DNA of 64,000 nucleotides from a bacterium. GTDB taxonomy: Bacteria; Patescibacteriota; Minisyncoccia; Phycocordibacterales; Zambryskibacteraceae. Numbering within the stretch: position 1 is the first letter of the stretch; each line of letters opens with the position of its first letter. The position numbers and the translations under genes were made by a program. The notes below the pieces were generated by a model. It was not told the origin of the DNA. It searched no databases and was given only the letters and a program-made list of their open reading frames with translations. The stretch spans positions 152,896 to 216,895 of the forward strand of contig JAUSGI010000008.1 in the NCBI GenBank assembly GCA_030649135.1, written 5' to 3'. Shown here in pieces: positions 1 through 64,000 of this stretch.

Positions 1-9016: not shown

Positions 9017-10237
9017 ATGAGCGAACTGGGAAATAACGACCATCGGCGTATTGGACAAGAACTCGACTTGTTCGTGTTTTCTGATTTGGTAGGAAGCGGA
9101 CTGCCGATGTGGACTCCTCGAGGCACTATTATTCGCCAGGAGCTAGACAATTTCGTCTGGGAGTTACGCTCCCAGTATGACTATTCGAGAGTAACAATTC
9201 CCCACATTACTAAGCGCGACCTTTACGAAACTTCCGGCCATTGGGAGAAATTCGGTGATGATCTTTTTAGAATAGTTTCTCGCGAGGGCAAGGACTTTGC
9301 ACTCAAGCCTATGAATTGCCCTCACCATACTCAAATCTTCGCTCGAAAGCCGCATTCCTATCGTGAAATGCCCCAGCGCTATGCTGAGACAACCATGGTC
9401 TATCGTGATGAGCAGTCTGGAGAACTCGGTGGCCTCACCCGGGTTCTTTCTATTACTCAAGACGACTCTCACGTCTTCTGTCGCGCTTCTCAAATCAAGG
9501 AAGAGTTTCTTAAAATTTGGGATATGGTGGATAAATTTTACAGTACTTTCGGTTTCAGTCTTAGAGTACGTCTGTCTTTTCGTGACCCAGCTACTCCGGA
9601 AAAATATCTTGGCACACCGGAAATTTGGAACCGAGCCGAAGATGAGCTTCGTGAAATTGCAACAGAACGTGGGGCAGATTTCTTCGAAGGCCTGGGGGAG
9701 GCCGCCCTTTACGGACCGAAGCTTGATTTCGTTGCCAAGAATGCCGCGGGTCGCGAATGGCAAGTAGCGACTATTCAACTTGATATGAACCTACCCGAAA
9801 GATTTGACTTGTCATGCATTAATGAGAAAGGAGAGAAGGAGCGTATTGTGATGATCCACTCTGCTATTACCGGGTCGATTGAACGCTGCGTGGCAATCAT
9901 TCTTGAACATTTAGAAGGCACTCTCCCTCTCTGGCTCTCGCCTGTCCAAGTCAAGATACTGCCCATCGGTGAAGCACATTTTGAATACGCAAAAAATGTT
10001 TTTGAGAAATTAAAAGCAGAAAATATTAGGGTAGAATTGGACGATTCAAATGAAAGCCTGGGCAAGAAAATCAGAAATGCCAAAACCGAGAAGATTCCTT
10101 ATATGTTGGTAATTGGAGACAAAGAGGTTTCAGAAAGTAAAGTGACACTTGAGAGTCGTAACGATGAAAAGTTAGGTCAGATTGGAATTGAAGAGCTAGT
10201 TTCTAAACTCAAACAAGAAATAAAAGGGCGAGTTTAG
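9017..10237 (+). CDS. thrS: Threonyl-tRNA synthetase, short form lacking the N-terminal TGS/editing domains
   Basis: Begins at the ThrRS catalytic-core motif DHRRIGQELDLF. Class II core plus a C-terminal anticodon-binding domain. 406 aa. Confidence 0.85.
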   Translation: MSELGNNDHRRIGQELDLFVFSDLVGSGLPMWTPRGTIIRQELDNFVWELRSQYDYSRVTIPHITKRDLYETSGHWEKFGDDLFRIVSREGKDFALKPMNCPHHTQIFARKPHSYREMPQRYAETTMVYRDEQSGELGGLTRVLSITQDDSHVFCRASQIKEEFLKIWDMVDKFYSTFGFSLRVRLSFRDPATPEKYLGTPEIWNRAEDELREIATERGADFFEGLGEAALYGPKLDFVAKNAAGREWQVATIQLDMNLPERFDLSCINEKGEKERIVMIHSAITGSIERCVAIILEHLEGTLPLWLSPVQVKILPIGEAHFEYAKNVFEKLKAENIRVELDDSNESLGKKIRNAKTEKIPYMLVIGDKEVSESKVTLESRNDEKLGQIGIEELVSKLKQEIKGRV

Positions 10238-11703
10238 TTCTTCGGTTTCAGGGTTGGGAAGAGGATGACTTCTTTGATGTTTTTGACACCAGTCAAGAGC
10301 ATCGCTAGGCGGTCAATGCCGATGCCGACTCCACCAGCAGGAGGAATACCGTATTCCATCGCTTCAATGAAATCTTCATCAAGCAGTTGCGCTTCTTTGT
10401 CCCCCTCTTTTTTATTTTTCTCCTGCACTTCGAAGCGCTCGCGCTGGTCAACAGGGTCGTTTAATTCAGAAAAAGCTTTTACCAATTCGATTCCGCCAGC
10501 GTATAGCTGGAACGCATCCACAAGCTTCGGATTATCTTCTTTCTTCTTGGTAAGAGGCAGCATATCAAGAGGATAATCTACCAGGAAAGTGGGCTGAATA
10601 ATTGCTGGTCTGATTTTTTTAAATATTGCATCTAATACCTTCATGGAGCTATGCCTGTCTTCTACATTTGACCCAAGGCGGTCGGCTTCTTTTACTAATT
10701 CAGACAACGACGCCTCTAGAGGATTACCTAGTTCGGTGTGTTCTCTAATGAAATCTCCATACTTCGTAACCTCAAAAGGTTTATTGAAATCAATCTCACG
10801 ACTATCGAAAACAATCTTACCCTGGGAATTACTTAGGAAAACTAGTCTCCTTATCATATCTTCCACAAAAATCCGCTGCTCCGTAGCATTCGAATACGCT
10901 TCATAGAACTCCAGCATTGTGAACTCTGGATTGTGAGTAATATCTATTCCTTCATTTCTGAAATCTCTAGCAATCTCATAAACTTTCGGAAAACCAGCGG
11001 CCAAAAGTCTCTTTAAATAAAGTTCATCAGAAATTCTGAGGTAGAGATCGGTGTCTAGAGCTTTGTGATGAGTCACAAATGGCTCAGCGGAAGCACCGCC
11101 ATAGAGTGGTTGTAGTACCGGAGTCTCCACTTCCAGATATCCTGCCCCATCGAGAATCTTCCTGATTTCTGTAACTACTTTGGTCCTGAAAATAAACCTC
11201 TCCTTAACTTCTAAATTTGAGAGTAGATCCAAATAACGCTTGCGGAAGCGTTCTTCCACATCAGTAAGACCATGCCATTTTTCCGGCAGAGGACGAAGGG
11301 ATTTGGCGAGCATTCTGATTTCTTCTACCAGAATAGTCTTCTCGTCTCTTTTGGTCAGAAAAAAAGTGCCCTTAACTTCCACAAAATCTCCAATATCAAA
11401 AGCCTTCTCAAAAAGCTCGTATAACTCCTCTTTCAGCGGCTCTCCCTTCTTAAGAAAGGCCTGAAAGCGACCTGTACCATCGTAGAAGTCAAAAAAGGTA
11501 ATTTTACCCTGCGCGCGTAACGACATAATACGACCAACCATGTAAAGACTCTTGCCACTTTTGGTGAGCTCGTCAAAACGAGCGATACTTTCCTCGCAGG
11601 TAATATCCCGATGGACGGTAGCAGGGTACGGGTTAATCCCCTGCTCGGTGAGAAAATTCAGTTTGGCTAAACGTGCGGAACGTATTTCTTCTATGGAGGT
11701 CAT
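10234..11703 (-). CDS. lysS: Lysyl-tRNA synthetase (class II)
   Basis: N-terminal OB anticodon-binding domain. Class II motifs FRNEGIDITHNPEFTMLEFY and GGVGIGIDRLAMLL. Confidence 0.9.
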   Translation of the reverse strand: MTSIEEIRSARLAKLNFLTEQGINPYPATVHRDITCEESIARFDELTKSGKSLYMVGRIMSLRAQGKITFFDFYDGTGRFQAFLKKGEPLKEELYELFEKAFDIGDFVEVKGTFFLTKRDEKTILVEEIRMLAKSLRPLPEKWHGLTDVEERFRKRYLDLLSNLEVKERFIFRTKVVTEIRKILDGAGYLEVETPVLQPLYGGASAEPFVTHHKALDTDLYLRISDELYLKRLLAAGFPKVYEIARDFRNEGIDITHNPEFTMLEFYEAYSNATEQRIFVEDMIRRLVFLSNSQGKIVFDSREIDFNKPFEVTKYGDFIREHTELGNPLEASLSELVKEADRLGSNVEDRHSSMKVLDAIFKKIRPAIIQPTFLVDYPLDMLPLTKKKEDNPKLVDAFQLYAGGIELVKAFSELNDPVDQRERFEVQEKNKKEGDKEAQLLDEDFIEAMEYGIPPAGGVGIGIDRLAMLLTGVKNIKEVILFPTLKPKN

Positions 11704-12170
11704 TACTTAATGTCGATAATCTTATACGACATTATACCATTGGGGGTCTCGAAAGAGAAAGATTCACCTTTTGATTTGCCGATGGCGGCGAGACCTAAGG
11801 GAGAATGCATGGAAATTTTGCCGAGATTGGCATCGGCTTCTTCAGAACCAACCATGGTGTAAGATTTACGAGATTTGTCGGATTCTTTTTCCACACTTAT
11901 GACTGAACCAACTGTCACCAAATGCGTGCTTTGGGTCGAAACAATTTTAGCTGATTTTAAAATAACCTCGAGGCGATTAATGCGGTCTTCCAAGATGGCC
12001 TGACTATCACGCGCCTCCTGATATTCCTGATTTTCGGATAAATCTCCGAGAGACTTGGCGTATTCCAAAGCGTCAGCAACCTCTTTGCGTTTTACCGTCT
12101 TTAGAGATTCCAATTCCGTTTCCAGCTCCTTGAACTTCTCTTGGGTCAGGTATTCTTGCTTGATGTTCAT
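11703..12170 (-). CDS. greA: Transcription elongation factor GreA
   Basis: GreA N-terminal coiled coil (LSENQEYQEARDSQ) and a C-terminal FKBP-like domain. Confidence 0.85.
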   Translation of the reverse strand: MNIKQEYLTQEKFKELETELESLKTVKRKEVADALEYAKSLGDLSENQEYQEARDSQAILEDRINRLEVILKSAKIVSTQSTHLVTVGSVISVEKESDKSRKSYTMVGSEEADANLGKISMHSPLGLAAIGKSKGESFSFETPNGIMSYKIIDIK

Positions 12171-12247
12171 GGAGTCAAATTTTAAATTAATTATTGGCAG
12201 ACATCATATCCCACTATCCACCAAAAAACAACCCTCTAGCAAACAGG

Positions 12248-13969
12248 TTATTCGAAATACTCCGGAGCATTGACCGCCATCCAGTCAAAAAGTTGGCGAA
12301 CTACGGAAGTGGCCCCGAGGGTGTTTGTGCTCGGTCCCTTCTCCATCACAACCGCCCAGGCATATTTAGGATTCTCAAACGGAAAAAAACCAATAGACCA
12401 AGAATTGACATAGAGGTTAAGAGAACCCACTTCCGCCGTGCCTGTTTTGGCAGCCACTTGCACAAATGGTACGTTGAGACCAACCGAGGTCCCGTAAGTG
12501 ACACTATCGCTCATGCCGGCGCGTACGACTTTCCAATCTTCGTCACTAAATTGAATGACACGCGCTGCGGACTCTAGGTTGCCACCGAGTACCAATGAGG
12601 GCGTTAGGACGTTACCGCCATTAGCGATTGCGGCCGTGAATCTTGCCGCATTGATAGGAGTGATTTGCGTGCCATATTGGCCGATGGCAGTAATATAGGT
12701 ATCGCCTAGACGCCAGATTTCACCGTTAAATTTGTTCTTCTTCCACTCCGGAGTAGGAATAACGCCCTCTACTTCTCCCAGAAGTTCAATCCCCGTCCTC
12801 TCGGTCAAAGCAAAGAGTTGAAAGTATCTATCCAGGGCGGTTATACCCAATCCTTTTTGGTCACCGAAGCCGCCACCGATAGAATAAAAGTAAGTATCCG
12901 AAGAAACAGCAAGGGCCTCTTTCATATCGGTCCAACCGTGGGCCTTCCAGTCTTTAAAGACAGAGGGTTGGGACGGATTGTATGGATTGGGCACCGTAAT
13001 CGAGCCGGTGCTTAAAATTTGTTTGCCCGGAGAAATTAATTTCTCGTTGAGGGCCGCCAAAGCAACCATGGGCTTTAAAATAGACCCCGGGGTGTAGAGT
13101 CCACCGATGGCGCGGTTGAGAAATGGCTTGGATGGATTGTTAATAAAAAAATTAATAGCCCTTTGGTCTTTTCCCGATGTAAGCATGTTCTGGTCATATT
13201 CGGGAAAGCTCGTCATCGCGATAATCTCGCCAGAACGGACATCCATTAGTACGGCCGCCCCGCCTACAAAACCCTTATCCTTGGACAAAGACTCCATGGC
13301 CGAATAAAGCCTGCCGGTCAAACGAGAGTCGATGGAGAGCACGATAGGATGACCATCTTCCGGCTTTTGGACTATTGACTCCGAAGTAGCCTCGCCAAAA
13401 ACATTTGTCTCTTTTAACTTGAGACCATTGACTCCACTAAGCACATTATCGTAGGCGCGCTCGACTCCATCACGGCCACGATAATGTTCTTCGTAGTAGA
13501 CACCCGCTCGGTCAAAGAGGGGATACTTAAGATAGCCGACCACGTGTGCGAGCCCCTTGATAGGCAGGTAAAGCCTGCCGGCAAAATCACTGTCACCTTC
13601 CTTGACGGCATTCGTGGCCAATTCACGCATATTTCTGTCATAGATTACCCCTCTGTTCGCAAATATGAGAGTTTGCTCCAAACGGTTATGTTCCGAAATT
13701 TGCGCATAGATAGCGCCTTGTTTGATTCCCAAGACCCAAAGCTTCGCAAAGAGAGTAAGTATCAAGAGAGCTAAAACAATCTTCACCACCAAAAAAGTTT
13801 GCTCACCCATCGGCTTCTCTATCCTGCCTTCCAGACGATACTCCTCAAACCCCGGCAAGTTCGTGGAGTCCATAAAAATGTCCTCGGGGTTAATATCGCG
13901 ATATTTTTTTCCTGTCTGCCGAAACAGGTTTAAACTTTTTTTTGTTTTGCGAAGCAGTTGTCTAAACAT
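12248..13969 (-). CDS. mrdA: Penicillin-binding protein 2 / peptidoglycan transpeptidase
   Basis: N-terminal TM, PBP dimerisation and transpeptidase domains. Sits downstream of mreBCD. Start moved to the MFRQLL Met (13969), which overlaps the mreD stop. Confidence 0.8.
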   Translation of the reverse strand: MFRQLLRKTKKSLNLFRQTGKKYRDINPEDIFMDSTNLPGFEEYRLEGRIEKPMGEQTFLVVKIVLALLILTLFAKLWVLGIKQGAIYAQISEHNRLEQTLIFANRGVIYDRNMRELATNAVKEGDSDFAGRLYLPIKGLAHVVGYLKYPLFDRAGVYYEEHYRGRDGVERAYDNVLSGVNGLKLKETNVFGEATSESIVQKPEDGHPIVLSIDSRLTGRLYSAMESLSKDKGFVGGAAVLMDVRSGEIIAMTSFPEYDQNMLTSGKDQRAINFFINNPSKPFLNRAIGGLYTPGSILKPMVALAALNEKLISPGKQILSTGSITVPNPYNPSQPSVFKDWKAHGWTDMKEALAVSSDTYFYSIGGGFGDQKGLGITALDRYFQLFALTERTGIELLGEVEGVIPTPEWKKNKFNGEIWRLGDTYITAIGQYGTQITPINAARFTAAIANGGNVLTPSLVLGGNLESAARVIQFSDEDWKVVRAGMSDSVTYGTSVGLNVPFVQVAAKTGTAEVGSLNLYVNSWSIGFFPFENPKYAWAVVMEKGPSTNTLGATSVVRQLFDWMAVNAPEYFE

Positions 13970-14225
13970 AAGCTCTAAGATTCTCCCGAATAGGTAACAG
14001 CACAATAAGCGCGACCAACGCCGTAAGTGCCAGCGGAGACGCAAGTGAAAACGGCACTTCCATCCCACTACCGTGAATCACGTCAATCAAAAACGCCAGC
14101 AAGATTCCTTCCCAAAAAAACGGGGTAATAATAATGGCGATAAATAAAACCGGTATATAAACCCAGTACGGGAAGACTAGGATAGAAACCAGTACCACTA
14201 CCAAACTAAGGACGTGACGGGTCAT
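13962..14225 (-). CDS. mreD: Rod shape-determining protein MreD
   Basis: Small polytopic membrane protein between mreC and the PBP2 gene. Confidence 0.6.
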   Translation of the reverse strand: MTRHVLSLVVVLVSILVFPYWVYIPVLFIAIIITPFFWEGILLAFLIDVIHGSGMEVPFSLASPLALTALVALIVLLPIRENLRAYV

Positions 14226-14998
14226 GGCGTGACAAACACAAACCGAAGATGAAAGATGTTGGTCGGACTCTTGGCCAGTACTTCTTTAAATGAATCCGTG
14301 GGTTGTACGCCAATCTCTTCCACCACGGCCAAGAGTCGTGAGGTGATGTCAGCGACGAGAATCCTGTCACCCTTTTCAATTGCCACATCACGCGGGAAAG
14401 TCATTCTGAAATTACCCCCACCGGCACCGACAAGCATTATAGGCACTTCATTCCTTTCCAAAACCGCGCTTGTTTCTTCACCACTGGAGGAGAAGAGCTT
14501 TACTTTTGCCGAGCGAGAAAAAACCTCGGAGACTATCCCCAAAGCGGGGCCCTCCGGTAGAGACACCCTGGAACCTACCGTAATAGATTCATTTGAACCC
14601 GCATCAATAATGATGACATCGTAGGGCGTCTGGGGCGGTCGGGTCAGCACCGCTGCCACTACCATATTGAATTCCCCTCTACGACCTACCAACTCCAGAA
14701 GTGTATTTTCTTGAATTCTCTCTTGGGACATGGAAAGAATGTCGAGCTCAAGGGAAGACAACCTTTCTTTAAGCCTGGTATTTTCTTCCACCAGTGCTTG
14801 TTGTAAACTGACAAAAGCGACTCCATTCCGCAAATTCCTGACAATGACATTCTCTGCCTTCCAGACAGGAGACACCATCGAGACTAAAGCCCCATCGAGA
14901 AAAGGGAAGATAATCGCTCCGGATAGGAAAATTGCCACGAGAACGAGTATCCGTTTAAAGTAAGGACGCTTTAATCTATTTTTTGGGAGGTAATTCAC
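14222..14998 (-). CDS. mreC: Rod shape-determining protein MreC
   Basis: N-terminal TM, a coiled coil and a beta-rich C-terminal domain. Follows mreB. Confidence 0.75.
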   Translation of the reverse strand: MNYLPKNRLKRPYFKRILVLVAIFLSGAIIFPFLDGALVSMVSPVWKAENVIVRNLRNGVAFVSLQQALVEENTRLKERLSSLELDILSMSQERIQENTLLELVGRRGEFNMVVAAVLTRPPQTPYDVIIIDAGSNESITVGSRVSLPEGPALGIVSEVFSRSAKVKLFSSSGEETSAVLERNEVPIMLVGAGGGNFRMTFPRDVAIEKGDRILVADITSRLLAVVEEIGVQPTDSFKEVLAKSPTNIFHLRFVFVTP

Positions 14999-16040
14999 CT
15001 TCGTTTTCTACAAGTAAATCTCGGAAACTTTCCAAATCTTCAAGAATAATGCCGGTACCACGTGCCACAGCGGTGAGAGGGTCGGCGGCTACATGCACCG
15101 GTATATGAATCTCACTTTCGATAAGTTCGGCGAGTCCCTTGACCAAGGCTCCTCCGCCGGAGAGATAAACTCCTCTATGCATGATGTCACTCAAAATATC
15201 GGGCGGGGTAGACTCCAATACTTCCTTAATCGTCTCTATGAGACTTTCCATTGATTGAGAAAGGGCGTCGCGGATATCCATGTCGGTAAGAATAATTTCT
15301 CTGGGAAGACCGGAGACCAGGTCGCGCCCTTTGACCGGCATTTCAAGCGGGGCGTGGGTGGGCAAAACCGAGCCAATGGAAATCTTGACCATCTCGGCAG
15401 TCTTTTCCCCCAAGAGCACTTTGAATTGATTACGAACATGAGCAATGATGTCCGAGTTAAACTTATCTCCGGCGATGCGCAAATTTCTGGACTTAACCAC
15501 TCCGCCAAGCGAGATAATGGCGATATCGGAAGTGCCACCGCCTATGTCTATGACCATATTGCCGACAGGGTCATGAATGGGCAGGCGCATGCCAATAGCG
15601 GCCGCCATCGGTTCCTCAATAATATGCACCTCTCCGGCGCCGGCGTTCCTGGTGGCGTCACGCACGGCGCGAATTTCCACATCTGTGATGCCTGACGGTA
15701 CACCAACCACCACTCTTGGGCTAAAAACTTTATTCGAACCTACCGTAGCTCTACTTAAAAGATAGCTAATCATCTCTTCGGTAATCTCGAAGTCAGAAAT
15801 CACGCCGTCTACCAAGGGCTTGATAGCCAAGATATGCCCTGGAGTACGCCCAAGCATTGCCCTGGCCTCTGTACCGATGGCCACAATCTGTCCGGTCTTT
15901 TGATTGACCGCCACCACCGACGGCTCGTTAATTACAATCCCCTTGCCGCGCAGATAGACTAAGGTATTGGCTGTACCAAGATCGATACCGACATCGTGGG
16001 AAAAAAGTCTGCGGAAGTTTTTTATACCGGGAAATTTCAT
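14976..16040 (-). CDS. mreB: Rod shape-determining protein MreB (actin homolog)
   Basis: GIDLGTANTLVY...EPSVVA actin-fold motifs. Confidence 0.9.
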   Translation of the reverse strand: MKFPGIKNFRRLFSHDVGIDLGTANTLVYLRGKGIVINEPSVVAVNQKTGQIVAIGTEARAMLGRTPGHILAIKPLVDGVISDFEITEEMISYLLSRATVGSNKVFSPRVVVGVPSGITDVEIRAVRDATRNAGAGEVHIIEEPMAAAIGMRLPIHDPVGNMVIDIGGGTSDIAIISLGGVVKSRNLRIAGDKFNSDIIAHVRNQFKVLLGEKTAEMVKISIGSVLPTHAPLEMPVKGRDLVSGLPREIILTDMDIRDALSQSMESLIETIKEVLESTPPDILSDIMHRGVYLSGGGALVKGLAELIESEIHIPVHVAADPLTAVARGTGIILEDLESFRDLLVENEGELPPKK

Positions 16041-17257
16041 TACCGTTTAAGTTTGTTAATGATATCCTCAACCTTAAGTTCTTCGGTCTTGCCGGTAGCC
16101 CGCTCTTTAACCTCTAACATTTTTGATACAAGAGCTTTTGTGCCAATTATCACCTGCATGGGAATACCGATGAGGTCAGCATCAGCGAACTTCTCTCCGG
16201 CGCGCATGTCACGGTCATCGTAGAGCACTTCGATACCATGTGAGATAAGCGTCTGGTACGCCTCGTCCGCTAATTTCTTCGCTTCCTCTGTCAGAGAAAG
16301 CAGGTGAACTTGGAAAGGCGCGACCTCCCTTGGCCAGACAATACCTTTTTCGTCGGAGAGCACTTCCACTACCGTGCCCATAAGCCGTCCGAGACCAATA
16401 CCATAAGCACCCATAAATATTGATTTCTTCTCCCCCTTTTCATCTTGGAACTGAAGTCCGAAAGCGTCTGGGTATTTTGAACCATAAGGAAAGATGTTGC
16501 CTACTTCTATTGATTTTCTACCTTCTCCGCCCCTATCTTCGACTTCCTTATTTACCGCCATTTTCTTGCTCTCATCTGTTATATAAATGATGTCTTCACC
16601 CGCTTCAGATAGGGTTTGGAACTCGTCGGTCAAATTTGTGGTAAATGACCCTCCAGCAGCAACCGTACGATAAGTTTTTTCACCCAGACCAACTCGGGCA
16701 AATATCTTTAGATAAGCCCCGGCGCACTTTTCGTAAAATTCTTTGAATTCATCTTCAGTCCGATTGAAAGAATACATATCTTTCATCAGAAACTCCCGCA
16801 CACGCATGATACCACTCTTGGCGCGCAGTTCATTCCTGAATTTAGTCTGGAATTGGTAAGTATATAGAGGTAAATCTTTGTAAGAACTCACAAACTCTGT
16901 GAGCATTGCTGTCATCGGTTCCTCATGAGTGTTAGCGATACCTAGATCGTTGCCATTCGCAAGTTTGGTCTTGAACCAATTGTCTACTACTTTATCGTCC
17001 CACCTGTTCGTCTTCTTCCATATTTCTGGGTCCTGAAGAGTGGTCATGAGAACCTCTTGACCACCTATAGCATTCATCTCCTCGCGGATGATATTTTCGA
17101 TATTCTTCACTACTCGCAGACCTAAAGGTAGATACGAATAGACCCCAGCTAACTCCTTATGAATGAAGCCCGCGCGAGTGAGGAGAATGGCATTCTTAGA
17201 GACTTCGTCCTTGGGCGCTTCCTTGCGCGTCTTGGTAAATAGTTCGCTCTGTCGCAT
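16040..17257 (-). CDS. proS: Prolyl-tRNA synthetase, compact form without INS editing domain
   Basis: N-terminus is collinear with bacterial ProRS (MRQSELFTKTRKE...LTRAGFI...YSYLPLG). 405 aa. Confidence 0.85.
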   Translation of the reverse strand: MRQSELFTKTRKEAPKDEVSKNAILLTRAGFIHKELAGVYSYLPLGLRVVKNIENIIREEMNAIGGQEVLMTTLQDPEIWKKTNRWDDKVVDNWFKTKLANGNDLGIANTHEEPMTAMLTEFVSSYKDLPLYTYQFQTKFRNELRAKSGIMRVREFLMKDMYSFNRTEDEFKEFYEKCAGAYLKIFARVGLGEKTYRTVAAGGSFTTNLTDEFQTLSEAGEDIIYITDESKKMAVNKEVEDRGGEGRKSIEVGNIFPYGSKYPDAFGLQFQDEKGEKKSIFMGAYGIGLGRLMGTVVEVLSDEKGIVWPREVAPFQVHLLSLTEEAKKLADEAYQTLISHGIEVLYDDRDMRAGEKFADADLIGIPMQVIIGTKALVSKMLEVKERATGKTEELKVEDIINKLKR

Positions 17258-17298
17258 CGCACTATTCTACAGAAAAATCAACGTAAAACAAAGTCCGG

Positions 17299-18375
17299 TT
17301 AGAACAGATGACGAACGTCTTGGACGGTTATAACAAGCATCAGGATAATGAGTAGGACAAAACCGACAGTATTCAACATATTAAAAATTCTTGGCGGAAT
17401 AGACCGACGGCTCATTGCTTCAATTCCGACAACCAATAGTCGCCCACCGTCAAGCGCAGGAAGGGGCAAAAGATTAATAACGGTAAGATTAATAGAAAGT
17501 AGGGCGGTAAAAGTCAAAAGGTAAGCCAGTCCCAGTTCCCGTGCATCCCCAACCATACCTACAATGCCCACCGGTCCCGTCACACTGGATAAGTCGGCCC
17601 TGCCACCCATAGCCTCTAAGATAAAGGTACCAATCGCCTGGCCAGTCAATAAAGTTAGTTCAGAAGTAGTTTTGAGTCCATACCAGATGGCTTTATGCGG
17701 GGGCAATTTCACTATACCTATGACATCCATAGAGATACCCACGGCGGGTCTGTCTGGAACGATCCCCTCCTTCGGTACTACAGTCTTTTTAGAGATTTGC
17801 CCACTTCTCTCTACCTCGAAAATAAGTGGTTCCATCGACTGAGCGATAAAAGCGGACACCTCCTCCGGTAAAAGTGAAGCACTAACCCCATTTCTGGAAA
17901 GCGAGACCACCGTATCTCCGGATTTAATACCGACAGAAGCTGCCGGAGAAGCGGGTAAGACAACAGTGATAACGGTATGGGCATTTTCAAGTGGCAAAGA
18001 GAGACTCTCTGGGGCAGGCAAACCGGTAATAAATCCGAGTGAGATTAATAACCACGCAAACATAAAATTTCCCACTACCCCAGCCACCAACACAGACGCT
18101 TGGATGCCGCGGCGCTTGGACTGAAAATTATCTGGAGACAGAATTTCGGTTTTTTCCGCAGGATTTTCTCCGAAGATTTTTACAAAACCGCCAAACGGCA
18201 ACCAATTGAGAGTAAAGGGGGTATCTTTCCAAATAAAAAGTCTTTTAGCGCGGGGTGGGAAACCCAGACCGAATTCGTCTACCCGAATCCCGAATCTTTT
18301 CGCAACCAGAAAATGCCCAAGCTCGTGGACAATAATAAGCGCGCTTAAAATAATGATGAAGATAATAACGGACAT
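17299..18375 (-). CDS. rseP: Site-2 zinc metalloprotease RseP with PDZ domain
   Basis: HELGHF (HExxH), a PDZ region and the C-terminal LDGG motif. The frr-rseP-proS order is conserved in many bacteria. Confidence 0.85.
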   Translation of the reverse strand: MSVIIFIIILSALIIVHELGHFLVAKRFGIRVDEFGLGFPPRAKRLFIWKDTPFTLNWLPFGGFVKIFGENPAEKTEILSPDNFQSKRRGIQASVLVAGVVGNFMFAWLLISLGFITGLPAPESLSLPLENAHTVITVVLPASPAASVGIKSGDTVVSLSRNGVSASLLPEEVSAFIAQSMEPLIFEVERSGQISKKTVVPKEGIVPDRPAVGISMDVIGIVKLPPHKAIWYGLKTTSELTLLTGQAIGTFILEAMGGRADLSSVTGPVGIVGMVGDARELGLAYLLTFTALLSINLTVINLLPLPALDGGRLLVVGIEAMSRRSIPPRIFNMLNTVGFVLLIILMLVITVQDVRHLF

Positions 18376-18384
18376 ATAGTCTGA

Positions 18385-18936
18385 TTACTCCAAAATCTCC
18401 CTTTCTTTCTTCAGGGCCAACTCCTCAAGCTTCTGGTTGGCAGTATCAACCACCTTTTGTAACTCTTGCTTGAACCTAAATTTATCATCTTCGCTGACAC
18501 TTCCATCTTTTTCCTTGCGGTCGATGGTCTCCAAACTCTTCTCGCGTTCCGTACGTATTTTAATACGCGCTTCTTCCAGTTTTTCTTTCGCCACTTTTGA
18601 AAGCATAGCACGCCGTTCACCAGTCAATTCTGGGAAAGAGACTCGTAGACCCGCCGCATCTATAGCCACGGAAAGTCCCAAATTTGACTCTCTGATGGCT
18701 TTATCAATATCCTTGGTAACATCTTTATCCCACGCTGTTATGCGCAAGGTCTTGGGGTCTTCGATAGCGACGGTGGCCAGTTGATTGATAGTCATAGGCG
18801 AGCCGTAAGCGTTTACCGATACCCCGTCGAGGATACTCGGCGTAGCCCGACCGGTACTAAGACCGGCGTATTCCTTCTTGAGCCAGCCGAGTGCCGACTC
18901 ACCCGCTTGCCTAAATTCGGCGAAATCGTATGCCAT
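18385..18936 (-). CDS. frr: Ribosome recycling factor
   Basis: RRF family; LRITAWDKDV...ESNLGLS. Confidence 0.9.
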   Translation of the reverse strand: MAYDFAEFRQAGESALGWLKKEYAGLSTGRATPSILDGVSVNAYGSPMTINQLATVAIEDPKTLRITAWDKDVTKDIDKAIRESNLGLSVAIDAAGLRVSFPELTGERRAMLSKVAKEKLEEARIKIRTEREKSLETIDRKEKDGSVSEDDKFRFKQELQKVVDTANQKLEELALKKEREILE

Positions 18937-18943
18937 AAAATTA

Positions 18944-19552
18944 TTATAGCACCAGGGACAGATGCTCGATGGTTAAACGCGGAGCAAGGACAGGATCACG
19001 CACCAGACGCCTGATACGATAAACACTCTCGACCGGCCCATTTTTTCCTACCCGCTGTCTTAACAACAACAAGAGATTATCGAGAAAAATCGGCAAACTT
19101 TTTTCCTCATCGGCAAAGGTCTTGGCAAATAAGAGGCGGTCTTTGACAGAGGATGCGAGAAACACTTCCGCATCCTTAGACCCAAGAATTTTATGGCCAG
19201 AGATGCGGACAATTTGCATGCGGGAAAGTAAAGTCGGCACAATTAAACTCTCTTCTCTGGTAACAAGAAAGAAGTAGGTATCGGGAAATGGCTCTTCAAA
19301 TGTCTTGAGCAGAGCATTTTGCGCTTCAAGCGTTATGCGCGTTGGGACAATGAGGAAAATCTTTCTGTTGGTTAACGCCTTGCGTGCGGACAATAACTTC
19401 AACTCTCGCGCCTCGTCAATACCGAAAGTCTCTTTTTTAAAAACAAAGAAATCAGGGTTATTGGCAAGTTCAATACCTAGACTGGCATAGAGCGAGCGTA
19501 CGTATAATTCCCCCTCTTCCGCCCCACCGATGAGCAGACTAGCGTGGTGCAA
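18944..19552 (-). CDS. holB: DNA polymerase III delta-prime-like clamp-loader subunit, compact (202 aa)
   Basis: Degenerate P-loop [13 protein letters not shown], then [13 protein letters not shown] and [16 protein letters not shown] (sensor motifs). Confidence 0.55.
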
Positions 19553-20009
19553 GTTTATCGATGTTTAAGAGTTCTACTTCAAAGATAAGGGTCGAATTGG
19601 GAGGAATAGTTCCTACCCCGAGCGGACCGTAGCCGTAGTCTGGGGCGACGGTGAGACGGCGCTTGCCTCCCACACGCATACCGGAGAGTCCGTCATCCCA
19701 ACCGCGAATAACTTCTCCTGTTCCAAGGGTAAAACTAAACGGTATGTTTCTATCAAGAGAACTATCGAAAACCCTTCCATCCGAAAGAGTGCCCACGTAA
19801 TGTACAGTAAGAGTATCCCCCGATTCTGCCACGAGACCCTCTCCCACTACCACTTCTTCCGTCACTATACCCGTCTCTAACGTTCGTGCGTTTAAGTTAT
19901 CAAGAGGAGGGTTAAAGAGATTCATGATGGGACTGGCAAACAAAAGATATGCTAATAAACCCAAACTTGCGGATACGGCAACCCATTGATTTTTGTTAAG
20001 ATGTCTCAT
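19539..20009 (-). CDS. FKBP-type peptidyl-prolyl cis-trans isomerase with N-terminal signal/TM
   Basis: [21 protein letters not shown]...[31 protein letters not shown]. Confidence 0.8.
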
Positions 20010-20059
20010 ATTTTTCTTTATACTTTATAGGCGTACTGTCTATATGATATGATAGCGCC

Positions 20060-20797
20060 ATGAAAGAATCAACTGGGAAAGCGCCCGTCAAAAATATCCT
20101 GACTTTAAGCCGAGAAGAAATGCACATCCTCGCCCGAGAGAGAGTCTCGGAAATCTCGAAAGAATTTACGGAAGGATTCGAATTTCTTGAAGATTACCCC
20201 AAATCCGTCACTTTCTTCGGCGCTAACCAGTCCCAGGAGGATAATCCTTATTACATAAGCGCCCGTGCCCTTGCCTCGCGAGTGGTCAAAGAGCTTGGCT
20301 ACTCGGTGCTCTCCGGCGGCGGTCCCGGTATCATGGAAGCGGCTAATCGAGGCGCCTTTGAAGCCGGAGGGAACTCGCTTGGGCTTCTGATTAAACTCCC
20401 GGAGGGACAGGTGATAAATAAATATATCACCAAGTCATTCGCTTCCTATTATTTCTTTGTACGCAAGGTTTGCCTTTCTTTCTCCGCCGAGGCGTTCATC
20501 TTTTATCCCGGCGGCTTTGGCACCCTCGACGAATTTTTTGAAATTTTGACTCTTATCCAAACAAGAAAAATCGCCAACGTGCCATTAATTTGCGTCGGTT
20601 CCGAATTCTGGAGTAAACTCAAAGATTTTATGAAAAAGGAACAACTTGGCCGTAAAGCCATCATGCCAGAGGACCTCAATCTCTTTCACATCGTCGATGA
20701 CCACGATAAAATTATAGAAATCATCAAGAAAGTACCGGTGCGCATCGGTGTGCCACTAACTAAAGCAAACGCCAAGATAACAGATAGATACGAATAG
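20060..20797 (+). CDS. LOG-family (TIGR00730) Rossmann-fold nucleotide-binding protein
   Basis: GGGPGIMEAANRGA motif and PGGFGTLDE. Confidence 0.8.
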   Translation: MKESTGKAPVKNILTLSREEMHILARERVSEISKEFTEGFEFLEDYPKSVTFFGANQSQEDNPYYISARALASRVVKELGYSVLSGGGPGIMEAANRGAFEAGGNSLGLLIKLPEGQVINKYITKSFASYYFFVRKVCLSFSAEAFIFYPGGFGTLDEFFEILTLIQTRKIANVPLICVGSEFWSKLKDFMKKEQLGRKAIMPEDLNLFHIVDDHDKIIEIIKKVPVRIGVPLTKANAKITDRYE

Positions 20798-20803
20798 GTA
20801 AAC

Positions 20804-20844
20804 ATAAAAAAACCGGCGGGACACCCAGAGTGGGTGTCCGCCGG
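20804..20844 (-). terminator. Rho-independent terminator for minus-strand gene 20859..21335
   Basis: GC hairpin ccggcgggacaccca/tgggtgtccgccgg. On the minus strand it is followed by a T run (an A7 run on the plus strand). Confidence 0.5.
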
Positions 20845-20858
20845 CGCGGCGGTTGCCG

Positions 20859-21335
20859 CTAGCGTTTCGAGTGGAGATAATGCTGATGAGGTAGGCGCTG
20901 GCGCGAGCGACGCTTCCTGCGGTGCGGGGAAGGACCATTTCCCCACGGGTACTCGTGGCCGTTCTGGCGGAACTCGCGAGAGAACATCGTCGCGATCTGT
21001 TGCGCCGCGCCTTTCACATGTGACGGGAAGGTCACGCACTTCCTGCCGACGGCAACACACGAACCGGTGGAAAGCCTCCGCACCCAGTCAGGCATCCCAT
21101 CGGCCGTGTTTGTAGGACGAGGGCTCCACCTGTTGACACCGAACTCGACGTCACAGAGCGCCACCACTACATTCCCACGCACCTTGGCTTCAGCCTCGAT
21201 CACGGACTTCACGACCACCGTTGTACATCCGTGCTCCTTGAGCGCCTCGATCACGAGGGCACTCCTGGGGTTGTGATGCTTGTCGGCCGGTTCGTGAATG
21301 GTAAAGAAGACCAGACCGCCGCTCTGTTCACCCAT
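20859..21335 (-). CDS. Hypothetical alpha/beta protein in a GC-rich segment
   Basis: ORF with beta-alpha-beta periodicity (LVFFTIHEPAD...ALVIEALKEHGCTTVVVKS). No family recognised. GC and codon usage differ from flanking genes. Confidence 0.35.
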   Translation of the reverse strand: MGEQSGGLVFFTIHEPADKHHNPRSALVIEALKEHGCTTVVVKSVIEAEAKVRGNVVVALCDVEFGVNRWSPRPTNTADGMPDWVRRLSTGSCVAVGRKCVTFPSHVKGAAQQIATMFSREFRQNGHEYPWGNGPSPHRRKRRSRQRLPHQHYLHSKR

Positions 21336-21432
21336 CTATCACCTCTCCCAAAGAATTGGACAAAGGGGATAACTGTCCTCTGACAGTCTAGCCCTAGAGC
21401 TTTGAGGGTGTCAAGGCAGAACTAAAACCATT

Positions 21433-21819
21433 TTAAAGTGATACCGGCCAAGGGGTCGGAATGGCGAGAAGCATCAAGACCGCGCCGAGAATGGCTAAGT
21501 TTTTCATAAACTGAATCTGGTCCATCATGCGCGCTTGGCCCTCTTCTTTCCAGAAAGTGTGCATGGTAAATGTCACCGGTATAAAGAAAAGTGCCACAGC
21601 AATGATGCCAGCTGTTACCCGCACTCCGGTGATGATAGTGTAGCCACCAAATAGCAACAGAAGTCCGGAAACAATTACTGCGACCTTCGCCATTGGCACT
21701 TTTTTGGATTCGGTATAGGCAATTAAATCTTTAGTCTTGAACAAATGATTATAGGCGTTGTAAAGCAAGAAACTTCCGAGCAAAAGTCGGCCGATAAAAA
21801 ATAAAATGTCCGTATTCAT
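21433..21819 (-). CDS. DoxX-family membrane protein
   Basis: Four TM helices of DoxX type (LLLGSFLLYNAYNHL...). Confidence 0.7.
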   Translation of the reverse strand: MNTDILFFIGRLLLGSFLLYNAYNHLFKTKDLIAYTESKKVPMAKVAVIVSGLLLLFGGYTIITGVRVTAGIIAVALFFIPVTFTMHTFWKEEGQARMMDQIQFMKNLAILGAVLMLLAIPTPWPVSL

Positions 21820-21881
21820 GTGGTTTAAATAAACTTATAAGTCCTCATATCATAACATTTATAGAGATCAATCGGTTCCAC

Positions 21882-21910
21882 TTGCATTTTATAAACACTT
21901 GTTGTATAAT
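21882..21910 (+). promoter_or_regulatory. Sigma70-like promoter TTGCAT-N17-TATAAT upstream of the SPFH gene
   Basis: -35 TTGCAT at 21882-21887, 17-nt spacer, -10 TATAAT at 21905-21910. RBS AGGAGAAG lies ahead of the ATG at 21979. Confidence 0.5.
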
Positions 21911-21978
21911 TAAGGCAGACAGCAGATAACCTTAGTAAACTTTCCCGCTCAACGTAGCGTAACCACAGGAGAAGAGTA

Positions 21979-23109
21979 ATGACAAATGTGTACGTGGCAC
22001 TCGGTTTCCTCGTTCTATGGACAATCATCTTCGCCTACGCCTCAATTGTCTTGGTGAAGACCGGGTCGATTGCGGTCGTGTTTCGATTCAGGGCGTTCAA
22101 ACGCGTCCTTGAACCCAGGACATTCCCCCACTTCATCATCCCAATCATTGACACCATCGAGAGGTATTCGACCCAGACTCATCAGGAGGAACTCCCGGCC
22201 GAAGCTGACAATATCGATCGGGTAAACGACATCCCCAGTCCCGGGAAAAAACTCCCTTTCCGTGTCCTCATGAAAGGAAAGGGGGAAGCCATCTTCTACG
22301 TGAAGAAGGCCGAGAGCGACGCTACCATCATCCGTACCGACCCACTCACAGCATGGAATCAGGTCCATTTCCAAGACCTTAATGAGCCAAGAAGAAAAGC
22401 TCTGGAGGAGGACTCGCTTCACGCCCCACTCACAGGAGAGATCGCGGTGGTCGTCGAGTGGTATTTGAAGGGCGACGACGAATATTCCATCAAAGACTTC
22501 GTCCAGAACGTCATCCCAGAGGGTGGGCGTAATCGAGAAGAAGAGATCAGGAAGCGTATCGAGGACATGGCATCCAGGACGCTTCAGGAACTCCTTGGAC
22601 CCGTTACTCTCGGTCATGCCCAAGAGATGATGTCTCTCTTCAGCCTACTCATAAAGGAAAGGACAGAGATTCTGGTCGGGGAAAAGGGTGAAGGGAGCAG
22701 ACCCTGGGGCATCCACATTCGTGATGCCTACATCAAGAGCATCCACCCGGGCCGGAGAGTGAACGAGGCCAGAGCGGATGCCGCAGCCGCAGTCAGCCAG
22801 AAGCAAGGAACAATCCGTATTGCCGAAGGTGTGGCAGTGGCAACCGAGCTGCAGGCCGAGGCTGACAAGACGAGGGAGATCAAGAAGGGCGAAGGAGAAG
22901 CCGCCCGGATCAACGCGATGGCTGCTGCGATGAAAGATCCTGACGCGCGCTTCATCGCCCAGCTCGACGTGCTGGAAACGGCCCTGCCGGCTGCCAACAC
23001 CGTGTACGTGGTGCCAAGTGACGGAGGACTCTTCGGCAACCTGCTCGCTCTCGGCAAAGAGGTCGTGAAAAATACGAAAAAGGAGGACAAACCAGAAGAC
23101 AAGAAATAG
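21979..23109 (+). CDS. SPFH/band-7 (stomatin/prohibitin-like) membrane protein
   Basis: N-terminal TM then band-7 core (SIAVVFRFRAFKRVLEPRTFPHFIIPIIDTI). C-terminal Ala/Glu-rich coiled coil. GC-rich relative to the window. Confidence 0.8.
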   Translation: MTNVYVALGFLVLWTIIFAYASIVLVKTGSIAVVFRFRAFKRVLEPRTFPHFIIPIIDTIERYSTQTHQEELPAEADNIDRVNDIPSPGKKLPFRVLMKGKGEAIFYVKKAESDATIIRTDPLTAWNQVHFQDLNEPRRKALEEDSLHAPLTGEIAVVVEWYLKGDDEYSIKDFVQNVIPEGGRNREEEIRKRIEDMASRTLQELLGPVTLGHAQEMMSLFSLLIKERTEILVGEKGEGSRPWGIHIRDAYIKSIHPGRRVNEARADAAAAVSQKQGTIRIAEGVAVATELQAEADKTREIKKGEGEAARINAMAAAMKDPDARFIAQLDVLETALPAANTVYVVPSDGGLFGNLLALGKEVVKNTKKEDKPEDKK

Positions 23110-23185
23110 ACAGGAAGTGTTCGTGTGCCGTCGCCAGCTTTCAGCTGGCGGCGGCACTTTTATTTATAAAATTCTATCACATCTA

Positions 23186-23214
23186 TTGACATAATTGAAT
23201 CAAAGGTGTATAAT
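23186..23214 (+). promoter_or_regulatory. Consensus sigma70 promoter TTGACA-N17-TATAAT
   Basis: Perfect -35 (23186-23191) and -10 (23209-23214) hexamers with 17-nt spacing. AAAGGA RBS and ATG at 23258. Confidence 0.55.
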
Positions 23215-23257
23215 TCTAGTAGATGCTCTCCACAAACTAACAGAAAGGACAGGCGAA

Positions 23258-23767
23258 ATGACGCTACTGGTAATTATCGCCATCGGAATTTTAGGGACGA
23301 TACTGGCTGGCTACACAGCATACCGCCTTCGCGACACGTCGGTCAGGCGCCAGCGGCAGACCAGACGACGTGTACGAACAGAAGATACTGCTGTAGCGGC
23401 TCCGCAACCGACACCGACACCACGTCGTCGCTCCTCACCAGGAGGAAACGGATGTCTGGTGTGGCTAGTCTTAATCGTCGTGATTGTCTTAGGAATCAGT
23501 GCCTACTCGTACTGGTCTTCCAAGGCAACAACGCCGGCGGTGCCTATCGCATCAGACGAGATAACCACCGTGGTGGCCCGGCCGGGACAACCGGCCGAGG
23601 TTGTCGTCCGAAGAGGGTGGCAACTCCAGGTTTGGGATAGGGACCACTCCAAGTTCTCTAGCCGTATGATACGGCGGGGGGAAGACCGGGTGTGGGTCTT
23701 CATCACCAAGAAGGGAGTGGAGTCCGCGGAAATCAAAGTCCGCGTGTACTATGCCCCGCGGAGGTAG
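23258..23767 (+). CDS. Hypothetical membrane protein (2 TM, Arg-rich linker)
   Basis: Start at the MTLLVIIAIGILG Met, which has an RBS. Two hydrophobic helices. Terminator downstream. Confidence 0.5.
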   Translation: MTLLVIIAIGILGTILAGYTAYRLRDTSVRRQRQTRRRVRTEDTAVAAPQPTPTPRRRSSPGGNGCLVWLVLIVVIVLGISAYSYWSSKATTPAVPIASDEITTVVARPGQPAEVVVRRGWQLQVWDRDHSKFSSRMIRRGEDRVWVFITKKGVESAEIKVRVYYAPRR

Positions 23768-23788
23768 GGGGGGGAGAACAGCGCAATA

Positions 23789-23830
23789 CCAAAGGCGCCA
23801 CGACCTCGGAGGTCGTGGCGCTCTTTTCTT
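23789..23830 (+). terminator. Rho-independent terminator
   Basis: Hairpin gcgccacgacctc/gaggtcgtggcgc followed by tcttttcttt. Confidence 0.6.
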
Positions 23831-23858
23831 TAGCCTGAGCTTGTCGAAGGGCCAATTT

Positions 23859-24122
23859 TCAGTTAACCGGATAACGGGCAGGAATACCAAACGTACCAAG
23901 AATTAAGTGGATCAAACCATAAGCAGAAATCATAATGAACATCCCAAAAAGCCCCCAGAAGATTTTCCTCTTCCCCTCGTCACGATTAGTATCGGTAGTC
24001 TGGGATGCAATGAATTGAAAGACACCCCAAAAGAACACCAGAAAAGCGATAGCAAACGCCAAGAGAATCAGAGGGTTCAGTATGAACTGATTAATCTTAC
24101 CGAGAAAAACAGAAATATCCAT
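23859..24122 (-). CDS. Pilin-like small membrane protein, paralog 1 of 6 (VirB2/TrbC-type two-helix topology)
   Basis: TM1 ends ...FFWGVFQFIA. Charged loop TDTNRDEGKRK. TM2 IFWGLFGMFIMISAYG. Paralogous to the next five genes. Confidence 0.55.
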   Translation of the reverse strand: MDISVFLGKINQFILNPLILLAFAIAFLVFFWGVFQFIASQTTDTNRDEGKRKIFWGLFGMFIMISAYGLIHLILGTFGIPARYPVN

Positions 24123-24129
24123 CCACTAA

Positions 24130-24474
24130 CTATAGGCCAATAATCCCCGGAGGTTGGATGTTTGAATTATCAGTAATACCCAAGTTAGTACCGATGAACC
24201 TGACAAGACCCCAGACGGAAACCATGACGAATAGGGCAATGAGGCCCCAGAGCATAATTTTCTTGGCTTCCGTCTTGGACGCCTCATCTCCTTGAGCAAA
24301 GATGAATTTGACCAAACCCCAGAAAAATGCCAGAAGGGCAAGACCCACGACAATTGGCAACGCGAGAGCTACCAAACCTTTAATACTATTAAAGAGTATC
24401 GTTATGTTGCCAAGCGTCTGGGCGAAGGCAAATGCCGGAACAAGCGCCAGAGTCACAAGAATGACTTTTTTCAT
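24130..24474 (-). CDS. Pilin-like small membrane protein, paralog 2 (signal peptide + two-helix core)
   Basis: Signal peptide. Core FFWGLVKFIFAQGDEASKTEAKKIMLWGLIALFVMVSVWG. Confidence 0.6.
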   Translation of the reverse strand: MKKVILVTLALVPAFAFAQTLGNITILFNSIKGLVALALPIVVGLALLAFFWGLVKFIFAQGDEASKTEAKKIMLWGLIALFVMVSVWGLVRFIGTNLGITDNSNIQPPGIIGL

Positions 24475-24570
24475 TTATTTAACTATCTAATATTACTTTT
24501 AATATACCTAAACGGTATGCCTATATGGTACAACAAGGCGCATAAAAGGCAATATGGTTATCCCCCGCAC

Positions 24571-24921
24571 CTATATCACAACAGGCGGGGGTGGAGGAGT
24601 TGTACTTTTAATCTCTAGCTGCACCTGCATGAATTTGATTATCCCCCAGACAGAGACCATGACAAAAAGGGCAATAAGACCCCATTTCATAATCCTCTTG
24701 CCCTCTTCTATTGCTTTCTCGTCTCCACTTACATGGAAGATAAACTTTACCAGACCCCAAAAGAATACCAAGAGGGATAGCCCGGCTAATACTATAATTG
24801 ATGTCTTCGTGAGAGCCCCGATTGCTTCTATGAGAGCCTTGAGACCAGTAAGAGGCGCGGCAAACACAAAACCCGGCAAGAGGAGGGCTACAAGCGCGAA
24901 TATATTTGAATATTTTTTCAT
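24571..24921 (-). CDS. Pilin-like small membrane protein, paralog 3
   Basis: Signal peptide. Core FFWGLVKFIFHVSGDEKAIEEGKRIMKWGLIALFVMVSVWG. C-terminal PPPPP. Confidence 0.6.
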   Translation of the reverse strand: MKKYSNIFALVALLLPGFVFAAPLTGLKALIEAIGALTKTSIIVLAGLSLLVFFWGLVKFIFHVSGDEKAIEEGKRIMKWGLIALFVMVSVWGIIKFMQVQLEIKSTTPPPPPVVI

Positions 24922-24934
24922 CTTAAATTAATAA

Positions 24935-25228
24935 CTACTTATACGGTGGTAAAAGTGGTAAACCGAACGGTCGACTGAAGCCTATGTCTCTATATGCGAA
25001 GGCGAGAATCGCCATAAGAGATGATAGCACAAAAAGCGCTATTAGTCCCCACTTCATTAAATTCTTGCCTTCCTCAACAGCCTTCTCGTCCCCGCCGACA
25101 CGGAAGATAAACTTGACCAGGCCCCAGAGGAACACCAATAAAGCAAGACTCGCGATTACAGGCAAGGCCGTGCGTATCAAGTCGATAAAGATATCCACCA
25201 GACCCTTGAAATCGCTTGGAGGGTTCAT
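24935..25228 (-). CDS. Pilin-like small membrane protein, paralog 4
   Basis: Core FLWGLVKFIFRVGGDEKAVEEGKNLMKWGLIALFVLSS. Confidence 0.6.
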   Translation of the reverse strand: MNPPSDFKGLVDIFIDLIRTALPVIASLALLVFLWGLVKFIFRVGGDEKAVEEGKNLMKWGLIALFVLSSLMAILAFAYRDIGFSRPFGLPLLPPYK

Positions 25229-25578
25229 CTTAGTTTATTAATAGTAGTCTCAATCACTTGCGCAAGCACCCAAGAACCGAGTAAGACCGCAGTACCCACA
25301 GACGTGTAGAGTAACGCCTTGTGGGCGGTCTTAAGATTCGTCTCATTGCCTTGTGCTGTGACATAAAGAAAGCCGGAATAGATGAAAGAGAGTACCGCAA
25401 GTACCCCGCCGATGGGTAGAATAATCTTGTCGATAATTATCCTAAGGAGGGTAAAGAGCGTGCAGTCCGAGCCACAGTTAATCGGGTTCTTTAGGGTTAA
25501 ACCATAAACCGAGACCGTGCCTAGGACAAAAAATATGGAGAATGATATTAGGGCGACGGATAATTTTTTCATGCTCAT
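25225..25578 (-). CDS. Pilin-like small membrane protein, paralog 5 (T4SS TrbC/VirB2-like)
   Basis: Signal peptide, a Cys pair (CGSDC), core GGVLAVLSFIYSGFLYVTAQGNETNLKTAHKALLYTSVGTAVLLGSW. Confidence 0.6.
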   Translation of the reverse strand: MSMKKLSVALISFSIFFVLGTVSVYGLTLKNPINCGSDCTLFTLLRIIIDKIILPIGGVLAVLSFIYSGFLYVTAQGNETNLKTAHKALLYTSVGTAVLLGSWVLAQVIETTINKLR

Positions 25579-25581
25579 GAT

Positions 25582-25890
25582 TTAAGGCGCACCCAAGAGA
25601 GAGTAGCCAGTATTAAGCAAGACACTCGTTATAGTATAAATCAGAAGCCAAGCTCCGAGTATCCACAGGTAGCCGACAAGTACTTTCCGGAAAATCTCTT
25701 TTGCCTTCGTCTTGGCCGACTCGTTACCGCCCGATGTCAGTAGGATAAAGCCAGCGTAGGCAAAAGCGGCGGTAGCAAGAAAAGTGGAGATGACTATCAG
25801 ATTATTTATAAGGTTTTGAGCAAGCAAAATCAGACTGGAGAAGGTACATAGTTTTTCCACACCATCACAGACTATAAGTGTCTTCCACAT
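25582..25890 (-). CDS. Pilin-like small membrane protein, paralog 6
   Basis: Core AAFAYAGFILLTSGGNESAKTKAKEIFRKVLVGYLWILGAWLL. Confidence 0.55.
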   Translation of the reverse strand: MWKTLIVCDGVEKLCTFSSLILLAQNLINNLIVISTFLATAAFAYAGFILLTSGGNESAKTKAKEIFRKVLVGYLWILGAWLLIYTITSVLLNTGYSLLGAP

Positions 25891-25892
25891 AA

Positions 25893-27176
25893 TTATGGTT
25901 TTATTAGCGCTTCAATCTCATTATGGGCATGGTAGACTGCCTCGAGAGTGCGGGCACGGCCACTGGTTACGGATTCTATTGCGTTATGAAAGATTGTTTT
26001 GGTCATCACGGTATCAGGGTCCAGCCAGCCCTTAGACTGAAGCGCCGCATCGTAAAAGACAGACAATGCCGTGTCAGCCGGTCTTACAGATAGGAGGTCG
26101 CGCCGTGCCGGTGGTAGAGAAAGAATCTCGGATAAAGCCCGCGCCACATCTTTTGACACCAATTTGGTGGCGAGGGCAAGTGCGGCGCCGGGATTTAGAG
26201 AACCGCGGGATATGGCCACCCCTCGCAGTCGCCCGAAGGTAACAGTCTTACCGGTGACTCTCGACTGGGGTACGGATGAGACGGCAAAGTTGAGAATGGG
26301 GTTTTTGTTCCTAAGCACGCGAAGTTCTGATGCAAAGCCCAGATAATAAGCGGAATCGCCACTTGTGAAGTGGGTCTGGGCATCAATGAGCGAACGATTC
26401 CAACTATAGTAGACCCTCGTCGGGTTTGAGAATTGGGTGTAAAAACTTAGGGCCGCCTCACCCGGCGAAATTGTCAAACCAAAAGTTTCGGCGATTTGTG
26501 AGCGCAATTCTATTCCGGCCAAACTGGTAATAGGCGTGCCGGCCTGAAGTAGCAGTAGAGCGAGAATGTCTTTGGCATGAGGAATATTTCGCGCCTCCCC
26601 CAGAGCCATGACCGAAGAAATGAGATTACCCGCGGCATCCTTTTTAGATAGATTGGTAGCGGCCGGATATATTTCATCCCAATACACAATAGGTCTGGCT
26701 TGCCCCGCTGCCGTAAGCAAATCTCTATTATAGTAAAGCACCAAGGGGTCTAGAGAGAGAGGAAGAGCGTAGATACCACCCGGGTCAAGGAAGAGTTCCC
26801 CTTCTTCAATGAATACGCTCTTGAAATCTCGCTCATTCACATTGCTGTAAGAAATGAGCGCGAGCTTGGGCTTATTTTTCCAAAGTTTGTCTTGAGTGAG
26901 AATAATCAGGTCAGGGCCAGTTCCCCGCGCCAACGCTTCGGTAAATTCCGCCTCTATTGTGTCAGCTGACTTTTCTTCATAACTTACGGAGAATGCCCGG
27001 TCTTCACCAAGAAGGGATGGGGTAAGTAAAAGATTAAAGTCCTGTGAGGTAATATCTCCCCAGACGGTTAAGGCAACATTCTGGCCACCAGAACCGCGAT
27101 ACAAAGAGAAGGCCGCCACGCCGGCGACAATAGCAACCGCGAAAATCGCTAAGAGAATAATCTGAAACTTTGACAT
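25893..27176 (-). CDS. Membrane-anchored extracellular solute-binding-protein-like protein (MalE/family-1 SBP fold)
   Basis: N-terminal TM anchor. VALTVWGD...GTGPDLIILTQD...LVLYYNRDLL pattern typical of sugar-type SBPs. First gene of the pilin-array operon. Confidence 0.55.
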   Translation of the reverse strand: MSKFQIILLAIFAVAIVAGVAAFSLYRGSGGQNVALTVWGDITSQDFNLLLTPSLLGEDRAFSVSYEEKSADTIEAEFTEALARGTGPDLIILTQDKLWKNKPKLALISYSNVNERDFKSVFIEEGELFLDPGGIYALPLSLDPLVLYYNRDLLTAAGQARPIVYWDEIYPAATNLSKKDAAGNLISSVMALGEARNIPHAKDILALLLLQAGTPITSLAGIELRSQIAETFGLTISPGEAALSFYTQFSNPTRVYYSWNRSLIDAQTHFTSGDSAYYLGFASELRVLRNKNPILNFAVSSVPQSRVTGKTVTFGRLRGVAISRGSLNPGAALALATKLVSKDVARALSEILSLPPARRDLLSVRPADTALSVFYDAALQSKGWLDPDTVMTKTIFHNAIESVTSGRARTLEAVYHAHNEIEALIKP

Positions 27177-27219
27177 ATGTTAATCCTACACTAAAACTAA
27201 AAGAACTAATCCCCATTGC

Positions 27220-27240
27220 TGTCAAAGACCGTCTTTGACA
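27220..27240. repeat. REP-like 21-bp palindrome tgtcaaagaccgtctttgaca (copy 1a)
   Basis: Near-perfect palindrome 11 bp upstream of the RAYT-1 start. Confidence 0.8.
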
Positions 27241-27250
27241 TAATAGGTTC

Positions 27251-27898
27251 ATGGGTAATAGAGACTATAAAAAATTTGCCACTGGAACTATCTTTCATAT
27301 ATACAATAGAGGCAATAACCGAGAAAAAATTTTCCATGATGAGCAGGACTATAAAGCGCTAATATTTAGAATTGGTCTGGCACTAGGATTCGAAGAAAAA
27401 GAACTGTCACATCAATTATGTCACCAACCATATTCAAGAATCAGGATTACAGGCACACATAAAGGAAAATTCAAGCTACACGCTTTTTGTCTTATGCCAA
27501 ATCATTTTCACTTACTTATCGAACAGTGTGAAGATGTGCCTATATCGAAAATTATCTCGAAAATATGTGCAAGTTATGCTAAATATGTAAATAAAAAATA
27601 CAAAAGAGTCGGGCATGTATTTCAGGATAAATTTAAAGCAGTACTTATGGAATCAAATGAACAACTTATGTGGATTTGCACATATATACACATGAATGCA
27701 GTGAAGGACAGTATGGTCAAACATCCAGATGAATATGTATGGAGTAGCTACAATGACTATACAACTGACAGAAATCTGCCAATCATAAATACTGACTTTT
27801 TGATCTCACTATTTGGTGATAAAAATAGTTTCAAAAAAGAGACCCTCCGCCCTTACTCAGATAGCCTGTCAAAGACCGTCTTTGACATTAAGAGTTGA
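27251..27898 (+). CDS. REP-associated tyrosine transposase (RAYT) / IS200-like Y1 HUH transposase, paralog 1
   Basis: YxxxRGN N-terminal motif (FHIYNRGNNREKIF), HUH motif CLMPNHFHLLIE and catalytic Tyr region CTYIHMNAV. AT-rich gene flanked by REP palindromes. Confidence 0.75.
   Translation: MGNRDYKKFATGTIFHIYNRGNNREKIFHDEQDYKALIFRIGLALGFEEKELSHQLCHQPYSRIRITGTHKGKFKLHAFCLMPNHFHLLIEQCEDVPISKIISKICASYAKYVNKKYKRVGHVFQDKFKAVLMESNEQLMWICTYIHMNAVKDSMVKHPDEYVWSSYNDYTTDRNLPIINTDFLISLFGDKNSFKKETLRPYSDSLSKTVFDIKS
27867..27887. repeat. REP-like palindrome tgtcaaagaccgtctttgaca (copy 1b)
   Basis: Identical to copy 1a. Overlaps the last codons of RAYT-1 (KTVFD). Confidence 0.8.
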
Positions 27899-27918
27899 AA
27901 CATATCGGTCTGGATTAT

Positions 27919-28695
27919 TTATTTCAAAACCACCATCAGGTGATCTGAGAAATCGATATAGCCACCCTTTTGATATTCTTTGATTTTCTTAAGGAACTCT
28001 TCAGCCTCTGTATCATTCGGAAAAGAATCAGTATTATGAATAAATCTATAGAAAATCTTGAGGTCAAAACGGCTATTAGTCGTAAGGATATCTCCAACAA
28101 ACATTCTCATCCTTAATCTCTTAACCTCGACCTTAAACCCGAGTTTCTTATAGAAATCAGCGATGTATTCTGCATAATTAAATTCTGGGTAAACCTGTTG
28201 CAACATTATCTTATAGTGATCGCTATCTTCAGGAAGAGTGAGAATAAGCAATTTGCCATCATTATTTAATAAGTCAGGAAGTTTAGAGAGTTGTGCATTA
28301 TAATCTTTTTCATTGAGACCCCAGTAATAGTTTGTGTGGGATGTAAAGACAATATCGTATTTTTTATCAGTTTTAAAAGTAGCAAGACTCCCTGGAAAAC
28401 ATTCCCCAATGTTATTTTCCAGAGTTAAAAATGCTTTGGCTGATGATAAGGCATTTTGATTAGGTTCAAGTAAGTCACAAATGTAGTCTCCTTCAACACG
28501 GTCAAGAATCTGCTTTGTAGTGTGGCCTTCGCCGCAACCAATATCAAGAACGAGTTTATTGGGGGAATTTTGAGTATTTATCTCTTTTACAATTTCAGCT
28601 ACAATCCCAAACCAATCCTCAGCAAAACTACGAATGTAGATATTTTCGTATACATCTGAAAATTCTTTTTCTCCCCAGAAATGCCACTTTGCCAT
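27919..28695 (-). CDS. Class I SAM-dependent methyltransferase
   Basis: Motif I LVLDIGCGEGHTT. AT-rich. Lies between REP copies 1b and 1c. Confidence 0.7.
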   Translation of the reverse strand: MAKWHFWGEKEFSDVYENIYIRSFAEDWFGIVAEIVKEINTQNSPNKLVLDIGCGEGHTTKQILDRVEGDYICDLLEPNQNALSSAKAFLTLENNIGECFPGSLATFKTDKKYDIVFTSHTNYYWGLNEKDYNAQLSKLPDLLNNDGKLLILTLPEDSDHYKIMLQQVYPEFNYAEYIADFYKKLGFKVEVKRLRMRMFVGDILTTNSRFDLKIFYRFIHNTDSFPNDTEAEEFLKKIKEYQKGGYIDFSDHLMVVLK

Positions 28696-28727
28696 AATAT
28701 TTTTTATTTCAGGATAATGTCAAAGAC

Positions 28728-28748
28728 GGTCTTTGACATACACATACA
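28728..28748. repeat. REP-like palindrome tgtcaaagacggtctttgaca (copy 1c, inverted centre)
   Basis: Same arms with centre g instead of c, so opposite orientation. Confidence 0.8.
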
Positions 28749-28783
28749 TTTGAGAATGGAGATTTTTTCACAAGCATAAATAA

Positions 28784-31222
28784 TCAAAAACAAATTAAGG
28801 AAGCTATGCTATCCCCCTCTCTTAATTTCATAATCCTTACTCCCTGAGTCTGGCGACCCAACTCCGGAATCTCTTTGAGCCCAACCCGGACTACCTGACT
28901 CTTTTTGGAAATAGCTATGACTTCGTCTTCTTGGTCGGTCACCACTTGCGAGGCGATAACCTGACCAGTTTTCGGTGTCACTTTAGAAGTGAGAATACCG
29001 GAACCACCCCTGCCTTGTACTTTGTATTCGGATAGTTCCGTGCGCTTACCGTAGCCATTGGCAGAAATGACCAAGAGATGACCCGCTTTCTCTTCTGATT
29101 TGATATGGTGCGCGCCCACGACCAGGTCCCCTTTGCCGAGCTTAATCCCCCTCACTCCTCCCGCGCCACGGCCCATCTCACGAATGGCCGATTCCTTAAA
29201 CCGGATGGACTGGCCTTTTTTCGTCACAATGGACATGTCATCGTTCTTCTCGACCAATTCAACCGATATCAATCTGTCTCCCGGAGAAAGTTTGATGGCA
29301 ATGATGCCGGAAGCGCGCACGTCATGAAAACTTTTAGCCGAGACTTTCTTGGCGGTACCGTTTTCCGTAATCATAAATAGCGAACCACCGATATCCTTCT
29401 TGCCCTTGCCCATCGCCAGAATGGAAGTCACCTTCTCGTCATCAGAAAGTGAAATGAAATTCATCACCGACTTGCCGCGCGTAGCGCGCTTACCCTCCGG
29501 AATGTCATACATCTTGATTTGATAAGCCTTACCCTTGTCGGTAAAGAACAAGAGGTCGGCATGGGTGCTGGCAGTCAAAAAATTGGTGACAAAGTCCTCT
29601 TCTTTGGTATCCAGGTCTACCACTCCTACCCCGCCACGTTTCTGGCGTCTGTATTCATCCGGATTGGTGCGCTTGATGTATCCACCTGATGTTAGAACTA
29701 GCGTATTCTCTTCCTCTGGCACCAAATCTTCGACAGAAAGAATTTTGACTCCCCCTTTGATTACTTTGGTGCGACGCTCGTCACCATACTTATCTTTAAT
29801 ATCTTGTAGTTCAGTCTTGACTACTTTTAAAATTTTAGCGTTCGAGGCCAATAATTCTTTCAGCTCTTTGATAAAAGCTTGGACTTCTTTAAGTTCATCC
29901 TCCACTTTCTGGCGTTCCAGACCGGCCAGTTTCTGGAGCTTCATTTCGAGAATGGCATTGGCCTGCAATTCGGAAAGTTTAAATTCTTTTATCAAACCGG
30001 CTCGGGCGTCGTCAACGCTTGATGAGGCTCGAATGAGTTTGATAACTCGGTCAATGTTGTCGAGAGCAATCGTAAGACCGAGCAGAATGTGTTCGCGTTC
30101 CTCGGCTTTGGCCAAATCAAATGCTGTACGACGCTTGACCACTACCTCTCGATGTTTGAGAAACTCAATGAGCATGCTCTTGAGTGATAGAGTCTGAGGT
30201 ACGCCATCGACCAATGCCACGAGATTGAAGTGGAAAGTTTCCTCGAGTTGGGTATGTTTGTAGAGAGCATTTAAGATTTTCTGCGGTTGACTGCCATTTT
30301 TAAGATCAATAACCACCCGAACGTCTTTAGTCGACTCATCACGCAAACCCTTCACCCCTTCAATCTTCTTCTCTCGCACTAAGTCCGCAATTTTAGGTAT
30401 TAACCCCTCCGCTTTATTTACTCGGTATGGAATCGCGGTGATGATAATCTGATTACCGCCGCCCTTACCTTCCACAATCTCAGCCACACCACGGACCACC
30501 ACTGGCCCTCGACCGGTAGCATAAGCATGGTGAATATCTTTTTCATTAAAAATAATACCGCCAGTGGGAAAGTCTGGGCCCTTTATAAACCCGAGTAAAT
30601 CTTCCGTAGTCGCATCACGATTATCAGCTAGGTGGACCGTAGCATCAATAACTTCCGAAAGATTATGAGGTGGAATATTGGTAGCCATGCCCACGGCGAT
30701 ACCCAAAGTACCGTTGAGTAAAAGGTTAGGCGTTGCCGCCGGTAAAACTACCGGCTCTGACCTTGTACCATCGTAATTGGGTCTGAAGTCTACCGTATCT
30801 TTATCAATATCTTTAAGCATTTCACCTGCCAGACGTGACATCTTCGCCTCGGTGTAACGATAAGCAGCGGCACTATCTCCGTCTATTGAACCGAAATTTC
30901 CTTGTCCGATAACCAAGGGATAACGCATCGAGAAATCCTGTGTCATTTTGACCATGGCTTCGTAGACAGAGGAGTCGCCATGCGGGTGATATTTGCCGAG
31001 CACGTCTCCAACGATGGTGGCGGACTTCTTGGTCTTAGCGCCCGCGTTAAGACCAATCTCATTCATGGCATAGAGAATACGGCGGTGCACCGGCTTGAGG
31101 CCATCACGCACATCAGGCAATGCGCGGTCGGTGATGACCGACATGGCATAGTCGATAAACGACTCCTTCATCTCGCTCGTAATCGGGCGAGAGATAACTC
31201 TGTCTCCGTCCTTATTCGCCAT
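28784..31222 (-). CDS. gyrA: DNA gyrase subunit A
   Basis: [29 protein letters not shown]. Full GyrA with C-terminal beta-pinwheel repeats. Confidence 0.9.
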
Positions 31223-31565
31223 ATACATCTAAAGCGCCATCTCTCATCTCTTTGTATTCAGCTTCCAAGTCTACCGCTTTTAAACCGGACTTGAGCGCTC
31301 CGAAATTCTCCCGAAAGGCTTCGAGACTGGTGCTCAAGTTCATGCGCAATGATTCAAACGGACTTACTTCCGTCTCCGGTTGAGCAGACGCTTCTTGAGA
31401 ACTGCCACTTTCGGCGACAATCTTTGTGTTGGTACTATTAATACCGAAAGTGGCGAGAGACCAAACTCCGAAAATAAAAAGGGTGATAGAGCTTGAAGCC
31501 AGAAAGGCAAATTGCTTCTTATGGCGTTCGGGTTTGGTGTGAAGTGTTGAAAGATATCTACGCAT
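31212..31565 (-). CDS. Hypothetical small membrane protein
   Basis: Single TM helix. No recognisable domain. Confidence 0.3.
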
Positions 31566-31577
31566 ATTCGTTATTTA

Positions 31578-32252
31578 TTATTCTTCTTTAATTACCACAA
31601 TCTCGCCTTCTTTGCCTTCCAAGTCTTTCTTCTTAACCACCAATTTATCGAGTGATTCCATTCTAGCTTGGCCACCTTCTTTTATAAACTGTTCCAAAGT
31701 CTCTTTAGTATAGTACATCGGTATGATAATAGACGGCTCGAGAGAAACGGCAAGTTTATAAGCGGATGCCGCACCCAACATACCTTGTCCGCCGATAGGC
31801 ACAAACAGTATATCGATATCTTCTATCGCTTCGAGAGTCTCATCCGAGAGAGTTGGATTGGCGAGCGCGCCGAGGAAACATAGATTCATCCCTTCGAAGA
31901 AGACGAGATAAATTGTATTTATTTTCTTGGCGGGCTTGCCCGCCGACCCGGTGGCGGGTCCTTCCGAAAGAAAACCCTTTACGAAAACGTCTTTGATTTC
32001 ATACTCGCCCGGACCGTCTATGACGAAAGACTCTTTATCGCCCCCGCCTGCAATGCCTGCGGATGCATGGCGGGCAGGTCGAGAAGTCTGGTCACGCCCG
32101 TTAAAGTCGGGCAGATTCGTAGTAATGAGAGTGACATCAGCGCCAAATCTCGCTGGTTTTAATTTAGAATCTTTCGATATCGGATTGAACGCCAGGGTAA
32201 TATCTCCTTGGGAGATTTTGAAGCATTCCGCGCCGTGATAAGTGATTACCAT
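31578..32252 (-). CDS. MBL-fold metal-dependent hydrolase (COG2220-like)
   Basis: Beta-lactamase-fold periodicity (MVITYHGAECFKI...). No classic HxHxDH motif, so the fold assignment is weak. Confidence 0.55.
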   Translation of the reverse strand: MVITYHGAECFKISQGDITLAFNPISKDSKLKPARFGADVTLITTNLPDFNGRDQTSRPARHASAGIAGGGDKESFVIDGPGEYEIKDVFVKGFLSEGPATGSAGKPAKKINTIYLVFFEGMNLCFLGALANPTLSDETLEAIEDIDILFVPIGGQGMLGAASAYKLAVSLEPSIIIPMYYTKETLEQFIKEGGQARMESLDKLVVKKKDLEGKEGEIVVIKEE

Positions 32253-32321
32253 TGCTCCATTTTAGCATAAAACAGTGCTATTTGCCAGCGTTTTCCGCCT
32301 TGAATTCCCTTCCCTTTCTTC

Positions 32322-32350
32322 TTGACAAAGAGTGTTATATATGATAGGAT
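32322..32350 (+). promoter_or_regulatory. Putative promoter TTGACA-N17-TAGGAT (TGtTATATA nearby) upstream of the LysM gene
   Basis: -35 at 32322-32327. Candidate -10 at 32345-32350. Confidence 0.35.
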
Positions 32351-32427
32351 TCTAGAGGACCTTGGGAGCACCTGCCATACCGGCATGGTGCGCTCGTTAA
32401 CCCAGTTCATTCACAAGGAGACAAGAG

Positions 32428-33564
32428 ATGACACGACGCATTGCTTTGTTCACGCTGGTCGCAATCCTCTGGATTGCTCAGACCAGCCTCGCGCAGGCAC
32501 CCTATCAGGTGAAGGAGGGAGACACCCTCTACGCCCTGAAGGGGATCTACTCGGCTAACCAACCCGAGTGGAAAGCGCTCACGATCGTGAACCCGCAGCT
32601 CGCGGAACCCGGCCGAGCCTTCACCGATACGCAGAAACGATTTATCGTCATCCTGCGCCTGGGTGAACGGCTCAAGGGCCTCGAAATGCTCGGCATAACC
32701 GCCCAGCCGATACTCGTTACCGGGTTCGTAGCGCCAGCGCCGACCACGAAAAACGTCGTCACAGACATCACTGCCAGTGCCGATAGCCACAACAGGTGGC
32801 TCATCGCGCTCATGGCAACAGTGTTGGCGCTCATCATTCCCTACCTGATCTTCCGGTATCTGCCGGAATCGCGTAGGCCGAACCTTCCGTTCCTCGGGAG
32901 GTATAACCCGGCACTCACCACGAACCCTGTCACGGCGGCTCCCCCGATGGTCGCCGGAGGCATCGCCTCTGACAATCATGACGCTATCAGGCGCCAGTTC
33001 CGGGAACAGGCGGCGCGGACGTACGCGTCGACGCACGGCGGTGTTATACCCCAGATGAGTGACATCCGCATCGTCGGCAACATCATCCATGGTACGCTAC
33101 ACGACGTCTGGGAAACCTCAGACGCCAATGGCCGCTGGATTCCCCGCCGCTACAACGGCGAGCCAGGGTTCCAGGCGATGGTCTCGGTCAACAACGCCGA
33201 ACCAGCGCTCCAGACATGGTCACAACCATGTGGCAACGATCTGCGTATCGGGCGACGCTACCGTGGCGGGCGCTTCATATCCCGCCCTGCGGCCGGGACG
33301 ATTCCGGCTCAGGCTCCAGCCACTCCAGTGGCTCCGCTTCGTCCGCACATCGCGGTGGCGCAGGAGCCGGACGGGCAGGTGGTCACCATCACGGTCGGCG
33401 GTATGCGTTACACCACTCATGGCAATGACATCCACGTCAACGTGGATCAGGGGGGCGCTGTGACGGATGTCACAGCGAACGGCCAGATCCGCGTGGCGAA
33501 GGTGCCGAAGCGGACGAAACCACGTGTGGTACGACCGGCGGCGACAGGTACACGCGACAAGTAG
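32428..33564 (+). CDS. Secreted/membrane LysM-domain protein (GC-rich island)
   Basis: Signal peptide, LysM motif YQVKEGDTLYALKGIY, internal TM. About 60% GC versus ~47% background. Confidence 0.6.
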   Translation: MTRRIALFTLVAILWIAQTSLAQAPYQVKEGDTLYALKGIYSANQPEWKALTIVNPQLAEPGRAFTDTQKRFIVILRLGERLKGLEMLGITAQPILVTGFVAPAPTTKNVVTDITASADSHNRWLIALMATVLALIIPYLIFRYLPESRRPNLPFLGRYNPALTTNPVTAAPPMVAGGIASDNHDAIRRQFREQAARTYASTHGGVIPQMSDIRIVGNIIHGTLHDVWETSDANGRWIPRRYNGEPGFQAMVSVNNAEPALQTWSQPCGNDLRIGRRYRGGRFISRPAAGTIPAQAPATPVAPLRPHIAVAQEPDGQVVTITVGGMRYTTHGNDIHVNVDQGGAVTDVTANGQIRVAKVPKRTKPRVVRPAATGTRDK

Positions 33565-33619
33565 TACAAACGCGGCCAGACGTTAATCTGGCAAAGTCCG
33601 GGGAGACTTAACTCCCCAC

Positions 33620-33651
33620 GGGCAGGTCATCGTGACCTGCCCTTTTTCGTT
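33620..33651 (+). terminator. Rho-independent terminator
   Basis: Hairpin gggcaggtca-tcg-tgacctgccc followed by ttttt. Confidence 0.55.
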
Positions 33652-33657
33652 ACAAGT

Positions 33658-33975
33658 TTATACGCGAGGGCGGGCTAAAAAGGCGAACCACATGAAATAG
33701 CGTTCAACATCCGGCAGGAAGCTGTGATATTCCTTTCCCCCCAGAACCGCATCGGCGAAGACTTCTCTCGCTCGGTCAATTTCTGACCTGCGTTTTTTCC
33801 ACCTCTTGTCCATTTGCGTCAGCTCGAAAAGTTCCATGGCTCGTCCCACCGCTCCCCAGAAAGATTTCTCGTCTTTACCTTGCCACTTGGCGGCACGTCC
33901 GACTTCACTACCAATATTACCGAGTTGTTCGGCCAGAGTCAGAGTAAACCACCTTTCTTTCGAGACCGTTGCCAT
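33658..33975 (-). CDS. Hypothetical all-alpha protein
   Basis: 105 aa, helical, no confident family. Confidence 0.35.
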   Translation of the reverse strand: MATVSKERWFTLTLAEQLGNIGSEVGRAAKWQGKDEKSFWGAVGRAMELFELTQMDKRWKKRRSEIDRAREVFADAVLGGKEYHSFLPDVERYFMWFAFLARPRV

Positions 33976-33976
33976 G

Positions 33977-34327
33977 TTACTTAACTATCTTAGTTACGAT
34001 TTCTACAATTTTATTTTGGATTCCAATATCCCCAACACCTCGAGTCTTATTGCCAAGGACTGGCTTAAGATTAATCATTGAATCGAATTCAATAAAATCT
34101 TCCCCAGATTTTTCTAGATATAAGTTGATGCCCCAAGTATCCTCCCCGCGCGAATTTTCTTTTTCAATAAGTTGCGACTGTATATCGACATGGAGTTCCC
34201 CACCAACTCCCAAGATACCTTGCCCGACATCTACTACCGCCTTTATGATATCGCCATAAAGTTCGCGAGCGAGTTCCCTTAGCTCTTCTCTGGAAATTGA
34301 ATCCTTGACTATTCTTGTTTCAACCAT
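33977..34327 (-). CDS. Hypothetical protein
   Basis: 116 aa. Tightly linked to the previous gene (2-nt gap). Confidence 0.35.
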   Translation of the reverse strand: MVETRIVKDSISREELRELARELYGDIIKAVVDVGQGILGVGGELHVDIQSQLIEKENSRGEDTWGINLYLEKSGEDFIEFDSMINLKPVLGNKTRGVGDIGIQNKIVEIVTKIVK

Positions 34328-34362
34328 GGGGATATAATAGCATCAACTTTTGACCTTTTTGT

Positions 34363-35541
34363 TTGATTTTGATATTATGGACCCCGTTCCTTATTAACCC
34401 CCGCTTTCGTTACCCCCCGCGCTTCGGCAAACACTCTATAAAGCGCGAGGACCGGAAACGGCCCATCAATTTGACTACTAATACTGCAGAAGTTGACGCA
34501 TTTCTAACAAGCATCCCCAATCCCCCTTCCATCGATGACCTCGTGGAAGGTCCTGTCATCAGTATTGATAAAGGCGCGGTCTATGTCGACCTGCCGCCTT
34601 TCGGCACCGGTATCATCTACGGTCGCGAGTTTATAAACGCCCGAGACATTATCAAAAAGATTAACGTCTCCGACATTGTCGCCGGCAAAGTGGTCGGCAT
34701 CGGTGGTAAAGAAGGTTATATCGAAATTTCCCTGAAGGAGGCGCGTCAGGCCCTAATCTGGAGCGAGGCTGAGGAAGCTATTCGCGAGAAACGCATATAC
34801 GAGCTTCCTATCACAGATGCCAACAAGGGTGGTCTCATTATTAACTGGCAAGGCCTCTCCGGTTTCCTGCCTGCTTCCCAACTTAAACCGGAACATTACC
34901 CGCGCATCTCCGACGGAGACAAAGACAAAATTCTTGATGAATTGAAGAAACTGGTTGGGGAAAAACTCTCGGTCACCATTATTGGCGCCAGTCCCAAAGA
35001 AGGCAAACTTATTTTCTCGGAGAAAAGTCCCGAGACCAAAGATAAAGAAAATATTGTGGCCCGTTACACTTTGGGCGACGAAATTGTGGGCGAAGTCACC
35101 GGTCTCGTCGACTTCGGTATTTTCATTAAACTGGAAGAAGGGCTGGAAGGGCTGGTGCACATCTCGGAAATTGATTGGGGTCTTGTAGAAAATCCCAAAA
35201 CCATGTTCAGGATAGGTGAAAAAGTACGTGTGAAGGTTATCGAGATTAAGGATGACAAAATTTCTCTCTCTATTAAAGCCTTGAAAGAAAACCCTTGGCG
35301 AGAAGCGGAAAAGAAATACAAGAAAGACGCCATTGTAGACGGTATCATTATTAAATTCAACAAGTACGGAGCGCTTGCTTCAATTGAGGAGGGTGTGGCG
35401 GGCCTGGTGCATATCTCCGAATTTGGTTCGGAAGAAAAACTGCGCGAGAAACTCGAAATGGGCAAGGTCTACACTTTCAAAATCACCCTCTTCGACCCCA
35501 AAGAGCAAAAGATGGCACTCTCGTTCATCGACAAGAAATAA
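34363..35541 (+). CDS. rpsA: 30S ribosomal protein S1 (multiple S1 domains)
   Basis: Repeated S1 motifs (GxV..I..fGaFV-like: GKVVGIGGKEGYIEIS, GEVTGLVDFGIFIKLEEG, etc.). No in-frame ATG near the conserved start, so probably a non-ATG start. Confidence 0.75.
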   Translation: MILILWTPFLINPRFRYPPRFGKHSIKREDRKRPINLTTNTAEVDAFLTSIPNPPSIDDLVEGPVISIDKGAVYVDLPPFGTGIIYGREFINARDIIKKINVSDIVAGKVVGIGGKEGYIEISLKEARQALIWSEAEEAIREKRIYELPITDANKGGLIINWQGLSGFLPASQLKPEHYPRISDGDKDKILDELKKLVGEKLSVTIIGASPKEGKLIFSEKSPETKDKENIVARYTLGDEIVGEVTGLVDFGIFIKLEEGLEGLVHISEIDWGLVENPKTMFRIGEKVRVKVIEIKDDKISLSIKALKENPWREAEKKYKKDAIVDGIIIKFNKYGALASIEEGVAGLVHISEFGSEEKLREKLEMGKVYTFKITLFDPKEQKMALSFIDKK

Positions 35542-35550
35542 TCCATCCCT

Positions 35551-35575
35551 TTGTCAAACACTGGGTGTTAGACAA
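35551..35575. repeat. REP-like imperfect palindrome ttgtcaaacactgggtgttagacaa (copy 2a)
   Basis: Abuts the RAYT-2 stop codon. Confidence 0.7.
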
Positions 35576-36235
35576 CTATAGGATCTTCAAATAATCTAGC
35601 TCTTCTTCTAGAAGTTTTGCTGGACTTGTCCTAGTAAACTCTTGGTATTTGTCTGGGCCTTTGAATTGACCTAGAACGATTTCTGATAAAAGCAGACTTC
35701 CCCATCGATTTTCTTTTATAAAATCTTGATAGCTTGACCAAGGATATTGGTCTTCTTTCTTAAACCACTTCCCAATCTCTCTCGGGTTTCTATGAATATA
35801 GCTAGACAGATATAAAAGCTGATGATCACCTTCTATATGAACCGCACGATAAGGCCCTTGAAAAACATGTCCAGATTTATCATATCTGGTATTGTAATAT
35901 TTGGCATAAGCATTAAGCACTCTCTGCATATAAGCTGCTATGCCTTCTTCTTCAACTTCTTTGACCAATAAGTGGAAATGGTTTGGCATGATACGGAAAG
36001 AAACAAGCTCAACTGTACGCTTTTTAACAATCTCCTCTGTATTATCTAACACCCGGTGTTTGACGAAATCCTTTACTGACCTACCAACCTGTGGAAAAGT
36101 TACTTCTGATTGGAAGTAAAGAATGAGGAAAAGAAATCTGTTGTAGTCTCCTGTATCATGAAAAATAACTTGTTTGTGTACACCCCTATTACACAAATGA
36201 TAATACTCGTTTGGAGACAACCGTGTTCTTCTCAT
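35576..36235 (-). CDS. REP-associated tyrosine transposase (RAYT)/IS200-like, paralog 2
   Basis: YYHLCNRGVHKQVIF, HUH FRIMPNHFHLLVKE, Tyr motif SYIHRNP. AT-rich. Confidence 0.75.
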   Translation of the reverse strand: MRRTRLSPNEYYHLCNRGVHKQVIFHDTGDYNRFLFLILYFQSEVTFPQVGRSVKDFVKHRVLDNTEEIVKKRTVELVSFRIMPNHFHLLVKEVEEEGIAAYMQRVLNAYAKYYNTRYDKSGHVFQGPYRAVHIEGDHQLLYLSSYIHRNPREIGKWFKKEDQYPWSSYQDFIKENRWGSLLLSEIVLGQFKGPDKYQEFTRTSPAKLLEEELDYLKIL

Positions 36236-36245
36236 ATATTCATTA

Positions 36246-36270
36246 TGTCAAATACCCGGTGTTTGACAAA
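36246..36270. repeat. REP-like imperfect palindrome tgtcaaatacccggtgtttgacaaa (copy 2b)
   Basis: 10 bp upstream of the RAYT-2 start. A degenerate third copy lies inside the gene at 36045-36064. Confidence 0.7.
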
Positions 36271-36287
36271 CTTATATATCCTTAATA

Positions 36288-36842
36288 TTACTTGACCGGA
36301 TGGTCAAGTTGATAAATCTGGGTATCGTAGCCTCTGGTTTCTTCGTCATTTCTGGAAAGTCCCAGAGATTCAAGTTCTTTGAATAATTCTTCCCTGACTT
36401 CCTCTGCGTCGATGTCTTCTTCAGTCAGCTTTTCAAGCTCGATAAATGTCCCAAGTTTTTCCACTTCATCCAGACAAATCTCATACGGTCCGAGTTTGCC
36501 CTTCCGACGCATTTTCTTTACCTCGACTACCGGATACCACCCCAGTAGCTCAAGCATATGGTGGACTTGTTTCGGATCTGCCACTTCTGTCTCGCACTCA
36601 ATATTGTCGCTCTCGTTGGAACGCTGCTGTTTGAGGGTAAGCTCAGCAGAATCCTTCAAGTAGCGGATGCGAATAACAATATCTCCCTCCTGTGCCGATT
36701 GGAATTCATTCCTCGAACCCTTGAGAGAATAGACAACATCATGCTGGCTTATCGGTTCTGAAAGAACGCAGCCTTTCTCTTTGAGCTTTTGCTCAATTTC
36801 TTCCAGATTCTTCGCTTTCAGCTTTACTTCTATTTCTCTCAT
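36288..36842 (-). CDS. CYTH-domain protein (class IV adenylate cyclase / triphosphatase-like)
   Basis: N-terminal MREIEVKLKA (ExExK motif) and acidic C-terminal strands. Confidence 0.65.
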   Translation of the reverse strand: MREIEVKLKAKNLEEIEQKLKEKGCVLSEPISQHDVVYSLKGSRNEFQSAQEGDIVIRIRYLKDSAELTLKQQRSNESDNIECETEVADPKQVHHMLELLGWYPVVEVKKMRRKGKLGPYEICLDEVEKLGTFIELEKLTEEDIDAEEVREELFKELESLGLSRNDEETRGYDTQIYQLDHPVK

Positions 36843-36846
36843 GCAG

Positions 36847-37374
36847 TTATTTATTAAATTCCGTCATGGCGCGAGTGAGGCCGTGTTCGACGATAGCTTC
36901 AACCGCTCCTTGTGCGCGTTTGAACACTTTTTTCAAAATCTCTGTTTCAGATTTTTTAAATTCTCCCAAAATATGCTTTTCTACTGCTGCCTCCCCTTTC
37001 GGCTTTTTGATTTTGCCGGAAGGAGTAACCGGTGAAATGCCAATGCGAATACGAATAAACCCTTCAGTCTTGAGAGCGCGGATAACTGACTCTAATCCCC
37101 TGTGCCCGCCCGAAGAACGATTATAAGAAACTTTCAGCGTACCTATGGGTAAATCCAAATCATCATAAATCACGATTAATTTCTCCGCCGCCTTTTTGTT
37201 TTTGACTACCTTGGCGACACCACTTCCCGATTTATTCATAAAGGTATCAAGATGTACCAACTTTATTCCCGTTAATTCTTTTTTTGTCAAATACTCCAGT
37301 GTCAAGCGACCGGTGTTGTGCCGGGTGCGCGCATACTGGTCGCCGGGATTACCTAAACCCACGATGATATACAT
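36847..37374 (-). CDS. pth: Peptidyl-tRNA hydrolase
   Basis: MYIIVGLGNPGDQYARTRHN. Confidence 0.9.
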   Translation of the reverse strand: MYIIVGLGNPGDQYARTRHNTGRLTLEYLTKKELTGIKLVHLDTFMNKSGSGVAKVVKNKKAAEKLIVIYDDLDLPIGTLKVSYNRSSGGHRGLESVIRALKTEGFIRIRIGISPVTPSGKIKKPKGEAAVEKHILGEFKKSETEILKKVFKRAQGAVEAIVEHGLTRAMTEFNK

Positions 37375-37421
37375 ACCGCTATTGTGTCAAATCAAGTTAA
37401 AGAATACAATCTTAGCAAATT

Positions 37422-37955
37422 ATGAATTCTAATTTCTGGAAAGAGCTCATCAAACTTGTTCTCATATCCCTCCTAATAGTAGTGCCGTTCCGTGTCTATA
37501 TTGCTCAACCCTTCTTGGTGGATGGCGCGTCTATGGACCCGACATTCGAGACGGGAGACTATCTCATAGTCGATGAGCTTACCTACCATTTCAAGCAACC
37601 GGAGCGCGGTTCTGTCGTTATCTTCAAATATCCCAAGGACCCCAGAAAATCTTTCATTAAACGTATCATCGGCCTGCCTAACGAAACAGTGACCCTCTCC
37701 GACGGACAGGTCACTATTGTAAACACCGCATATCCGGACGGTTTGGTGCTTGATGAACCGTATGTGGTGTTGAGGAAGTCCGACAATTTGAGTTACACGC
37801 TTGGCCCGGGCGAATATTTCGTCATGGGGGACAACCGCTTGGCGAGTGCCGACTCGCGTATCTGGGGCTCGGTACCGGAGGAAAACATTATCGGCCGACC
37901 TGTTATACGCCTGCTCCCTCCGGCGCTTTTCCCCGGTGATAACTCCAATGATTGA
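37422..37955 (+). CDS. lepB: Signal peptidase I
   Basis: GASMDPTF (Ser box), KRIIGLPNE (Lys box), GDNRLASADSR. Confidence 0.85.
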   Translation: MNSNFWKELIKLVLISLLIVVPFRVYIAQPFLVDGASMDPTFETGDYLIVDELTYHFKQPERGSVVIFKYPKDPRKSFIKRIIGLPNETVTLSDGQVTIVNTAYPDGLVLDEPYVVLRKSDNLSYTLGPGEYFVMGDNRLASADSRIWGSVPEENIIGRPVIRLLPPALFPGDNSND

Positions 37956-39066
37956 ATTCGATAGAGCTCTTGTCACCGCCGCTTACTTCGGTTTCCGCCC
38001 CATCATCGCTCCGAAAATTACCCGGCATGATATTGAATTGACTAGAATTTGCGGAGAGTATCCGCATTATGACGCCATAGAGAAAGCCGCTGTGATACGA
38101 ACGTATCTGGAACAGGACTTCGCTTCCTTACCGCATCCTATTGCTTTGGTTTACGAAAAACCGGCTGCAAAAAAAAGACTGGGCGGCTACGCCCTCCACT
38201 TCATCGGCTCGTCTTCGGGTATAGCGGAGGCAACCTTGATCCAAACCGCGCTGGCTATGCTCTCGGAAGAAGGACATAAAAATTTGAAGGTAGACATCAA
38301 CTGTATCGGCGACCGAGATTCCATAAATACTTACGAGCGGGAACTCGTAAGCTACGTACGTAAGTTCGGCGCCCATTTGTCGGACGAATTAAAACAGAGT
38401 ATGAAATCAGACATCTTCAACCTCTTTAGACTGGAGGCGCCGGAAGCTCTCCTTCTACGTGAAACGGCGCCGTCTTCCATAACCTTCCTGTCTGCGCAAA
38501 GTCGAATCTATTTCAAAGAAGTACTGGAATATATTGAAGCTTTGGGCATAGAGTTCCGTCTGACACCAGAACTCGTGGGCGAACGAAATCACGCTTCTCA
38601 CACTATTTTTGCCATTAAAAACACGGTGGGCGAACATAAAGATATTTTAGCCGTGGGCTATCGTTACTCTCGCATGGCACGTCTCTTCGGGCTAAGGAAA
38701 GAAATTCCCATGGCCGGAGTAAATATTTTTGCCGCATCTTCCGGCAGTACTGGCAAGCGAGTTTACAAAGAATTACCAAAACCGAAATTCTGTTTGGTCC
38801 AATTGGGTCGTGAGGCCAAGATTAAAACTCTCTCGCTCATAGAACTCTTGCGTTTACACCGTATACCACTACATCACCTGCTCGGTAAAGATAAAATAGC
38901 TACCCAACTCTTGAGTGCCGAAAATTTGCGGGTGCCCTACCTCATCATCATTGGACAGAAAGAGGCACTCGACAATACCGCCACCATCAGAAATGTAGCC
39001 ACACGCGCCCAAGATACGGTAAGTATCGCCAACCTGCCACACTTCCTCAAAAATATTACACTCTAG
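37948..39066 (+). CDS. Histidyl-tRNA synthetase-like paralog (class II core-like + HGTP anticodon-binding domain), N-terminally short
   Basis: HFIGSSSGIAEATLIQTALAMLSEEG...LKVDINCIG resembles the HisRS/HisZ dimer-interface region. C-terminal anticodon-binding fold. Motif 1/2 residues are not evident. ATGA overlap with lepB. Confidence 0.55.
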   Translation: MIEFDRALVTAAYFGFRPIIAPKITRHDIELTRICGEYPHYDAIEKAAVIRTYLEQDFASLPHPIALVYEKPAAKKRLGGYALHFIGSSSGIAEATLIQTALAMLSEEGHKNLKVDINCIGDRDSINTYERELVSYVRKFGAHLSDELKQSMKSDIFNLFRLEAPEALLLRETAPSSITFLSAQSRIYFKEVLEYIEALGIEFRLTPELVGERNHASHTIFAIKNTVGEHKDILAVGYRYSRMARLFGLRKEIPMAGVNIFAASSGSTGKRVYKELPKPKFCLVQLGREAKIKTLSLIELLRLHRIPLHHLLGKDKIATQLLSAENLRVPYLIIIGQKEALDNTATIRNVATRAQDTVSIANLPHFLKNITL

Positions 39067-39598
39067 CTTTGAGATACTCGAGCATGGTCTTCTGGTCGGA
39101 AACTTCGAATGGATCGTTGGGACAATTATCCTGCAAACCGGGTTCGATAAAAATCTTTTTTATTTCACCGTCTTCGACATACATACTGTAACGCCAGGAA
39201 CGCAGACCGAATCCCAGGTCATGCTTTTCAACGAGCATACCCATGCCTTTGCTAAAGTCCGCCGAACCATCGGGCAATAATTTCACTTTCTTGATTTTCT
39301 GGTCTTCCTGCCAGGCATTCATAACGAAGGCGTCATTCACACTCAAGCAGATAACTTCGTCGACACCAAGCTTTTTAAATTCATCATAATGAGCTTCGTA
39401 ACCAGGCAAGTGCTGGGAGGAGCAGGTCGGAGTGAAGGCTCCCGGCAGAGCGAACAGAACAATTTTTTTGCCTTTAAATATCTCATCCGAAGTCACATCC
39501 ACCCAGGCAAAAGGATTGTCTCCGCAGACCTTTTTATCGTGAGTATGAGTTTTGAAAGTAACTTTGGGTATCCGTTTAGGTGTGTCCATGTTTGGCAT
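39056..39598 (-). CDS. Peroxiredoxin, Prx5-like (AhpC/TSA family)
   Basis: LPGAFTPTCS peroxidatic Cys motif. Confidence 0.8.
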   Translation of the reverse strand: MPNMDTPKRIPKVTFKTHTHDKKVCGDNPFAWVDVTSDEIFKGKKIVLFALPGAFTPTCSSQHLPGYEAHYDEFKKLGVDEVICLSVNDAFVMNAWQEDQKIKKVKLLPDGSADFSKGMGMLVEKHDLGFGLRSWRYSMYVEDGEIKKIFIEPGLQDNCPNDPFEVSDQKTMLEYLKARV

Positions 39599-39640
39599 TA
39601 TAAACTAAGATATGTTACAGTAGCAAACGCAATGCAGGCA

Positions 39641-39889
39641 ATGGTTAACATCGAGGTGGTCAAGGGAACCAACGAAAATAATTTAAGCGTCCTCCGACGC
39701 TTCACTAAACGCGTCCAGTCTTCGGGTGTTCTGCCACGCGTCCGTTCCAAGCGCTACTCTCAACGCCTGCCATCCAGAAATACCAGGCGCGCCAAGACTA
39801 TTGGCTATCTTAAGAAAAAAGAGATAACCGCCGAACTTATCAAGCTTGGTAAAATAAATGAAGTCAGTAAATTCTCGCGCCGACGCTAG
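39641..39889 (+). CDS. rpsU: 30S ribosomal protein S21
   Basis: VLRRFTKRVQSSGVLPRVRSKRYSQRLPSRNTRRAK matches the S21 pattern (ALRRFKR..EK.GVL). The upstream part of the long ORF is antisense to the peroxiredoxin gene and was rejected. Confidence 0.55.
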   Translation: MVNIEVVKGTNENNLSVLRRFTKRVQSSGVLPRVRSKRYSQRLPSRNTRRAKTIGYLKKKEITAELIKLGKINEVSKFSRRR

Positions 39890-40202
39890 AAATTTCGAGA
39901 AAATAAAAAATAAAGTTCTGGGAAGTGACTACGAACTCTCGCTCGTCTTCGCTTCCGATACACTGACACGGCGTCTTAACCGCACTTATCGCGGCATTGA
40001 TAAGCCGGCAAACGTACTGGCCTTTCCGCTCTCGAAGACAAGCGGAGAAATTTTTATAAATCGTTCACGCGCGAAACCTTTTAGCGTCAAATATCTCTTT
40101 ATACACGGTCTTTTACATTTGAAAGGAATGTCACACGGGGATACAATGGAGCAAGCAGAAAAAAAATTATTACATGGCGCGTCAAATCATAGCGGGCATT
40201 GA
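39858..40202 (+). CDS. ybeY: Endoribonuclease YbeY (rRNA maturation)
   Basis: NVLAFPL...HGLLHLKGMSHGD (H3xH5xH metal motif). Confidence 0.7.
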   Translation: MKSVNSRADARNFEKIKNKVLGSDYELSLVFASDTLTRRLNRTYRGIDKPANVLAFPLSKTSGEIFINRSRAKPFSVKYLFIHGLLHLKGMSHGDTMEQAEKKLLHGASNHSGH

Positions 40203-41376
40203 TATCGGTACTTCTTCAATCAAGGTAGTTATTGCCGAGGGCGTGGTTGAACACGGGCACACGGTGCCCAAAATTATTGGTACCGGTTCGAACGAATCAC
40301 GGGGCGTGTATCGCGGTTACATTACCAATAAAACCGAAGCAGGAAAGTGCGTGGAAGCGGCCGTCCGACGGGCAGAAAAAATTGCGGGCGTCAAGGTTAG
40401 GCGCGCTTATGTCTCTTTTGGCGGTATTGGCCTCGGCAGTATAGTAGCAAACGGCTCGGTAATCATATCCCGCGCCGACCTGGAGATTACCGAGCGAGAC
40501 ATTGCTTTGGCGCTTGAGGCCGCAGAAGCGGCTATCCCGCCCGCCGCTTCCATCAATAAAAAAATCATCAATACCATCCCCATTGAATATAAAATAGACG
40601 GTAAGGCAGTATGGGGCCAGGCCCTGGGTCTCAAGGCGCAAAAGCTTGAGGTTAAGGCACTTTTCATCACCTGTCTCGAACATCATCTAACCGACCTCAT
40701 CAGCACGGTAGAAATGGCAGGCATAGAGGTCGCGGATGTGGTAGCGGCACCGGTGGCTTTAAGCCTGGTCACTCTATCCAAAAAACAAAAGAGGGTGGGA
40801 TGTCTCCTCGCCGATCTCGGTGCGGAAACGTTCTCCGTGGTGGTCTTCGAGAACAACAATCTGCTGTCGCTCGAAGTCTTTCCTATCGGCGGCAACGACA
40901 TTACCAACGATATCGCCCTAGGACTAAAGGTTGCGCTTGAAGATGCCGAGAACGTGAAGCTTGGTTTCGAAAGAAGGATAACCTATCCGAGAAAGAAACT
41001 GGAAGAAATCGTATCGGCGCGACTGGACGATTGTTTCGAACTCATCGAAACGCATCTTAAATCGATTGGTAGGAATGCCTTACTGCCGGCGGGTATCATC
41101 ATAGCGGGCGGCGGTGCCGCCATCGCGAACATAAAAAGTATCGCGGAGAATTCTCTCAAACTCCCCTCTCAAACAGCGGAAGTTTATTTCGGCAACACCG
41201 CCGAAGGTAAGATCAAGGACCGTACTTGGGCAGTGGCTTGCGGACTTGCGATAGTCGGATTTAATACTGATGACGTGGATCGTTCCATAGGTATTAGGAA
41301 CGGCACTCTCATTAGAGAAGGGGGCAAACGTTGGGGCCGAGTTATTTCGCGCTGGATTTCTCAATTTTTACCATAA
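40174..41376 (+). CDS. ftsA: Cell division protein FtsA
   Basis: IAGIDIGTSSIKVVIAEG actin-fold N-terminus. Sits upstream of ftsZ. Confidence 0.85.
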   Translation: MARQIIAGIDIGTSSIKVVIAEGVVEHGHTVPKIIGTGSNESRGVYRGYITNKTEAGKCVEAAVRRAEKIAGVKVRRAYVSFGGIGLGSIVANGSVIISRADLEITERDIALALEAAEAAIPPAASINKKIINTIPIEYKIDGKAVWGQALGLKAQKLEVKALFITCLEHHLTDLISTVEMAGIEVADVVAAPVALSLVTLSKKQKRVGCLLADLGAETFSVVVFENNNLLSLEVFPIGGNDITNDIALGLKVALEDAENVKLGFERRITYPRKKLEEIVSARLDDCFELIETHLKSIGRNALLPAGIIIAGGGAAIANIKSIAENSLKLPSQTAEVYFGNTAEGKIKDRTWAVACGLAIVGFNTDDVDRSIGIRNGTLIREGGKRWGRVISRWISQFLP

Positions 41377-41465
41377 AATAAGAAGATAGCATCTACATTA
41401 AGTCAACTGCTTTTCTTTTCTGCCGCCTCTGATAAGATAGGCGCATCTAAATTTAATTTAAGAGC

Positions 41466-42665
41466 ATGCCACAAATCAAACCAGAGGTAGAATCTTTCGC
41501 CAGAATCAAGGTCATCGGTGTAGGTGGTTCCGGTAAAAATACCGTCAACCACATGATTAACTCCAAAGTGAGGGGGGTTGATTTCATCGCCGTCAACACC
41601 GATGCCCAAGACTTGCATCATTCGCTCGCCAAGAAGAAAATTCATATTGGCAAGAATCTGACGCGTGGACTCGGGACTGGTATGAACCCAGAATTGGGCA
41701 AGCGTGCTGTCGAAGAAACTAAGGAAGAAGTGCAAGAAGCCATCAAGGGCGCGGACATGATATTTATCGCAGCAGGTATGGGTGGAGGGACTGCTTCCGG
41801 CGCCGCACCGGTTATCGCTCGCACCGCCAAAGAAAATGGATGTTTAACTGTCGCTGTTGTGACTAAACCCTTCTTCTTCGAAGGACAACAGCGTATGAAA
41901 ATCGCCGAAGCGGCTATCGAGGAACTCAAACAAGCTGTTGACGCCCTTATTATTATTCCCAATGATCGCCTACTTCAGACTGTAGACAAAGATATCACCG
42001 CCAAGAACGCTTTCGCTATTTGCGACAACATTTTAAGAGAAGCGGTGGAAGGTATCTCGGACCTCATTACCACCCCGGGCATCATCAATATCGACTTCGC
42101 GGATATCCGTTCGGTGATGGAGAATGCCGGAGCCGCGCTCATGGGTATCGGCTCTGCTTCGGGAGAAAACCGCGCCGTGGAAGCGGCCAAGGCCGCCATC
42201 TCTTCCCCTCTCCTTGAAATATCCATCAATGGCGCCAAGGGTGTGCTCTTCTCAATCTCCGGCGGAGACGATGTTACAATGTTTGAAATTCAGGATGCGG
42301 CTAAGGTTATCACCGAGTCGGTTGACCCCAATGCCAAAATTATCTTCGGCACAGTTCGGGATGACAAACTCAAGAAAGGAGAGATTAAGATTACGGTCAT
42401 TGCTTCCAATTTCTCTGACAATTATTCGAGTTCGAGGAAGGCGGCGTCGCTCTTCCAAACTTTTGGCAGCAGCAGCAATAGTAACGAGGAACAGAGCGTC
42501 AAGGGTAAGATTTTTAACGCCGTTCCCCAACCGCACAAAGAAGTTCCCAAACCGGTAGTGGAGGAGAAAAAAACCGAACACAAGCAGGTTCCCCCTCTCA
42601 TAGAAGACAACGACGATGACTGGAGCGCAGTACCGGCATTTCTCAGACGTTCGAAACTTAAATAG
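41466..42665 (+). CDS. ftsZ: Cell division GTPase FtsZ
   Basis: KVIGVGGSGKNTVNHM and GGGTASGAAPVIA tubulin signature. Confidence 0.95.
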   Translation: MPQIKPEVESFARIKVIGVGGSGKNTVNHMINSKVRGVDFIAVNTDAQDLHHSLAKKKIHIGKNLTRGLGTGMNPELGKRAVEETKEEVQEAIKGADMIFIAAGMGGGTASGAAPVIARTAKENGCLTVAVVTKPFFFEGQQRMKIAEAAIEELKQAVDALIIIPNDRLLQTVDKDITAKNAFAICDNILREAVEGISDLITTPGIINIDFADIRSVMENAGAALMGIGSASGENRAVEAAKAAISSPLLEISINGAKGVLFSISGGDDVTMFEIQDAAKVITESVDPNAKIIFGTVRDDKLKKGEIKITVIASNFSDNYSSSRKAASLFQTFGSSSNSNEEQSVKGKIFNAVPQPHKEVPKPVVEEKKTEHKQVPPLIEDNDDDWSAVPAFLRRSKLK

Positions 42666-42706
42666 CTACCAGGTGTTATGGTTTTATAAATATCACTTTC
42701 CCGTAT

Positions 42707-43603
42707 ATGATAAAGGGAATGATATGGAAGGTAATTAAAATATGGTCGTTCATTACCCTTGGCACGTTTGTTGTAGCTGGTATTTGGGGCTATATCATTT
42801 GGCCATTTTTGTTTTCTGATACTATCGTAAAAAATTTAGATACTTTACCAAACGAAGTCGTAGTTCGACCCGCTCAATACGGATTGCCGGAAATCGGTAT
42901 CAAAAGTTTTTCCCTATCACCTGATAATCAGTGGCTATTTGTTATAGGTTTTACTGAGACAGGTGAATACAAATATATTTTGCAGAATTTTCAATCGGGA
43001 AAGATAACATTGATACCAAATAATCAAAAAATGGAGCAGACAGCTCTCTTGAGTCGTCCTGGGTGCTGGGATCAAAGCAGTTCAAAAATATTTATTCAGA
43101 GTCAATTTATAAACACTGCTTTTTCTCTTGACATAGGGTCGCCAACTTTGTGGCAGGAACAAGAGGGCGTCCGTGATATGTTCGGCACACTCAATCAGTG
43201 TCAGACAAGAAACATAGCGTTTGAGATTTCAAATCTTGTACATATAAAAGAGACTAATTCTGGTAAATCAGTGGAAATAACTTCTGCAAAAGAATCGCAG
43301 AAAATTTTAGCGACACACACACTAAATGGTGTCGTGGAAGAAGGCGTAACTATCGGCGACACAGTCATTTCCCCAGATGGAAAGAATTTGGCATATATTT
43401 TTAGTTACAGCAGAGCTGGTTTTGCACCACCTCCAGAGGGATATATCATAAATCTCCGGGGAGAACCTGAACTCAAGTTCTTAGGTTATTCGGTTTATGG
43501 GCCTTTTCAATGGAGTGCGGATAGTAAATATATCTACGCACTAGCTGACAATTCAGAGATTTCAGGAAGGAGATATAGTATAATCCGTTGGAAAGTTAAA
43601 TAA
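42707..43603 (+). CDS. Membrane-anchored PD40/TolB-like beta-propeller repeat protein
   Basis: N-terminal TM. SPDGKNLAY-type repeats. Confidence 0.4.
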   Translation: MIKGMIWKVIKIWSFITLGTFVVAGIWGYIIWPFLFSDTIVKNLDTLPNEVVVRPAQYGLPEIGIKSFSLSPDNQWLFVIGFTETGEYKYILQNFQSGKITLIPNNQKMEQTALLSRPGCWDQSSSKIFIQSQFINTAFSLDIGSPTLWQEQEGVRDMFGTLNQCQTRNIAFEISNLVHIKETNSGKSVEITSAKESQKILATHTLNGVVEEGVTIGDTVISPDGKNLAYIFSYSRAGFAPPPEGYIINLRGEPELKFLGYSVYGPFQWSADSKYIYALADNSEISGRRYSIIRWKVK

Positions 43604-43605
43604 TT

Positions 43606-44532
43606 ATGGCAAACCTTATGTACGATCTAACCATTATCGGCGGGGGTCCCGCTGGCGTTGCCGCCGGTGTTTACGCCGCGCGTAAACGACTTAAAGCTAT
43701 CTTTATCACCGAATCTTTCGGCGGGCAGAGTACCGAATCGTCCGGTATAGAGAATTGGATTGGTACTAAAAATATTTCCGGTTCTGATTTCGGTAAGTCT
43801 CTTGAGGCGCACTTGCGCTTGTACGCCGGCGACTCGGTAGAAATAAAAGCGGGAGAAAGGGTGACCAATATTTCTAAATCAGATGGTGGTTTTAAAATCG
43901 AGACAGCAAGTAATTCTTATACAGCAAAGACAGTACTTATCACTACAGGCAGTACCAGAAGGAAACTTGAGGTTCCCGGAGCTAAAGAGTTTGAGAACAA
44001 AGGCATCACTTACTGTGCCTCTTGCGACGGCCCCCTTTTTGCTGGTCAAGATGTAGCGGTCATCGGCGGAGGTAACGCCGCATTTGAAACAGCTGCCCAA
44101 CTCCTGGCTTATGCTAAGTCGGTGACGCTTATTAATCGAAGTGATGTATTCAGGGCGGATGAAGTGACGGTACAAAAAGTGCTATCTCATCCGAATATGA
44201 AAGCCGTCAAAGGCGCAATACTCAAAGAAATCAAGGGCGGACAGTTTGTGGAGTCCTTGATTTATGAAGAAGGAGGTGTAGAGAAAACTCTGGCCGTTAC
44301 AGGTATCTTTGCCGAAATCGGCCTGGTGCCCACGACCGAGTTTGCCAAAAAATTAATCACTTTAAATAAATACGGACAAATCCCAGTAGACCCGAAAACG
44401 CAAAAGACGGAAATCGATGGGGTTTGGGCAGCGGGAGACTCGACCGATGGCCTCTATCATCAGAATAATATCGCCGCTGGCGACGCAGTCAAGGCACTGG
44501 AGGATATTTACCTGCATTTACACGCGAAGTAG
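43606..44532 (+). CDS. trxB: Thioredoxin-disulfide reductase
   Basis: DLTIIGGGPAGVAAGVYAAR FAD motif, redox CASCDG, NADPH motif VAVIGGGNAA. Confidence 0.85.
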   Translation: MANLMYDLTIIGGGPAGVAAGVYAARKRLKAIFITESFGGQSTESSGIENWIGTKNISGSDFGKSLEAHLRLYAGDSVEIKAGERVTNISKSDGGFKIETASNSYTAKTVLITTGSTRRKLEVPGAKEFENKGITYCASCDGPLFAGQDVAVIGGGNAAFETAAQLLAYAKSVTLINRSDVFRADEVTVQKVLSHPNMKAVKGAILKEIKGGQFVESLIYEEGGVEKTLAVTGIFAEIGLVPTTEFAKKLITLNKYGQIPVDPKTQKTEIDGVWAAGDSTDGLYHQNNIAAGDAVKALEDIYLHLHAK

Positions 44533-44666
44533 TCAGTCATTGACAATAGTAGCTAAATATGATAGTATGAGAGGGTCGAAATTGGGGGCCATAATAGCCC
44601 TAATATGCGAACAAATATATAACCCAATTACTTACTACTATTATCTACGCAATACTCGGTTCAGTC

Positions 44667-44936
44667 ATGCTGGTTAACGGCGTGCTTGTTAACACTGACG
44701 ATATCATCAATCAGGCGAAAGCATCTGTGAATGGAGCCAACATGCACCAGCTCGCTACAGTCATTGAACTTTACTATAGTGACCACGACTCTTATCCGAA
44801 TGTTACCAATGGTAAATCTTTGATCGATACTCTGGAATCGGAAGGATATATTCAGAGCCGACCACTTGACCCAAGTGTCTTCAAGTATGAACCGAAAAAG
44901 AACGGCCAGGATTATTCTCTAAAATTAGTTGAATAA
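44667..44936 (+). CDS. Type IV pilin/pseudopilin-like protein, N-terminally disrupted (possible pseudogene)
   Basis: LATVIELYYSDHDSYP...Y.Y.......YSL resembles the globular domain of ComGC/GspG-type pilins. The hydrophobic pilin-like N-terminus (ITQLLTTIIYAILGSV) is encoded in the same frame upstream but is cut by a stop at 44601. The candidate leader MRGSKLG is in another frame. Confidence 0.4.
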   Translation: MLVNGVLVNTDDIINQAKASVNGANMHQLATVIELYYSDHDSYPNVTNGKSLIDTLESEGYIQSRPLDPSVFKYEPKKNGQDYSLKLVE

Positions 44937-44944
44937 CTAACCAC

Positions 44945-44985
44945 AAAACTCACCCCGATTAATCGGGGTGAGTTTTGTTCGTTTT
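44945..44985 (+). terminator. Rho-independent (bidirectional) terminator
   Basis: 14-bp stem aaaactcaccccga/tcggggtgagtttt with loop ttaa, then gttcgtttt. Confidence 0.6.
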
Positions 44986-45235
44986 GAATAGAAAAACCCT
45001 CGCATCCGGAAGCCGGAGGAGGATATGGGTGGGTGCGCCTAGATCTCGGCGCAAAGAACTTGTGTTTTCAATCATCATTGCTGATGACCGAGAAACGCAT
45101 CGCAGGAGAAGTGAAGTCTGTCTTGGGAAAGCGGCGCCGCCATCCCTAAACATAACCTCACTTCTCCCACATCTGCCCATAGATTACTCCCATGACGGTA
45201 TAGTGTCAATCCCATACCTGTGGATAACTACGACC

Positions 45236-45706
45236 TTATTGGGAAGGCGGTCTGACTTTGCCCCTCGGCCGGCAACGCCTGAGAGCTTTCGCAAATGCAC
45301 TTGCCACAAGCCCGATGACAATGGCTAGCGGTGGCACGAGAAGGCTCGCATAGCGATACTCGAAGATGAAACTCCCGACCGTGACCAACCCCACCCACTT
45401 GAAAACGATGGAAATTCCGTTCACGAAGATAGGTAGGGTACAGTAAACGAGAAACATCCAGAACGCTCCGCCCACAATCCATCTCAGCTTGTAAGCTAAG
45501 TGGTAGAGGGCGTACAGGATAGCTGAAGCGATTAGCAGACCCACCGAAGTGAGCCACAGATGTCTTGTGCCCCCTCCCGCCAGATACGTGTAAGGGAACA
45601 CCACGACGAGACCCACTAGTATCCAGAACAGCCCTATGAGCCACTCCGTGATGGAGTCCGCCGGTGGCCTGGACAAATACCCATTGCTATTCCGTCCTGA
45701 TTTCAT
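45236..45706 (-). CDS. Hypothetical polytopic membrane protein (GC-rich segment)
   Basis: Four predicted TM helices. No family recognised. Confidence 0.4.
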   Translation of the reverse strand: MKSGRNSNGYLSRPPADSITEWLIGLFWILVGLVVVFPYTYLAGGGTRHLWLTSVGLLIASAILYALYHLAYKLRWIVGGAFWMFLVYCTLPIFVNGISIVFKWVGLVTVGSFIFEYRYASLLVPPLAIVIGLVASAFAKALRRCRPRGKVRPPSQ

Positions 45707-45805
45707 CTCGTCCCCTGCCCTTTCTAGTTGGGATGCACTGTTTAGAAGTCGCTATGATTCAATTGTTCTACTACGAATGTAACATCAAACCAATGAGTAA
45801 GTCAA

Positions 45806-45879
45806 GTGCGCGCTGAGGGATTTGAACCCCCGGCCTTGTCTACGTCAAAGACACGCTCTAACCAACTGAGCTAAGCGCG
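45806..45879 (-). tRNA. tRNA-Val (anticodon GAC)
   Basis: Cloverleaf with acceptor GCGCGCT/AGCGCGC, anticodon loop TTGACGT, T-loop TTCAAAT. No encoded CCA. Confidence 0.8.
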
Positions 45880-45896
45880 CAAGCAGAAATATAATC

Positions 45897-46154
45897 TTAT
45901 TCCGCTGGAGAAACTATCGAACCTTCTTTCGCTTTTTGCGGGAACTTAATCGCCGCTTCGTCCCCCTTCTTGGCTGACTCTACACTTTCATGTTCAATTT
46001 GCATTGACTCTACAGCGCAGTCGAATTCTTCGTCCCCGTGGCTGACCTTGATACGGTCACCAACCTTCAAAGACCCCGCCATTTTGACCACTCCCACACC
46101 GATTTTATCGTACCAATGCGTAACCTTGCCGAGTTCTTTTTTAACTTTTGGCAT
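45897..46154 (-). CDS. Hypothetical small beta-barrel protein (EF-Tu domain-2-like?)
   Basis: 85 aa. GVGVVKMAGSLKVGDRIKV pattern. Weak. Confidence 0.35.
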   Translation of the reverse strand: MPKVKKELGKVTHWYDKIGVGVVKMAGSLKVGDRIKVSHGDEEFDCAVESMQIEHESVESAKKGDEAAIKFPQKAKEGSIVSPAE

Positions 46155-46266
46155 ATGTGTTTAAATTTAAATTGATAAAAGGTTTGGGCCAGAAAAAGCT
46201 TTTTAGCTATTTTCAACCATATCTTACTAAAATTAGCCGGATTTGTAAAAACTTGGAAGTTTCGAT

Positions 46267-46341
46267 TGGTGACCCTACCGGGAGTCGAACCCGGCTTCCA
46301 AGCTTGAAAAGCTTGTGTCCTAACCGATAGACGATAGGGCC
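46267..46341 (-). tRNA. tRNA-Glu (anticodon TTC), CCA encoded
   Basis: Acceptor GGCCCTA/TAGGGTC, anticodon stem CAAGC/GCTTG with loop TTTTCAA, T-loop TTCGACT, 3' ACCA. Confidence 0.8.
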
Positions 46342-46399
46342 TCTTACAGAACTGAAGTTATCTTAGCATTTTTGGCTTTAAATGGTATAGTTTTGCTCT

Positions 46400-46486
46400 G
46401 GAAGAGTGGCTGAGAGGTTTAAGGCACCGGTTTCGAAAACCGGCAGGCCCGCAAGGGCCTCGTGAGTTCAAATCTCACCTCTTCCG
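46400..46486 (+). tRNA. tRNA-Ser (anticodon CGA), long variable arm
   Basis: Acceptor GGAAGAG/CTCTTCC, anticodon loop TTCGAAA (as in E. coli serU CCGGTCTCGAAAACCGG), variable arm CAGGCCCGCAAGGGCCTC, T-loop TTCAAAT. Confidence 0.8.
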
Positions 46487-46501
46487 CCCAATTATTTATA
46501 T

Positions 46502-47587
46502 ATGAAAATCCTTGCCATAGAAACTTCGTGCGACGAGACTGCGGTAGCGCTTCTCGAGATAGACGGGGCGCTGGAAAAACCTAATATAAAAGTGTTGGGT
46601 AATACCCTCTTATCTCAAGTAGCACTCCACGAACAGTACGGCGGGGTCTATCCTAACTTGGCAAAAAGGGAGCACCAGAAAAATTTACCGCCTCTCCTAG
46701 AAGAGACGCTTCGCGAGGCCTGTGAGAATCCGGAAAAGCCTGATATAGATTATATTGCTGTCACAAATGGCCCCGGTCTTGAGCCGGCTCTCTGGGTTGG
46801 CATCACTTTCGCGGAAGCGCTTGGCAAGAAATGGAACAAGCTTGTCGTGCCGGTCAATCATATGGAGGGGCATGTCTTCTCCGTATTATTTGAGTCCGGT
46901 GATGCTCTGGCATTGCCGGCTCTCGCGCTCTTGGTGTCTGGGGGACATACCGAATTGGTGCATGTGAAAGATTTTATGAGTTACGAGATTCTTGGTCAAA
47001 CGCGCGATGATGCTGTCGGTGAAGCATTCGACAAGGTGGCCCGCATGCTCGGACTTCCCTATCCCGGTGGGCCGGAAATATCAAAACTAGCAGAAATTGC
47101 TAGAGGAAAAGTTAATTCAGAGACAACGACATTTCGTTTCCCTCGTCCGATGATGCACTCAAAAAATCTCGACTTTTCTTTCTCTGGTCTTAAGACTGCT
47201 GTGCTCTATAAACTCAAATCAGAAAATGGTTCGACAAGCTCACCACAAGTAGGAGATGAAGGATTCAAGGAAGATATGGCTCGGGCATTTGAAGATGCGG
47301 CGGTCGAGGTATTGGTAGACAAGACTCGCAGAGCATTGGTTGAGTTGGGAGACGGGGCAAAGACCCTCATTGTCGCCGGCGGAGTTTCGGCCAATCTCCA
47401 CCTCTCCCGAGAACTCCGTAAACTTGTAGCCGAATTCCCCGACATCACTCTTAAAATACCACCGAGACTTTTGACTACGGACAACGCCATCATGATTGGC
47501 ATTTCGGCCTTTATCAAAATAAGCAGAAAACCCGAGATTCTTAAAGACAAAATGCCAATCACCGCACAGGGTAATTTGTCTTTTTAG
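46502..47587 (+). CDS. tsaD: tRNA N6-adenosine threonylcarbamoyltransferase TsaD (Kae1/YgjD family)
   Basis: MKILAIETSCDETAVAL; HMEGH metal motif. Confidence 0.9.
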   Translation: MKILAIETSCDETAVALLEIDGALEKPNIKVLGNTLLSQVALHEQYGGVYPNLAKREHQKNLPPLLEETLREACENPEKPDIDYIAVTNGPGLEPALWVGITFAEALGKKWNKLVVPVNHMEGHVFSVLFESGDALALPALALLVSGGHTELVHVKDFMSYEILGQTRDDAVGEAFDKVARMLGLPYPGGPEISKLAEIARGKVNSETTTFRFPRPMMHSKNLDFSFSGLKTAVLYKLKSENGSTSSPQVGDEGFKEDMARAFEDAAVEVLVDKTRRALVELGDGAKTLIVAGGVSANLHLSRELRKLVAEFPDITLKIPPRLLTTDNAIMIGISAFIKISRKPEILKDKMPITAQGNLSF

Positions 47588-47608
47588 CGTGTTATCATTG
47601 AGAAACGC

Positions 47609-49672
47609 ATGGATGAGAAGTTTCTTAAACCCTATAACCCCGAAGAAACGGAAAGCCGGATATACGCGCTCTGGGAAAAGAGCGGTTTTTTTAACCCGGA
47701 TAATTTGCCCGAGAGGCACGAGAAACCTTTCACTATTGTCATGCCTCCCCCGAATGCCAACGGCAGTCTCCATTCTGGTCACGTCCTTTTTATAACTCTT
47801 GAGGATATCATCATCCGATTCAAGAGAATGCTGGGTTATAAAGCCCTTTGGATTCCTGGCGCCGACCATGCCGGTTTTGAAACTCAAGTGGTATTCGAAA
47901 AAAAACTGGAGAAGGAAGACCGCTCAAGGTTCGGTATGGATCCTAAGGCTTTGTATCAGGAAATTTTGGCCTTTACCCTTGAGAATAAGAAAAATATGGA
48001 GTCTCAAGTTCGTTCGCTCGGCGCTTCCTGTGATTGGTCTCGCGAAAAGTTTACCTTAGACCAAGATGTGGTGCTAAAGACCCAAGAGACTTTTATAAAA
48101 ATGTTTAATGAGAAGCTTATCTACCGCGGCCAGCGAGCAACCAATTGGTGTTCCAAACATCAAACTTCCCTTTCCGAGGTGGAAACCGAATCGGCTGAAG
48201 AGACTTCTCCTTTTTACTACTTCCAATACGGACCATTTGAAATCGGCACGGTCAGGCCGGAGACTAAGTTCGGCGACAAATACGTTGTTATGCATCCAGA
48301 TGATACTCGGTATGCCCAATACAAACACGGCGACAAACTAGAACTCGAATGGATTAACGGGCCGATTACAGCCACGGTTATCAAGGACGAAGCAGTAGAT
48401 ATGGAGTTCGGTACGGGTGTGATGACTATTACCCCTTGGCATTCGCAAGTGGACCTCGAAATTGCCAAACGCCACAATTTGGATATGGAACAAATCATAG
48501 ATTGGCAGGGCAAGCTCTTACCTATTGCCAGCGAATTCTCCGGCCTGAATATAAAAGTTGCCAGACCGAAAATAGTGGAGAAACTTGAATCTAAGAGACT
48601 CCTCACCCGCATCGACAAAGAATATAAAAATATCATTAAAAAATGTTATAAATGTGGCACTATTATAGAACCACAAGTGAAAGACCAGTGGTTCGTAAAG
48701 ATGGAGCCATTGGCAAAGTTGGCGATTGACGCTGTCAATCGCGAGGAAATTAAGTTTATTCCAGACAACTACGAGAAAATTTTTAAATACTGGATGGAAC
48801 ATCCCATCGATTGGAACATTTCTCGCCAAATTGTCTGGGGTATTCCCATACCGGCATGGTTTCGCACCAATGAGATAGCGGTCGGGATAGAAAAACCTAC
48901 GGGTGAAGGTTGGATTAAGGACTCCGATACATTCGATACTTGGTTCTCAAGCGGACAATGGCCGCTCCTCGTAACCGGCTACCCCGATGGAGACGACTAT
49001 CAGACATTTTACCCGACGGATGTGATGGAGACTGGGCATGACCTCATATTTAAGTGGGTTCCGCGCATGGTTATTTTCGGCCTCTATTTGTCAAAACAGG
49101 TACCCTTCCACACAGTCTACCTGCATGGTCTCGTCAATGATGCCCAAGGTAAAAAAATGAGCAAATCCAAAGGCAACGTGGTCGACCCCTTAGTCCTAAC
49201 CAAAAAATACGGCACCGACGCTCTGCGTATGACTCTCATCGTCGGCAACACGCCGGGAACTGACCTTGCGTTACGCGAAGACAAAATCAAAGGATACAAA
49301 AACTTCGCCAATAAAGTTTGGAATATCGCGCGATATGTGCTCTCGCAAAAAAGAGACGGCGAACTTGATAAAGAACTGGCCGGCGAATTTGACGCGTTAA
49401 CCAAAGATGTAACGGATGATATGGAAAATTACCGTTTCTACATTGCCGCGGAGAAAATTTACGCGTATGTCTGGCACCGCTTTGCCGACGAAATTATCGA
49501 GGAAAGCAAAAAACAATCAGAGCGTGGAGAGACTCTATACTATATCCTTGAGAATTCGCTGAAACTGCTCCACCCATTCATGCCCTTTATCACCGAAGAA
49601 ATTTGGCGGGAAATGTGTCAGGACAAATTATTGATGATAGAACCATGGCCTGTAAATAAAAATGAGTCCTGA
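47609..49672 (+). CDS. valS: Valyl-tRNA synthetase, short (687 aa, no C-terminal coiled coil)
   Basis: PPPNANGSLHSGHVL (HIGH), TRPETKFGDKYV editing-domain motif, KMSKSKGNVVDP, LHPFMPFITEEIW. Confidence 0.85.
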   Translation: MDEKFLKPYNPEETESRIYALWEKSGFFNPDNLPERHEKPFTIVMPPPNANGSLHSGHVLFITLEDIIIRFKRMLGYKALWIPGADHAGFETQVVFEKKLEKEDRSRFGMDPKALYQEILAFTLENKKNMESQVRSLGASCDWSREKFTLDQDVVLKTQETFIKMFNEKLIYRGQRATNWCSKHQTSLSEVETESAEETSPFYYFQYGPFEIGTVRPETKFGDKYVVMHPDDTRYAQYKHGDKLELEWINGPITATVIKDEAVDMEFGTGVMTITPWHSQVDLEIAKRHNLDMEQIIDWQGKLLPIASEFSGLNIKVARPKIVEKLESKRLLTRIDKEYKNIIKKCYKCGTIIEPQVKDQWFVKMEPLAKLAIDAVNREEIKFIPDNYEKIFKYWMEHPIDWNISRQIVWGIPIPAWFRTNEIAVGIEKPTGEGWIKDSDTFDTWFSSGQWPLLVTGYPDGDDYQTFYPTDVMETGHDLIFKWVPRMVIFGLYLSKQVPFHTVYLHGLVNDAQGKKMSKSKGNVVDPLVLTKKYGTDALRMTLIVGNTPGTDLALREDKIKGYKNFANKVWNIARYVLSQKRDGELDKELAGEFDALTKDVTDDMENYRFYIAAEKIYAYVWHRFADEIIEESKKQSERGETLYYILENSLKLLHPFMPFITEEIWREMCQDKLLMIEPWPVNKNES

Positions 49673-50345
49673 AACCATAACATACGCGCTTGCCGGAGGC
49701 GTTCTGCCGGCACTGGTCTGGCTCGCCTTTTGGCTCCGAGAGGATTACCGACACCCAGAACCGCGGGGTCTGATTCTCAAAACATTTCTTCTCGGCATGG
49801 GCGCGGTGATTCTCGTTCTGCCTTTTCAGAAAGTGGTAGATACATGGTTCCCGGGCATGGCACTCCCCGCTATTCTCCTGTGGGTCATCTTGGAGGAAGC
49901 TTTCAAATTCACCGCGGCCTTCTTCGGCGGCCTTAGGACATTGGAGGACAACGAACCGATTGACCCAATCATTTACATGATTACGGCCGCCCTTGGCTTC
50001 GTGGCTTTGGAAAATACACTCTTCATTTTAGGACCGCTCATCGGAGAAGAAGTGACAAAAAGTGTGATTACCGGCAATTTGCGCTTCATCGGAGCCAGTC
50101 TCGTGCACGTCATCTCAAGTGGCATTATTGGAGTCTCCCTTGCGTTATCGTTCTACAAACCAAAGAGAGAGCGTATCATCTTCACTGTTCTGGCCATAGT
50201 TCTGGCCATCGCCTTCCATGCCGGATTCAACCTCGTCATCGTCCATTGGAACAACGCCGGCACCATGCTTGCCTTTGGGTCAGTCTGGATTGGCGCTATC
50301 CTCCTCCTCTTGGCATTTGAGAAAGTAAAAACGATTGCGCGATAG
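49662..50345 (+). CDS. PrsW-family intramembrane protease-like protein
   Basis: Polytopic. ILEEAFKF (EExxK) and FHAGFN motifs. Confidence 0.55.
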   Translation: MSPETITYALAGGVLPALVWLAFWLREDYRHPEPRGLILKTFLLGMGAVILVLPFQKVVDTWFPGMALPAILLWVILEEAFKFTAAFFGGLRTLEDNEPIDPIIYMITAALGFVALENTLFILGPLIGEEVTKSVITGNLRFIGASLVHVISSGIIGVSLALSFYKPKRERIIFTVLAIVLAIAFHAGFNLVIVHWNNAGTMLAFGSVWIGAILLLLAFEKVKTIAR

Positions 50346-50371
50346 GAAGTATAGGATATAATTAAACCGTC

Positions 50372-50833
50372 ATGCAAAATAAAAGATCTTTTTTTGAAAG
50401 GCTCACGGGCGCAGTGCGACTCGACGAAGAAAGAGAGCAACCGGAAGAAGAGAGTCACATCGGCACAAACGCCAAACAAAATATATTTGAGGAAAGCGAG
50501 GAGGAAGCCCAGCTCACCGTGGACGTTTACCAAACACCTTCGGAAATTATCATCAAGACTATGGTCGCCGGGGTTAAACCGGAAGACCTTGACGTATCGA
50601 TTACCAGAGACTCCGTCACTATTCGCGGTAAACGAAGCGAAGACAGAACGATATCGAACGACGAATATTTCCACCACGAGCTTTATTGGGGTTCCTTTGC
50701 CAGAGCCATAACCTTACCGGAAGAAATTGATGTCGACGGAGCAGAGGCAGTCGAGAAACACGGTATGCTCGTCCTCCATCTGCCTAAACTCGATAAAAAT
50801 CGCCAAGCTAAACTTAGGGTTAAGGGGAGTTAG
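50372..50833 (+). CDS. Hsp20/alpha-crystallin small heat-shock protein
   Basis: Alpha-crystallin domain (VDVYQTP..., SITRDSVTIRGKR, GMLVLHLPK). Confidence 0.85.
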   Translation: MQNKRSFFERLTGAVRLDEEREQPEEESHIGTNAKQNIFEESEEEAQLTVDVYQTPSEIIIKTMVAGVKPEDLDVSITRDSVTIRGKRSEDRTISNDEYFHHELYWGSFARAITLPEEIDVDGAEAVEKHGMLVLHLPKLDKNRQAKLRVKGS

Positions 50834-50835
50834 GG

Positions 50836-50908
50836 TGCCAAGACCCAGGTTCGAACTGGGGACCCTTCCCTCTTCAGGGGAATGCTCTACCAACTGAGCT
50901 ATCTTGGC
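50836..50908 (-). tRNA. tRNA-Phe (anticodon GAA)
   Basis: GCCAAGATAGCTCAGTTGGTAGAGC...CTGAAGA...GGTTCGAACC...TCTTGGCA. Confidence 0.85.
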
Positions 50909-50928
50909 ATTGTAAACCGCAAAACAAT

Positions 50929-51156
50929 TTACTGATTAAGAAGTTCTTTCACACTGTTGAAGTTCTCTAATGATTGATCAAGAAACGGTTGTAGATAAAA
51001 GTAACCAACCACTAGAGGTACTACTATAATAGCCACTTTTATGAATCCCCAGAGAATGGCCCAGCGTGCCGCTCTTTGCATCTTGCGCAGAATCTGATTA
51101 TTTTCTTCGGCTAGCTTTAATGAGCGTTCCAGGAGCACTTTTTCTTCGGGATTCAT
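50929..51156 (-). CDS. Hypothetical small membrane protein
   Basis: 75 aa, one TM. Confidence 0.3.
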   Translation of the reverse strand: MNPEEKVLLERSLKLAEENNQILRKMQRAARWAILWGFIKVAIIVVPLVVGYFYLQPFLDQSLENFNSVKELLNQ

Positions 51157-51216
51157 AGATAAGTATTATAGCTAAATATCGGTTTTTTTCAAATTTCGTG
51201 TTATATTTCGAGCATC

Positions 51217-51288
51217 GCCGCCGTAGTTCAACGGATAGAACAGCGCCGTCCTAAGGCGTTAATGTAGGTTCAATTCCTGCCGGTGGCA
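51217..51288 (+). tRNA. tRNA-Arg (anticodon CCT)
   Basis: GCCGCCGTAGTTCAACGGATAGAAC...GTCCTAA...GGTTCAATTCC...CGGTGGCA. Collinear with E. coli argW-type tRNA. Confidence 0.75.
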
Positions 51289-51294
51289 CCCAAT

Positions 51295-51537
51295 TTATGC
51301 AGGGATACCCAGTAATTTAGTGAGGGTGTCCTTATCGAAGCCGACGACTATGTCCTTGCCGTCAATCACTATGACCGGTACGCCCATTTGTCCGCTTTTT
51401 GTAATCATTTCCGTCCGCTTGGCCGTATCCGCGCCGACATTGTAATCGGTAAAAGGAATATTATTGGCTGTGAAAAATTCTTTAGCCATATGGCAGAAAT
51501 GACAACTTTCTGTTGAATAAATTTCTACTTTTTTCAT
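51295..51537 (-). CDS. Glutaredoxin/NrdH-like thioredoxin-fold protein
   Basis: MKKVEIYSTESCHFCHMAKEF (CxxC) ... GVPVIVIDG. Start at internal Met with ATGA overlap to the upstream gene. Confidence 0.7.
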   Translation of the reverse strand: MKKVEIYSTESCHFCHMAKEFFTANNIPFTDYNVGADTAKRTEMITKSGQMGVPVIVIDGKDIVVGFDKDTLTKLLGIPA

Positions 51538-51917
51538 TAGTTTCCCATTATAACAAGCCAAAACCTTTTGTACCATGGTAGCGCCGATTTATCGGTCGAG
51601 CTGGAGACCCCTCTCTCGTTAACGATGATGGCGACGTACTCGCCTTCTTCGGTGACACTAAACCTTTCCCTGATTTCATCTTTTATCCCCTCTTCGGTCT
51701 CCAGACGGGCAATGTCGCCCTTAAGTTCTTGCTCCCGAAGAACCAAGTCCTCCGCCCTTGCCGCCAAATTTTTTGAATACGCCGCACTGACCCGTTCTTT
51801 ATTGATCACCCCGACTGCCCCCTTGGCGAGGAAAAAAGCAATCACAGACAGGATAACCAGCGATGGGATTGAATAAATAACGCGCCTGATTTTCTGTTTT
51901 CTCTGGAGTTCCTTCAT
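51537..51917 (-). CDS. FtsB/DivIC-like septum-formation initiator (TM + coiled coil)
   Basis: N-terminal TM then a coiled coil (LVLREQELKGDIARLETEEGIKDEIRERF). Confidence 0.4.
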   Translation of the reverse strand: MKELQRKQKIRRVIYSIPSLVILSVIAFFLAKGAVGVINKERVSAAYSKNLAARAEDLVLREQELKGDIARLETEEGIKDEIRERFSVTEEGEYVAIIVNERGVSSSTDKSALPWYKRFWLVIMGN

Positions 51918-52064
51918 AGTGACCCTTATGGTAACATGGCTAATATGTTATTCGATAAGAAACATAAGAAGAAAATCAGAGTAGTTTGGATGGCGCTCTC
52001 GGTTCTCATGATTTTAAGCATGATTCTCTTATACTCTCCCTTCTTCCAAATATAAAACCCGAAA

Positions 52065-53891
52065 CTAACCACGGCGAATCATCTTGAGAAAAACGTCTTG
52101 GGAAATATTTACTTTCCCGCGCTCCCGCATCTTCTTCTTGCCCTTCTTTTGTTTCTCCCGGAGCTTCATTTTGCGGGTAATATCACCGCCATACATATGC
52201 TGGGTGACATCCTTCTTCATGCCGCTAAGGGTCCGTGAGGCAATAATGCGACCAAGAGCCTTGGCCTGAATCTTCAGCGTAAACATCTGCCTAGGCAAGG
52301 CAGCGGCCAGTTTATCCACATCCGATTCAGACTCTGTCTCAACTTGTCTGCGGGATATTACTTTGGCAAAGGCCGGCACCACTTCATCGGCTATCAAAAT
52401 ATCCAGACGAGTAACGTCCGCCAGTCTTTCACCGGCTAGCGAGTAAGAGATGGAGCCAAAACCGGATGTCGCGCTTTTAAGCTTATCGAAGAAACCTCTC
52501 ATCAGTTCCCGGAGGGGCATTTCAAAAGAGAGTGAGGCGCGCGCCTCACCGAAATTTTCCGTCTCCCCAAGCTCTGCCTCAAACTCATAAAGAAGCTGAA
52601 CCACCGGACTGATAAATGCGGGCGGCACAATGACCGTAGCTTTCACCCACGGTTCCCACACCGAACTTACGAGATGGTCTTCAGGAAAAAATGATGGGGT
52701 ATAAACTTGCCCCTCACTGCCATTTTTGTATACGATTCTATACGTGATACTCGGCAAAGTGATGACCAGGGGCAGATTAAATTCACGTCTCAATCTTTCG
52801 GTGATAATCTCCAGATGAAGCATGCCGAGAAAACCGGCGCGGAAACCCCTACCAAGCACGCTGGAGGATTCTTCTTCGAAAGAGAATGCCGAGTCGGATA
52901 GACGTAGTCGGGAAAGGGCCTGTTTCAAAGCGGTGAAGTGGTCTTGATTCTCCGGGTAAATAGAAGCCCAAACTACAGGAAAGGGCTTCGCATAGCCAGC
53001 CAAGGCGGGACTACCGTCGGTGCTCGCGGTAATCGTATCGCCAACAGAAGCGATTCCGGGCTCCTTGATGCCTGTGACAATGTAACCTATTTCCCCCGAT
53101 ACCAGTTCCGATACCTTCTTCTCCTCCGGGGTAAACACACCAACTTCTAGAGACTGAAACTCTTTGTCCGCCACTTTGAACCTTAACTTATCACCCGACT
53201 TCACAGACCCGCTAAAAACACGCACAAAGACAATAACCCCTCGGTGATTGGAATACTGGAAATCAAAAACCAGACTTCTGAACCCCCCCGAGGAAAGACC
53301 TAGGGGAATTCCCCTAGGTCTTTCCTCGGGGAATTGCGGAGAGTCGTGACTGGAGCTGGGCGGCGGTACACGTTTAATGATTTCGTCCAAAAGATTTAAT
53401 ACACCTTCCCCTGTTTTACCGGAAACAAGTAAGACCTCGTTACTATCTATGTGTAAAAGTTTGGAAATCTCTTCCTTGACTTCCGCCACCCGCGCCAGAG
53501 GAGAATCAATTTTGGAAATAACGGGAATAATTTTGAGTTGAGCGACCTCGGCCATCCCTAGCGTCGTTAAGGTTTGAGCTTGCACCCCCTGCGTGGCATC
53601 CACCAGAAGTATCGAACCCTCCACGGCACCGAGAGCGCGCGACACTTCGTAAGAAAAATCGATATGGCCGGGAGTATCTATCAAATTTAAAATATACTCC
53701 CCATATTTCATCCGCACCGGTTGCATCTTTATGGTAATTCCCCGCTCACGTTCAAGCTCCATGGAGTCGAGTACTTGCTCGCGCATGTCCCGCTTGGCTA
53801 TCGTGCCGGTCAACTCAAGCATCCTGTCCGCCAAAGTAGATTTGCCGTGGTCAATATGCGCTATGATGCTGAAATTACGAATCTTATCCAT
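52065..53891 (-). CDS. lepA: Elongation factor 4 (LepA)
   Basis: FSIIAHIDHGKSTLADR G-domain. LepA-specific C-terminal domain ...GGDITRKMKLREKQKKGKK. Confidence 0.9.
   Translation of the reverse strand: MDKIRNFSIIAHIDHGKSTLADRMLELTGTIAKRDMREQVLDSMELERERGITIKMQPVRMKYGEYILNLIDTPGHIDFSYEVSRALGAVEGSILLVDATQGVQAQTLTTLGMAEVAQLKIIPVISKIDSPLARVAEVKEEISKLLHIDSNEVLLVSGKTGEGVLNLLDEIIKRVPPPSSSHDSPQFPEERPRGIPLGLSSGGFRSLVFDFQYSNHRGVIVFVRVFSGSVKSGDKLRFKVADKEFQSLEVGVFTPEEKKVSELVSGEIGYIVTGIKEPGIASVGDTITASTDGSPALAGYAKPFPVVWASIYPENQDHFTALKQALSRLRLSDSAFSFEEESSSVLGRGFRAGFLGMLHLEIITERLRREFNLPLVITLPSITYRIVYKNGSEGQVYTPSFFPEDHLVSSVWEPWVKATVIVPPAFISPVVQLLYEFEAELGETENFGEARASLSFEMPLRELMRGFFDKLKSATSGFGSISYSLAGERLADVTRLDILIADEVVPAFAKVISRRQVETESESDVDKLAAALPRQMFTLKIQAKALGRIIASRTLSGMKKDVTQHMYGGDITRKMKLREKQKKGKKKMRERGKVNISQDVFLKMIRRG
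53286..53331. repeat. Perfect 46-bp palindrome inside lepA, in frame (ccccgaggaaagacctaggggaattcccctaggtctttcctcgggg)
   Basis: The sequence is its own reverse complement. Encodes PEERPRGIPLGLSSGG in the lepA frame. Related to the dnaE element. Confidence 0.85.
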
Positions 53892-53908
53892 AATGATTCC
53901 AGGCAACC

Positions 53909-55585
53909 TTATACTATCTCCGGGTCAGTAGCAACAACGTTTGCTTTCCAGAACTTACCCCGCACCACACCCCAGACTTCATGGAGTTCTCGACTCTTAA
54001 GCGCAAATAAAATCGTAACGCCCACGGCCATAGCAAATAGCCCTGCCCAAAAACCTTGCAAGAAAATACCCACAAGGGAGGTTGTATCGAGTAAGCGGGC
54101 AAAGATGTTTAGCCCAAGGTAAGCGGTTGCTCCCATGATGACAGAGGACCCCAAACCTTCGAACAATGTCCGAGTAACCCCGCGCGAGAAACCCCGAAAG
54201 AACTTCTCAAATGTCATCCAGTGGAGCAGACCGTTAATAATAGTGGCAATAGAGAAACCCAAAGGTAACATCAGGACGGCCGTACCGGACAAATCTTCAA
54301 CCTTGAGAAGCGCGCTGATAAAATAACGGAACTCCGCCGACCAGTAGAAAATTTTCACCAACCACCAAGTACCCATCACCATGACAGTAGTGGAGATAAG
54401 ATTGAGAAAAAACGGCTTTCTGGTAAAACCGGCGGAATAAAACCCTCTGATAAAAAGTAAGAGGAGACACTGGAACACGGAGGAGAGAGCGAAGAGCGCC
54501 AAAGCGGCCGCGGTCAAGCGGGTCGCATCCCAATCGAAAAGCCCCGAACCAAGAACGACTCTGACAATTTGCGCGCGCAGCACAATAAGGAGCGCCGAGA
54601 CGGGTAGCGACCAGAAGATGATAAATCTCGCGGTAGTCGCCATCTGCTGTTTAAAAGCCTCGAGATTATTCTCTCTGAAACGCCTGGAAAGAGTCGGGAA
54701 CGCCGCCAGAGAATATGAGACACCGATAATAGAGAGGGGTACGGATTGAAGATTTATGGAAAACGAGAGAATGGCGATGGAACCTGCCGTCATCAAGGAT
54801 GCCAAAGATACCAGACAAATCAGAGCGATGGAACTCATCGACAGGGTTAGCGTCCTGGGCAGGGAAATCCTGACCACTTGAGCAATGAGTGCGAAGTCAA
54901 ATTTTAGCGAAAACCGCGGGAACAGACCCGCCCTGACCACAAACGGCACCTGTATCAAGGCATGCAGGCTCGCCCCCGCAACCACGCCAATGGCCACACC
55001 TATAATACCCAGCCGTTCGGCGAAAAGAATAATACCGACAATGATACCGGCGTTATAAAAGAGCGGGGCCAGAGCGTAGATAGTGAAACGGTTATAAGCT
55101 TGAGTTAGAGAACCAAACAAATTTGAAAATCCCAATATAATTGGCGAGAGCAAAAGCATACGGGAAATAAAAATAGCTTCAGCAAGCGCCGGCCCGGAAA
55201 AGCCCTGAAATAAGAAACCCGAAAGAGCCGGCAAGAGAAAAAATGCCAGACCGGAAACGGTGATAATCAGGATGGAGAAGAAAGAAAAAACATTATTTAT
55301 AAAAGAGCGTAGCGCTTCCAAGCCCTTGGCTTCCCTCTCGATGACAAATGGAACCAGGACCGAAAGCGAGACAACCGAGGCTACTGTGACAAAGAGAAAA
55401 TCCGGAATACGGAAAGCGGCATAATAAATATCGAGCTCTGCCGAAGCGCCGAAGATGTGCGCGAGAAGCCTGTCGCGCAAGAAACCCAACACTTGAGACA
55501 AGAAAGCAAAGAGTCCCAATAAGAGCGCGGCCTGATTGAGAGTCCCGGTCTCCTTATAGAGAAAGCCGATAATCTTGCGAACCAT
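53909..55585 (-). CDS. murJ: Lipid II flippase MurJ (MviN family)
   Basis: About 14 TM helices. N-terminus LGFLRDRLLAHIFGASAELDIYYAAFRIPDF is MurJ-like. Confidence 0.7.
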   Translation of the reverse strand: MVRKIIGFLYKETGTLNQAALLLGLFAFLSQVLGFLRDRLLAHIFGASAELDIYYAAFRIPDFLFVTVASVVSLSVLVPFVIEREAKGLEALRSFINNVFSFFSILIITVSGLAFFLLPALSGFLFQGFSGPALAEAIFISRMLLLSPIILGFSNLFGSLTQAYNRFTIYALAPLFYNAGIIVGIILFAERLGIIGVAIGVVAGASLHALIQVPFVVRAGLFPRFSLKFDFALIAQVVRISLPRTLTLSMSSIALICLVSLASLMTAGSIAILSFSINLQSVPLSIIGVSYSLAAFPTLSRRFRENNLEAFKQQMATTARFIIFWSLPVSALLIVLRAQIVRVVLGSGLFDWDATRLTAAALALFALSSVFQCLLLLFIRGFYSAGFTRKPFFLNLISTTVMVMGTWWLVKIFYWSAEFRYFISALLKVEDLSGTAVLMLPLGFSIATIINGLLHWMTFEKFFRGFSRGVTRTLFEGLGSSVIMGATAYLGLNIFARLLDTTSLVGIFLQGFWAGLFAMAVGVTILFALKSRELHEVWGVVRGKFWKANVVATDPEIV

Positions 55586-55589
55586 CCAG

Positions 55590-57923
55590 TCAGTTTTTTA
55601 TCGAGTTAGTCAGGAACGTACGTTTACCGACTCTAAGTTCCTTAAGAATTAAACGCACCTGTTCATTATCGGGGTTGGTAATAGCTAGGGCTTCGAATTG
55701 CTCTTGGGCCTTATCCAACTGGCCGAGTTGAGCAAAAGTGAGACCAAGATAATACTGGGCATTGGCATAATCCGGTGCGGACACAAGTGCCTTACTAAAA
55801 GCAGCAATCGCACCGGCGTAGTCTTTCACAGAATACTTCAGTAAGCCCAACTCGAAGTAGATGCCGGGATTATTGGATACCAAGAGAGCCAGCTTCTCCG
55901 CGGAAACAATAGCACTAGTCGTATTTCCATCCTGGATTTCCAGTTGAGCAAGCATCAAGTGGGCATCAGCATAATCCTCTTTGAGAGCAATGGAACTCCT
56001 GATGAAGGAACGAGCCGCCTCTCTATTGCCGCGATTCAGTTCCAATCTGGCCAGAAAAAGGGGTATCTCCGGATTGAGAGGATTTCGTTTGAGAGCTTCG
56101 GAGTAAGCGAGAGAAGCACTCTCATAAGCGCCTGCTATGGAGAGCGGCTTAGGTACCAGAGCGCTATAAATCATGCCGAGCGAGACCCAGTTCTGGTAGC
56201 TAGCCGGATTGATACCAACGGCAGACTTCGCCGCTTCAATACTTTTTCCCAGAGACTCCTCGAAAGTTGCTTGATTGTCTTTCAAAGCTCCGGTAGTAGC
56301 ACTGGCGGCTGTTTGAGCTTTGAGAAAATTGATACGCGAGAGAGCAATATAGTACGTATCTATCGGGGAAAATTTCACCGCCTTATTAAGCTCGTTCTCA
56401 ATCTCCACCAGAGGAGTGCCGGTGATATTGGAAAGGTCAACAGCTTTTTTGAAATAAAAAGCTGACACCGTTTTGTTAAACCCTGTCCAACCAAGGAAAA
56501 GAGCCCCGCAAGCAATCACCGTTATGAGAAGGGTCGAAACAAAACGAAGCTGGGAAGACTCTTTCAAGCGAAAAGTGCGAAGAGAAATAATACCTGACAC
56601 ACCACTTGCCGCTACAAAAAGTCCGGTGAAGATGAAAGCGAACATCAGCACGGTTGCCGAAGGAACGTAGAGAAAACTAGAAACCCAAAGGAAACAGGTG
56701 ATTAAGAAAACAGAGACGAGTGCGAAGCGTTCGGCTCTCGATTCCGGCATACGACCCCAAACTTTGACCCCCAACATGATAAGGAGAACGAAGAAAGTCA
56801 GCCACAAAGCCGTGCCAAGTATGCCGGTAGAAGCTATTTGTGTCGGTATAAAGCCCACACCGAACGGAAACGCCACGGCCCAGAAGGGAGTGGTATTTAT
56901 AGCGACCGGTTTATAGACGAGCCAGTCACGCCCAAAAGTATTGGGACCGGAACCAAGAAACCTTTCTTGGGAAAGCACGGCCTTCGAGATGCCCAGAGTA
57001 GCCGAGAGGGAGGGACGCACATCAATATTCTCGACTTTGAAACTTCTTGATACCCAGTCGCCAAGCGTACCTTGGGTCACGGATAGGTTCGGATTATAGA
57101 GAAAGGCAATGGAAATTATGCCGAGAACCACCGGTAGAAAAGTCGGCTGGAAAAAAAAGTATCTCGACGCTTGTGGTAATACCGGCGCGGCGTCGGAGAA
57201 AGGTTTTTCCATCGTTAAGAAATAGAGCAAGAGGAAAATAGAAGCTCCTAAAGTTAGAACAAATGCGGTGGAGAAATTGAGAATTGCCAAGAGCGCCACT
57301 CCGAGCACAAAGGCGCCATAGACGAGTGTTTTGACAACGAATTTCATCGGAATCATACCGATTGCCAGAGCCGCGAAGCTCGATAGAAGCCCGAAAGAAA
57401 CCGCCAAATCTGTCCAGTTGCCGATAGGATTGCCCATGTTGCCGACAAAGTTCCCCCAAACTAAAAAATCACCGCCCAAGAAGACTTTGATAGCCACAAA
57501 AAGCGCTACGAGTGAAATGGAAATAAGGAAAGCCGCCAATGCCTGGAGAATACGCGAGGTACCGGAAAATATCGTGGCTACCAATATCAAGAGCATGGAA
57601 CCGAAGAGCGTGGAACCGAAGGTCCCCACCTCGAAATTGTAACCAAAAAGCGAAAGTAAAGACGGCGTACTTAAAAAAGCGGACAGGGCATAAATCACAG
57701 GCAAAAGCAGAGCTAAGAGAATCGACAGATGCCATGGCATATTTAACTCCCCTTTTCGCCAAGTCTCCAGGAGAAACACCAGAACCACCGCGATAACACT
57801 AAAAACAAGAAGCGCCGACTTGGCCGCATCCATATTAAGGGCTCCACCTGGGACAAAGAACACCGGTAGAAGGAAGAGAAATACCATAGTGATAAGGAAA
57901 CTGGTTTTGTGTGATGTAGACAT
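55590..57923 (-). CDS. Polytopic membrane protein (O-antigen ligase/Wzy-like) with C-terminal TPR repeats
   Basis: At least 10 TM helices followed by ~300 aa of TPR-like repeats (YANAQYYLGLTFAQLGQLDKAQEQF). Confidence 0.5.
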   Translation of the reverse strand: MSTSHKTSFLITMVFLFLLPVFFVPGGALNMDAAKSALLVFSVIAVVLVFLLETWRKGELNMPWHLSILLALLLPVIYALSAFLSTPSLLSLFGYNFEVGTFGSTLFGSMLLILVATIFSGTSRILQALAAFLISISLVALFVAIKVFLGGDFLVWGNFVGNMGNPIGNWTDLAVSFGLLSSFAALAIGMIPMKFVVKTLVYGAFVLGVALLAILNFSTAFVLTLGASIFLLLYFLTMEKPFSDAAPVLPQASRYFFFQPTFLPVVLGIISIAFLYNPNLSVTQGTLGDWVSRSFKVENIDVRPSLSATLGISKAVLSQERFLGSGPNTFGRDWLVYKPVAINTTPFWAVAFPFGVGFIPTQIASTGILGTALWLTFFVLLIMLGVKVWGRMPESRAERFALVSVFLITCFLWVSSFLYVPSATVLMFAFIFTGLFVAASGVSGIISLRTFRLKESSQLRFVSTLLITVIACGALFLGWTGFNKTVSAFYFKKAVDLSNITGTPLVEIENELNKAVKFSPIDTYYIALSRINFLKAQTAASATTGALKDNQATFEESLGKSIEAAKSAVGINPASYQNWVSLGMIYSALVPKPLSIAGAYESASLAYSEALKRNPLNPEIPLFLARLELNRGNREAARSFIRSSIALKEDYADAHLMLAQLEIQDGNTTSAIVSAEKLALLVSNNPGIYFELGLLKYSVKDYAGAIAAFSKALVSAPDYANAQYYLGLTFAQLGQLDKAQEQFEALAITNPDNEQVRLILKELRVGKRTFLTNSIKN

Positions 57924-57978
57924 GGAAAATGCCGATAAATTATACTTGTTAATACTTTCATCTTAACATATAATGGAG

Positions 57979-58308
57979 TTGGTGTCGGATAGTTGCCCCA
58001 ATGTAAATTGGGGAGGAAAGTCCGAACATTCATTGTGAGATGTCGCACATGTGCAATCTCGCAAAAGGGTAGCAGGTAACGCCTGTCGTCCCGCCTTGGC
58101 GGGATAGAGGTGCGAACAGAAACGACCCGGTTCAGTCCGGCTGCAACGGCAAAATCCTTACCTGAATGCAAGGCCGTGCCCCGAGAGCAATCAAGGGGAG
58201 TGCCGCTAGAGGCCAATAGCGATATTGGTCCCAGATAAATAACTGTCGATTAGTTGCCTACGCGCAAGCTACGGCGTACTGATACAGAATTCGGCTTATA
58301 GACACCCA
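57979..58308 (+). ncRNA. rnpB: RNase P RNA (bacterial type A)
   Basis: Conserved GGAGGAAAGTCCGAACA (P4 5' strand), AGCAGGTAACGCCTG, ACAGAATTCGGCTTATAG (P4 3' strand). P1 pairing is TTGGTGTC/GACACCCAA. Confidence 0.7.
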
Positions 58309-58340
58309 AAGCGCCTCGACATTACGTCGAGGCGCTTTGT

Positions 58341-58362
58341 GACGAGGAAAGACCTCGTGGCG
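58341..58362. repeat. REP-like hairpin gacgaggaaagacctcgtggcg (copy 3a)
   Basis: 19-nt core CCACGAGGTCTTTCCTCGT (reverse complement) identical to copy 3b. Preceded by a separate 13-bp hairpin (58308-58338) at the rnpB 3' end. Confidence 0.75.
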
Positions 58363-58381
58363 TGGTACTATAAACAACATA

Positions 58382-59044
58382 ATGGGAGCAAGGCAAGGAA
58401 GTTTCGCTGCGGGAGAATACTACCACTTATACAATCGCGGTAATAGTAAACAGAAAATTTTTCACAGCAAACACGATTATGAGCGTTTTTTAAAGTTGCT
58501 ATATATTGCAAACTCTTCAGAAAAATTCCACTTCTCCGACATTCAAAATCCATACGAGATAGAAAGGTCTGCCCGACTGGTATCAATAGGAGCGTATTGC
58601 TTGATGCCAAATCATTTTCATCTACTGATGACGCCTGTGAACGACAAAGAAGCTGGGGTAAGTAAATTTATGAAAAAATTAGGCACTGCTTATGCTATGT
58701 ATTTCAATACAAGGTACGAGAGAGTGGGAAGCCTTTTCGAGGGAAAATTTAGATCAGAACATCTTGACTCAGACCGTTATCTCAAATATATATTTTCTTA
58801 TGTACATCTTAATCCTATAAAGATTATGGATAACAAATGGAGGGAACTTGGTATTAAGGACAAAAACAAAGCCTGGCGATTCCTCAATGGATACAAATAC
58901 TCAAGTTTTTATGATTACCAGGATAAACACAGGGAGGAAGAGAAAATTTTGAACAAAGAAAATTTTCCTGGCTACTTTCCCTCTGCACATAAGTTTAAGG
59001 AAGAAATATTTGATTGGCTAAACTTCAGCAACCGAAAGCAATAA
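58382..59044 (+). CDS. REP-associated tyrosine transposase (RAYT)/IS200-like, paralog 3
   Basis: YYHLYNRGNSKQKIF, HUH CLMPNHFHLLMT, Tyr motif SYVHLNPIK. AT-rich. Confidence 0.75.
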   Translation: MGARQGSFAAGEYYHLYNRGNSKQKIFHSKHDYERFLKLLYIANSSEKFHFSDIQNPYEIERSARLVSIGAYCLMPNHFHLLMTPVNDKEAGVSKFMKKLGTAYAMYFNTRYERVGSLFEGKFRSEHLDSDRYLKYIFSYVHLNPIKIMDNKWRELGIKDKNKAWRFLNGYKYSSFYDYQDKHREEEKILNKENFPGYFPSAHKFKEEIFDWLNFSNRKQ

Positions 59045-59067
59045 CCACGAGGTCTTTCCTCGTGGTT
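59043..59067. repeat. REP-like hairpin aaccacgaggtctttcctcgtggtt (copy 3b)
   Basis: 10-bp stem with a 5-nt loop. Inverted relative to copy 3a. Confidence 0.75.
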
Positions 59068-59074
59068 AGCGTGA

Positions 59075-62000
59075 TTAGGGGGCAGGTTCTAGAATCAGTT
59101 CGGGTTCGGGAGTAGGTTCAGGAGCGGGCTCAAGAACGGACTCAGGAGCTGGTTCGACTTCGGTCATCGTAGTCTCTGTACTTGTCCCTGTAGGCTCAGT
59201 GGACGTTGCTACGGACTCCAGTTCTGGTGCTGATATCGGTTCAAGCGTAGGAGAAGATGTTGAAGTCGTGCCACCTGAACTTGCCTGCCCAGAGCTTGTC
59301 GAGGGGGATGAGCTTGCCGGGACAGGCGAGTTGGCAAGTTCAAGCAGGATAGAAAGCTCGGTCTTCGTGACACAGACGTCTTCGATACAAAGCTCTTTGG
59401 TATAAACAGTCTCCGAGCTGATAGTCTTTGCGAACACAACCTGGAGACCATTACCGGAGTCTGCCAACCACTTGCCTACTCTGGATAAAATGTTGGTGAA
59501 GAAACGTTCGGCAAATGATTGTAAGTCCGGTGTGGTGGTGGCAATGGCAGATACATCGAGTACCGATAATATTTTAGTGTTACTGTCATTGAGATTACCA
59601 AAGTCCGTATTCAATTTTGTGATAGCCTCGGTATGGTCGTTTATGCCGATAGTTAGCAAGGCATTCAATTTGTCTGCTTCATCCTGCGCGATTTGCTGCA
59701 TTTGAGGGTCCAAATTCAAGTTCTCGGTCGCCTGTGTAATCATCTGCTGTACCTGGTCTTCTATTTTCATATTGGCAATACGTTCCACTACCAAGGTTTC
59801 GACTTCTTCCACGGCCAGTGATTTATTGCGGCGAGAAATTAAAACTTTAATTTTGCCTTTGCCCGTAGCGAGTGGCTCGAGAGCAATGCCCACGGTGGAG
59901 TCGCCACCGTCGGCACGCATCGCTAATCCTGGCGTAGAAGACGCCGAGGTCAAAGAGTCGCCAATGTTAATCGAGCCATTTTCTGCCGAGACAAAAGCGT
60001 CAACCTGACCAAGCATGCCGATAATGGCATAATGAGACGCATCCGCTTCGACCGCTTTGATATAGTTACCGATAACTGATGGCTTGGTGGAAACTATACC
60101 CATAACATTATTATCTGCGCCACGCTCACAGCGCTTAATCGCGTTGTTTTCTACGACATCAACGCAGACAACTTCTCCAGATTTTAGGTCAACGCTATTG
60201 GTGTAAAAATATTCGGCATAGTCAGCTGCGGGCGAAGTATATGCCCCATCGGCTTTGGTATTGCCGTATGAGTCGACTTTGAAAATAAGACCGGAAGTGG
60301 TGGTAGAGATGACGAAAACATCTCTTAGAACTACTGTGTTATCTACCAAGGATAATTTCGCATAAGGGCTCGTCGTCCCAATACCGACATTGCCGGTGGT
60401 GCTGGCAATGCGCATGGCTTCAGATTCATTATCACGATAGAAGACAACGGCGCCACCGATAGTGAATGTCCCAATGCCTAAAGTTTCATTAGACTGATCC
60501 CATCTAACTCGGGCACCCAGTCCATCACTTACGTTACCAAAATTAATATCCTGCGTCGTGCCGTCAGGTGTTTGGAAAGTCAACCCGGTACTGACATCGT
60601 CCTCAATCATTACTAAAGCGGGGTCTCCGCCGTTGACAGTACCGGTACCGCCAAATATATGGAGCAACGAGTTTGTTTCCGGCGTTGTCGTCCCAATGCC
60701 GACTCTTCCAGAAGAGTCGATACGCATTCTTTCCGTACTACCACCTGTATGTAAGGTGATAACTCCTGAAGAATGGCGAGCAGCGATAGCAATTCCGCCA
60801 GCTCCACCATCTCCACTAGTAGTGTGTAAACTGGCTCCGTTCGCTCGGTTATAGGTAGTGGCGCCAGAGTCATAGGTTGAACCGTACACCATCATAGCAA
60901 GACCGGTAGATCCAGTATCGTTGATTAAGTTCCAGCCGGTTTGAGCGCTACTTAACGTTGATTCAATTGTGGGCTGAATTTGTGCGGTTGAAAATATATG
61001 CAGAAGTTGACTTGGGGTCGTCGTCCCAATCCCCACATTACCCCCCATAAAAAGCCCCGCAATAGGATTCGTGGCAGTTGACGAAGCGACATACGACACA
61101 ATCCCCCCGCCCGAATAAATCCCCCCCAGTCCCGCACTGATTCCTCCGTACACACTCAAGTTTCCTCCCAGCACGCCATTTCCATCCACATGCAAAACGT
61201 TACTTCGTAGCGCTCCCGCATAGAGCGACGGAGTCTCCGTCCCGTTGATGTTTATTATAGTGAACATATCATCCACCCGACTGGTGATGTAGGCGCGATT
61301 ACCTGAAATGGCAATGCCGTTAATGCCGTCAAACCGAGTAGAATCGGTGTCCGAAGTGACAAAGTATGGTCGTGAGGGGTTGGAAATATCAATGACATTA
61401 AAATAGTCCCCCGTTTCGCCTCCGACATACGCGTAATTACCCGCCACCGCAAGGCCAACGGGTACTCCGACATTGTTTATTTGTCCAAGTTTGGTGGTGT
61501 CGGTAAGTGTCCCGGCGATAGTGGGGGCTTTAGGATTGGAAACATCAATAATAGTGAAGGTCGAAGTGGTGGTTGCTACGGTATAGGCGTACCGCCCCGA
61601 GACAACGATATTTTTGGCATTATTTAGATTCGTGGTATCTATCAGAGAACCCACAATGACCGGTGCGTCAGTCCGAGAGATGTCAATGACGGCAAGCGCG
61701 TTTGAGTATGTTCCAATCGCATAGGCATATTTACCCTGCACCGCTATGCCTTGGGCAAAATCGAGGAGCGAGGCACTCGAAACAAAGCCAGATACCACAG
61801 GGGCAGTAGGGTCGGATACGTTAACAATAGTAACCATATCGTCACTTCGGTTTGCAACGTATACATATTGTCCCGAAACCGCAACCTGCATGGGTGTGTC
61901 TAACCGAGTAGCGGAAGACACCACTCCCACTATCTTTGGAACCGTTGGGTTAGAAATATCAATAACCGTCAGACTATCTGCAGTTACCGAACTGACATAC

Positions 62001-63622
62001 GCATAATTGCCCGCCACGGCAAGACCGTTCGCACCATCCATATTCACCGCGTCTGCTACCGACCCCACAATCTGCGGAGTGGAAGAGGAGATATCTATGA
62101 CCGCAAGCGAGTCATTGGTTATGTCCGTAACGTAGGCATAGTTTCCTTGTACGGCAATACCAAAGCGCATATCACCAAGAGTAGTAGCGTTGGTGACGAA
62201 GCCCACCACGCTAGGCGAGGTCGAGGCGCGGTGGAAGATGTTTCCGCCCTCTACGGTAAGTTTAGCGATAGGCGACGTGGTGCCGATGCCAATGTTGCCA
62301 CCGTCAGCCACCACGAATGGATTTAAGGCTCTGTCCCCATTCACATAGAGAGTCGCATAGTTGTTATCGTTATCATAAGTAAGTGCCAGTCCTTTATTGC
62401 TTGAAGCTGCGCTACCAACAATTATAGAAGTATCACCGGATATTCTTCCTTCTCCAAATATCGCCTGGGTTGCGCTATTCGCCGCGACAGAGAGTAGTGC
62501 GGCAGGCGAAGTCGTCCCAATCCCGACGTTGCCGGTTTGGTCAATGATAAATGGCGAGCTATCAGGTGAGGCGATGTCTTCCACGATAAATGCAGGCGCC
62601 CCCCCTGTTCCCGTTTGAGTAATGGATAGCTTACCCCACGGAGTGGTGGTGCCGATGCCGACAGTGCCGGTACTATCAAATCTCATACGTTCTGCATTGT
62701 TTACAAAAATTGCCATATCACTTGCGTTTTCGCTTGCAACTGTTGGGCCGTACGTCAAAATTCCATGGAGCAAGTCATCAGAAGGGAAACCGAAGTATAG
62801 ATTGGCTCGTGCATTGTCCGACGCAGCAATAGTGATGCCTGAGTTGTTTGCTCCCTCAAACAACGCTTCAGACGCATCGACATTCACGGTGGACATGATT
62901 GCGGAACTTGAGACATGAAGGTTGGCAAGGGGGCTCGTCGTCCCGATGCCGACAAAGCCATCTTCATCGATTCGTACTCTTTCAGACAATGTAGCATTGT
63001 TCATTGTGCTAAAGGTCAACCTCCCGTAGGCGCGATTAGTTTTATCAGAAGACCCAGTGATTCTTGCAAGGTCTCTATCAATGTTTGATTCATTGAAGTT
63101 TACATAAGCGATATCTTGATTCGCCGCACTTAGCGGTTTGCTAAGCTGGAGGTTCCCGCCGCTAGCAATCTCAAGCTTTTCTCCTGGCGTCGTCGTCCCG
63201 ATGCCAACATTTCTGCTTGAATCAACAATCAGACCTGTACCTCCTACTGTCAGAAGTGAGGAGTAGAGATTGGTAGAACTGGCAGTAGTGGAGAAAAGAT
63301 TGGTGGTGGTGGCGTTGGTCGAAGTGGAGTAAGTGGCGAAAGTAGAAGAGGCAATTAAACCTAGAGGTGAGCCTTTGAGCCAGAGACCGGTTGATGTCGC
63401 AACTACGTTTTGAGTACCGTAAGTAGTGGGAGTCCAGGCGAAGGTGTTGTCGTCCGCTTCGCAACCGAAGACTCCACCGGCCCAGGTGAGGACGTTGTTC
63501 GATTGGCAAGTGGCAAGACCTGCGCCATTAAAGAGAGCGGTGTAGAGATTGGTGGAAGAAGCAGTAGTACTGAAAAGATTGGTGGAGGTGGCATTCTGGA
63601 AAGTAGAAGAGGATGTTACCAA
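59075..63622 (-). CDS. Giant secreted/surface protein (1515 aa) with tail-fibre-like GIGTT(S/T)P repeats, LVIVD-type beta-propeller repeats and a Pro/Glu/Thr-rich C-terminal tail
   Basis: More than 10 copies of N(V/I)GIGTTxP...KL. (N)YAYV..D..TVIDIS repeats in the middle. Low-complexity C-terminus PAPEPTPEPE. The N-terminal region is repeated upstream. Confidence 0.6.
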   Translation of the reverse strand: MVTSSSTFQNATSTNLFSTTASSTNLYTALFNGAGLATCQSNNVLTWAGGVFGCEADDNTFAWTPTTYGTQNVVATSTGLWLKGSPLGLIASSTFATYSTSTNATTTNLFSTTASSTNLYSSLLTVGGTGLIVDSSRNVGIGTTTPGEKLEIASGGNLQLSKPLSAANQDIAYVNFNESNIDRDLARITGSSDKTNRAYGRLTFSTMNNATLSERVRIDEDGFVGIGTTSPLANLHVSSSAIMSTVNVDASEALFEGANNSGITIAASDNARANLYFGFPSDDLLHGILTYGPTVASENASDMAIFVNNAERMRFDSTGTVGIGTTTPWGKLSITQTGTGGAPAFIVEDIASPDSSPFIIDQTGNVGIGTTSPAALLSVAANSATQAIFGEGRISGDTSIIVGSAASSNKGLALTYDNDNNYATLYVNGDRALNPFVVADGGNIGIGTTSPIAKLTVEGGNIFHRASTSPSVVGFVTNATTLGDMRFGIAVQGNYAYVTDITNDSLAVIDISSSTPQIVGSVADAVNMDGANGLAVAGNYAYVSSVTADSLTVIDISNPTVPKIVGVVSSATRLDTPMQVAVSGQYVYVANRSDDMVTIVNVSDPTAPVVSGFVSSASLLDFAQGIAVQGKYAYAIGTYSNALAVIDISRTDAPVIVGSLIDTTNLNNAKNIVVSGRYAYTVATTTSTFTIIDVSNPKAPTIAGTLTDTTKLGQINNVGVPVGLAVAGNYAYVGGETGDYFNVIDISNPSRPYFVTSDTDSTRFDGINGIAISGNRAYITSRVDDMFTIININGTETPSLYAGALRSNVLHVDGNGVLGGNLSVYGGISAGLGGIYSGGGIVSYVASSTATNPIAGLFMGGNVGIGTTTPSQLLHIFSTAQIQPTIESTLSSAQTGWNLINDTGSTGLAMMVYGSTYDSGATTYNRANGASLHTTSGDGGAGGIAIAARHSSGVITLHTGGSTERMRIDSSGRVGIGTTTPETNSLLHIFGGTGTVNGGDPALVMIEDDVSTGLTFQTPDGTTQDINFGNVSDGLGARVRWDQSNETLGIGTFTIGGAVVFYRDNESEAMRIASTTGNVGIGTTSPYAKLSLVDNTVVLRDVFVISTTTSGLIFKVDSYGNTKADGAYTSPAADYAEYFYTNSVDLKSGEVVCVDVVENNAIKRCERGADNNVMGIVSTKPSVIGNYIKAVEADASHYAIIGMLGQVDAFVSAENGSINIGDSLTSASSTPGLAMRADGGDSTVGIALEPLATGKGKIKVLISRRNKSLAVEEVETLVVERIANMKIEDQVQQMITQATENLNLDPQMQQIAQDEADKLNALLTIGINDHTEAITKLNTDFGNLNDSNTKILSVLDVSAIATTTPDLQSFAERFFTNILSRVGKWLADSGNGLQVVFAKTISSETVYTKELCIEDVCVTKTELSILLELANSPVPASSSPSTSSGQASSGGTTSTSSPTLEPISAPELESVATSTEPTGTSTETTMTEVEPAPESVLEPAPEPTPEPELILEPAP

Positions 63623-64000
63623 AAGATTTTTAATGGTGGCCAGACCAAGAGCATCGATGGAGAAGAGTGTGGTAGTGGAGAAGGCTGCGGTGGAAGAAGA
63701 GATGATGAAGAGATTGGAGTTGTATGTGTCGGTGGCACCGGCATGGAGATTAAAGCGAGCGTAAGGAGAAGAAGTACCGATACCGAAACTATTAGCTGCA
63801 GACAGGTTGGTAGTGGAAGCAGTGATGGCGTTGAAGAGGGTGGCAAAGAAATTGGTCGAAGTAGCGTTGGTCGAGGTGGAGTAAGTGGCGAAAGTGGAAG
63901 AGGCAATTAAGCCTAGAGGTGAGCCTTTGAGCCAGAGACCGGTTGATGTCGCAACTACGTTTTGAGTACCGTAAGTAGTGGGAGTCCAGGCGAAGGTGTT
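63311..64000. repeat. Tandem direct duplication (~138 bp near-identical copies, 552-bp period) in the 5' region of the giant gene, running off the window
   Basis: 63311-63448 and 63863-64000 differ at only a few positions. The 552-bp offset is a multiple of 3 (184 aa). Confidence 0.7.

Follow-up and report, generated by a model that had tools for sequence, protein, structure and literature searches.

What is a perfect 46-bp palindrome doing inside the reading frame of lepA, and how did it come to be there? The locus lies in the window, the 64,000-nucleotide stretch that was analysed here and that comes from the genome of an uncultured member of the Patescibacteria. An earlier note had read it as one of two in-frame insertions of a mobile palindromic family that is tolerated by the host proteins, a view now backed by further copies in other genes and by a patchy distribution among relatives. 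The gene and the parts of its palindrome are as follows.

52065 to 53906, minus strand: lepA (EF4), the host gene, a 613-codon open reading frame (ORF).
53286 to 53331, no strand: lepA doublet, a perfect 46-bp palindrome, with the minus-strand reading PEERPRGIPLGLSSG.
53286 to 53308, plus strand: left REP arm, CCCCGAGG-AAAGA-CCTAGGGG(AA), with an 8-bp stem, one G.A mismatch and a 5-nt loop.
53309 to 53331, plus strand: right REP arm, (TT)CCCCTAGG-TCTTT-CCTCGGGG, the exact reverse complement of the left arm.

The sequence at 53286-53331, CCCCGAGGAAAGACCTAGGGGAATTCCCCTAGGTCTTTCCTCGGGG, is identical to its own reverse complement, and both its arms and its in-frame translation agree with what had been claimed for it. 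The two 23-nt arms are 100% complementary and no spacer separates them. On the coding strand the palindrome is translated as (F)PEERPRGIPLGLSSG(G). Only one of its three frames is open, and lepA uses that one. No match to the palindrome occurs in 100 dinucleotide-preserving shuffles. As single-stranded DNA it folds at -26.3 kcal/mol (z = -9.9 versus shuffles), and as RNA it forms a hairpin at -45.6 kcal/mol. All 21 of 21 positions pair between the arms. The left arm folded alone forms 7 of 8 pairs around an internal mismatch; this single REP, CCCCGAGGAAAGACCTAGGGGAA, reaches -5.9 kcal/mol versus -10.2 kcal/mol for the perfect variant TTCCCCTAGGAAAGACCTAGGGGAA. When positions 52000-60000 are compared with Rfam using E-value thresholds, the best match on the palindrome is a sub-threshold microRNA-like hairpin (29.9 bits versus a gathering score of 80), which we treat as chance rather than as a known RNA family. 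A phage origin was also considered and set aside, the arm having no exact match in IMG/VR viral contigs.

The host protein is a LepA. Its ORF carries the Pfam domains GTP_EFTU, GTP_EFTU_D2, EFG_C and LepA_C and can be aligned over its full length with solved structures of EF4/LepA; the database entry P0001, 608 residues long, begins with the ATG at 53891. Comparison with Thermus EF4 and with 120 orthologs places the additional residues in the stretch that joins the G domain to domain II. An AlphaFold model renders insert residues 180-201 as coil with pLDDT below 50, between a helix at 164-174 and a strand at 205-214. The insert is predicted from this model to be a disordered segment of the linker between the two domains, and it is presumably neutral for LepA. 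The original estimate of about 16 inserted residues stands as to size, but no clean empty site was found for lepA from which exact boundaries could be read. In L048, the closest ortholog with an empty site, the difference is +11 codons and the junction cannot be aligned; no target duplication was found for lepA either. Comparisons of the lepA and dnaE junctions are compatible with an element of 45, 46 or 48 nt.

A second palindrome of the same kind lies elsewhere in the window.

5179 to 9006, plus strand: dnaE (DNA polymerase III alpha), which carries the sister copy, identified by Pfam and ORF reading.
8217 to 8262, no strand: sister doublet in dnaE, a perfect 46-bp palindrome, with the in-frame reading (V)PLGKTSGYPEVFPRG.

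The true start of dnaE is probably well downstream of 5179, because the PHP domain starts only at ORF residue 209. The palindrome, TCCCCTAGGAAAGACCTCGGGGTACCCCGAGGTCTTTCCTAGGGGA, again consists of 23-nt arms that are 100% complementary. The arms of the two copies had been described as module-swapped versions of each other. The difference is real, but it amounts to two base differences per arm, at positions 5 and 17 of the 21-nt arm. Each change is mirrored in the opposite arm, so that the palindrome is still perfect. In dnaE the insertion falls in a hypervariable loop. The insert peptide is missing from all 120 DnaE orthologs compared, and the closest ortholog for which DNA is available has an empty site, with a net difference of +15 codons. 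We propose that a member of the family to which the lepA element belongs entered dnaE in a separate, lineage-specific event. A 36-bp palindrome at 44943-44978 has no relation to this family and is terminator-like.

The arm can be described as a 21-25-nt REP hairpin with the stem CCCC[G/T]AGG / CCT[A/C]GGGG and the loop AAAGA. An exact 21-mer scan for it finds 5 genome loci and 33 metagenome loci; the GTDB representative genomes that it matches do not include the window's own genome. Copies beyond those in the window do exist. In Patescibacteria metagenomes, in-frame doublets are present in uvrB, topA, an M50 protease gene (RseP), gatC (in three lineages) and lepA. Across these host genes the left arm is translated in two frames, as PEERPRG or SPRKDLGE, so that an explanation driven by the peptide is excluded. 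Pairing between arms is maintained at 18-21 of 21 positions across 13 doublets, with compensated double changes at dnaE positions 5 and 17 and at position 9 of one metagenomic copy (L009). The doublets are 44-47 bp long, and copies other than the two in the window have non-palindromic centres of 2-5 nt. Both doublets in the 64-kb window are intragenic, as are all eight distinct metagenome doublet loci; 8 of 8 is no significant enrichment at a coding density of about 90%. Neither a GTAG nor a CGTC tag accompanies the intragenic or RAYT-associated copies, which show TT...AA stem extensions.

Hairpins related to these arms also flank transposase genes. The window encodes three paralogous RAYT-like transposases, each bracketed by its own hairpin.

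58382 to 59044, plus strand: RAYT-like Y1/HUH transposase of 220 residues, a candidate mobilising enzyme 5 kb from the lepA palindrome.
58342 to 59067, no strand: span between its flanking hairpins, which are inverted and have the loop and inner stem of the lepA/dnaE arms.
58342 to 58359: its upstream hairpin, ACGAGG-AAAGA-CCTCGT(G).
59047 to 59067: its downstream hairpin, CCACGAGG-TCTTT-CCTCGTGG.
27251 to 27898 (span 27220 to 27898), plus strand: second RAYT paralog, with hairpin TGTCAAAGACCGTCTTTGACA at 27220-27240 and 27867-27887.
35576 to 36235 (span 35550 to 36270), minus strand: third RAYT paralog, with hairpins TGTCAAA(C/T)AC...GGTGTT(T/A)GACA at 35550-35575 and 36246-36270.

The protein encoded at 58382-59044 matches Pfam Y1_Tnp at 31.1 bits (cutoff 23). 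Its only and best NCBIfam match is REP_Tyr_transpos (NF047646), at 40 bits against a cutoff of 80, and by sequence it is a distant relative of curated RAYTs. Sequence searches against the PDB, by phmmer or with a 40-sequence profile, return nothing significant; only structure comparison revealed a link. The AlphaFold model (pLDDT 85.8) has as its top Foldseek match in the PDB 4er8_A (E 3.8e-6), the complex of the E. coli RAYT with a REP hairpin, ahead of the IS608 and ISDra2 TnpA proteins, with 12% identity in the structural alignment. Invariant among 40 homologs are N77-H78-F79-H80, which holds the HFH motif, and Y140-x-H142-L143-N144-P145, in line with the HUH motif and catalytic tyrosine of the RAYT family.

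The hairpins around this gene (CGAGG-AAAGA-CCTCG) are related to the lepA/dnaE arms and differ from them at 3 of 21 positions, so the cognate enzyme may lie elsewhere in the genome or have been lost. The association is closer in relatives. The protein is 53-55% identical to RAYTs that are flanked by CCCCTAGGAAAGACCTAGGGG. In L002, L003, L005/L042, L019, L024, L025, L030, L033, L034/L044 and L037, TTCCCCTAGGAAAGACCTAGGGGAA flanks homologous Y1 transposase genes, about 20 nt upstream and again at or inside the 3' end, and in L012/L032 the flanking hairpin is the exact lepA arm, CCCCGAGGAAAGACCTAGGGGAA. The position of the RAYT gene is syntenic between the window and L011, and in L002, L003 and L005 it is beside recA. 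The other two paralogs show that their hairpins can also be translated. The TGTCAAAGACCGTCTTTGACA copy at 27867-27887 encodes the C-terminus of the second paralog, and a third copy lies at 28718-28738; a further hairpin of the third paralog, at 36042-36067, is in frame within the RAYT ORF and is translated FVKHRVLD.

These observations make it quite probable that the lepA palindrome is a REPIN-like doublet of a RAYT-associated repeat family in Patescibacteria. Its mobility is indicated by the dnaE copy, missing in 120 of 120 orthologs, and by the patchy occurrence of the lepA copy on the LepA tree. Both the movement of the doublet by a RAYT and the choice of the RAYT that would act in this genome are inferred. 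Such an enzyme would bind folded REP hairpins on single-stranded DNA, then cut and rejoin them so that the doublet is copied or moved. Copies landing in genes would survive only if they add a multiple of three nucleotides, if they are read in the single stop-free phase (the other two frames hold a TAG from CCTAGG) and if the site is a structurally permissive loop. The lepA copy would then simply be translated, adding about 15-16 residues to a disordered linker. Several observations run counter to this model. They include the inexact match between the window RAYT hairpins and the lepA/dnaE arms, the NCBIfam score below its cutoff, and the search for a clean empty site or target duplication in lepA, which found neither. 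High copy number is a hallmark of REPINs, and the 64 kb analysed hold two doublets. The junctions common to the lepA carriers could also stem from one old insertion under selection instead of repeated transposition.

The lepA orthologs bear most directly on this last point. Six of them share the junctions CCN CAA TTN ... one codon ... TTY as well as the frame. Their element DNA is 91% identical, with third codon positions also at 91%, and the flanking DNA is 68% identical, with third positions at about 40%. Orthologs that have the peptide have palindromic DNA too, contrary to the possibility that only the peptide is shared. Carriers are dispersed over the LepA tree, and for 5 of 7 carriers the nearest relatives by LepA have no element. 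In the closest LepA relatives, 91-93% identical outside the linker, the insert is missing or different. Other lineages have several other palindrome-like inserts at this linker, and at least four different ones are found there. The closest relative, L011 (90% LepA identity), has an insert built on CTAGGACATCCGATGTCC units; a derivation from its own RAYT hairpins was rejected, since the RAYT flanks are GTCGAGGCCTTGCCTCGAC, a different sequence.

An unlikely extension of the REPIN reading is that the lepA linker, together with one site each in gatC and topA, is a homing or exchange site for hairpin cassettes swapped by RAYTs, or that the hairpin has been co-opted in cis. In the former case, RAYT-type enzymes may repeatedly place, refresh or swap different hairpins at one codon position in a recurring set of essential genes in deeply diverged Patescibacteria. 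In the latter, the lepA hairpin may act as a signal, for instance in replication, in repair or in the pausing of translation. Either would account for the four or more palindrome-like inserts in one linker, for the 91% DNA identity of the A-type insert despite saturated flanks, for the polyphyletic carriers and for the bias of the hosts toward DNA-replication and repair genes.

The element might instead have entered the lepA linker once, long ago, and been inherited vertically, with a function since gained by the peptide or by the hairpin, whether as DNA or as mRNA, perhaps as a RAYT- or protein-binding site or by pausing translation where the G domain gives way to domain II, and with non-carriers having lost or overwritten it. 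The identical junctions and frame of the six carriers would be expected from such a history, and the strong conservation of the element relative to its flanks, the compensated change in L009 and the very stable RNA hairpin would fit a function. The gatC copies are similar, with one site occupied in three diverged lineages and partly eroded. However, the dispersal of carriers, with close relatives lacking the insert or having another, and the predicted disorder of the insert count against this account. The element is also found in genes unrelated to one another, read in two frames, and beside transposase genes, for which a mobile repeat is the better fit. We therefore regard a single ancient insertion as rather improbable.

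Local origin by template switching or snap-back synthesis, which would perfect a quasi-palindrome with no mobile element involved, is very improbable, and the distribution of the family largely refutes it. In its favour, the two window copies stay perfect through the centre (AATT and GTAC), as an inverted duplication would give, and the lepA linker has other palindrome-like inserts in other lineages. This process cannot, however, account for a 21-nt arm that recurs in at least seven genes without relation to one another and, in many genomes, next to transposase genes, nor does it explain the non-palindromic centres of other copies. Finally, although perfect palindromes are a recognised class of artefact and the source is a metagenome-assembled genome, the chance that an assembly or amplification error such as a fold-back chimera created the insert is negligible, because the ORF is unbroken and stays in frame, the insert recurs at the identical lepA site in five assemblies made independently by different projects (Logan, NCBI, ENA), and related copies occur in JGI metagenomes.

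In the library searched, no paper combines Patescibacteria or CPR with REP/RAYT systems or in-frame palindromes. An in-frame REP-type element is of a kind known from other bacteria that seems to be undescribed in Patescibacteria. If the REPIN reading is correct, REP/REPIN-RAYT systems, studied earlier almost only in Proteobacteria, extend to the reduced, gene-dense genomes of the CPR. The sampled CPR doublets all form translated loops of essential proteins (LepA, DnaE, UvrB, TopA, GatC and RseP). Such inserts would account for unusual low-complexity loops and for differences in length among the core proteins of the CPR, could mislead marker-gene alignments and phylogenies, and flag permissive sites in their hosts. 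The single lepA site, with its different hairpin families and DNA-level conservation, offers a tractable case for distinguishing REPIN site targeting from co-option.

REPINs are REP doublets that form hairpins and are associated with RAYT transposases, and compensated changes from arm to arm have been described in them (Bertels & Rainey 2011, PMC3116915); the RAYT groups have been delineated (10.1101/119735). The Patescibacteria doublets likewise join two inverted REP hairpins into a single long hairpin in which the mismatch of the REP is paired and arm changes are compensated. In relatives the hairpin brackets a Y1/HUH transposase gene, and, again as with REPINs, several divergent RAYT paralogs with their own REP types are found per genome and RAYT genes keep syntenic positions among relatives. 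Unlike REPINs, which are roughly 70-110 bp with a spacer and are defined in extragenic space, these doublets are 44-47 bp with a 2-5-nt centre, and all those seen in the Patescibacteria sample are intragenic and translated. The host phylum differs from the Proteobacteria of the studied REPINs, and the RAYT is no more than a distant relative of the groups studied so far, with 12% identity to 4er8 in the structural alignment.

Intragenic REPs are known from Di Nocera et al. 2013 (PMC3733652), where GTAG- or CGTC-tagged monomers and dimers are in frame and add about 20-30 residues, and where replication and repair genes (uvrA/uvrB, dnaE, DNA ligase) make up a striking share of the hosts. Host genes recur here (dnaE, uvrB, ligA, topA), a parallel to that unexplained observation in other phyla (PMC3733652), whereas the tetranucleotide tag is lacking and the sequence family and phylum are others. 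Rickettsia palindromic elements also keep the frame of the ORFs that they enter, and the products of these ORFs are likely functional (PMC3733652). As in that system, selfish palindromic DNA is present here without loss of frame in essential genes, is tolerated in a small, gene-dense genome and is read out as surface loops. The RPE-1 element is about 100-150 bp long and is not known to have a transposase. The lepA element is 46 bp, transposase-linked and from Patescibacteria, and it shows no sequence similarity to these elements; only the behaviour is common to both.

IS200/IS605 elements differ in that the doublet here does not itself encode a transposase and its ends are symmetric, and the transposase genes here are divergent single copies rather than identical multi-copy insertion sequences. 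Nevertheless, the window RAYT has the same fold as the IS200/IS605 TnpA proteins (PDB 2vjv, 2xm3) and a hairpin would be the substrate in each case, which makes a single-strand 'peel and paste' model plausible for the movement of these doublets.

The palindrome in lepA lies at the following position in the window.

53286-53331, in the open reading frame (ORF) 52065..53906, minus strand: lepA palindrome, sequence CCCCGAGGAAAGACCTAGGGGAATTCCCCTAGGTCTTTCCTCGGGG

Its 23-nt arms match perfectly without a spacer, and shuffling the window 100 times with dinucleotides preserved never produced it. The ORF encodes the complete LepA/EF4 domain set and can be aligned end to end with solved EF4 structures. 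An earlier note's claim of a perfect palindrome in frame in lepA is thus upheld, as is its placement between the G domain and domain II, where comparison with Thermus EF4 and 120 orthologs locates the extra residues. In the lepA frame the element is translated as PEERPRGIPLGLSSG. The two remaining frames contain TAG, so the occupied frame is the sole open one. An AlphaFold model shows the insert as coil (pLDDT below 50) linking the last helix of the G domain to the first strand of domain II. The sister palindrome described in dnaE (8217-8262) is just as perfect, and it too occupies the sole open frame. The lepA palindrome is genuine and clean, and it is informative about the biology of Patescibacteria (CPR) genomes.

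Each lepA arm is by itself a hairpin with an 8-bp stem (CCCCGAGG / CCTAGGGG) that includes one G.A mismatch, and a 5-nt AAAGA loop. The dnaE arms have T.C in place of G.A. The 'module swap' said to relate the two elements reflects a real difference, but amounts to just two base changes per arm. These are mirrored in the opposite arm, so both elements remain perfect palindromes. Folded as one long hairpin, the lepA element reaches -26.3 kcal/mol as ssDNA and -45.6 as RNA, a much more stable state than a pair of arm hairpins. This doublet shows the same choice between a long hairpin and separate hairpins, or 'clover', that Bertels & Rainey reported for REPINs (PMC3116915).

The sequence QFPEERPRG(I/T)PLGLSSG is found at the same position in six LepA proteins of 76-83% identity, and DNA was retrieved for five of them from independent assemblies. 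The 54-nt element block is 91% identical between lineages, at third codon positions likewise, versus 68% (about 40% at third positions) for 180 nt on each side. In one copy (L009), a change in one arm is compensated in the other. On a LepA tree computed without the linker, carriers are scattered, and the nearest relative of five of the seven carriers either lacks an insert or has another type. In P0002/L011, the relative closest to the window (93% identity once the linker is excluded), tandem CTAGGACATCCGATGTCC hairpins fill the linker instead. The linker of P0037/L048, which is 91% identical to P0009 and P0023, is short and empty. Further insert types occupy this site in other lineages, some of them eroded palindromes, and are likewise scattered over the tree. 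Because several insert types with scattered carriers share one site, the lepA linker is a permissive, recurrently occupied site. On balance the data lean towards repeated insertion or exchange here over one old insertion retained at the DNA level. An assembly artefact is ruled out, since all five retrieved orthologs, each from an independent assembly, show the same palindrome in their DNA, and none encodes the peptide by non-palindromic DNA.

At least three other recurrent insert types share this linker in Parcubacteria (P0002-P0120; L011, L045, L046, L047).

xQGQTL...SQGLT: eroded doublet of hairpin AAGGTCnGACCTT
AHGQ(V/R)GKFA(I/T)AGTA: not palindromic in L046
DRK(G/R)ELPxLGPxGxVATNS: outer 9-bp inverted repeat

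The dnaE host loop is hypervariable: from one ortholog to another it measures anywhere from 0 to about 70 residues. The insert peptide has no match in any of 120 DnaE orthologs, and the closest one with DNA reads FTVVNTKP followed directly by YKIRF, versus FTVVKDNV[PLGKTSGYPEVFPRG]YKIRF in the window. The dnaE palindrome is a lineage-specific gain. Other Patescibacteria (P0255, P0344, P0270, P0291) have long unrelated inserts of up to about 70 residues in this loop, for example ...SLGRLPGEPSGRELGLGNPG..., and some of these could be encoded by other palindromic repeats.

The window also encodes three REP-associated tyrosine transposases (RAYTs), each bracketed by hairpins.

58342: hairpin ACGAGG-AAAGA-CCTCGT, about 5 kb from lepA, loop and inner stem as in the lepA arms
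58382-59044: first RAYT, 220 codons
59047: hairpin CCACGAGG-TCTTT-CCTCGTGG, about 5 kb from lepA, loop and inner stem as in the lepA arms
27251..27898, plus strand: second RAYT, flanked by a perfect hairpin of its own, TGTCAAAGACCGTCTTTGACA, at 27220 and 27867
35576..36235, minus strand: third RAYT (region 35550-36270), with hairpins TGTCAAA(C/T)AC...GGTGTT(T/A)GACA on both sides

The hairpins at 58342 and 59047 are mutually inverted. The ORF that they enclose is a Y1/HUH transposase. It matches Pfam Y1_Tnp above cutoff, its top NCBIfam match is 'REP-associated tyrosine transposase' (under the equivalog cutoff), and its HFH and Y-x-HLNP motifs are invariant among 40 homologs. The best PDB match to its confident AlphaFold model (pLDDT 85.8) is 4er8, the E. 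coli RAYT with a REP hairpin, followed by IS608 and ISDra2 TnpA. Between its hairpins and the lepA/dnaE arms, 3 of 21 positions differ, which makes it only a candidate for their cognate enzyme. A collection of 5.8 billion proteins does not contain this RAYT at full length, the sole 100% identical match being a 146-aa fragment (P0127). The syntenic RAYT of the closest relative (L011 2621-3292) is 57% identical versus 90% for LepA, and is flanked by different hairpins (GTCGAGG-CCTTG-CCTCGAC). RAYT and hairpins therefore appear to evolve much faster than LepA. Directly upstream lies a bacterial RNase P RNA (57981-58339; Rfam RF00010; 84 bits, below the gathering score of 100; E 7.6e-25), whose 3' end forms a 14-bp perfect hairpin (58307-58339) that looks like its terminator.

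The other two RAYTs are paralogs (31-34% identity) with separate hairpin families. The hairpin at 27867 codes for the second RAYT's C-terminus, LSKTVFDIKS, and a third copy lies at 28718, past the adjacent gene. An extra copy at 36042-36067 is in frame within the third RAYT and translated FVKHRVLD; around it this protein exceeds its paralogs by about 10 residues. The window thus follows the classical REP-RAYT ('REPtron') pattern, in which a genome has several RAYTs and each is paired with a REP type of its own. A perfect 36-bp palindrome at 44943-44978 (ACAAAACTCACCCCGATT/AATCGGGGTGAGTTTTGT) is unrelated to these families. It begins a few bases past a TAA stop codon and looks like a bidirectional terminator.

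An exact-arm scan of public genomes and metagenomes (CCCC[G/T]AGGAAAGACCT[A/C]GGGG) revealed many Patescibacteria loci in which a homologous transposase (53-55% identity) has TTCCCCTAGGAAAGACCTAGGGGAA on both sides. One of the two copies precedes the start by about 20 nt, and the other falls at or within the 3' end and is translated SPRKDLGE there. The flanking hairpin of L012/L032 is identical to the lepA arm. Stems of these hairpins are symmetric, and loops are same-oriented (L002, L024, L025, L030, L032, L033, L037) or inverted (L003, L005, L034, L044), the flip being confined to the 5 nt AAAGA or TCTTT. Arms of lepA and dnaE type are related through the same sort of loop/stem flip. No copies were found in viral contigs. 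Metagenome doublets all have the lepA-type arrangement with a 2-5-nt centre, and all are in frame within housekeeping ORFs confirmed by Pfam.

UvrB: L014
Topoisomerase I: L017, L018, L022
M50/RseP protease: L035
GatC, three lineages: L020/L040, L036/L039, L043
LepA: L016/L028

The right arm is always translated PLGLSSG, and the left arm PEERPRG, or SPRKDLGE where the centre length differs. Use of the same DNA in two frames of unrelated proteins excludes a protein-level explanation.

Two observations concern single hairpins. In L013 (6381-6401), the REP hairpin CCCCTAGGAAAGACCTAGGGG is translated APRKDLGE within an NAD-dependent DNA ligase, in its HhH domain. Compared with E. coli LigA (ASIEELQKVP), the L013 segment seems of normal length, so the repeat may have replaced native codons instead of lengthening the protein. 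The perfect hairpin CCCCGAGGAAAGACCTCGGGG occurs once in a Bacteriovoracaceae MAG (L001 3646-3666) and once in an unassigned metagenome contig (L021 2961-2981), with no RAYT seen nearby. By estimate, the genome scan should yield about one match by chance, so both may be coincidence.

The proposal of a mobile, protein-tolerated palindromic family is supported, and can be sharpened to a RAYT-associated hairpin-doublet family. The monomer hairpin is physically associated with RAYT genes, and the doublet is patchily distributed between relatives, surviving solely where the frame is open and the loop is disordered or variable. By analogy with E. coli TnpA-REP and IS200/IS605, and on the support of fold and gene context, the RAYT would excise and insert the doublet on single-stranded DNA. 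Selection would then filter insertions for phase and position, and the insert in LepA is probably neutral.

REPINs and RAYTs have been described in detail (PMC3116915; 10.1101/119735). Catalogues also exist of intragenic REPs and REP dimers that code for 20-30 residues, with uvrA/B, dnaE, and ligase genes as notable hosts, and Rickettsia RPEs behave likewise, in frame (PMC3733652). The lepA element, with its proposed transposition, is thus not categorically new in kind. This family lacks the tags of the GTAG/CGTC superfamilies, is unusually compact, and resides in Patescibacteria, for which the searched literature held no report of REP/RAYT systems or in-frame palindromes. It therefore represents a new member of the known REP/REPIN-RAYT class. 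Its host sites include a lepA position that is occupied recurrently, and several of its host genes act in replication and repair.

Follow-up and report, generated by a model that had tools for sequence, protein, structure and literature searches.

The RAYT3 locus

The window, the whole 64-kb stretch of DNA that was analyzed, comes from the genome of an ultra-small bacterium of the Patescibacteria (Parcubacteria-type). Toward its right end, a gene for a transposase-like protein, RAYT3, lies between the RNase P RNA gene and a convergent giant gene, with a short hairpin on each side:

57981..58310, + strand: rnpB (RNase P RNA, class A, reduced form), RF00010, left neighbor of the RAYT3 cassette
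58307..58339, + strand: rnpB 3' hairpin, 14-bp stem CAAAGCGCCTCGAC / GTCGAGGCGCTTTG, loop ATTAC
58342..58360, - strand: upstream cognate hairpin, ACGAGG-AAAGA-CCTCGT(GG), AGG-N5-CCT type, 6-bp perfect stem
58369..58374, + strand: putative -10 box TATAAA, 7 nt 5' of the RAYT3 ATG
58382..59044, + strand: RAYT3, 220 aa, intact Y1/HUH single-strand DNA transposase-like ORF
59042..59068, + strand: downstream cognate hairpin, TAACCACGAGG-TCTTT-CCTCGTGGTTA, 11-bp stem
59075..63622, - strand: giant ORF, 1515 aa, LVIVD repeats, convergent with RAYT3

The rnpB match spans the full length of the RF00010 model (84 bits, E 1.2e-25) and stays below the gathering score of 100; the gene is missed at Rfam gathering thresholds and was found with an E-value threshold only. 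The hairpin at 58307-58339 is its terminator hairpin. Among database contigs, the region was present a second time in one only, a 4.4-kb Logan contig (L001).

RAYT3 scores above the cut-off for the Pfam Y1_Tnp family (PF01797; 31.1 bits, cut-off 23) and carries an HUH motif (NHFH, residues 77–80), a catalytic tyrosine in Y140-VHLNP, and YSSF at 173–176. The NHFH and Y-x-x-x-N-P motifs are invariant among 26 aligned homologues; more than 7,900 homologues of RAYT3 were found (best identity, 74%). The sole NCBIfam match is REP_Tyr_transpos (NF047646), at 40 bits and thus under the equivalog cut-off of 80; no IS200 family matched in NCBIfam. In the PDB, a single-sequence search found no transposase and a profile search found only ISDra2, at an E value of 0.07, so a fold search was needed. 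With an AlphaFold model of RAYT3 (pLDDT 85.9), the top Foldseek match was 4er8_A (E 2e-5, probability 1.00), the structure of RAYT from E. coli in complex with a REP hairpin. Further matches were 2xm3, 2vju, and 2a6m (each E < 1e-3, probability 1.00), and the ranking of folds placed 4er8 first, followed by the ISDra2 and IS608 TnpA proteins. RAYT3 is thus modeled with a TnpA-like alpha/beta fold.

The YVHLNP of RAYT3, and Y[IV]HLNP in its homologues, is of the RAYT/TnpA-REP type, as opposed to the Y-x-x-x-Q of IS200. A published motif table separates class 2 (RAYT/TnpA-REP) and its subclasses (Quentin et al. 2018, PMC6006769). RAYT3 has the NHFH, LFEGKF, YVHLNP, and YSSF motifs and the length of TIRYT proteins, which places it in subclass 2.1 (RAYT group 1) by comparison of motifs rather than by phylogeny. 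LFEGKF occupies the position of the FQ motif that is present in the two other RAYT proteins of the window. RAYT3 is a single-copy, probably domesticated Y1/HUH tyrosine transposase gene.

Hairpins flanking RAYT3

A 19-nt core, CCACGAGGTCTTTCCTCGT, occurs exactly at 58342-58360 (-) and 59045-59063 (+), within an upstream element gacgaggaaagacctcgtggcg (58341-58362) and a downstream element aaccacgaggtctttcctcgtggtt (59043-59067) that bracket RAYT3. The upstream hairpin (DNA fold -5.9 kcal/mol, z -2.9) is centered 31 nt 5' of the ATG, in agreement with the modal position in homologue loci. The downstream hairpin (-12.7 kcal/mol, z -6.9) opens with the RAYT3 stop codon, TAA, as its first three bases, and 6 nt separate its end from the stop of the giant gene. 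A first-pass annotation of this DNA had described identical, inverted 19-nt cores around an AT-rich third RAYT gene, and these points are confirmed: the core matches are exact and on opposite strands, two further Y1_Tnp genes lie in the window, and the G+C content of RAYT3, 36.7%, lies below the mean of the window (47.2%). It had also correctly placed the downstream hairpin against the giant-gene stop and the upstream hairpin directly after the rnpB 3' hairpin, and had identified the AAAGA/TCTTT loop; the stem lengths of the RAYT3 pair need correction, from 8–10 bp to a perfect 6 bp upstream and 11 bp downstream.

Terminator scoring rejected the upstream hairpin as a terminator. The downstream hairpin obtained a terminator score for the minus strand alone (11 pairs, with TTGCTTTCGG as tail), as one site versus 1.4 expected in shuffles, and no T-run lies 3' of it on the RAYT3 strand; it may double as a terminator of the convergent giant gene. 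Two sequence features of known repeats were considered for the hairpins and rejected. The flanks read ttgtgACGAGG... and aataaCCACGAGG..., without the GT[AG]G that canonical REPs carry at the hairpin foot, and no outer tetranucleotide is conserved across 109 hairpins of homologue loci. The GGGGWSAS motif of TIRs is likewise absent from the window hairpins.

Palindromic dimers in dnaE and lepA

At up to three mismatches, CCACGAGGTCTTTCCTCGT has four further matches only in the window, and these are both arms of two palindromes that lie in frame within two essential genes:

8217..8262, + strand: dnaE palindromic dimer, in frame, REPIN-like, TCCCCTAGGAAAGACCTCGGGG TA CCCCGAGGTCTTTCCTAGGGGA
53286..53331, - strand: lepA palindromic dimer, in frame, CCCCGAGGAAAGACCTAGGGG AATT CCCCTAGGTCTTTCCTCGGGG, encodes FPEERPRGIPLGLSSGG

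The total of six matches compares with 0.01 expected from 100 shuffles of the window. In the 64 kb, the 11-mer AGGAAAGACCT is found six times on the two strands together, always within the RAYT3 hairpins and the two palindromes. Both palindromes are perfect over 46 nt with 23-bp arms, centered on TA in dnaE (fold -27.5 kcal/mol) and on AATT in lepA (-27.0 kcal/mol); the arms that match the 19-mer span 8220-8259 and 53288-53329, respectively. Each consists of two inverted units that form one long hairpin. The units match the RAYT3 hairpin at 16 of 19 positions and differ at three, so they are not identical to the repeats flanking RAYT3 itself. Hairpins that match their arms, CCCCTAGG and CCCCGAGG, flank RAYT genes of other genomes, inverted-dimer forms also flank RAYT homologues, and one such locus (L052) shares the hybrid-arm design. 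A strict AGG-N5-CCT search does not detect the dnaE and lepA half-sites because each contains one internal mismatch. The two palindromes are in-frame insertions of two inverted hairpin units of the RAYT3 hairpin family.

The dnaE insert accounts for 18 residues of DnaE that Taq Pol III alpha lacks. It is missing from the closest DnaE homologues (83% identity) and is therefore lineage-specific. The lepA dimer is common to four other loci (L121–L124). Two of these, L121 and L122, keep 44–45 of the 46 nt (96%–98%), compared with 61%–76% identity over the flanking 300 nt and about 75% identity of the lepA gene across the species that share the palindrome. In L123, a compensatory AAAGA>CAAGA / TCTTT>TCTTG change follows a loop, CAAGA/TCTTG, that is common among RAYT hairpins. 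By these comparisons the lepA dimer is old and predates the divergence of several species. LepA ranges from 589 to 659 aa among aligned homologues, and some of this variation falls at the insertion site. A RAYT gene adjoining the lepA dimers of L121–L124 was considered and rejected, as none was found at those loci.

The first-pass annotation had matched the half-sites to the RAYT3 hairpin, had named chance likeness of GC-rich palindromes as the comparison to beat, and had tied the coding inserts to a RAYT-mobilized REP family. The match is well above chance and the kinship of the hairpins holds; no abundance of the kind seen for REPs was found in the 64 kb covered, which contain two flank copies and two dimers (four sites). 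Since the dimers differ at three of 19 positions and the lepA dimer is old, we infer, rather than observe, mobilization by RAYT3 itself, and recent movement is not indicated. The dnaE and lepA dimers need not stem from RAYT3 itself: their cognate enzyme may be a related RAYT encoded at another place in the genome, or they may have arisen before the RAYT3 hairpin took on its current sequence.

Paralogous cassettes and homologue loci

The other two RAYT genes of the window are 30%–34% identical in pairwise comparisons with RAYT3 and with each other, and all three are the lowest-G+C spots of the window. Each lies in a cassette with its own hairpin family:

27220..28739, + strand: RAYT1 cassette, with RAYT1, a SAM-methyltransferase ORF, and three hairpin copies
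27251..27898, + strand: RAYT1, Y1_Tnp gene
27919..28695, - strand: SAM-methyltransferase ORF, with methyltransferase domains, within the RAYT1 cassette
35553..36267, - strand: RAYT2 cassette, with GTCAAACAC-N3-GTGTTTGAC-type hairpins
35576..36235, - strand: RAYT2, Y1_Tnp gene

The RAYT1 cassette, a low-G+C island, contains TGTCAAAGAC(C/G)GTCTTTGACA three times (27220-27240, 27867-27887, and 28717-28739). RAYT2 is flanked by hairpins at 35553-35573 and 36247-36267 and has an in-frame copy within the ORF at 36046-36064, which parallels the internal copies at +161..+170 of homologue loci; many RAYT genes hold such an in-frame third copy. Two other genes also contain in-frame copies: ligA at locus L085, where the hairpin is identical to that flanking the L085 RAYT 1.7 kb away, and an RseP-like gene.

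Among 75 Patescibacteria homologue loci, strict criteria identified a hairpin upstream in 49, downstream in 53, and on both sides in 44; by inspection, hairpins flank the gene in about 70 of 78 loci. The two-sided pattern comprises a locus-specific AGG-N5-CCT hairpin about 35 nt 5' of the ATG and another at the stop codon. Across the 75 loci, hairpin density was 6.3/kb in the two flank zones and 0.09/kb elsewhere, a 69-fold difference. The flanking hairpins thus belong to the RAYT gene, as had been proposed from the window, and RAYT3 has the REPtron arrangement of a gene flanked by cognate hairpins. Inverted orientation is not a conserved property of the pair, with 22 loci inverted and 19 direct, and this split rules it out as a defining feature. 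At L002, where the RAYT protein is 70% identical, the pair is flipped relative to the gene compared with the window; the same locus has a different gene context and a CCACGAGG/TCTTT/CCTCGTGG hairpin on both sides, as in the window. At L022, L024, and L039, CCCCTAGG/AAAGA/CCTAGGGG lies on both sides of the RAYT gene.

Covariation counts were limited to stem pairs outside the AGG-N5-CCT selection criterion, because the hairpins had been selected by that motif and a formal test on them would be circular in part. Pairs 4–6 were Watson-Crick in 89%, 74%, and 61% of cases versus 26%–33% in shuffles, with all four pair types represented. The two copies on either side of one gene agree at 21.7 of 23 nt, compared with 11.8 between loci, and hairpin identity climbs with protein identity, reaching 18.6 of 23 at 70%–80%. 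Hairpin and RAYT protein therefore co-diverge; the stems covary and the AGG-N5-CCT top is conserved. Across 81 homologue loci, positions -12..-7 show a conserved T-A-x-A-A-T box, 6–7 nt 5' of the ATG. TG frequently accompanies it at -15/-14, and a Shine-Dalgarno sequence is absent. The upstream hairpin has a fixed place just 5' of this -10 box, and from the position of the putative box the RAYT3 mRNA is apparently leaderless.

Neighbor genes differ between most homologue loci. TPR-MurJ synteny is kept at 57% protein identity (L008 and L086), and L022, L024, and L039 have neighbor genes in common, which together argue for long vertical inheritance. The junction of rnpB, its terminator, and the AAAGA hairpin is also found in L008, with the order H-H-RAYT-H-rnpB-H (H, hairpin) compared with rnpB-H-RAYT-H in the window; we count this difference as possible module shuffling at hairpins. 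In the syntenic loci L121 and L122, no RAYT gene adjoins rnpB.

We also searched more widely for the repeat. A scan of GTDB representatives for the 18-mer CKAGGAAAGACCTMGKGG returned 37 stretches, where about 139 chance matches were estimated for uniform base composition, and most matches were in unrelated phyla and are taken as chance occurrences. No representative genome had more than two flank copies of the 18-mer, and the scan contained neither a high-copy genome nor a dimer. Our literature search returned nothing relevant on RAYT/REP elements, or on in-frame palindromes, in Patescibacteria/CPR.

Comparison with known repeat systems

RAYT3 can be set beside the REPtron, which Nunvar (2010) and Ton-Hoang (2012) are also said to have described. 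In the E. coli yafM type, a RAYT/TnpA-REP gene is flanked by REPs (Quentin et al. 2018, PMC6006769; Corneloup et al. 2021, PMC8266576). The likenesses include a single-copy gene for a Y1/HUH enzyme with Y-x-x-x-N-P and 4er8 as the nearest solved fold, diverged paralogues, each paired with a hairpin family of its own, cognate hairpins that bracket the gene and co-evolve with the protein, and inverted dimers elsewhere. The RAYT3 hairpins differ in that they lack the GT[AG]G foot and are conserved at the AGG-N5-CCT top, and in their very low copy number in the data seen, compared with tens to hundreds for REPs. In addition, orientation of the flank pair is random in the RAYT3 clade, a conserved and apparently leaderless promoter lies beside the hairpin, and RAYT3 falls below the NCBIfam equivalog cut-off and has about 70 extra C-terminal residues.

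The TIRtron, encoding a TIRYT of subclass 2.1 of TnpA-Y1 (RAYT group 1), is a second comparison (PMC3733652, PMC6006769, PMC5581495). RAYT3 agrees with the TIRYT signature (NH[YF]H, F[QE], Y[IV]HLNP, SS tail) and length (about 220–240 aa; the subclass 2.1 median is 238 aa [Quentin et al. 2018, Table 1, PMC6006769]). Low abundance of the flanking repeats is also common to both, with about 12 flanking 16-mers per replicon for RAYT group 1 (Bertels et al. 2017, PMC5581495). Some TIRs are self-complementary, also as dimers (Di Nocera et al. 2013, PMC3733652), whereas no REP-like structures were found for subclass 2.1 (Quentin et al. 2018, PMC6006769) and short hairpins are the rule in the RAYT3 clade. 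The RAYT3 flanks have such hairpins in place of long terminal inverted repeats and are without the GGGGWSAS motif, inversion of the repeats is limited to about half of the RAYT3-clade loci, and an HTH-like C-terminal domain was not detected by Pfam in RAYT3.

The dnaE and lepA dimers resemble REPINs (Bertels and Rainey 2011, PMC3116915) in that two inverted, singly imperfect hairpin units yield one long perfect hairpin. They differ in having a spacer of just 2–4 nt and two copies seen in 64 kb, and the lepA copy is kept across species with compensatory change and is not a member of a large recent population. As inserts of about 16–18 residues, in frame and in loops of replication and translation proteins, they also resemble intragenic REPs (Di Nocera et al. 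2013, PMC3733652), and a dnaE insert was reported for R. conorii too (same source). Rickettsia palindromic elements (RPEs) share these properties, and differ in being longer and in having no known transposase. It is Ogata et al. who reportedly described them.

Interpretation

Region 58342-59068 probably represents a REPtron/TIRtron-like unit in a Patescibacteria genome, accompanied by cognate hairpins in low copy number and by REPIN-like dimers. The system represents a lineage-specific form of a repeat system already known in bacteria rather than an element of a new type. If RAYT3 works as E. coli TnpA-REP and the IS608 and ISDra2 TnpA proteins do, it would bind the hairpin folded from single-stranded DNA, for instance at the replication fork, cut beside it by means of Tyr140 and an HUH-bound metal, and then rejoin the strands. 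Cutting and rejoining could copy or replace hairpin monomers and inverted dimers, which would keep the copies of one locus alike. Rare insertions that preserve the frame, in surface loops of essential proteins, would survive in gene-dense genomes. Binding of RAYT3 at the upstream hairpin would probably also repress its own promoter, and the downstream hairpin may also serve as terminator of the convergent giant gene. The random orientation of the flanks (22/19) is not predicted by a strand-specific peel-and-paste mechanism. The symmetry and covariation of the hairpins would be expected just as much if a symmetric dimer bound them as a double-stranded operator, or from arm-to-arm repair of a palindrome.

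A more far-reaching reading, which we hold to be unlikely, is that a phylum-wide, vertically inherited Y1-enzyme/hairpin system writes in-frame palindromes into loops of essential proteins and keeps them perfect, beyond selfish spread. Inserts kept perfect would imply a constraint on them at the DNA or RNA level. If this were true, a host function might lie behind the constraint, or the enzyme might re-template the inserts continually, and hairpin-bounded modules (RAYT, rnpB, methyltransferase) may be shuffled like gene cassettes. The targets of such a system would be LepA, DnaE, LigA, the RseP-like protease, and the enzyme's own gene.

The cassette might instead be an autonomous IS200-like insertion sequence, in which the hairpin-promoter-ORF-hairpin unit of about 730 bp moves as a whole, with a hairpin as left end and a hairpin as right end. 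RAYT3 shares with IS200/IS605 elements (IS608, ISDra2) the HUH/Y1 fold, hairpins near both ends of an approximately 0.7-kb unit, and, presumably, single-strand DNA chemistry. The hairpins tightly bracket the transcription unit, from about 20 nt 5' of the -10 box to the stop codon, and the low G+C content of the three RAYT genes, the passenger methyltransferase between the hairpins of the RAYT1 island, the variable neighbors of most homologue loci, the syntenic L121 and L122 without a RAYT beside rnpB, and the different RAYT/rnpB order in L008 would all fit mobility. Against this, there are no near-identical copies in the window, where the paralogues are 30%–34% identical and have their own hairpins; the motif is Y-x-x-x-N-P and not Y-x-x-x-Q; RAYT3 has no NCBIfam IS200 match; and no tnpB partner gene is present. 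In half of the loci, and in the window too, the hairpins at the ends are inverted and lie on opposite strands, while IS200/IS605 elements need both hairpins on one strand. The TPR-MurJ synteny at 57% identity and the shared neighbors of L022, L024, and L039 also speak against it, and we regard this explanation as quite unlikely.

It is very unlikely that the hairpins are purely cis-regulatory, as a promoter-overlapping operator upstream and a bidirectional terminator or mRNA stabilizer downstream, with the dnaE and lepA palindromes unrelated and otherwise maintained. The fixed distance of the upstream hairpin from the -10 box, the terminator-like score of the downstream hairpin for the giant gene, the low copy number, and the covariation that a dimer-bound palindromic operator would likewise yield are all compatible with regulation. 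Yet both ends have the same sequence, although a leaderless promoter would transcribe the 3' copy alone, and the RAYT strand has no T-run 3' of the hairpin. Regulation of RAYT would also leave unexplained the third in-frame copy within many RAYT genes, the identical in-frame copies in ligA of L085, the dimers that flank RAYT homologues, and the 11–19-nt core common to the dnaE and lepA dimers, which is far beyond chance. For a chance likeness among G+C-rich palindromes it can be said that just 16/19 positions match and that short palindromes of this type abound, the window containing 28 perfect hairpins whose stems reach 8 bp or more. Such a chance origin is extremely improbable given the shuffle expectation of 0.01, the exclusive 11-mer, the two arm variants that flank RAYT homologues elsewhere, and the L123 loop changes to a common RAYT-hairpin loop.

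Significance

To our knowledge, the role of RAYT proteins and the way in which their hairpin repeats are copied have remained unsettled for more than 10 years. The RAYT3 clade is a compact natural data set for these questions: thousands of homologues, each with two to three locus-specific hairpin copies, at fixed sites beside the promoter, at one spot within the gene, and at the stop codon. Because the AGG-N5-CCT top is conserved and the stems covary freely, determinants of specificity could be read from protein-hairpin covariation. In gene-dense reduced genomes, such repeats would persist mainly as in-frame inserts in essential proteins, and the lepA dimer is a coding-region palindrome that is more strongly conserved than the gene around it. 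Inserts of this kind bear on the annotation and modeling of CPR proteins, for example on variation in the length of LepA.

Results

RAYT3 stands between rnpB and the 1515-aa LVIVD-repeat ORF (the giant gene), and each side of it carries a copy of one hairpin. The features concerned are as follows.

57981-58310 (+): rnpB (Rfam 84 bits, E 1e-25, gathering score 100)
58307-58339: hairpin at the 3' end of rnpB, 14-bp stem
58342-58360 (-): exact core CCACGAGGTCTTTCCTCGT of the upstream RAYT3 hairpin
58382..59044 (+): RAYT3, 220 aa, Pfam Y1_Tnp match
59045-59063 (+): exact core CCACGAGGTCTTTCCTCGT of the downstream RAYT3 hairpin
27251..27898 (+): paralogue RAYT1
35576..36235 (-): paralogue RAYT2
27220-28739: RAYT1 island, 1.5 kb, ~34% G+C, holding RAYT1 plus an ORF for a class-I SAM methyltransferase (27919..28695, -)

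The first-pass annotation had called RAYT3 the third RAYT gene of the window and AT-rich. Both hold: the three paralogues share 30–34% identity, each of the other two has its own distinct hairpin on both sides, and all three are the window's lowest-G+C spots (34%–37% against a mean of 47.2%). The motifs NHFH (HUH) and YVHLNP (tyrosine) are invariant among 26 aligned homologues. The sole NCBIfam family matched is the REP-associated tyrosine transposase equivalog (40 bits, below the cut-off of 80). Sequence searches of the PDB with RAYT3 were uninformative; for an AlphaFold model made from the alignment (pLDDT 85.9), the closest solved structure is 4er8 (E. coli RAYT with a REP hairpin), with the transposases of ISDra2 and IS608 next. 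Judged by motifs alone (NH[YF]H, F[QE], Y[IV]HLNP, a tail SS pair, and a length of ~220–240 aa), RAYT3 appears to match subclass 2.1 as tabulated by Quentin et al. 2018 (PMC6006769, Table 1), which corresponds to RAYT group 1 and to what Di Nocera et al. 2013 term TIRYTs. More than 7900 homologues were found (best identity 74%), and those named to taxon belong to Parcubacteria/Patescibacteria lineages.

The identical 19-nt cores are inverted around RAYT3 as described, and their likeness to the dnaE and lepA half-sites was borne out. At ≤3 mismatches, further CCACGAGGTCTTTCCTCGT matches in the 64-kb window fall only in the two arms each of the dnaE (8220-8259) and lepA (53288-53329) palindromes, giving six matches versus 0.01 expected from shuffles. 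With its complement counted, the 11-mer AGGAAAGACCT has six occurrences, every one within the RAYT3 hairpins or these palindromes. The stem, put earlier at 8–10 bp, is only a perfect 6 bp upstream and is 11 bp downstream (DNA fold energies of -5.9 and -12.7 kcal/mol). A separate hairpin does follow rnpB ahead of the upstream RAYT3 hairpin, with a 14-bp stem. Several regions of the Rfam model are deleted in rnpB, and its score lies below the gathering score, so the default scan passed over it and default annotation would do likewise. The RAYT3 stop codon, TAA, forms the first bases of the downstream hairpin, which, in keeping with the reported abutment, ends 6 nt short of the stop of the giant gene on the opposite strand and has a terminator-like score for that gene in a consensus scan.

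Among other palindromic sequences of the window, a 36-nt perfect palindrome at 44943-44978, ACAAAACTCACCCCGATTAATCGGGGTGAGTTTTGT, is from another sequence family than the RAYT3 hairpins. A hairpin with a 13-bp stem at 23795-23821, GCGCCACGACCTCGGAGGTCGTGGCGC, has CGCCACGA in common with the reverse complement of 58353-58362 beside the upstream RAYT3 hairpin, a sharing that may reflect chance or a terminator.

In a survey of 80 metagenome loci and a few genome loci, nearly all homologues had a locus-specific hairpin both upstream of the start codon and at the stop codon. Under strict criteria (AGG-N5-CCT with ≥6 perfect pairs, counted in 75 loci), hairpins occur upstream in 49, downstream in 53, and on both sides in 44, with a density of 6.3 per kb in the two flank zones versus 0.09 per kb in the other 306 kb. 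Stem pairs 4, 5, and 6, which fall outside the selection criterion, are Watson-Crick in 89%, 74%, and 61% of cases versus 26%–33% in shuffles, and all four base-pair types are present at covarying positions. Upstream and downstream copies are identical at 21.7 of 23 nt within a locus, compared to 11.8 between loci; hairpin identity is 18.6 of 23 nt at 70%–80% protein identity. A 70% identical homologue in another gene context (L002) has the window's CCACGAGG/TCTTT/CCTCGTGG hairpin before its start and at its 3' end, with the pair flipped relative to the gene, and three homologues of 53%–55% identity (L022, L024, and L039) are flanked by CCCCTAGG/AAAGA/CCTAGGGG. Inverted orientation is not a general property, with 22 loci inverted, 19 direct, and three tied. 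The original observation is confirmed, and its interpretation is partly supported: it is upheld for the hairpin-bracketed RAYT and the family link but not for inverted orientation as a shared property of the loci.

The promoter-proximal arrangement is also shared. Across 81 homologue loci (positions -15..-1), a TG-n-TATAAT box is conserved 6–7 nt 5' of the start codon (58369-58381 in the window), with the T-A-x-A-A-T part at -12..-7 from the ATG and TG often before it, and no Shine-Dalgarno sequence precedes the ATG. The closeness of the box together with this lack makes the genes look leaderless, and RAYT-clade genes appear, from sequence, to be transcribed as leaderless mRNAs. The upstream hairpin, centered near -35, lies just 5' of the -10 box; in RAYT1 and RAYT2, its arm TTTGAC continues straight into the ATAAT box.

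Neighboring genes vary among most homologue loci, with small groups sharing synteny. The same TPR-domain gene adjoins RAYT in L008 (57% protein identity), L086 (47%), and the window. The two gene orders (H, hairpin) are:

L008, 6200-7440: TPR(-) H H RAYT(+) H rnpB(+) terminator H
Window: TPR(-) rnpB(+) terminator H RAYT3(+) H

The last hairpin in L008 is CCACGAGGAAAGACCTCGTGG, so in both loci the rnpB terminator is joined to the AAAGA hairpin. At two TPR-MurJ-LepA-syntenic loci, L121 (5343-5987) and L122 (1-215), rnpB is co-directional with those genes, divergent from them in the window (57924-58340), and neither locus has a RAYT. The RAYT1 island, between a solute-binding-protein gene and gyrA, ends in inverted hairpin copies TGTCAAAGAC(C/G)GTCTTTGACA and resembles a cassette that is delimited by hairpins and carries a passenger gene. 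These locus orders suggest rearrangement at hairpin boundaries, a reading that they fit but do not prove.

The dnaE and lepA palindromes proved to be genuine in-frame insertions, as had been proposed. LepA has ~16–18 extra residues (FPEERPRGIPLGLSSGG) at the G domain/domain II junction compared to solved LepA structures, and DnaE has 18 compared to Taq Pol III alpha. Each palindrome is a perfect 46 nt composed of two inverted 21-nt units, which are themselves imperfect AGG-N5-CCT hairpins pairing a CCCCTAGG-type arm with an CCCCGAGG-type arm. Such elements are connected to RAYT3's clade by four independent observations. Both arm types also flank RAYT homologues elsewhere, and inverted dimers lie beside RAYT homologues at ≥11 loci, with the same hybrid-arm design in L052. 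In many homologues, the locus's hairpin recurs a third time inside the RAYT ORF, in frame at +161..+170, as it does in RAYT2 at 36046-36064. Other housekeeping genes carry locus-specific hairpins in frame: ligA of L085 (3650..5749, -) contains a hairpin identical to the flanks of a RAYT 1.7 kb away (peptide MSRFNLDI), and an RseP-like M50 protease in L100 (3683..4801, -) contains a dimer. Homologues of the RAYT3 clade with the in-ORF copy number at least eight (L054, L059, L063, L069, L071, L072, L076, and L077). The ligA hairpin is placed right before the KxDG motif of the NAD-dependent DNA ligase.

The two inserts differ in age. That of dnaE is missing from the nearest DnaE homologues (83% identity), and the loop is variable in other lineages. 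Throughout Patescibacteria, the LepA loop after the PPP motif (53286-53352 in the window; proteins P0121-P0240) is a hot spot for insertions: the peptide FPEERPRG.PLGLSSG is common to several proteins of 74%–83% identity, (H/N)QGQTL..SQGLTF occurs in many others, and proteins of ~590 aa are without an insert. By back-translation alone, the second peptide looks like a dimer of CAAGGTCAAACCTTG-type (AGG-N5-CCT) hairpins. The lepA palindrome is identical at 44–45 of 46 nt among the window, L121, and L122, with 61%–76% identity in the flanking 300 nt and ~75% over the gene. The window gene has 21 extra nt (SSSHDSP) right before the palindrome compared to those loci. In L123 lepA (2160-3998), AAAGA/TCTTT in the loops is replaced by CAAGA/TCTTG; this double change is compensatory, alters two residues, and leaves a perfect 42-nt palindrome. 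This change and the cross-species conservation indicate that the palindrome is maintained as a palindrome, which could be through selection, arm-to-arm repair, or re-templating. The proposed link of coding insertions to a RAYT-mobilised family stands for the hairpin family, which is tied to the RAYT clade; RAYT3 did not recently give rise to the lepA copy.

Discussion

Several of these elements are already described (PMC3733652, PMC6006769): RAYT genes between REPs or inverted repeats, repeat dimers, REPs inserted in the transposase gene itself, and in-frame REPs in replication/repair genes, including Rickettsia conorii dnaE. The flanking 16-mers of group 1 RAYTs are reported to be low in abundance. 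Unlike described systems, the hairpin consensus here has an AGG-N5-CCT top without the GT[AG]G foot, flanking pairs are orientation-independent, the leaderless-promoter arrangement is conserved, and an intragenic palindrome is conserved across species with compensatory change. Hairpins are present despite subclass 2.1 motifs, whereas Quentin et al. (PMC6006769) did not find REP-like structures in that subclass. A literature search found no description of a RAYT3-type hairpin system in Patescibacteria, which is not proof of novelty.

The best-supported explanation is a REPtron/TIRtron-like unit, in which cognate hairpins bracket a long-resident Y1 enzyme gene, and further copies elsewhere, as monomers and inverted dimers, make up a small family. 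An autonomous IS200-like element would account for the compactness, low G+C, and variable gene context of the unit, but not for the NP motif, the random orientation of the ends, the long-kept synteny, or the lack of identical copies. Hairpin copies inside RAYT ORFs and other genes, and the core shared with the dnaE/lepA palindromes, argue against purely regulatory palindromes, a role that the fixed distance to the promoter and the terminator score would favor. Chance likeness between the RAYT3 hairpins and those palindromes is excluded by the match count (6 vs 0.01) and the exclusive 11-mer.

As a REPtron/TIRtron-like enzyme, and by analogy with E. coli TnpA-REP and IS608/ISDra2 (PMC8266576), RAYT3 would bind the folded hairpin on single-stranded DNA and carry out cleavage via Tyr140 with an HUH-bound metal, and strand transfer would follow. 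The promoter-proximal hairpin may also allow RAYT to regulate its own expression.

What the first reader, a model, noticed from the sequence alone, without database searches (positions are those of the whole stretch)
59075..64000. Giant repeat-rich surface protein with a recent in-frame ~552-bp tandem duplication at its 5' end (window edge)
The 1515-aa product combines more than 10 N(V/I)GIGTTxP...KL repeats (tail-fibre-like), LVIVD-like beta-propeller repeats ((N)YAYV..D..TVIDIS) and a Pro/Glu/Thr-rich tail. Nucleotide blocks 63311-63448 and 63863-64000 are nearly identical and offset by 552 bp (184 codons). This indicates a very recent duplication or an upstream paralog continuing beyond the window. 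The annotated Met at 63622 is preceded by similar repeat sequence, so the true gene may be longer or disrupted. Such proteins are candidates for host or partner-cell attachment in episymbiotic bacteria.
Basis: partly seen in the sequence, partly recalled or inferred. Interest (0 to 1): 0.55.

Follow-up and report, generated by a model that had tools for sequence, protein, structure and literature searches.

The report
Truncated phage-fibre-like surface protein gene
This is the 3' part of a very large gene for a phage-tail-fibre-like surface protein from a tiny, uncultured (Patescibacteria) bacterium; the contig ends inside the gene's own repeats, so the "duplication" is an ordinary internal repeat.

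Summary
The repeat is real: 63288-63448 and 63840-64000 share 161 nt at 93% identity, the first 89 nt exactly, offset 552 nt and in frame. The gene model is wrong. The minus-strand frame is open from 59075 to the window edge, "Met 63622" is an in-frame TTG (Leu), and the public record is a partial 1641-aa protein at the end of a 216,895-bp contig.

Only a 53-codon block is visibly repeated, not a 552-bp unit. It belongs to a Ser/Thr-rich, Cys-loop module that recurs at variable spacing in a same-MAG fragment and in relatives of 2,500 to over 5,000 aa.

Architecture:
- Ser/Thr-rich stalk.
- Two fibre segments carrying 9 GIGTxxP-type motifs (a tenth is in the stalk), homologous to Bdellovibrio MAT fibres and phage tail fibres.
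- A 7-blade LVIVD propeller between the fibre segments.
- A conserved post-chaperone module and a Ser/Pro/Thr/Glu-rich tail.

Best reading: a trimeric, probably self-processing surface fibre used for attachment. Attachment, trimerisation and cleavage are inferred. It is a new member of a kind already annotated widely in Patescibacteria, and interest is low to moderate.

The parts
59075..64000 (-). 5'-truncated CDS (1641 codons plus stop) of a giant fibre-like surface protein. The frame is open to the window and contig edge.
   Evidence: no stop from 64000. (P0001: 100% identical, 'partial', 1641 aa, contig 216,895 bp).
63840..64000 (-). Upstream copy of the repeated block (aa 1-53, NTFAWTPTTYGTQNVVATSTGLWLKGSPLGLIASSTFATYSTSTNATSTNFF), cut by the contig end.
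63288..63448 (-). Downstream copy of the repeated block (aa 185-237).
63215..64000 (-). Ser/Thr-rich modular stalk (aa 1-262). It holds the 'NATSTNLFSTTASSTNLY' motifs (second repeat family 63255-63316 / 63534-63595, 81%) and one GIGT module.
63461..63508 (-). Cys-loop CQSNNVLTWAGGVFGC (aa 165-180). Both Cys are invariant in the module alignment. It is modelled as a beta-hairpin, at low confidence.
62201..63214 (-). Fibre segment 1 (aa 263-600) with five N(V/I)GIGTTxP motifs. It is homologous to the beta-helix fibres of Bdellovibrio Bd3182 and Bd2133.
   Evidence: searches (E 7e-6 and 9e-6; PHROG tail fibre), (cyanophage and pelagiphage tail fibres).
61226..62203 (-). LVIVD-repeat beta-propeller, 7 units (aa about 600-925).
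   Evidence: (PF08309 E 4e-42; Lactonase 7-bladed E 2e-5).
60269..61225 (-). Fibre segment 2 (aa 926-1244) with four GIGT motifs.
59816..60226 (-). phi29-gp12-type (peptidase G2-like) autochaperone domain (aa 1259-1395). It begins at the invariant A-D-Y-A-E-Y-F. The inferred self-cleavage site is just before D1260 (codon 60221-60223).
59501..59815 (-). Glu/Gln-rich linker after the chaperone domain (aa 1396-1500), presumed helical. This is an inference and was not modelled.
59333..59500 (-). Conserved post-chaperone module (aa 1501-1556: WLADSGNG...ELCIEDVCVTKTELSILL). Relatives that end in S74 carry the same module.
59078..59332 (-). Ser/Pro/Thr/Glu-rich C-terminal tail (aa 1557-1641).
   Evidence: There is a weak PARP-like hit and in relatives.

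Best explanation
Region 59075-64000 is the 3' two-thirds, or less, of one very large chromosomal gene of a Patescibacteria (CPR) bacterium. The gene is cut by the contig end inside its own repeat array.

The product is a modular, phage-tail-fibre-like surface fibre. From N to C it has:
- a Ser/Thr-rich stalk built from reiterated modules (the Cys-loop plus the 'NTFAWTP...' block);
- beta-helical fibre segments marked by N(V/I)GIGTTxP motifs;
- a 7-bladed LVIVD propeller inserted between two fibre segments;
- a phi29-gp12-type intramolecular chaperone domain;
- a conserved small module and a Ser/Pro/Thr/Glu-rich tail.

Proposed mechanism. The missing N-terminus anchors or exports the chain. Three chains are registered and folded from the C-terminal chaperone domain. 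That domain then cleaves itself off just before the invariant D-Y-A-E-Y-F. The result is a mature trimeric fibre with three propellers that binds a surface ligand, or possibly degrades one, on a partner cell.

What is shown and what is inferred. Shown: the architecture, the homologies and the fold. Inferred: surface location, trimerisation, cleavage and attachment.

The two near-identical blocks are two of many copies of a stalk module. They were homogenised recently by duplication or gene conversion. Such repeats are why the assembly breaks here.
For: Gene model:
- The frame is open to the edge.
- The public record is partial, 1641 aa, at a contig end.
- Homologues align across the supposed start.

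Repeat:
- 161 nt at 93%, 89 nt exact, with a sharp drop in identity.
- The same module occurs x5 in the same-MAG fragment P0002, x3 in P0080, x3 in P0121, and about 35 profile hits lie in a >=4995-aa ORF in L005.
- Relatives' genes very often sit at contig ends.

Fibre:
- PDB sequence hits to Bdellovibrio MAT fibres Bd3182 and Bd2133 on the GIGTT segments. These are surface-displayed trimeric adhesive fibres (PMC10769870).
- PHROG tail-fibre families.
- Cyanophage and pelagiphage tail fibres, E to 2e-12.

Propeller: PF08309, E 4e-42.

Chaperone domain:
- 67% identity to the P0009 segment that scores PF11962 above threshold.
- The profile hits 'chaperon domain D4 of tailspike Dpo31', whose chain starts at GSDYAEYF.
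- The AF2 model (pLDDT 77) is confident from exactly ADYAEYF onward.
- The gp12 C-terminal domain is an autochaperone that is cleaved off after folding (PMC3357383).
- Relatives carry S74 at the same position, followed by the same post-chaperone module and tail.

Chromosomal context: the neighbours are LepA, MurJ, LeuRS, TsaD and tRNAs, and GC content is even.
Against: - The N-terminus is missing, so export and anchoring cannot be examined.
- Pfam PF11962 does not score on this protein itself, even at E<=10.
- The profile-to-PDB hit is weak (E 0.023).
- The chaperone-like domain is not terminal. About 245 aa follow it. In some relatives it occurs twice inside one ORF (L020, P0082). That is unusual for a cleaved C-terminal chaperone.
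- No phage record matches the domain by tblastn.
- The monomer model of the stalk module failed (pLDDT 36.5), so its fold is unknown.
- No ligand, partner or expression evidence exists.
- A chimeric join between paralogues at the contig end cannot be excluded without reads.
Confidence: 0.65

Rival explanations
1. The terminal copy is an assembly artefact. The contig end is either a collapsed or chimeric join between paralogous fibre genes of the same genome, or simply the graph overlap with the internal copy. On this reading there is no second copy in this gene.
For: - The copy sits exactly at the contig end, and its first 89 nt are identical to the internal copy.
- The same MAG has at least two other fibre-gene fragments broken at contig ends. 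They have near-identical stretches, for example P0023 '...TAAFSTTTLFSIDALGLATIKNLLVTSSSTFQNATSTNLFSTTASSTNLY'.
Against: - The terminal copy has its own variants in its last 72 nt (11 differences, 6 synonymous codons). It runs in frame into 391 nt of unique sequence that leads to the internal copy. A distinct second copy therefore exists in the reads.
- Multiple copies per gene are the rule in relatives, including genes internal to long contigs (L005, L016, P0121).
Confidence: 0.12
2. It is a prophage or phage tail-fibre or tailspike gene rather than a cellular surface protein.
For: - PHROG tail-fibre hits.
- Similarity to phage tail fibres.
- A phage gp12-type chaperone fold.
- The sequence upstream of the gene is unknown.
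Against: - All 59 kb on the known side are housekeeping genes (LepA, MurJ, LeuRS, TsaD, HSP20, tRNAs) with no phage structural genes next to it.
- GC content is even.
- Complete relatives lie between SecA/GatB and glycolytic genes.
- Paralogues and relatives have signal-peptide-like or HTH-plus-transmembrane N-termini, not virion-attachment domains.
- Sizes of 2,000 to over 5,000 aa are far beyond typical phage fibres.
Confidence: 0.05
3. It is a tailspike-like enzyme rather than a pure adhesin. The LVIVD propeller would be catalytic, acting as a glycosidase, lyase or lactonase-like enzyme that degrades partner-cell surface polymers, as the propeller of phage K1F endosialidase does.
For: - The layout is fibre, then propeller, then stalk, then cleavable chaperone. 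It parallels K1F endosialidase, which has three beta-propellers and a C-terminal autochaperone (PMC3357383).
- There is a weak Lactonase 7-bladed hit.
Against: - No catalytic family scores significantly.
- LVIVD repeats have no demonstrated activity.
- No active-site motif was identified here.
Confidence: 0.15

Closest known systems
Bdellovibrio bacteriovorus MAT (mosaic adhesive trimeric) fibres, e.g. Bd3182 and Bd2133 (PDB 8OJN, 8OND; PMC10769870)
   Same: - Direct sequence similarity of the GIGTxxP-containing beta-helix segments.
- A cellular, not viral, phage-fibre-like protein.
- Mosaic exchange of modules.
- A C-terminal self-processing chaperone in many members.
- Proposed use for recognising another bacterium.
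   Different: - MATs are about 800-1,150 aa, while this one is over 1,641 aa and relatives exceed 5,000 aa.
- MATs end in S74 or a tip domain. This one has a gp12/G2-type chaperone followed by about 245 further residues.
- The embedded LVIVD propeller and the Ser/Thr/Cys-loop stalk are not described for MATs.
- The defining N-terminal ~130-aa domain cannot be checked because the N-terminus is missing.
Bacillus phage phi29 gp12 pre-neck appendage (tailspike) C-terminal autochaperone; MEROPS/Pfam Peptidase_G2 (PF11962); PDB 3GQH, 3SUC
   Same: - Its position after a trimeric beta-structure.
- A conserved acidic motif (D-x-A-E) at the domain start, where the Dpo31 chaperone chain also starts.
   Different: - Only about 20% identity.
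- The Pfam model does not score on this protein.
- The domain is not terminal.
- There is no phage context.
- Cleavage is untested.
Patescibacteria proteins annotated 'tail fiber domain-containing protein' or 'LVIVD repeat protein' (e.g. P0077, P0053, P0019, P0036)
   Same: - The same overall plan: GIGTT fibre repeats, an LVIVD propeller, a C-terminal chaperone, the conserved post-chaperone module and a Pro/Glu-rich tail.
   Different: - Most carry S74 (PF13884) where this one carries the G2-like domain.
- The Cys-loop stalk module is rare: 138 cluster representatives at E<=1e-3 among 1.84 billion.
Phage K1F endosialidase (endoNF) tailspike
   Same: - A trimeric spike with one beta-propeller per chain, between the N-terminal part and a triple-beta stalk.
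- A C-terminal autochaperone that is cleaved off (PMC3357383).
   Different: - A 6-bladed sialidase propeller and an S74 chaperone.
- No sequence similarity was detected here.
- It is viral.

Membership tests
LVIVD repeat beta-propeller (Pfam PF08309) | Tandem LVIVD repeats scoring above the Pfam gathering threshold | tested here: met
   E 4.1e-42, 141.7 bits against a cut-off of 20.2, 6 stretches; 7 YAY...(V/I)(I/V)(D/N)(I/V)S units at aa 621-903.
Peptidase S74 / endosialidase chaperone (Pfam PF13884) | HMM match with the SDxxxK catalytic motif near the C-terminus | tested here: not met
   No PF13884 hit on the whole protein or on the C-terminal 422 aa at E<=10. Relatives P0074, P0045, P0102, P0077 and L031 do have it.
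Peptidase G2 / phi29 gp12 autochaperone (Pfam PF11962) | HMM match above the gathering threshold | tested here: not met
   No hit on this protein. The 67%-identical segment of P0009 scores 28.7 bits against a cut-off of 25.
Peptidase G2 / phi29 gp12 autochaperone (Pfam PF11962) | Fold of the cleaved gp12 C-terminal fragment | tested here: met
   [not shown]
Peptidase G2 / phi29 gp12 autochaperone (Pfam PF11962) | Conserved acidic residues at the cleavage site at the start of the domain | tested here: inconclusive
   A1259, D1260, Y1261, E1263 and Y1264 are invariant in 24 homologues. The Dpo31 chaperone chain 28nb_A starts at GSDYAEYF. Variants GTDLAENY and GSDVAEMY occur in L020 and L016. Equivalence to the gp12 catalytic residues rests on my recollection of gp12 and was not aligned residue by residue here.
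Peptidase G2 / phi29 gp12 autochaperone (Pfam PF11962) | Autoproteolytic release of the domain after trimer folding | not testable with these tools
   This needs expression and SDS-PAGE or mass spectrometry.
MAT-type trimeric beta-helix fibre (Bdellovibrio; PMC10769870) | Beta-helix fibre repeats with capping-loop motifs, homologous to Bd3182 and Bd2133 | tested here: met
   8ojn_C E 7.1e-6 and 8ond_A E 9.2e-6, aligned on the (V/I)GIGTTxP segments.
MAT-type trimeric beta-helix fibre (Bdellovibrio; PMC10769870) | Signal peptide followed by a conserved ~130-aa beta-rich N-terminal domain | not testable with these tools
   The N-terminus lies beyond the contig end. Three collections did not hold the contig. 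The same-MAG fragment P0002 begins with a hydrophobic leader plus 'PSILSYQGRL...', but it cannot be linked to this gene.
MAT-type trimeric beta-helix fibre (Bdellovibrio; PMC10769870) | Homotrimer displayed on the cell surface | not testable with these tools
   Only monomer modelling was available. No experimental data exist.

The most novel reading that the evidence does not exclude
These genes would encode the host-attachment organelles of Patescibacteria. They would be phage-derived, self-processing trimeric fibres whose stalk modules and chaperone types (S74 or gp12/G2-like) are shuffled by recombination and gene conversion to vary length and specificity.

Two features have no counterpart in phage or Bdellovibrio fibres:
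- A cytoplasmic HTH_17-like domain plus a transmembrane anchor at the N-terminus of many family members.
- Chaperone-like domains that are internal or duplicated within one ORF. This suggests polyprotein-like processing into several fibres, or a retained non-cleaving trimerisation node.
Probability: 0.2. Interest if true: 0.6.

Novelty: new member of a known kind. Interest (0 to 1): 0.3.

Why it matters
Patescibacteria are mostly obligate episymbionts, and how they recognise partner cells is largely unknown. Giant fibre-like proteins are obvious candidates for that role.

This example adds three small points:
- A phi29-gp12-type autochaperone fold can replace S74 in these fibres.
- The same post-chaperone module and tail follow both chaperone types.
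- The reiterated stalk modules are a systematic cause of contig breaks, so such genes are routinely truncated or mis-started in MAG annotations.

For the specific finding, the main value is corrective. The "1515-aa ORF with a recent 5' tandem duplication" is a truncated longer gene with an ordinary internal repeat.

Tried and rejected
- Extending the contig failed.
  - Exact-protein look-ups for P0001, P0002 and P0023 returned nothing.
  - The GTDB genome scan found only relatives of <=70% identity.
  - An exact 30-mer scan of JGI metagenomes found nothing.
  - A protein-guided metagenome scan found relatives of <=77% identity only.
- Linking the same-MAG N-terminal fragments to this gene did not work.
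  - P0002 ends in a different module variant with no overlap.
  - P0023 ends in a region paralogous to aa 446-488 of this protein, so it is a different gene.
  - P0002 remains a possible 5' part, but this is unproven.
- Structure prediction of the repeated stalk module (aa 100-262) gave pLDDT 36.5 and only a hairpin at the Cys-loop, so it was not used.
- Pfam and NCBIfam scans of the stalk, fibre and C-terminal pieces separately gave nothing meaningful beyond LVIVD.
- An S74 chaperone was looked for and is absent.
- A search of the phage database with the chaperone-like domain found no match.
- Literature searches for CPR with LVIVD or giant fibre proteins found no paper describing this family.
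- The prophage origin was rejected on context.
- A second paralogue inside the window was rejected.
Full report
**Observation**

Translating from the window edge shows no stop codon in the 126 codons upstream of that TTG. The TTG is the second Leu of '...ATIKNLLVTSSS...'.

A search of 5.8 billion proteins returned a 100%-identical entry of exactly 1641 aa: 'MAG: hypothetical protein Q7R69_03725, partial [bacterium]', on a 216,895-bp contig. The window edge is therefore the contig end, and the gene is 5'-truncated. There is no 'annotated Met'. Homologues align across the supposed start (P0023; the complete 1863-aa gene of L031).

The repeat itself is real. Blocks 63288-63448 and 63840-64000 share 161 nt at 93% identity, offset 552 nt. 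In register, the first 89 nt from the edge are identical. Identity then decays to background within about 70 nt. There are 6 synonymous and 3 non-synonymous codon differences. The block occurs nowhere else in the window.

Only this 53-codon block is seen twice. The 391 nt between the copies has no second copy in the window. It holds a GIGT module, 'NATSTNLFSTTASSTNLY' motifs and the Cys-loop CQSNNVLTWAGGVFGC. A tandem duplication of a 552-bp unit is therefore not demonstrated.

**What the repeat is**

The block is part of a Ser/Thr-rich module: (S/T-rich strands)-Cys-loop-'(D/N)TF(A/S/E)WTP...'.
- This module occurs five times in P0002, at spacings of 402, 144, 140 and 143 aa. P0002 is a 3'-truncated fragment from the same MAG (Q7R69_00045).
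- It occurs three times at a 267-aa period in P0080 and twice in P0074.
- It occurs three times in the 3935-aa P0121, which has the same overall architecture.
- A profile of the module hits about 35 places in a >=4995-aa ORF of a Parcubacteria MAG (L005). It hits many places in other giant ORFs of Parcubacteria and Saccharibacteria MAGs.
- The module is nonetheless uncommon overall: 138 cluster representatives at E<=1e-3 out of 1.84 billion.

The same MAG has three fibre-gene fragments broken at contig ends (P0001, P0002, P0023). Relatives found in GTDB genomes and JGI metagenomes are also very often at contig ends.

My reading is as follows. The two blocks are two members of a reiterated stalk module inside one gene. 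They were recently homogenised, as shown by perfect identity at synonymous sites and a sharp boundary, through duplication or gene conversion. The assembler stopped at this repeat. A chimeric join cannot be excluded without reads. However, the terminal copy has its own variants and reads through in frame.

I could not extend the contig.

**Architecture** (aa numbering from the window edge)

| Segment | aa | Main evidence |
|---|---|---|
| Ser/Thr-rich stalk | 1-262 | |
| Fibre segment 1, five N(V/I)GIGTTxP motifs | 263-600 | |
| LVIVD propeller, seven units | ~600-925 | |
| Fibre segment 2, four GIGT motifs | 926-1244 | |
| gp12/G2-like chaperone domain | 1259-1395 | |
| Glu/Gln-rich stretch | 1396-1500 | |
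| Conserved post-chaperone module 'WLADSGNG...ELCIEDVCVTKTELSILL' | 1501-1556 | |
| Ser/Pro/Thr/Glu-rich tail | 1557-1641 | |

The fibre segments match several sets of known fibres:
- PHROG tail-fibre families.
- Cyanophage and pelagiphage tail fibres, at 27-30% identity and E down to 2e-12.
- Two solved structures from Bdellovibrio bacteriovorus, Bd3182 (8OJN) and Bd2133 (8OND), with E about 1e-5.

Those two structures belong to the 'mosaic adhesive trimeric' (MAT) fibres. MAT fibres are surface-displayed trimeric beta-helix fibres with exchangeable tips, many ending in a self-cleaving S74 chaperone (PMC10769870).

**The C-terminal domain**

No S74 match exists. Residues 1225-1400 form the most conserved part of the family, at 51-84% identity in 23 non-redundant relatives. 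Invariant residues include A-D-Y-x-E-Y at 1259-1264 and most of L-I-S-R-R-N-K-S-L (L, I, S, R, N, S invariant; R, K, L in at least 90%).

Four lines of evidence assign it to the phi29 gp12 (peptidase G2) type of intramolecular chaperone:
1. The 67%-identical segment of P0009 scores PF11962 above threshold, and NCBI names that protein accordingly.
2. A profile of the domain weakly hits the 'chaperon domain D4 of tailspike Dpo31' (28nb_A, E 0.023). That chain begins at GSDYAEYF.
3. The AlphaFold model (pLDDT 77) becomes confident exactly at ADYAEYF.

The gp12 C-terminal domain is required for trimer folding and is cleaved off afterwards (PMC3357383).

Relatives carry S74 in the same slot, followed by the same post-chaperone module and acidic/proline tail. 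These are P0074, P0045, P0102, P0077 and the complete L031 gene. This supports functional equivalence of the two chaperone types in this family.

There are caveats:
- PF11962 does not score on this protein itself.
- No phage record matches the domain by tblastn.
- About 245 residues follow the domain.
- In L020 and P0082 the domain occurs twice inside one ORF.

**Context**

The known side of the gene is ordinary chromosome. It contains:
- an IS200/RAYT-like Y1 transposase, convergent, at 58382-59044;
- a 777-aa polytopic membrane protein with C-terminal TPRs;
- MurJ, LepA, a DivIC-like protein, HSP20, a PrsW-like protease, LeuRS and TsaD;
- five tRNAs.

GC content is even. Complete relatives sit between SecA/Obg/GatB and glycolytic genes. 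A prophage origin is therefore unlikely.

**Mechanism proposed**

Shown: the modular architecture, homology to trimeric fibres, the propeller, the gp12-type chaperone fold with a conserved acidic boundary motif, and chromosomal context.

Inferred:
- Export and N-terminal anchoring. Paralogues have either a hydrophobic leader (P0002) or an HTH_17-like domain plus a transmembrane helix (P0023 and at least 12 relatives).
- C-terminal chaperone-driven trimerisation.
- Self-cleavage before D1260.
- Display of a long fibre bearing three propellers that binds, or less likely degrades, a surface component of a partner cell.

**Comparison and novelty**

The protein belongs to a class already widely present in databases. 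NCBI annotates members as 'tail fiber domain-containing protein', 'LVIVD repeat protein' or 'peptidase G2 autoproteolytic cleavage domain-containing protein' in Patescibacteria. I found no paper describing this class in CPR.

It works most like Bdellovibrio MAT fibres and phage tailspikes. I do not file it as a MAT member because the defining N-terminal domain cannot be examined. I do not file it as an S74 protein because that test failed. For G2 the fold test is met and the HMM test is not.

Verdict: a new member of a known kind. The specific 'recent tandem duplication' is an ordinary intragenic repeat at a contig break. Interest is 0.3.

Noticed in passing
P0023 (same MAG, Q7R69_00050) and relatives P0080, P0102, P0021, P0016-18, P0025, P0005/7, P0097, P0074, P0076: Many giant fibre proteins of this family start with an HTH_17-like ~50-aa domain (PF12728 scores on P0016). 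A linker and a single transmembrane helix follow. That is a presumably cytoplasmic DNA-binding-type domain fused to an extracellular fibre. I know of no described role for it.
   Followed up: partly
L020:2-11809 (ORF of at least 3936 aa), aa 1691-1822 and 2663-2794; also P0082 aa 1199-1373 and 1627-1758: Two gp12/G2-like chaperone domains (motif GTDLAENY) lie 972 aa apart inside one ORF. Each is preceded by a Gly-rich stretch. This could mean polyprotein-like processing, or a non-cleaving trimerisation node.
   Followed up: partly
window 58382-59044 (+); L025:13881-14534: An IS200/RAYT-like Y1 transposase (PF01797; NCBIfam REP-associated tyrosine transposase, below cut-off) lies convergent and 30 nt from the fibre gene's stop. 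A 34%-identical one lies at the end of the surface-protein gene cluster that contains P0009 in another MAG.
   Followed up: partly
window 55590-57923 (-) and 53909-55585 (-): A 777-aa polytopic membrane protein with C-terminal TPRs sits next to a MurJ-family flippase. Its membrane part matches no Pfam family. The analogous 737-aa protein near P0016 in L026 scores Wzy_C plus TPR. It may be a glycan ligase or polymerase, which is speculative but of interest next to a Ser/Thr-rich fibre.
   Followed up: partly
L016:2-15142 and L005:20-15007: ORFs of at least 5046 aa and at least 4995 aa occur in Kaiserbacteria and Parcubacteria MAGs. Both still run off the fetched locus. L005 holds about 35 hits to the stalk-module profile.
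   Followed up: partly
L025:6733-13828; L031:13675-18631: In two other MAGs, fibre genes are followed by large Laminin_G_3 / concanavalin-like lectin-domain proteins. This suggests surface-protein gene clusters. No such gene is seen on the known side of the window's gene.
   Followed up: no
window 45806-51290: Five tRNA genes (Val-GAC, Glu-TTC, Ser-CGA, Phe-GAA, Arg-CCT) are interspersed with TsaD, LeuRS, a PrsW-like protease and HSP20. This is ordinary.
   Followed up: no
window 63410-63910 (+), 63616-63906 (-) and other ORFs overlapping 59075-64000: There are many 60-170-aa ORFs in other frames over the fibre gene. They are low-complexity shadow ORFs of the repeat-rich sequence, not genes.
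   Followed up: no
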